A DNA stretch of 10,927 bases. Source: a virus. Below the pieces are notes generated by a model. That model was not told where the DNA came from. It worked only from the letters and a program-made list of their open reading frames with translations, and ran no database searches. The DNA lies in IMG/VR virus record IMGVR_UViG_3300045988_035751, positions 1 to 10,927 of that record; one strand, 5' to 3'. The position numbers were made by a program, and so were the translations under genes. This document shows, piece by piece, positions 1-10,927 of this stretch (position 1 is its first letter; each line of letters starts with the position of its first letter).

Positions 1-16
1 ATGCACAACAAACCCC

Positions 17-56
17 TTTTTAACATTTCCCAACACATTTTTAACATTCGCCAACA
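17..56 (+). repeat. Two direct repeats inside the ITR with a 21-bp period: TTTTTAACATT-NNN-CAACA
   Basis: 17..35 is tttttaacatttcccaaca and 38..56 is tttttaacattcgccaaca. Sixteen to 17 of 19 positions are identical. The pair is mirrored at 10872..10911 in the right ITR. Confidence 0.8.
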
Positions 57-59
57 GAG

Positions 60-91
60 TTTGGCACGCTTTTTGCATAGGCCGTGCCAAA
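60..91 (+). promoter_or_regulatory. Palindromic ITR element TTTGGCACG-N14-CGTGCCAAA containing a full match to the sigma-54 -24/-12 consensus (62..78)
   Basis: Half-sites at 60..68 and 83..91 are exact reverse complements. 62..78 reads TGGCACG-CTTT-TTGCA-T, which is TGGCACG-N4-TTGCW with the GG-to-GC offset of 12 nt. The mirror copy lies at 10837..10868. The function (promoter or origin/protein-binding site) is unresolved. Confidence 0.5.
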
Positions 92-132
92 CCTCCAAAA
101 TTAAAGAAAAAAAACACATCACAGCAAAACAA

Positions 133-153
133 TTTGGCACGTTATTTGTATAG
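133..153 (+). promoter_or_regulatory. Second, slightly degenerate copy of the terminal motif (TTTGGCACGTTATTTGTATAG)
   Basis: 135..150 reads TGGCACG-TTAT-TTGTA, with GT in place of GC at the -12 position. It has the same orientation as the ITR copy and lies 73 bp further in. Confidence 0.4.
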
Positions 154-198
154 AAAAAAATAAAAATTCGCCTTTTAAGATTTATTAAGACTAAAAAA

Positions 199-230
199 TT
201 TGCATAGAGTACACAAAGTTACTACCTTTG
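199..230 (+). promoter_or_regulatory. Bacteroidota-type promoter (-33 TTTG, -7 TAnnTTTG) for the early genes
   Basis: TTTG at 199..202, a 20-nt spacer, then TAccTTTG at 223..230. The extended form TTTGCA...TTTGCAAT is shared with the promoter at 7207..7238. Confidence 0.55.
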
Positions 231-317
231 CAATATCAAAATAAAACAATAAAGCAATTTGTATCATATACATACGACTTGCTACAGGGTAAATTATTTA
301 CTAAATAAAAAGGTAAC

Positions 318-338
318 GCCCCACCTAACCAGTGGGGC
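318..338 (+). promoter_or_regulatory. GC-rich stem-loop in the 5' leader (GCCCCAC-ctaacca-GTGGGGC)
   Basis: A 7-bp perfect stem, 6 of 7 pairs GC, with a 7-nt loop. It ends 17 nt upstream of the ATG at 355. No T-tract follows on the + strand. Confidence 0.35.
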
Positions 339-354
339 AACCAACAAAATAACA

Positions 355-606
355 ATGGCAACCACCCCACAAATGTACGATGAGATTGCACGTATTTTAC
401 GCGTAACTCGTAACAATGTTGAGTATGAAGCAGAGCGTAACAAATCGCAATTACTTTGCGATGTTGCGACAACGTTAGGCAATTTGGCTACTTTAGTAGA
501 CAATATAATCACCGATATAAAGGCGCGCGAAATCTCGCAAAAGAAAGAGAGCGAGCGAAACAGCGCCAATAACTTCTACATGGAGCGTTTCACAAAGCAA
601 CTTTAG
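355..606 (+). CDS. Small helical early protein (83 aa), function unknown
   Basis: The ORF track gives 259..606. I prefer the internal Met33 (ATG at 355, MATTPQMYDEIARIL...) because 259..354 spans the leader hairpin and encodes an atypical H/C/Y-rich peptide. The start at 259 cannot be excluded. Confidence 0.6.
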   Translation: MATTPQMYDEIARILRVTRNNVEYEAERNKSQLLCDVATTLGNLATLVDNIITDIKAREISQKKESERNSANNFYMERFTKQL

Positions 607-622
607 AACCCTATTATATAAC

Positions 623-662
623 GTTTCACGTGAAACAAAATACAAATTGTTTCACGTGGAAC
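623..662. promoter_or_regulatory. Pair of operator-like palindromes, GTTTCACGTGAAAC and GTTTCACGTGGAAC
   Basis: 623..636 is a perfect 14-bp palindrome. 649..662 is the same sequence with one change. The centres are 26 bp apart and both lie in the 72-bp intergenic gap before the gene at 679. Confidence 0.5.
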
Positions 663-678
663 ACTAACAAAAACCGAA

Positions 679-885
679 ATGAAAAAGAAGATTTTTAAGA
701 ACGTAGGCCAATACATTTTTTTGGTGTATGCCTTTGCATTTATTGGTTGCTTACTCTACCTTTGCGCAATCCTACAAAGTTGCTCAATGTACAGACAAAC
801 CGACATTAACGGCAAAGCCACGATTGTAACCACAGACACAACGTACATCAATCATAACACTTTACTTAAATATCCAAAGAAATGA
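679..885 (+). CDS. Small secreted or lipoprotein-like membrane protein (68 aa)
   Basis: MKKKIFK n-region, a hydrophobic core YIFLVYAFAFIGCLLYLCAIL, and Cys residues in lipobox-like contexts (FIGC, LQSC). Its stop overlaps the next start (ATGA at 882..885). Confidence 0.6.
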   Translation: MKKKIFKNVGQYIFLVYAFAFIGCLLYLCAILQSCSMYRQTDINGKATIVTTDTTYINHNTLLKYPKK

Positions 886-1052
886 ACGAAGAACAAAACG
901 TATTTGATGAAGCGATATTTACCGCTTGCACATCATTAGGCCAACTTATGACCACCAAAGAAGTTAACGCGAATACTCGCACACTTCTTAAAATCTCGAA
1001 GTTTAGAAACTTCCTGATTACATTAGGCAACGAACATACAGCTAACAACTAA
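882..1052 (+). CDS. Unlisted 56-aa ORF (MNEEQNVFDEAIFTACTSLGQLMTTKEVNANTRTLLKISKFRNFLITLGNEHTANN)
   Basis: Hand-translated with no internal stop. It falls below the 60-aa cutoff of the ORF track. It fills an otherwise 178-bp gap in a densely packed genome and is coupled to the upstream gene by an ATGA overlap. Confidence 0.45.
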   Translation: MNEEQNVFDEAIFTACTSLGQLMTTKEVNANTRTLLKISKFRNFLITLGNEHTANN

Positions 1053-1063
1053 AGTACTAAGTT

Positions 1064-1417
1064 ATGACAAGTTTTGCAGAAACGTATAATAAGGGCAATA
1101 TTAACCCTTTTAAGTTTGACCTTAAAGGCTATGAATTTACTAGCCTTAAAGAGTTATACAACAGCGACCCCAACAAAGTACACGCGCTTGACGGGTTTTA
1201 TTTTACCCGTGGTAAGTTCGGTGTAAAAGTCGTGGTTGTGATGTCAGACGTAAAAAAGCGTGTTGATATGCCTATATACCTAACAAAGGTATTTAATGAC
1301 ATCGTAAATAACACGGATGCAGTAAATGACATCAAAAACGGCAAAGTTGGTTTTGTGGTACGAAAGTACGAGAGCCACGGCCGCAACTGCCACACTATTA
1401 GTTTTAAGGACATCTAA
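1064..1417 (+). CDS. 117-aa beta-rich protein; candidate phi29 p5-type ssDNA-binding protein (function tentative)
   Basis: Clean ORF that ends just before a terminator. Its size, its position upstream of the TP-polymerase pair, and the C-terminal pattern KVVVVMSD...GKVGFVVRKYESHGRNCHTISF resemble phi29 SSB as I recall it. Confidence 0.7.
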   Translation: MTSFAETYNKGNINPFKFDLKGYEFTSLKELYNSDPNKVHALDGFYFTRGKFGVKVVVVMSDVKKRVDMPIYLTKVFNDIVNNTDAVNDIKNGKVGFVVRKYESHGRNCHTISFKDI

Positions 1418-1430
1418 CAAGTAACACATT

Positions 1431-1468
1431 TAGGTAGATAGAATATAACTATCTACCTATTTTAATTT
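1431..1468 (+). terminator. Intrinsic terminator or attenuator after the early gene block
   Basis: An 11-bp perfect stem TAGGTAGATAG (1431..1441) / CTATCTACCTA (1449..1459) with a 7-nt loop, followed by TTTTAATTT (1460..1468). Confidence 0.7.
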
Positions 1469-1475
1469 AAGCACT

Positions 1476-2114
1476 ATGCCTAACAAGATAGGATACAAAC
1501 AGAGTGTATTTACAGCAACTCAACGTACAGAGTTAAGGCAGGATATAATACAAAGTGTTGAGAGTAGCCCCGAACTCCGTAAGGAGGTAAGGCGCGTATT
1601 TCAACAAGCAAATAGACGCATACAGAATATCGAAGAAAAAGGCCTTTTAAGCCCCGCGGTAACAGCACTAAACAAAGGCGATATTAAAGGCTTTAGCAAA
1701 TTTTCTGTCAGTGGTCAAAGTTGGGACGAAATAAAAACAGAGTACGCAAAGGCAGTATCTTTTTTGCGTCAACCTACGAGTACAGCGCAAGGCACACGAA
1801 CGTATAACGACCACCTAAAAACCGCGTACGGCCTTACTGACAAAGAATTTAATTTAATGGCTGATAAGCTAAATGAAAAGCTAACAAGTTTAAGCGATAG
1901 CGATTTTGTCGAAAAATACCTAATGAGGTATAAAGACTTCACGGGCGACCTAGAGCAAAGCGCAAGGGACGCGAGCGAGCAAATTGAAAGTGAAGCAGTA
2001 AGTCTACAAAACGCGATAAATAGCAATATTGAAAGCGAGGCCAACAAATTAACTAACGAAGTCGAAAGCGAGATAAGCAGCATACTAGACGAATTTAATA
2101 ATTTCGGACTATGA
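1476..2114 (+). CDS. Candidate terminal protein (212 aa), the primer for protein-primed replication
   Basis: It lies immediately upstream of the PolB gene and is translationally coupled to it (ATGA at 2111..2114), as TP genes are in phi29-like phages. It has a basic N-terminal part (RKEVRRVFQQANRRIQNIEEKG), a segment SWDEIKTEYAKAVSFLRQ resembling phi29 TP FNKWKEQASSFTNR, and an acidic Ser-rich C-terminus. Confidence 0.6.
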   Translation: MPNKIGYKQSVFTATQRTELRQDIIQSVESSPELRKEVRRVFQQANRRIQNIEEKGLLSPAVTALNKGDIKGFSKFSVSGQSWDEIKTEYAKAVSFLRQPTSTAQGTRTYNDHLKTAYGLTDKEFNLMADKLNEKLTSLSDSDFVEKYLMRYKDFTGDLEQSARDASEQIESEAVSLQNAINSNIESEANKLTNEVESEISSILDEFNNFGL

Positions 2115-4297
2115 AAAAGGTGCATTATGAGCAACAAAGTGGTATTTATAAGGCAACCGACATAAAAGATATTTTGCAGTTGGCCGTAAATGACAAAAAC
2201 GTAATAGGCAATAACAAAGGGTGTAAATTTTACAACGTCCCTTGTGCCTTTGATATCGAAGTAAGTAGCTTTTACCGAGACGGAGACGGCAGCACATACA
2301 CGTACGAGCAGTGCACCAAATTAGGTGTAAAAATGGAAAAGTGTGCTATTATGTACGTGTGGCAATTTGGTATAAATGGGTACGTAATAGTTGGCCGTAC
2401 ATGGGACGAGTTTACATCCATGTGTAACACGATAGCAAAAACGTTGGAGTTATCCACTAACAAAAAACTAATTGTGTACATTCATAATCTATCTTACGAA
2501 TTTCAATTTTTGCGTACTTTGTTTGATTGGGAGAAAGTTTTTAGCATTGATTTGCGCAAACCCCTATACGCTACTACAACTATAGGTATAGAATTTAGGT
2601 GTAGCTACTTGTTAAGCGGTTATAATTTGGCAAAGTTAGGCGAACAGCTACAAACGTACAAATGCGCAAAAATGGTTGGAGATTTGGACTACACCAAAAT
2701 ACGACACACCCAAACAGATTTAACCCCTAAAGAGTTGATGTATTGCGTGAATGATATAAGAGTGGTTATGAACTACATACAAGAGCAATTAGAGCAAAAC
2801 AAGTTAATAACAAGATTGCCCCTAACCAAAACAGGGTATGTCCGTAAGCATTGCCGCAAAGCGATGTTAAGTAAAAATGTAAACGGCAAAACCGCAAGAA
2901 ATTGGCAGTGTATAAACTTAATCCACTCGCTAACTATCAACGGCCTACACGAATTTAATATGTTGCAAAGGGCGTTTAGTGGCGGCTTTACGCACGGCAA
3001 TGCTAACCACATAGATGAAATTTGTGAAGACGTTGCAAGTTACGATTTTACAAGTAGTTACCCATATGTTATGGTATCGGAAAAATTCCCCATGAGTAAG
3101 GGGGTACGAGTGAACCCCCGAAACATGAAAGAATTTGAATACTACATAAGTAAGTACCTTTGTATCTTTGACATTGAATTTACCAACATCTTTGCAAAAG
3201 AGTTGCAAGATAACCCAATAAGTGTAAGCAAATGCTTTGTCAAGGTAAATCACGTGGAGAATAACGGGCGGCTTGTTTGTGCAGCAAAGGTAGCCACTAC
3301 TATAACAAACATAGACTACAACATAATACGCAACTTTTACACGTGGGGAGGTGTTCGTATCGGTGCAATGTATTGTTATAAGGCCGACTATTTACCAACT
3401 GATTTTGTACGTACAATCTTGGATTTGTACGAAAACAAAACAAAATTAAAAGGCGTGCGAGGAAAAGAAGTGGAGTACCTCAATAGTAAGGAAATGTTAA
3501 ATAGTTGCTATGGTATGTGTGTTACTAACCCTTTGCGCGATGATTTTGTGTATAATGGCCAATGGGACGAAAACACACTAACAGACAGCGAAAAGGCCGA
3601 AATGTTGCAGAAGTACAACGAAAGTAAAAACCGCTTTTTGTTTTATCCGTGGGGGGTATTTGTAACCGCGTACGCAAGGCGCAATTTATTTACGGCAATC
3701 TATGATGCAAAGCAAGATTACATTTACAGCGATACTGACAGCATAAAGTTAAAGAATGCAGCAGCACATAAGCGGTATTTTGATATGTACAACAATGTAG
3801 TATATAACAAATTAAGAGCAGCGTGCAAACATCACAACATAGACTTTGCCAAATGCGAACCCGAAACAATTAAGGGAGTTACTAAAACGTTAGGCGTTTG
3901 GGACTACGAAGGGACATACAAACGCTTTAAGACGTTAGGCGCAAAGAGGTACATGATACAGGAAGAAAACGCGCTAAACGTAGGCGGCAAAAGTTATGAA
4001 TATAGTTTGACAATAAGCGGTGTAAACAAAAAAGCGGCTATCCCTTATTTAGTTAAAAAGTATGGTGATGATATATTTAACGCCTTTACAAATTACATTG
4101 AATTTCCGTGCGAGGCCACAGGGAAAAATATACATACATACATAGACTACAAAATAACGGGTGAAGTTACCGACTATCAAGGTAAAAAGTGTACATTTGC
4201 CGAAAATACGGGTGTACACTTAGAGCCAACAAGTTATAACTTATCTTTAAGTATAATGTACCTTAATTACCTAAAGGGTATAAAGCTAAAAGATTAA
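2111..4297 (+). CDS. Family-B DNA polymerase, protein-primed (phi29 gp2-like), 728 aa
   Basis: Exo I is FDIE (D48/E50, 2252..2260). Exo II is HNLSYE (residues 125-130). Exo III is YCVNDIRVV (211-219). RAFSGGFTH precedes motif A DFTSSYP (312-318). Motif B is KEMLNSCYG (460-468). Motif C is YSDTDS (539-544, 3725..3742). The KxY motif is GAKRYM (610-615). PWGVFVTAYARR parallels phi29 PMGVFITAWARY. Confidence 0.97.
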   Translation: MKKVHYEQQSGIYKATDIKDILQLAVNDKNVIGNNKGCKFYNVPCAFDIEVSSFYRDGDGSTYTYEQCTKLGVKMEKCAIMYVWQFGINGYVIVGRTWDEFTSMCNTIAKTLELSTNKKLIVYIHNLSYEFQFLRTLFDWEKVFSIDLRKPLYATTTIGIEFRCSYLLSGYNLAKLGEQLQTYKCAKMVGDLDYTKIRHTQTDLTPKELMYCVNDIRVVMNYIQEQLEQNKLITRLPLTKTGYVRKHCRKAMLSKNVNGKTARNWQCINLIHSLTINGLHEFNMLQRAFSGGFTHGNANHIDEICEDVASYDFTSSYPYVMVSEKFPMSKGVRVNPRNMKEFEYYISKYLCIFDIEFTNIFAKELQDNPISVSKCFVKVNHVENNGRLVCAAKVATTITNIDYNIIRNFYTWGGVRIGAMYCYKADYLPTDFVRTILDLYENKTKLKGVRGKEVEYLNSKEMLNSCYGMCVTNPLRDDFVYNGQWDENTLTDSEKAEMLQKYNESKNRFLFYPWGVFVTAYARRNLFTAIYDAKQDYIYSDTDSIKLKNAAAHKRYFDMYNNVVYNKLRAACKHHNIDFAKCEPETIKGVTKTLGVWDYEGTYKRFKTLGAKRYMIQEENALNVGGKSYEYSLTISGVNKKAAIPYLVKKYGDDIFNAFTNYIEFPCEATGKNIHTYIDYKITGEVTDYQGKKCTFAENTGVHLEPTSYNLSLSIMYLNYLKGIKLKD

Positions 4298-4323
4298 TGT
4301 TCAACGCGAAACAATTTTGAACA

Positions 4324-5454
4324 ATGAAGAAAGAAACAAATAAGAAAGAAACTATAAAATTTTACTCCCTCGCCAACATATTAAACAAAAAGGCAGATTA
4401 TAATATAATATTCGGCGAGCGCTCAAACGGCAAAACATACGCTACTTTGGCGTATGGCCTAAAGAAGTACGTACAAACTGGTGAGCAAATGGCCTATATA
4501 CGTAGGTGGCGCGAGGATTTACGCGGCAAACGTGCAGAAAATCTGTTTACTAACCACGTAGCAAACGGGTACATTGAAGAAGTAACAAAGGGTGAATTCA
4601 ACGCGGTTTTTTACATTGGTGGTAAATGGTATCTAGCAAAATACGACTCCGAAAAAAAGAAGTATGTACCACAAACTACACCTTTTTGCTATGGTTTTTG
4701 TCTGTCAGAGCAGGAACACGAAAAAAGCAGCAGTTACCCCAACGTTACAACAATTGTTTTTGATGAGTTTTTAACTCGTCGCTACTACCTACCCGATGAA
4801 TTTATGCTATTTATGAACTTGTTAAGCACCATAATAAGACAGCGCGACAACGTTAAAGTTTTTATGTTGGGTAACACAATAAACAAGTTTTGCCCCTACT
4901 TTACGGAAATGGGCCTAAAGCAAGTAACTAACATGGAGCAGGGCGCTATCGACATATATAAGTTTGGGCAACATGGTGCAGTAGTAGCGGTGGAGTATTG
5001 CAGTACCATTGTTAAACAAAAAGCAAGTAATAAATATTTTTGCTTTGACAATCAAAACCTTGAAATGATAACGGGCGGAAAGTGGGAAATGTCCGTATAT
5101 CCACACCTACCAACGAAGTACAAGCCTAGTGATGTTTTATTTGTGTATTACATTGTTTTTAACGAATACATTTTGCAGGGCAACATAATACAGCACGGGG
5201 GCGAAAATTTTACATACATACACGTAAAAACCACCCCAATAAAAGACCCCGACAACGCGCTAATATATAGCCTAAGCATGAACGGAAAGCCAAACTACAA
5301 GCGCAAATTAATAAGTAGTGCAACGTACTTAGAGAGCCAAGTTGCGAGGTATTTTGCCACTGATAAAGTATTTTACCAAAATAACGAAGTTGGCGAGATT
5401 GTAAGAAATTATTTAATTACTTCTGCAAAAACCAACATTGTAAGTGTAAAATAA
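4324..5454 (+). CDS. DNA encapsidation ATPase (phi29 gp16-like), 376 aa
   Basis: Walker A is GERSNGKT (residues 31-38, 4414..4437) in the context DYNIIFGERSNGKTY, which parallels phi29 gp16 LNFVIGARGIGKSY. Walker B is TIVFDE (4750..4767). Confidence 0.9.
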   Translation: MKKETNKKETIKFYSLANILNKKADYNIIFGERSNGKTYATLAYGLKKYVQTGEQMAYIRRWREDLRGKRAENLFTNHVANGYIEEVTKGEFNAVFYIGGKWYLAKYDSEKKKYVPQTTPFCYGFCLSEQEHEKSSSYPNVTTIVFDEFLTRRYYLPDEFMLFMNLLSTIIRQRDNVKVFMLGNTINKFCPYFTEMGLKQVTNMEQGAIDIYKFGQHGAVVAVEYCSTIVKQKASNKYFCFDNQNLEMITGGKWEMSVYPHLPTKYKPSDVLFVYYIVFNEYILQGNIIQHGGENFTYIHVKTTPIKDPDNALIYSLSMNGKPNYKRKLISSATYLESQVARYFATDKVFYQNNEVGEIVRNYLITSAKTNIVSVK

Positions 5455-5456
5455 CT

Positions 5457-5468
5457 TTTGTATATTTG
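5457..5468 (+). promoter_or_regulatory. Possible -7 promoter box TAtaTTTG (weak candidate)
   Basis: TATATTTGCA at 5461..5470 resembles the -7 boxes at 223 and 7231, but there is no clean TTTG about 20 nt upstream (only cATTG at 5436..5440). Confidence 0.25.
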
Positions 5469-5491
5469 CAGTATTAATAACACCTTACAAA

Positions 5492-5698
5492 ATGGATATT
5501 ACACAAGTTACACAAATGATTTCAAACGTTGGCTTTCCAATTGCTATGTGCTTAATTGTATTTTATTACATGACAAAGCACGACGAGCTGCACAAGGAAG
5601 AAACCGACAACCTACGTACAACTTTGGAGGATAACACAAATGTACTCAGCGAGTTATCAACCCTTATAAAAACTTTGACAAATGGCAAAGAAAGATAA
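5492..5698 (+). CDS. Small single-pass membrane protein (68 aa), YvrJ-like; possible holin or lysis factor
   Basis: An N-terminal TM segment ISNVGFPIAMCLIVFYYM is followed by a charged helical tail. The GFPI-containing pattern recalls the YvrJ small-membrane-protein family; this is from memory and unverified. Confidence 0.6.
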   Translation: MDITQVTQMISNVGFPIAMCLIVFYYMTKHDELHKEETDNLRTTLEDNTNVLSELSTLIKTLTNGKER

Positions 5699-6572
5699 CT
5701 TATACATAAAGTATCAAGAAGAAATAAAGAACAAAGACAAAAGCGTAAATGGCTACATTCGCAAAATGTTAGCCATAACACAAGCAATGTTTGTGTACAA
5801 AGGTTTACCCGAAACCTTACCACAAAGCAACCTTGAAAACCTTTTGCAGACCAACGGCAATGTTTTTGTAACAGAGGTAGGCGGCAAATTGTACGCTTTT
5901 ACTGGCGGACTTGGGGGTGTCCCCAACGCGTACAACGAAGCCACAGAATACATTGTAAGTAACCCCTATTTGCAACTAAACAAGTCGTACAAAATAGACG
6001 TTGAAGGCGTCCTAATTAAAAATGATAGTGGAGCAAACAGCCTTTTGCCAATCTTTGGTAAATATGGTGTGTTGTGTAGTGATACGCTTTTGTCGCTTAA
6101 CACGTGTTCTGTGTTGTCTCGTATCACCATGTTAATAAGTGCGAGCGATGACAAGACCAAACAAAGCGCGGACGATTTTGTTAACAAAATCATGCAAGGC
6201 GATTTCTCCGTGATTGGTGAAAACGCATTTTTTAAGGGGGTGAACTTGCAAAGTATCAGCACCCAAAGCGCCAACCAAATAACGCAACTTATTGAGTTAT
6301 TACAATACTTCAAGGCGAGCGCGTTTAACGAAATAGGGCTGAATGCAAACTACAACTTAAAGCGCGAGCGGTTGAATACAAGCGAGGTGCAAATGAATGT
6401 GGATGCCCTCAACCCCTACGTTGATAATATGTTGCAAGAGCGCAAAAAGGCAGTGGAAAAAATAAACGCTATGTTTGGCACTGAAATAAGCGTTGAACTT
6501 GGAAGCAGTTGGGCAATCAGAAAGAAGAAAAATAAAACACAAAACGAAGACGATGAAGATAATAAAAAATAA
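5682..6572 (+). CDS. Head-tail connector / portal (phi29 gp10-like upper collar), 296 aa
   Basis: Four segments parallel phi29 gp10. LPETLPQSNLENLLQTNG matches LPPTINPSFLEKSIHQFG. YNEATEYIVSNPYL matches YNQATVFRAANPVY. KRERLNTSEVQMN matches KKERMVTDEVSSN. ERKKAVEKINAMFGTEISVEL matches [21 protein letters not shown]. The phi29 sequence is recalled from memory. Confidence 0.9.
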   Translation: MAKKDNLYIKYQEEIKNKDKSVNGYIRKMLAITQAMFVYKGLPETLPQSNLENLLQTNGNVFVTEVGGKLYAFTGGLGGVPNAYNEATEYIVSNPYLQLNKSYKIDVEGVLIKNDSGANSLLPIFGKYGVLCSDTLLSLNTCSVLSRITMLISASDDKTKQSADDFVNKIMQGDFSVIGENAFFKGVNLQSISTQSANQITQLIELLQYFKASAFNEIGLNANYNLKRERLNTSEVQMNVDALNPYVDNMLQERKKAVEKINAMFGTEISVELGSSWAIRKKKNKTQNEDDEDNKK

Positions 6573-6717
6573 TACTTCTAATATTGGCGAAAATGGCGCT
6601 GAACAGGAGACAGAAACGGAGACAGAAGTAACAGACACCGAAACGGACACCGAAACGGACACCGAAACGGAAACAGAAACGGACGAAGAAAACGAAGAAG
6701 AAAATGAAAATAATTGA
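6553..6717 (+). CDS. Highly acidic 54-aa protein with a (Thr-Glu/Thr-Asp)n tract and an E/N-rich tail
   Basis: The ORF track gives 6493..6717. I prefer the start at Met21 (ATG at 6553), which cuts the overlap with the portal gene to 20 nt. It is the only coding explanation for the 131-bp gap at 6573..6703. The sequence is MKIIKNNTSNIGENGAEQETETETEVTDTETDTETDTETETETDEENEEENENN. Confidence 0.5.
   Translation: MKIIKNNTSNIGENGAEQETETETEVTDTETDTETDTETETETDEENEEENENN
6607..6681 (+). repeat. In-frame tandem repeat with 6-nt periodicity (GAN-ACN); the core is three perfect copies of GACACCGAAACG
   Basis: Perfect 12-nt units at 6634..6645, 6646..6657 and 6658..6669, flanked by variants gagacagaaacg and gaaacagaaacg. 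Confidence 0.9.
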
Positions 6718-7273
6718 CCTTTACCCCGACCCGAAACACGGCCTATTTACGGAGGTTTTTAAAGTTAACTATCCAACGGAATACGCGGCAATATTTGGCA
6801 ACCTTGATAGTGTCGGACTTGATACGCTTGTACTACTCAACTACAGCGAGCGCGAGTGCATTAACACCATAACACAAGCCAACGCAAATGAGTACATAAA
6901 AAATATAATTGCGTTGAGTGTTAACAATTGGGTACGCGTGGCAAATGCCTACAATGCCCAATATGATGTACTTAACCCTATACAGCAGCAGACAACGCGC
7001 GAGGATAAGACAACAGAAAACGCCAACAATAACAATACAAATGTAGCGTCTAACAAACCATATAACGCAACGGATTTTGTTGAGTACGACAAAGATAGTA
7101 CCACATACGACAATACACGTACTAACGATGTTACGAGTACAACAAAAGTAGTTGGTATTGGCTCAAAATCGCCAACGGACGAACTCACAAAAGAAATTGA
7201 ATTTAATTTGCAAAATTGGCGCAAAAGCATTATTTTTGCAATTATAAATGATATAACTAAATTAATATACTAA
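6704..7273 (+). CDS. 189-aa virion-module protein; candidate lower collar/adaptor or scaffold (function unresolved)
   Basis: Clean ORF between the portal and capsid genes. It has an N/T-rich central segment and a hydrophobic/helical C-terminus (ELTKEIEFNLQNWRKSIIFAIINDITKLIY). I recognise no diagnostic motif. Confidence 0.75.
   Translation: MKIIDLYPDPKHGLFTEVFKVNYPTEYAAIFGNLDSVGLDTLVLLNYSERECINTITQANANEYIKNIIALSVNNWVRVANAYNAQYDVLNPIQQQTTREDKTTENANNNNTNVASNKPYNATDFVEYDKDSTTYDNTRTNDVTSTTKVVGIGSKSPTDELTKEIEFNLQNWRKSIIFAIINDITKLIY
7207..7238 (+). promoter_or_regulatory. Bacteroidota-type promoter driving the major capsid gene
   Basis: TTTG at 7207..7210, a 20-nt spacer, then TAttTTTG at 7231..7238. 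The geometry and the TTTGCA...TTTGCAAT extension are identical to the promoter at 199..230. It lies 38 nt upstream of the ATG at 7276. Confidence 0.6.
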
Positions 7274-7275
7274 CA

Positions 7276-8448
7276 ATGGAAGTACAACAAATTTACACAC
7301 TGATAAATTCAGTATCTAAAGAGGTTTTAGGTAACTCCGCACTTGTTAGCGAGGATTTAACGGGGCTTGTCGACCTTGGTAACGAGGTTTTCAACCAAAA
7401 CGCGGTAGACAATTACGTAAAATCACTTGTTAACCATATTGGTAAGGTTGTTTTTGTAAATCGCCCCTACGCAGGTAAAATCCCCTCTGTACTTATGGAT
7501 GCCTGGGAGTTCGGAAGCGTCCTTGAAAAGATTAGCGCGGACTTACCCGAAGCCGAGGAGAATAAAAGTTGGGAACTAACGGACGGCACCGACTACTCGC
7601 AAGATGTATTCCACAAGCCACAAGTTACGGCAAAGTTCTTCAATTCTAAGGTAACTTTTGAAGTCCCCGTTTCAATCACCGAACGCCAGGTAAAAGAAAG
7701 TTTTTCTAACGCTGAGCAACTTAACGCGTTTCTATCGATGATTTACAACGCGGTTGAAAAGTCTATTACCATTAAGACTGATGCGTTAATTATGCGTACT
7801 ATCAATAACATGATAGCGCAAACTTTAATAGCTGATAGCACGGCCTTTGGTGGTGGTGATTCTGTAGACTACACAACCGCTAGCACCGCCCGTTGCGTTA
7901 ACTTGTTGAAGTTGTACAACGATAATAAGGGTACTACTTTGACGGCCGAAAAGGCACTCACAGACCCCGATTTTATCAAGTTCGCAAGTTACACGATTGG
8001 TTTGTACACTGATAGACTTGCAAGTATTTCGAGCGTCTTCAATATTGGCGGTAAGCCACGCTTTACACCGCGCGAAAACTTGCACGTTGTGTTATTGTCA
8101 GACTTTGAAAAGGCCGCCCGTGCTTACTTGTACAGCGATACGTACAACAAAGAGCAGGTACTATTACCTAACGCGGAAAGTGTTCCATTTTGGCAGGGCA
8201 GCGGTACAAAGTACGATTTCGCGAGCACGGCACACATCACAATCAAGGAGACGGGCGGCAAACCCGTTGATATTAGAGGTGTGTTAGGTGTTATGTTCGA
8301 CCGCGATGCCTTAGGCGTGTGCAACCTCAACCGCCGCGTAACTACTAACTATAACGCAAAGGCCGAGTTCTTTAATAATTACTATAAGTTTGATGCGGGC
8401 TATTTCAATGACACGAGCGAAAACTTTGTAGTTTTCTTCGTTGCTTAG
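7276..8448 (+). CDS. Major capsid protein (phi29 gp8-like, HK97-fold lineage), 390 aa
   Basis: Three segments parallel phi29 gp8. NYVKSLVNHIGKVVFV matches DFITSLVDRIGLVVIR. LNAFLSMIYNAVEKS matches FESFVSSIINAIYNS. The C-terminal FFNNYYKFDAGYFNDTSENFVVF matches [23 protein letters not shown]. The gene is flanked by its own promoter and terminator. Confidence 0.92.
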   Translation: MEVQQIYTLINSVSKEVLGNSALVSEDLTGLVDLGNEVFNQNAVDNYVKSLVNHIGKVVFVNRPYAGKIPSVLMDAWEFGSVLEKISADLPEAEENKSWELTDGTDYSQDVFHKPQVTAKFFNSKVTFEVPVSITERQVKESFSNAEQLNAFLSMIYNAVEKSITIKTDALIMRTINNMIAQTLIADSTAFGGGDSVDYTTASTARCVNLLKLYNDNKGTTLTAEKALTDPDFIKFASYTIGLYTDRLASISSVFNIGGKPRFTPRENLHVVLLSDFEKAARAYLYSDTYNKEQVLLPNAESVPFWQGSGTKYDFASTAHITIKETGGKPVDIRGVLGVMFDRDALGVCNLNRRVTTNYNAKAEFFNNYYKFDAGYFNDTSENFVVFFVA

Positions 8449-8469
8449 TTGTTAATGTTGTTGTTGATA

Positions 8470-8500
8470 GGTGGTGTAATATACACCACCTTTTTTATTT
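8470..8500 (+). terminator. Intrinsic terminator after the capsid gene
   Basis: A 9-bp stem GGTGGTGTA (8470..8478) / TACACCACC (8482..8490) with a 3-nt loop, followed by TTTTTTATTTT. Confidence 0.8.
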
Positions 8501-8507
8501 TACTACT

Positions 8508-8948
8508 ATGATATTATATAACTATAAGGGGCAACCTAACACCATAAGCAAAGCACTTACCCCGTTGGGTACGCTTAACGTTGCTTTGCGTCCCGAACTC
8601 AACGTGCATAATCCAACGTTAAAAATACAAATGCCGCCTAATATGTACGGGTTTAATTACGTGTACATTGAGGGATTCGGAAAATATTACTTTGTAGACA
8701 ACATTAGATACATAGGAGGGCAAACGTATTTACTCGCTTTGTCGCTTGATGTATTACAGACATACAAAGATGTTATACTGCAAAGTACCGCGCTAATAGT
8801 GGAGAGCGACAACGCAAACCGCGATTTGTCGGTAAATAGTAACGTGTTTAATGTTTTTCCTAAAACGGAAATATTAAACTTTCCTACTTCAAAACTCTTT
8901 GACACAGAAGGTAGTATTATAATGGTAACACTCAAAGGCAATAAATAG
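8508..8948 (+). CDS. 146-aa protein resembling the N-terminal domain of the phi29 gp9 tail knob (tail tube)
   Basis: FNYVYIEGFGKYYFVDNIRYIGGQTYLLALSLDVLQTYKDVILQSTALIVES parallels phi29 gp9 [58 protein letters not shown], recalled from memory. The TAG stop at 8946..8948 lies 1 nt before the next ATG. Confidence 0.75.
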   Translation: MILYNYKGQPNTISKALTPLGTLNVALRPELNVHNPTLKIQMPPNMYGFNYVYIEGFGKYYFVDNIRYIGGQTYLLALSLDVLQTYKDVILQSTALIVESDNANRDLSVNSNVFNVFPKTEILNFPTSKLFDTEGSIIMVTLKGNK

Positions 8949-8949
8949 T

Positions 8950-10773
8950 ATGGCAGATATAATAACAAACCAAATCCTACATACAACATTCACGTATACG
9001 GAGAGTGCCGGGGCGTATAATATAGTTAGTACCGCTGACACTGGTTTTTTGTTCGACAGCGCAACCACACCACGCGCCCGATTTGATGACGATTTTGGAG
9101 GGGGTAGCGTAAAGGGCAAAATATCTACAGACCTAAAAACGTGCAAATTTAGTGGTGTTAGCGGTACAAATATACGTTTAACTGGTGCTACTAAAGTAGA
9201 CCCCGATTCCCCCGCAGAACCAACGATAACAAACAATATAGTAAACACTACCTATACATATAGTGTAAGCGGTGGTGTACATACCATTGTAGTTACCGCT
9301 GATACTGGGTATCAATTCAACACCGCGCCTACTTGTGCGTACACTGATAGTTTTGGAGGTACCTCGACCGCTAACGGGGTAATAAGTACGAACAAAAGCA
9401 AGGCTACTTTTACCATAGATGACACTGCCAAAAATAGTGCTTTTAACCTTAACGGGGAGGTTGCCGAAAGTACGCCAACTATTACCATAACAAATAATAT
9501 AGAAGGCACATACGCTACATGTACGTACGATAATGGCACTTTCAACGTAACTATAAAAGGCACACAAAGCGGCTATGTTATACAAGCGGCCAACGTAACG
9601 TACACAGATACAGGCGGTGTCTCGCATACTGATGATATGACCATACCGAGCAGCGACACCGCAACCATAGCAATAACAAATGTAAATACTTCTGTGTCCG
9701 TGGTTATTAATGGTACTTATATTAAGGCTATACCCGTTAAAAATACTTTGTATAATTGTACATACGAAAATATACCAACGTATTACACCCCGAACGACAA
9801 AGTAAACGTTACAATACACGCAAAAGAGGGTAGCAAGTTTACAAGCGAGACAGACCCCCCCGAAATACGTTACACTGATGAGTTCGGAGGGGTACAATAC
9901 AAACGTTTCACGATTAGCGATGACGGCAAACAGGGTAGTGTTACACTTGATATCGCAACAGAATGCCCCAAAACTGAGTACATCGAATTTCGTGGAGGGG
10001 CGCAAGTTGAGGTACAGCCAAGTATTAAAAATTATGGCTCTATTAACGTGTATGTTGTAACGTTAGATAACCTTGACGCATTTAGCAAAAAGCGTTACTT
10101 CACGGAAAGCGGTACGTTTATAACGTACGAGCAAGATTTAAGCGAGTATATAAACCGAATTAAGCGTATTTATACGCACATACCAACAAAAGGTACTGAC
10201 CGAATAAAATGCGGCAACTATGACACCGAGATAAATGCCGAGCTACCCGAAAAGGATATAATAACCCTTGATTTTGGAGGTATCACAATACCACGCAAAG
10301 ATAACACCACACTTGACAAAGATATGATAATAGAGGTATTTTTGCCGTTCGTGGGTATTGTTAGTTTGTCTTCTGATTATGTCGGTAAAACTGTAAAGTT
10401 GGTGTACGATATAAATGTAATAAGCGGTGACGGGGTTTGTAAATTGTTGGATAGCAACGATTTACCCATACAATTGCATAACGTACAACCTAATACGGAT
10501 ATATTGTACACGACTTACAACACGTTCGTAATAGGTAGTGACAGGTGGGACGCTCAAAATTTATATGGCCTTGAGCCGTTTGTGCGGCTGAATTACTTTA
10601 CTAATGAGTACAGCGATACACGCGGCAATGACTACAAAAAAGTTGTACTTTCGCAATGTGCAAAAGGTTTTTATAAGTTTGACGAGATTGTAAATAATGA
10701 TATAGACAACGTGCCGAAAAGCGAATACAACGAAATTGTTAATTTATTGCAAAGCGGTGTATTTATAGATTAA
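8950..10773 (+). CDS. 607-aa tail protein with four N-terminal tandem beta-rich repeat domains and a gp9-like tail-knob C-terminal region
   Basis: It is the longest late ORF. The C-terminus [34 protein letters not shown] parallels the phi29 gp9 C-terminus [58 protein letters not shown] resembles the gp9 segment [25 protein letters not shown]. Confidence 0.88.
   Translation: [607 protein letters not shown]
8962..9999 (+). repeat. Four tandem protein-level repeats of about 80-88 aa within the tail gene
   Basis: R1 is 8962..9189 ([35 protein letters not shown]...FDDDFGG...LTGA). R2 is 9226..9459 ([35 protein letters not shown]...YTDSFGG...LNGE). R3 is 9481..9720 ([36 protein letters not shown]...YTDTGG...INGT). 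R4 is 9736..9999 ([12 protein letters not shown]...[14 protein letters not shown]...YTDEFGG...FRGG). Confidence 0.75.
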
Positions 10774-10779
10774 CGGCCT

Positions 10780-10798
10780 ATGCAAATAGCGTGCCAAA
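10780..10798 (-). promoter_or_regulatory. Inner right-end copy of the terminal motif (minus-strand TGGCACG-CTAT-TTGCA-T)
   Basis: The reverse complement of 10780..10796 is tggcacgctatttgcat, a full match to TGGCACG-N4-TTGCW. It faces inward and lies 70 bp from the right ITR copy (10850..10866). Confidence 0.4.
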
Positions 10799-10821
10799 TG
10801 CTTTTGGTACGCTATTTTTTT
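10790..10821 (+). terminator. Probable intrinsic terminator of the late operon, built from two terminal-motif half-sites
   Basis: CGTGCCAAA (10790..10798), a tgct loop, then TTTGGTACG (10803..10811). This gives a 9-bp stem with one G-T/G-U position, followed after 3 nt by a T7 run (10815..10821). It begins 17 nt after the tail gene stop. Confidence 0.55.
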
Positions 10822-10830
10822 GTTTCTTCG

Positions 10831-10927
10831 TGGAGGTTTGGCACGGCCTATGCAAAAAGCGTGCCAAACTCTGTTGGCGAATGTTAAAAATGTGTTGGGA
10901 AATGTTAAAAAGGGGTTTGTTGTGCAT
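10831..10927. repeat. Right inverted terminal repeat (97 bp, perfect)
   Basis: Exact reverse complement of 1..97. Confidence 0.97.

Follow-up and report, generated by a model that had tools for sequence, protein, structure and literature searches.

Bacillus phage phi29 (Salasmaviridae) replicates with a terminal protein (TP) that primes a family B DNA polymerase (PolB) and carries a gp16 ATPase, a gp10 connector, a gp8-type major capsid protein (MCP), and gp9 and gp11 tail parts in a 19.3-kb genome with an AAA terminus, a 6-bp inverted terminal repeat (ITR), and divergent early and late operons. Streptococcus phage Cp-1 (Salasmaviridae), a 19.3-kb phage of a Gram-positive host, has termini beginning AAA and a 236-bp ITR, and its early genes, TP, PolB, and all late genes are transcribed rightward. 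Genomes of 11.15–11.9 kb with ITRs characterize the ICTV genus Astrithrvirus and its allies (the Salmonella phages astrithr, assan, and Astrid; DU_PP_III of Pectobacterium; Phanie of Acinetobacter; Enterobacter phage Entb_47; and Shigella phage vB_SHGBLB0004). In Cp-1 and Astrithrvirus almost all genes already run one way, the exceptions being 2–4 small leftward genes at the right end.

The DNA analysed here (the window, 10,927 nt) is a whole contig: JGI/IMG and ENA list its MCP, PolB, and tail protein from a contig of exactly this length. We conclude that it very probably comprises nearly the whole linear genome of an uncultivated podophage of phi29 type, from a highly abundant gut clade that is roughly a family-level sister to Astrithrvirus, with a host most likely in the Bacteroidota. 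Profile matches to PolB, ATPase, connector, and MCP bear out the initial annotation, which had described an ITR-bounded, protein-primed phage of this type. The window shares with phi29 the replication, packaging, capsid, and tail components listed above and the AAA terminus, but phi29 pRNA (which phi29-type packaging motors need), scaffold, head fibres, appendages, gp13 tail lysin, and gp15 endolysin were not found in it. With Cp-1 it shares a long ITR, the AAA start, and rightward transcription; Cp-1 differs in its size, scaffold, several tail genes, holin and endolysin, and three leftward right-end ORFs, and its proteins are only distantly related. The closest cultured match is to Astrithrvirus-type genomes, which are 200–950 bp larger. 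Nine of the 13 window genes have homologues there in the same order (TP, PolB, gp16 ATPase, small transmembrane (TM) protein, connector, short lower collar, MCP, N-terminal part of the knob, and large distal Ig-like tail protein), with identities of 55–60% for MCP, ~50% for the ATPase, and 40–45% for PolB, but there is no nucleotide similarity.

The window is bounded by the following terminal elements.

1–97: left ITR, exact for 97 nt and imperfect to ~153 nt, apparently without the true terminal 4 nt (5'-AAAT)
10831–10927: right ITR, exact reverse complement of 1–97
17–57, plus strand: two tandem 20/21-nt repeats, TTTTTAACATT(T/C)(C/G)CCAACA, within the ITR (inverted-repeat pairs I4 and I5)
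62–77, plus strand: sigma-54-like −24/−12 box, TGGCACGCTTTTTGCA, inside the palindrome 59–92
135–150, plus strand: sigma-54-like box with 1 mismatch
10781–10796, minus strand: sigma-54-like box
10851–10866, minus strand: sigma-54-like box

Comparison of both window edges confirmed the exact 97-bp repeats reported initially; beyond them, identity is 96% out to 113 nt and ~77% out to ~153 nt. Contigs of relatives start with 5'-AAATATGCAC, a sequence to which Illumina adapter or foreign DNA is directly joined in some: 27 relatives' contig ends begin exactly at AAA(T/G).., 5 have adapter fused to that terminus, and 1 chimeric contig breaks exactly there. Because these ends and fusions place the probable true terminus at 5'-AAATATGCAC, the window appears to be 4 nt short at each end, which would give a genome of ~10,935 bp with ITRs of ~101 bp; the earlier description of an entire genome thus holds in essence, less these terminal nucleotides. 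It is very improbable that the contig is instead an integrated or plasmid-like element, or that its ITRs were made by the assembler. One relative does lie within a 33.9-kb contig beside bacterial genes, and some relatives end in adapter sequence or carry 'ITRs' too long to be plausible, but the 33.9-kb contig is chimeric: its left junction falls within the ITR, and on the right the join to an unrelated gene coincides exactly with the phage terminus. Moreover, dozens of independent assemblies gave contigs of 10.6–12 kb with the same terminal sequence, and Pfam and PHROGs profile searches of the window found no integrase or partition gene.

Within the ITR, the TTTAACRTTTCCCAAC block of the tandem repeats is nearly invariant in alignments of both gut subclades, and we infer that repeats 17–57 are candidate origin or TP/polymerase recognition elements. 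Searching with a published sigma-54 consensus (PMC12316311) gave 6 matches at ≤1 mismatch in the window compared with 0.47 expected, and a sigma-54-like site lies ≤330 nt from an end in 63 of 69 gut-clade loci; Astrithrvirus has none. These putative boxes are a conserved ITR feature of the gut clade and are new here.

Between the ITRs lie 13 genes, all on the plus strand.

355–606, plus strand: g1, terminal early gene, 83 aa from the ATG at 355 (alternative TTG start at 259)
679–885, plus strand: g2, lipoprotein, 68 aa, with a lipobox with invariant Cys35 and, in alignments, a conserved mature peptide TxxGKxTIxTTDTT
882–1052, plus strand: g3, early protein, 56 aa, kept and collinear in the gut clade
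1064–1417, plus strand: g4, early protein, 117 aa, immediately 5' of the TP gene
1476–2114, plus strand: TP candidate, 212 aa, stop overlapping the PolB start codon
2111–4297, plus strand: protein-primed family B DNA polymerase, 728 aa (PF03175, 2.9e-12; phrog_1907, 6.9e-72)
4324–5454, plus strand: gp16-type DNA packaging ATPase, 376 aa (PF05894, 6.4e-22; phrog_2150, 9.2e-34)
5492–5698, plus strand: g8, holin-like protein, 68 aa, single TM segment (phrog_4898 'holin', 9.4e-11)
5682–6717, plus strand: connector (upper collar/portal), reading as 296 aa (5682–6572; PF05352, 3.3e-16; phrog_2038)
6704–7273, plus strand: g10, short lower-collar candidate, 189 aa, 3' of the connector gene like gp11 in phi29
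7276–8448, plus strand: phi29-type HK97-fold MCP, 390 aa (PF25622, 1.4e-54)
8508–8948, plus strand: g12, proximal (N-terminal) part of a split tail knob, 146 aa
8950–10773, plus strand: g13, distal tail protein, 607 aa

The initial count of 14 genes on one strand was right as to strand, but ORF 6493–6717 is the tail of the connector, cut off by one extra A, and not a gene of its own. The run at ~6565–6570 is A6 in the window and A5 in 9 relatives, whose connectors are 340–363 aa long with an acidic TE/TD-repeat tail matching this ORF; the 1-nt frameshift is unique to this contig. We also rejected the longest antisense ORF (9178–10005, 275 aa) as a gene: the stop-free run is only 86–189 codons in relatives, and substitutions across it peak at third positions of the plus-strand frame.

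Exo I–III and Pol A/B/C/KxY motifs are readable in PolB (DIE, NLSYE, YcvnD, DftSsYP, KemlNScYG, YsDTDS, and KRY), as are Walker A (GERSNGKT) and Walker B (IVFDE) in the ATPase. The TP candidate lies directly 5' of PolB, an arrangement also seen in phi29, Cp-1, and Astrithrvirus, and is 33% identical to astrithr gp02, which has been termed p3-like (PMC11476376). It also matched phrog_6358 'DNA terminal protein' (E=0.086) and, by hhalign, the phi29/GA-1/Cp-1 TP (E=0.019), and its AF2 model (pLDDT 43) was too low for use; synteny and these weak profile matches (E=0.02–0.09) make it a candidate TP. Replication is almost certainly protein-primed, and a TP is probably bound covalently at the genome ends. 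By homology, the TP would prime PolB at each genome end with 3'-TTTATACG as template, sliding back as described for phi29 and Cp-1 could operate on the AAA terminus, and the conserved ITR repeats would act as origin elements; the ATPase would then package TP-capped DNA via the gp10-type connector into a phi29-type capsid.

Multiple comparisons bear on the tail. First, g10 is homologous to astrithr gp07 (hhalign 97.6%, E=4.8e-12) and weakly matches gp11 (E=0.013), with a common C-terminal ...IF..N.I...Y end. Second, the g12 profile matches the phage C1 tail-knob protein 4eo2 over residues 51–143 (E=0.0085) and phi29/GA-1/Cp-1 gp9 over residues 91–143 (hhalign, E=6e-4). The gp9-like knob noted initially is therefore present but split over two genes (8508–8948 and 8950–10773), as in Astrid and Phanie (PMC11476376). 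Third, the AF2 model of g13 shows four tandem Ig-like domains (residues 1–350) and a conserved C-terminal domain (residues ~355–607), the counterpart of the distal part of the knob in Astrithrvirus gp10; Foldseek matched the model to a 568-aa protein of Salmonella phage Astrid in BFVD (E=7.9e-20) and only to Ig/FN3 arrays, with no lysin fold, in PDB, and tblastn matched residues 308–606 to Entb_47 (E=4e-6). By homology, a short lower collar (g10) and a knob divided between g12 and the C-terminal part of g13 would make up the tail, with Ig-like domains serving adsorption, and g13 is likely to be the receptor-binding protein.

The genome has no leftward genes, whereas Astrithrvirus has them at its right end; the window has four small early genes at its left end instead. 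In g1, Pfam gave a weak Sigma70_r4 match (E=0.1), from which a DNA-binding role is possible. By hhalign, g1 is homologous to a minus-strand right-end gene of sister clades (98.7%, E=3e-16), and its position on the left here, rather than reversed on the right, accounts for the one-strand layout. Among loci of ≥10 kb, g1 was at the left end only in 12, at the right end only in 50, and absent from 17; in 2 (L014 and L041) it lies at both ends inside long ITRs, and the 366-nt ITR of L017 contains the 5' end of g1. Most likely, g1 moved between ends by ITR expansion and then contraction. The two contigs with g1 at both ends could be assembly artefacts. The contrast that had been drawn with divergent operons applies to phi29 but not to the nearly collinear Cp-1 and Astrithrvirus. 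As for the other early genes, g2 is found throughout the gut clade; profile searches gave no family match for g3; and g4, kept in all gut-clade loci and in L089–L098, matched nothing in PDB, phi29 p5, or astrithr gp13. From its position, we propose that g4 may assist replication as an SSB or DNA-binding protein.

The signals for transcription are as follows.

199–230, plus strand: Bacteroidota-type primary promoter, TTTG-N20-TACCTTTG, the early promoter 5' of g1
7207–7238, plus strand: Bacteroidota-type promoter, TTTG-N20-TATTTTTG, 38 nt 5' of the MCP start codon
1431–1459, plus strand: intrinsic terminator-like hairpin between the g1–g4 block and the TP gene, 11-bp stem then T-run
8469–8491, plus strand: intrinsic terminator 3' of the MCP gene, 10-bp stem then TTTTTTATTTT
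10784–10817, plus strand: strong terminator hairpin directly 3' of the last gene, 15-bp stem then T-run

With the Bacteroidota consensus (PMC7366714), the pattern TTTG-N20-TAnnTTTG occurs 5 times in the window compared with 0.43 expected; both listed promoters hold equivalent places in L004, L010, and L014, and the −7 box TAYCTTTGCA is conserved in both gut subclades. Shine-Dalgarno-like motifs precede none of the 13 window genes, compared with 5–9 of 10–12 genes in Astrithrvirus. Bacteroidota are described as having such promoters and lacking Shine-Dalgarno sites (PMC7366714, PMC6847099, PMC3155529), and the two features together point to the Bacteroidota as the most likely host group, implying a host phylum other than that of Astrithrvirus. 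Relatives binned into MAGs give conflicting assignments (Prevotella, Scatosoma, Melainabacteria, Staphylococcaceae, and others). These conserved promoters would be read by the primary sigma factor of the host, and transcription would run rightward only, through the terminators at 1431, 8469, and 10784. One arm of the last hairpin is the inner right sigma-54-like box.

For lysis, the window offers the holin-like g8, a syntenic homologue of astrithr gp05. No endolysin or muralytic domain was detected in the window with Pfam, PHROGs, PDB profiles, or Foldseek; the CHAP/amidase lysin of Astrithrvirus has no counterpart 3' of the tail gene, nor any homologue in the window or 80/80 IMG/VR gut relatives, and the M15-like peptidase of L089/L090 is absent from the same set. 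We consider it fairly probable that this is an autonomous lytic phage with an unrecognisable lysis enzyme, which could be a small lysis protein of a new kind or muralytic activity residing in one of g1–g4, g8, or the C-terminal domain of g13. Its complete, densely coded genome has its own promoters and terminators, its clade is extremely abundant, g8 is conserved, g2 is a conserved exported lipoprotein, and four small conserved proteins are without assigned function; the negative domain searches weigh against this reading, and we know of no established case of a tailed phage that lacks an endolysin. Satellite-like helper dependence, as in the related Acinetobacter phage Phanie, would have a co-infecting phage provide entry (by its hijacked contractile tail) and perhaps lysis, and would explain the missing endolysin and minimal tail. 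The split knob, the lack of either lysin throughout the gut relatives, and names of several cultured relatives that hint at co-isolation (e.g. 'K58 g2') fit this alternative, but Phanie itself has an amidase, so lysin loss is not part of its known strategy, Salmonella phage Astrid is described as non-satellite (bioRxiv 10.1101/2025.06.18.659913), and the window's replication, packaging, and virion genes form a full set, accompanied by a holin-like gene; we regard helper dependence as unlikely.

The initial annotation placed the genome at or below the smallest cultured tailed phages. The literature benchmark for an isolate is now 11.6 kb (Astrid/astrithr; bioRxiv 10.1101/2025.06.18.659913), which makes the one used initially out of date, and phage records include genomes of 11,151 and 11,162 bp; at ~10,935 bp the genome is below all of these, yet it is ordinary for its own clade, whose members span ~10.75–12 kb. 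The suggestion of a probably undescribed lineage did not survive: besides the Astrithrvirus kin with the same order from TP to tail, there are 340 related contigs in IMG/VR and >8,000 MCP matches in the protein collection, hundreds of relatives are metagenome contigs of 10.6–12 kb, and faecal contigs of 10.4–12.4 kb were grouped with Astrid and Phanie in MCP cluster 23 of a 2024 review (PMC11476376). The gut clade is thus very common, already catalogued, and unstudied, and is not a new kind of virus. As initially supposed, megablast against 50,697 phage records found no nearly identical described phage. The closest relative, L004 (UViG_3300045988_035343), has the same 13 genes and 88.4% ANI over 100% of the window, under the 95% species line. 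Gut contigs in IMG/VR and GenBank 'Bacteriophage sp.' faecal records (OP072940–OP076514) belong to the same clade and resemble the window in ITR architecture, terminus, promoters, and sigma-54-like boxes but lack the connector frameshift; some have swapped tail modules (L005, L009, and L013) or an extra early gene.

The ITR-bounded mini-podovirus genome described in the initial annotation is real and essentially complete. Self-comparison bore out the exact 97-bp ITRs claimed at both edges: bases 1-97 are the exact reverse complement of the final 97, and an imperfect match continues to ~153 nt. The terminal ~150 nt at both ends carry conserved repeat and box elements; ORFs at 1-153 and 10778-10927 lie within these exact or imperfect ITRs and were left out of the gene count. 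The window is the entire contig, and its MCP, PolB, and tail protein are recorded in JGI/IMG and ENA on a 10,927-nt contig.

We placed the physical terminus from those contig ends of relatives that reach the terminal signature. First, 27 relatives' contig ends start exactly at 5'-AAA(T/G).... Second, in five relatives' contig ends, Illumina adapter sequence ...CTCTTCCGATCT is fused straight onto the terminal AAA. Third, a complete relative is embedded in a 33.9-kb contig (L084; ENA ERZ27272161 k141_156845), which switches to unrelated DNA exactly after ...GTGCATATTT; at the left junction a truncated SecA gene is joined to ITR position 88, and at the right junction the exact phage terminus is joined to an unrelated decarboxylase-like gene. 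We rejected L084 as evidence of integration and interpret it as an assembly chimera that happens to show where the phage DNA truly ends. The AAA starts, adapter fusions, and chimera breakpoint therefore place the terminus of the window's subclade at 5'-AAATATGCAC; the sister subclade has 5'-AAAGGTACGC, compared with AAAGTA in phi29. The window begins ATGCAC and is therefore 4 nt short at each end. Judging from relatives, which carry the terminal AAA absent from the window, the true genome would be ~10,935 bp with ITRs of ~101 bp. Apart from these 4 nt per end, the claim of a whole genome, with a full gene set between the ITRs, stands. Sliding-back initiation, as in phi29 and Cp-1, depends on a terminus of this AAA type, and by analogy the terminal base reiteration of this linear ITR genome would probably suit the same mechanism.

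Thirteen genes were counted rather than the 14 proposed, the ORF at 6493-6717 being the acidic C-terminal tail of the connector, and every real gene is on the + strand, in agreement with the one-strand layout first described. An antisense 275-aa ORF inside the tail gene was attributed to chance: relatives do not preserve it intact, and substitutions concentrate at third positions of the + frame. Pfam and PHROGs profile searches upheld the PolB, gp16-like ATPase, gp10-like connector, and gp8-like capsid assignments.

Profile-search matches of window proteins
2111-4297, +, protein-primed PolB: PF03175, 2.9e-12; phrog_1907, 6.9e-72
4324-5454, +, gp16-type ATPase: PF05894, 6.4e-22
5492-5698, +, one-TM holin-like protein (g8): phrog_4898, 9.4e-11
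5682-6717, +, gp10-type connector: PF05352, 3.3e-16
7276-8448, +, phi29-type MCP: PF25622, 1.4e-54

The PF05894, PF05352, and PF25622 matches all exceed curated cut-offs. In the PolB translation, the Exo I-III, Pol A, B, and C, and KxY motifs are all intact, and the ATPase translation contains Walker A and Walker B. The window thus shares PolB, ITRs, a gp16-type ATPase, a gp10-type connector, and a phi29-type MCP with phi29-like podophages. The 212-aa TP candidate (1476-2114) is syntenic with and homologous to astrithr gp02; its profile matches to known TPs were weak (E=0.086, and E=0.019 by hhalign against phi29-type TPs), and its AF2 model (pLDDT 43) was left out of the fold search. PDB profile searches with the TP candidate, g4 (1064-1417), and the lower-collar candidate g10 (6704-7273) returned nothing meaningful, and hhalign of g4 against phi29 p5 and astrithr gp13 gave no match. 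No tRNA was found in a scan of the window. An Rfam search covering all matches to E=1 gave no pRNA family match (pRNAs diverge quickly) and a single sub-threshold sRNA match, located on the MCP terminator; RNAalifold of the left non-coding region (86-260) found no covariation or compensatory pairs suggestive of a pRNA, and a z-score of -3.4 for 86-354 was due to ordinary hairpins. In the connector gene, within window positions 6555-6575, an A-run at ~6565-6570 is A6 in the window versus A5 in nine relatives, and this one extra A splits the gene into ORFs 5682-6572 and 6493-6717. The 296-aa product retains the full Pfam connector domain but ends before the acidic TE/TD-repeat C-terminal tail that all relatives (340-363 aa) have; the frameshift could be a sequencing error or a genuine truncation.

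As the initial annotation supposed, no described phage is nearly identical: megablast of the whole window against phage records gave no match. By protein similarity, the closest phages in culture were Salmonella astrithr, assan, and Astrid, Pectobacterium DU_PP_III, Acinetobacter Phanie, Enterobacter Entb_47, Shigella vB_SHGBLB0004, and a Vibrio record. The MCP was 55-60% identical over its full length to the best cultured matches (next group ≤36%), PolB was 40-45% identical to those of the nearest cultured phages, and the window clustered by MCP with Astrid, DU_PP_III, and Phanie. From TP to tail, the genes follow the order seen in the Astrithrvirus-type phages. Against an ICTV genus threshold of ~70% nucleotide identity, here to Astrithrvirus astrithr, the absence of a megablast match and protein identities of 23-58% place the window outside the genus Astrithrvirus. 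IMG/VR holds 340 related contigs, nearly all of 10.6-12 kb, a protein collection yielded >8,000 MCP matches, and some TP variants are present on >100 contigs. The nearest contig, L004, shares 88.4% ANI over the full length and is therefore a separate species that falls into one genus-level cluster with the window. MCP cluster 23 has been shown to unite Astrid and Phanie with 10.4-12.4-kb 'Bacteriophage sp.' records from faeces (PMC11476376 supplementary table). Given this listing and the cultured cousins, the lineage is catalogued, though not itself characterised, and the suggestion that it was undescribed did not survive; clade contigs are also numerous. The window adds a new member, at species level, to an ~11-kb phi29-type group that is known and catalogued.

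The claim of record-small size held in part. The window falls below both the 11.6 kb at which the literature sets the lower size limit of tailed-phage isolates (bioRxiv 10.1101/2025.06.18.659913) and an 11,151-bp Shigella record, but is typical of its own clade, the smallest complete member seen being L017 (~10,750 bp). The bioRxiv study selected complete genomes by direct terminal repeats and is therefore likely to have missed ITR-bounded ones. Records of complete cultured relatives span 11.15-11.9 kb; the Vibrio record (10,390 bp) looks permuted and incomplete. The clade shows the gut to be rich in complete tailed-phage genomes of 10.75-11 kb, and 13 genes with no scaffold and no endolysin set a useful floor for the gene content of a tailed phage. 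Judged on sequence, the value of the window appears to lie in four clade-level features: ITR-driven shuffling of a terminal gene, a likely Bacteroidota host, sigma-54-like boxes in the ITRs, and the apparent lack of an endolysin.

The proposed contrast with divergent phi29-type operons is valid for phi29 only: at the right end, Astrithrvirus carries 2-4 genes that read leftward, and Cp-1 carries three. The first gene of the window, g1 (355-606), is homologous to the lone leftward right-end gene of the sister subclade and of the related contigs L089 and L090 (hhalign 98.7%, E=3e-16). An HMM search of loci ≥10 kb located g1 as follows.

Position of g1 in clade loci
Left end only, + strand: 12 loci, all within the window's subclade
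Right end only, - strand: 50 loci, including L033 (10873-11226, -)
Both ends, inside ITRs of 617 and 1,050 nt: 2 loci, L014 (302-604, +; 10986-11288, -) and L041 (345-716, +; 11970-12341, -)
Absent: 17 loci

In L017, a 366-nt ITR retains the first 16 codons of g1 at the right end. The simplest reading, which rests partly on the two duplicated contigs, suggests that ITR expansion and contraction move g1 between ends: an ITR would expand across g1, duplicating it at both ends, and would then contract at the opposite end, leaving g1 moved and all genes on one strand. Such growth and shrinkage would provide a simple model for the evolution of gene orientation in linear protein-primed genomes.

The + strand terminator hairpins fit transcription that runs rightward throughout, with an early and a late block as the minimum.

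Candidate transcription signals
199-230, +, promoter-pattern copy upstream of the first gene, kept in relatives
1431-1459, +, terminator hairpin after g4
7207-7238, +, promoter-pattern copy 38 nt upstream of the MCP start, kept in relatives
8469-8491, +, terminator hairpin after the MCP gene
10784-10817, +, terminator hairpin after the last gene

The ~115 nt that separate the early promoter from the ATG of g1 (window 260-354) contain a GC-rich hairpin (317-339), and several relatives have an extra 86-aa gene at the equivalent position; the segment may be either a structured leader or what is left of a gene.

Two features point to Bacteroidota as the likely host, by published promoter and Shine-Dalgarno criteria (PMC7366714, PMC6847099, PMC3155529). 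First, the Bacteroidota primary-sigma promoter pattern TTTG-N19-21-TAnnTTTG occurs five times in the window versus 0.43 expected. Second, none of the 13 window genes has a Shine-Dalgarno-like motif, and such motifs precede 0-1 of 11-15 genes in gut-clade relatives, compared with 5-9 of 10-12 in Astrithrvirus-type phages. Only a single predicted case of a phi29-type protein-primed phage in Bacteroidota is mentioned in PMC11476376; a Bacteroidota host, if true, would firmly extend such phages to that phylum. In genome collections, all 13 matches were ~11-kb MAG contigs in unrelated bins, a taxonomic inconsistency that we therefore treated as binning noise and did not use for host assignment. L089 and L090 (GTDB QHMG01000022.1 and CAAGHI010000088.1; MCP 75% identical), which likewise lack Shine-Dalgarno sites, were binned independently into Melainabacteria/Gastranaerophilales MAGs, and this group may be the genuine host of their branch.

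Boxes of the form TTTGGCACG[CG]TTTTTG[CT], in and beside both ITRs and pointing inward, match the sigma-54 -24/-12 consensus TGGCAC-N5-TTGC (PMC12316311) and also fit TGGCACG-N4-TTGCA. Six occur in the window at ≤1 mismatch, versus 0.47 expected, including the following.

Sigma-54-like boxes near the window ends
62-77, +
135-150, +
10781-10796, -
10851-10866, -

Boxes lie near the genome ends in 63 of 69 gut-clade genomes and in no Astrithrvirus, and their spacer is conserved too. The ITR box sits within a palindrome (59-92, 10-bp arms), and one right-end box also forms one arm of the last terminator. These boxes could be promoters or protein-binding origin elements. We know of no phage for which host sigma-54 sites in the ITRs have been described as serving early transcription or the origin. 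Their spacing is unsuited to a Bacteroidota -33/-7 promoter, and that assignment was rejected. In some subclade-2 genomes, an additional minus-strand box lies near position 5300, again inside a palindrome.

In Astrithrvirus, the tail gene is followed by a gene for a CHAP/amidase lysin; the window has no homologue and only 10 bp between the tail gene stop codon and the terminator. Searches by tblastn with three Astrithrvirus-type lysins found no match in the window or 80 IMG/VR gut loci, and Pfam, PHROGs, PDB profiles, and Foldseek found no muralytic domain. The possible lysis genes remaining are the holin-like g8, g3 (882-1052), g4, and the conserved lipoprotein g2 (679-885). The 68 aa of g2 comprise a signal peptide, a lipobox whose cysteine is invariant (..LQ[SG]C), and a highly conserved mature peptide of ~33 aa (TxxGKxTIxTTDTT). 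In other phages, small lipoproteins serve as spanins or in superinfection exclusion. The missing endolysin raises the concrete question of how the host is lysed, or whether a helper is needed. To our knowledge, helper dependence is known from experiments with Phanie alone, and there is no known sequence marker for the trait. Those experiments show that Phanie requires the tail of a co-infecting helper myophage for infectivity (PMC11476376), and by analogy a helper-dependent, Phanie-like satellite therefore stays a live alternative for the window phage. We consider it unlikely, taken as a whole, that the clade, as the most abundant human-gut mini-podophages, consists of Bacteroidota phages that lack an endolysin and either lyse through a small g2, g3, g4, or g8 protein or are Phanie-like satellites, with ITR sigma-54 sites serving early transcription or the origin. 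The more distantly related L089 and L090 encode an M15-like peptidase absent from subclades 1 and 2; in L089 the ORF (10655-11077, -; motif SGFRC...SQHQKGLAADL) lies in the leftward right-end block.

A gp9-like tail knob is present as claimed, but is split between a proximal protein, g12 (8508-8948), and a distal one, g13 (8950-10773). The g12 profile matches the N-terminal part of phi29 gp9 and the C1 gp12 tail knob. Modelled with AF2, g13 shows four Ig-like domains and a C-terminal domain of low confidence, so that the fold lends the knob assignment no direct support; a PDB profile search gave Ig-like domain matches only, and the best species-named viral structural match was the 568-aa Astrid tail protein (E=7.9e-20). 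The lower-collar candidate g10 is homologous to astrithr gp07 (hhalign 97.6%). Like Astrithrvirus-type phages, the window thus combines a small proximal knob protein, a large Ig-domain distal protein, and a shortened lower collar; a split knob with a short lower collar is the architecture given for phi29-like phages of Gram-negative hosts (PMC11476376). Three relatives (L005, L009, and L013) have a different tail module (g12 ~40% and g13 ~30% identical, 739 aa; for example, L005:8687-11367) and are otherwise close, with PolB, ATPase, and MCP 91-96% identical, which indicates modular recombination within the clade. In L005 and L009, the TP has also diverged (65%).

Follow-up and report, generated by a model that had tools for sequence, protein, structure and literature searches.

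The window analysed here, a stretch of 10,927 bp that amounts to an almost complete linear phage genome with inverted terminal repeats (ITRs), carries at each end two inward-facing boxes that match the -24/-12 consensus of sigma-54 promoters. On the strength of sequence comparisons, we lean towards the view that these boxes are host sigma-54 promoters that supplement early promoters of the sigmaA type. This was one of two readings offered in a first-pass annotation of the same DNA, and it gains strong comparative support, as the box is conserved, asymmetric and directed inward, resembles host groES and dnaK promoters, and stands in the place taken by sigma-70 promoters in cultured relatives. 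The literature searched does not describe promoters of the sigma-54 class in the early regions or terminal repeats of phages, and comes closest with a phage that encodes a sigma-54-type regulator. The early promoter at the ends of phi29-like genomes is a known kind of element; what sets the present case apart is the unexpected sigma-54 class, the tandem copies and the likeness to stress promoters of the inferred host phylum.

The proteins encoded in the window point to a phi29-like, protein-primed podovirus (Table 1), and all credible genes lie on the + strand. No genome near-identical to the window DNA was found among the deposited phages of INPHARED. Among cultured phages, those with the most similar capsid protein (55-60% identity) belong to the Astrithrvirus group, phages with genomes of about 11 kb that infect Salmonella, Pectobacterium, Acinetobacter and Vibrio. 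At least 340 relatives are present in IMG/VR, and 80 of them, with capsid proteins 76-97% identical, were fetched for comparison. Close relatives start with AAATATGCAC, and by this measure the window contig is short of about 4 terminal nt (AAAT) at each end. A scan of the ends against Rfam for a phi29-type pRNA or another RNA family returned a single sub-threshold, unrelated match.

Table 1. Features of the window discussed in the text, in order of position.
Feature	Position	Strand	Description
Left ITR	1-113		96% match to right ITR, 10815-10927
Two 21-nt direct repeats	17-58	+	TTTTTAACATTYSCCAACASA; AACA every 10-11 nt upstream of box L1
Box L1	60-80	+	TTTGGCACGCTTTTTGCATAG; core 62-77, TGGCACGCTTTTTGCA; 0 mismatches to TGGCACG-N4-TTGCW
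Second palindrome arm	83-91, inside 74-91	-	CGTGCCAAA; restricted to the window's clade
Box L2	133-153	+	TTTGGCACGTTATTTGTATAG; core 135-150, TGGCACGTTATTTGTA; 1 mismatch (GT at -12)
Putative sigmaA-type promoter	199-230	+	TTTG-N19-TACCTTTG; upstream of ORF 355-606; also in L014
Two palindromes	622-665	.	GTTTCACGTGRAAC; 16-bp hairpin as RNA
Family-B polymerase, protein-primed type	2111-4297	+	
Packaging ATPase, gp16-type	4324-5454	+	
Connector	5682-6572	+	
Match to sigmaA-type promoter	7207-7238		Upstream of capsid gene
Capsid protein, phi29-type	7276-8448	+	
Box R2, homologue of L2	10778-10798	-	TTTGGCACGCTATTTGCATAG; core 10781-10796, TGGCACGCTATTTGCA; 0 mismatches
Intrinsic terminator of the rightward late operon	10784-10824	+	15-bp stem, 4-nt loop, U-run
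Right ITR	10815-10927		96% match to left ITR, 1-113
Box R1, ITR mirror of L1	10848-10868	-	Core 10851-10866; 0 mismatches

Boxes L1, R1 and R2 match all 12 specified positions of the sigma-54 consensus with exact spacing. With up to one mismatch allowed, TGGCACG-N4-TTGCW occurs six times in the window, as against 0.13 +/- 0.34 times expected from 200 shuffles, and all six copies lie at the two window ends. Four inward-facing boxes had been described in the first-pass annotation, and their coordinates are confirmed, as is their spacing, put there at 70-73 bp and found to be 73 nt on the left and 70 nt on the right. These four all point inward, as described there; the left palindrome, however, also gives rise to a pair of copies that face outward and have one mismatch each, at 74-89 (-) and 10839-10854 (+). 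Two inverted repeats had also been noted, and both are present. The left one, at 60-68/83-91, reads TTTGGCACG-N14-CGTGCCAAA, while the right one, at 10790-10798/10803-10811 with a spacer of 4 nt, proves to be part of a 15-bp terminator stem. R2 had been regarded as an independent copy outside the ITR. However, positions 107-153 are 77% complementary to 10778-10824, which marks the region around R2 as a degraded ITR extension, and L2 and R2 are together the decayed inner part of a formerly longer ITR. Transcription starts are predicted at about 88 for L1, about 161 for L2 and about 10770 for R2, and transcription from the last of these would run antisense to the tail gene.

The boxes recur throughout the relatives with a strict orientation. 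In the 80 fetched loci the strict consensus was found in 156 inward-facing copies at the termini (within 400 nt of an end), in no outward-facing copy and in 17 internal copies, and a relaxed pattern that allows C or T at two positions gave 269 inward-facing copies and again none facing outward. At least one box is present in 65 of the 80 loci; six long loci without a box appear to start inside the repeat, and their contig ends are probably missing. An end holds one to four boxes, spaced 58, 48 or about 70 nt apart. Of the 49 ends with a recognisable terminus, 42 have exactly 65 nt between the terminal AAA and the first box, an offset that may simply reflect an indel-free conserved ITR; the inner boxes differ in number and spacing.

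A sequence logo built from 167 distinct copies peaks in information over TT-TGGCACG-(G/C)-TTTTT-G-(C/T)-(T/A), and the flanks are far less conserved, with the exception of TTTTAACA, which is kept at -23..-16 of most boxes across the phage family. The nominal N4 spacer reaches the same level of conservation as the -24 and -12 elements themselves, which exceeds what sigma-54 contacts alone need. The C at -12 is conserved at only 62%: the outermost box has GC there in 46 of 49 cases, the innermost GT in 32 of 49. It had been proposed that related ITRs be compared for whether the promoter positions or the palindrome arms are conserved, and the answer is that the -24/-12 box is conserved family-wide and the palindrome arm only in the window's clade. 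A second arm with at least 8 of 9 complementary positions is found in that clade (8-9/9), with one 8/9 context in L011-L014 besides; in the major clade the match reaches at most 6/9, which looks like background.

Copies far from the ends are also found. In 16 of the 80 relatives the minus strand carries a perfect box, TGGCACGAAATTTGCA, in the intergenic region that follows the ATPase gene, at a distance of about 5 kb from both ends, and there too the box forms a + strand hairpin, the flanks of which carry compensatory changes. From these perfect internal copies it follows that the element is portable and not tied to the termini. In the wider family, boxes are present only in genomes that have no Shine-Dalgarno sites and are rich in TAnnTTTG, and the relatives that use Shine-Dalgarno sites, including the cultured Astrithrvirus genomes, have none. 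A search for the extended motif in other viral contigs gave one match, within a coding region with a Shine-Dalgarno site, and this we dismiss as a chance match.

Several features of the window bear on the identity of its host. A Shine-Dalgarno site is absent from all 13 of its genes; TAnnTTTG, the motif of the Bacteroidota primary sigma factor, occurs 36 times as against 17 expected, and the composite TTTG-N17-23-TAnnTTTG six times as against 1.0 expected. Upstream of the capsid gene, 79 occurrences of TAnnTTTG were found in 93 loci, mostly at distances conserved within a clade. On these three grounds we infer that the host phylum is Bacteroidota, and the host is probably a gut member of that phylum. 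A review of phi29-like phages has likewise predicted a Bacteroidales-infecting member from faecal metagenomes (PMC11476376). Labels of metagenome-assembled genome bins were uninformative on this point, as they came from 13 mis-binned contigs and named contradictory taxa.

Motifs of the sigmaA type also accompany the boxes. In the window, the putative promoter at 199-230 sits between the boxes and the first gene, and in the major clade a -7-type TAnnTTTG box stands just before the first gene at each end. With such elements between boxes and first genes, the boxes are not needed to explain early expression. The box itself was considered as a Bacteroidota sigmaA promoter (-33 TTTG/-7 TAnnTTTG) and rejected; it contains TTTG, but has no TA where one is required.

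In Bacteroidota, sigma-54 is reported to control groES, dnaK, grpE, clpB, htpG and lon (PMC9723704, PMC12316311). Mapped starts in Flavobacterium psychrophilum have typical -24/-12 elements upstream of groES-groEL, lon, dnaK, grpE-dnaJ, htpG, clpB and skp (PMC9723704), and GroES and GrpE of Bacteroides thetaiotaomicron are reported to be sigma-54-dependent (PMC12316311). We fetched groES loci of gut Bacteroidaceae and Bacteroidales for comparison, and the phage box nearly matches the Bacteroides groES promoters (TTTGGCACGCTTTTCGCA). One Bacteroides groES box, TTTGGCACGCTTTTCGCAGAAAG, located 76 nt before the ATG, is almost identical to L1 (TTTGGCACGCTTTTTGCATAG), and a Bacteroidales groES box, TTTGGCACGTAGTTTGTAAG, closely resembles L2 (TTTGGCACGTTATTTGTATAG). 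Two further boxes upstream of groES read TTTGGCACACTTTTCGTTGAAAG and TTTGGCACATTTTTGGTAAG. A metagenome scan for TGTCAG repeats beside TTGGCAC recovered more heat-shock promoters, among them a dnaK box, TGGCACAAGGTTTGTT, and an hsp20 box, TGGCACAAAGTTTGCT; the -12 element was present in 15 of the 120 matches, against a chance rate of 2.3%, and most of the 120 are chance matches. GT at -12 is found in host groES and dnaK promoters as well. As this variant is thus normal in Bacteroidota, the main sequence-level objection to the inner phage boxes is removed.

The heat-shock sigma-54 promoters of Bacteroidota, including motif SM4 of F. psychrophilum (PMC9723704), thus have in common with the phage boxes a TTTGGCAC(G/A) -24 element, a T-rich spacer, a T(T/C)G(C/T) -12 element, the same spacing and the occurrence of GC and GT variants. 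The two differ in their surroundings. Each host promoter is a single copy with TGTCAG direct repeats, candidate enhancers, ahead of it. The phage boxes stand in tandem within terminal repeats, and what they have ahead of them is TTTTAACA. The TGTCAG repeats of the host boxes are absent from the phage ends, and no enhancer-binding protein, whether with a Sigma54_activat domain or as another AAA+ activator, was recognised among the window's proteins.

The gene context of the boxes resembles that of early promoters. ITRs of cultured Astrithrvirus phages carry inward-facing sigma-70 promoters and have early genes at both ends; in Pectobacterium phage DU_PP_III, for instance, TTGACG-17-TAGAAT is found at 189-217 of a 219-bp ITR. 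The sigma-54-type boxes of the gut clade occupy the equivalent place. Like the Astrithrvirus ITR promoters and the phi29 promoters C2 and A2 (PMC11476376), they lie near the ends, point inward and precede early genes at one or both ends. Those promoters are of the sigma-70/sigmaA class, however, and work without an ATP-dependent activator, whereas the boxes are of the sigma-54 class and have a separate sigmaA-type promoter further in. An ITR of the major clade is about 285 nt long and contains two to four boxes followed by two GTTTCACGTGGAAC palindromes. The window has its palindromes at 622-665; those of the major clade belong to the ITR and come shortly after its innermost box.

The left boxes of the window precede its early genes and are co-oriented with them, while its right-end boxes, R1 and R2, face no gene. 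In most relatives there is a leftward, minus-strand gene behind the right-end boxes, such as 10941-11294 in L015, and the first left ORF of L014 is homologous to this right-end ORF of L015 (E = 4e-13). The ITR-proximal gene can therefore sit at either end, always behind boxes. R1 and R2 face no gene because the window's clade has no right-end gene and has a shortened ITR. ORF 1064-1417 of the window was considered as a relocated right-end gene and set aside, having no similarity to it. The product of ORF 355-606, the first gene behind the left boxes, has no detectable similarity to the ITR-proximal proteins of L014 and L015, though it shares their position and upstream promoter; no more than 10 of 94 loci have it, and it is specific to the window's clade.

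At the right end, box R2 coincides with an intrinsic terminator. The structure starts 11 nt past the stop codon of the last gene and consists of a stem, 10784-10798/10803-10817, with one G.U pair (dG -20.7 kcal/mol, z -4.25), of which R2 forms the 5' arm. Its GC-containing stem with a loop of 4 nt, its U-run and its place right behind the last gene are those of a rho-independent terminator; unlike ordinary ones, it has an arm that is a perfect sigma-54 box on the opposite strand. Hairpin and U-run are kept in L002-L009 with compensatory substitutions, and in L006 the stem persists though the -24 element has changed to TGGCGC. At the R2 site selection now maintains the terminator, and not the box. 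The palindrome of the left ITR folds at -18.4 kcal/mol (z -3.6), and the L2 region at -3.9 kcal/mol (z -0.25).

Other readings of the boxes have to be weighed against their use as promoters. It is conceivable, if somewhat unlikely, that they bind sigma-54 holoenzyme without firing, and so act as a decoy, as a roadblock or insulator of the protein-primed origins, or as a host-factor site that stimulates replication from the ends, in the manner of the host transcription-factor sites of adenovirus ITRs. Consistent with this are the failure to find a phage activator or a host-type TGTCAG enhancer near the boxes, the sigmaA-type elements that stand between boxes and first genes, and the number of sites, 2-8 per genome, all of which look high in affinity and have a T-tract as spacer. 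The exact placement of the first box would also fit, as would the repeated presence of boxes within + strand hairpins where rightward transcription should stop, at the right end of the window and at the internal site of the relatives. Yet in position and orientation the boxes correspond to the early promoters found in cultured relatives, the number and spacing of the inner boxes are not fixed, and a phage that titrated sigma-54 would at the same time sequester core polymerase needed for its own use; the L006 terminator, moreover, persists without an intact -24 element, so the hairpin needs no box. A fuller version, which we consider unlikely, holds that the boxes, of high affinity and without an enhancer, capture the sigma-54 holoenzyme of the host and keep it in closed complexes; in place of a promoter they would be a DNA decoy against an alternative sigma factor, one that would blunt the chaperone and heat-shock response, insulate the origins and back up the terminators. 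If this were true, 4-8 sites per replicating genome copy would drain sigma-54.

A different possibility is that the motif is bound by a protein other than a sigma factor, phage-encoded or not, as a mark of the replication origins, and that its likeness to sigma-54 promoters is coincidental. Adenovirus ITRs carry NFI and Oct-1 sites, which are auxiliary to protein-primed origins. The p6 sites of phi29 provide a precedent for repeated sites near protein-primed ends (PMC11476376). These adenovirus and phi29 sites and the boxes are alike as ITR elements at a set distance from the terminus, and the dyad symmetry in the window's clade, the strongly conserved spacer and the phased TTTTAACA/AACA repeats nearby would suit a binding site of this sort. 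Unlike those auxiliary sites, however, the boxes have no conserved dyad, vary in inner copy number and spacing, and include copies far from the ends. The other reading in the first-pass annotation, a dimeric origin site, loses its footing here, since the second arm matches at no more than 6 of 9 positions in the major clade, perfect intergenic copies lie inside 16 of the 80 relatives, and the right copy is part of a terminator. That reading had drawn on the lack of a gene behind the right copy, an argument that does not hold, as R2 is a vestigial ITR copy within a terminator and most relatives have a minus-strand gene there. The binder that had been put forward, the product of ORF 355-606, cannot be a family-wide one given its restriction to a single clade. 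The element is in addition asymmetric and strictly oriented, and a chance match to all 12 positions, and on top of these to the TT flank and T-rich spacer seen in host groES promoters, is very unlikely. The fixed 65-nt distance is the only observation that still fits an end-related role, and we judge an origin site of this kind quite improbable. Of very low probability is the idea that the boxes owe their importance chiefly to pairing in RNA or DNA hairpins, as arms of terminators or of displaced-strand structures, with the promoter likeness incidental. The right-end hairpin and U-run kept through compensatory changes in the window's clade, the compensatory flank changes of the relatives' internal hairpin and the stable fold of the left ITR palindrome are what it can draw on; most major-clade boxes and L2 have no partner arm, though, the spacer and -12 element are conserved despite lying in loops, and the likeness to host sigma-54 promoters is left unexplained.

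We suggest, then, that the boxes act as sigma-54 promoters whose form would have been copied from the host's own. After entry of the genome, host RNA polymerase with sigma-54 would bind the tandem boxes in each ITR. Sigma-54 promoters cannot fire without an ATP-driven activator. Opening of the complex would accordingly need a host AAA+ enhancer-binding protein, which may act from other sites or from solution. Transcription would then start about 12 nt past the GC or GT, near 88 and 161, and proceed inward into the early genes, so that the boxes would constitute a second, probably stress-linked, input beside the sigmaA-type promoter at 199-230. In most relatives the right-end boxes would serve the leftward early gene likewise. 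In the window, where the right-end gene is gone, R1 would be kept solely as the ITR mirror of L1 and R2 would have been recruited as the terminator arm of the late operon, and transcription from either box, should it occur, would run antisense to the tail gene.

Because an ATP-driven activator is required, a lytic phage is not expected to place sigma-54 promoters at its entry points. If the boxes work as suggested, the early programme of these very small gut phages, a widespread family, is partly tied to host sigma-54. In Bacteroidota this factor governs the chaperone and stress regulon; infection would then be linked to the stress state of the host, and rpoN or a particular activator would be a candidate for a host factor in sensitivity to the phage. 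The family would also illustrate a swap of promoter class as a phi29-like lineage changes host phylum, and genetic tools could draw on its boxes as a compact natural collection of strong Bacteroidota sigma-54 cores, with GC as well as GT at -12.

Two minor observations may be added. Candidate activator sites near the boxes include the GTTTCACGTGGAAC palindromes, which resemble TGT-N10-ACA, and the TTTTAACA/AACA repeats with their phasing of 10-11 nt. In Vibrio phage K58 g2, TTGGCACGATTATTGAAC lies about 70 nt from each end and has GA at -12.

We infer that the host belongs to the phylum Bacteroidota, chiefly from the TAnnTTTG-type promoters of the window and its relatives. In most of the relatives the TAnnTTTG element recurs upstream of the capsid gene (79 occurrences, 93 loci). 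An outward-facing match to the same sigmaA pattern, TTTG-N21-TAATTTTG, was also seen on the minus strand at 96-128 of the window; this match may be due to chance, and if it were a real promoter it would drive a short transcript to the left terminus.

Away from the genome ends, a perfect sigma-54-type box, TGGCACGAAATTTGCA, is present internally in 16 of the 80 relatives, with none in the window. It is intergenic, follows the packaging ATPase gene and points back at the early genes, and on the plus strand it is enclosed by a hairpin (dG -21 to -24.5) whose flanks co-vary. A -24-like element, TTGGCACGATTATTGAAC, in which the -12 has GA in place of GC, is found in the cultured Vibrio phage K58 g2, where copies are located about 70 nt from either terminus, upstream of ordinary sigma-70-like promoters. 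These copies may be a relic, or they may be an independent case of the sigma-54-type box of this phage family.

Features located in the window and in related phages
Feature	Locus	Position (strand)	Setting
Bacteroidota-type promoter, TTTG-N-TAnnTTTG	window	199-230	upstream of first ORF
Bacteroidota-type promoter, TTTG-N-TAnnTTTG	window	7207-7238	upstream of capsid gene
Two GTTTCACGTG(A/G)AAC palindromes, outline TGT-N10-ACA	window	622-665	
Two GTTTCACGTG(A/G)AAC palindromes, outline TGT-N10-ACA	relative L015	219-276	within ITR
9-bp GC-rich hairpin, then U-rich tract	window	317-339 (-)	just upstream of ORF 355-606
Terminator-like hairpin with U-run	window	1431-1459 (+)	between ORF 1064-1417 and putative terminal-protein gene 1476-2114
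Terminator-like hairpin with U-run	window	8469-8491 (+)	immediately 3' of capsid gene
Perfect sigma-54 box TGGCACGAAATTTGCA (sequence match)	relative L022	~5328-5343 (-)	
Perfect sigma-54 box TGGCACGAAATTTGCA (sequence match)	relative L035	~5337-5352 (-)	
-24-like element TTGGCACGATTATTGAAC	Vibrio phage K58 g2 (L084, OZ195715)	7126-7141 (-); 7384-7399 (+)	

The paired GTTTCACGTG(A/G)AAC palindromes are kept across the phage family. In the major clade, the relatives with an ITR of about 285 nt and several boxes, the ITR contains them, at 39 and 81 nt on the downstream side of the innermost box; in the window they occupy the gap between ORF 355-606 and ORF 679-885, the product of which resembles a small membrane protein or lipoprotein. 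As RNA, the window pair folds into a 16-bp hairpin (dG -22.6, z -8.75), and possible roles for the palindromes are those of operator, enhancer or RNA element. To their left, the minus-strand hairpin with its U-rich tract reads as a putative intrinsic terminator of leftward transcription, one that would halt antisense transcripts short of the left promoter region; no counterpart was seen in the relative L014.

For comparison with the host, in Bacteroidota contigs (L099-L110, L113 and L130-L193) the heat-shock genes groES, dnaK and hsp20 have sigma-54 boxes with direct TGTCAG repeats, two to six in number, ahead of them; we regard these repeats as a candidate enhancer for the Bacteroidota heat-shock activator. 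One of these contigs, L099, additionally carries four AAACAATAT(T/A)GTTT palindromes, at roughly 450 nt on the upstream side of groES.

The window is syntenic with Astrithrvirus, its closest cultured relatives by capsid protein, in its genes for family-B polymerase, ATPase, connector and capsid. The whole window genome showed no recognisable endolysin, holin or pRNA. Between the connector gene and ORF 6704-7273 lies a 12-nt tandem repeat, comprising CGAAACGGACAC and variants, at 6588-6690; the reading frame of ORF 6493-6717 translates this repeat as an acidic run rich in E, T and D.
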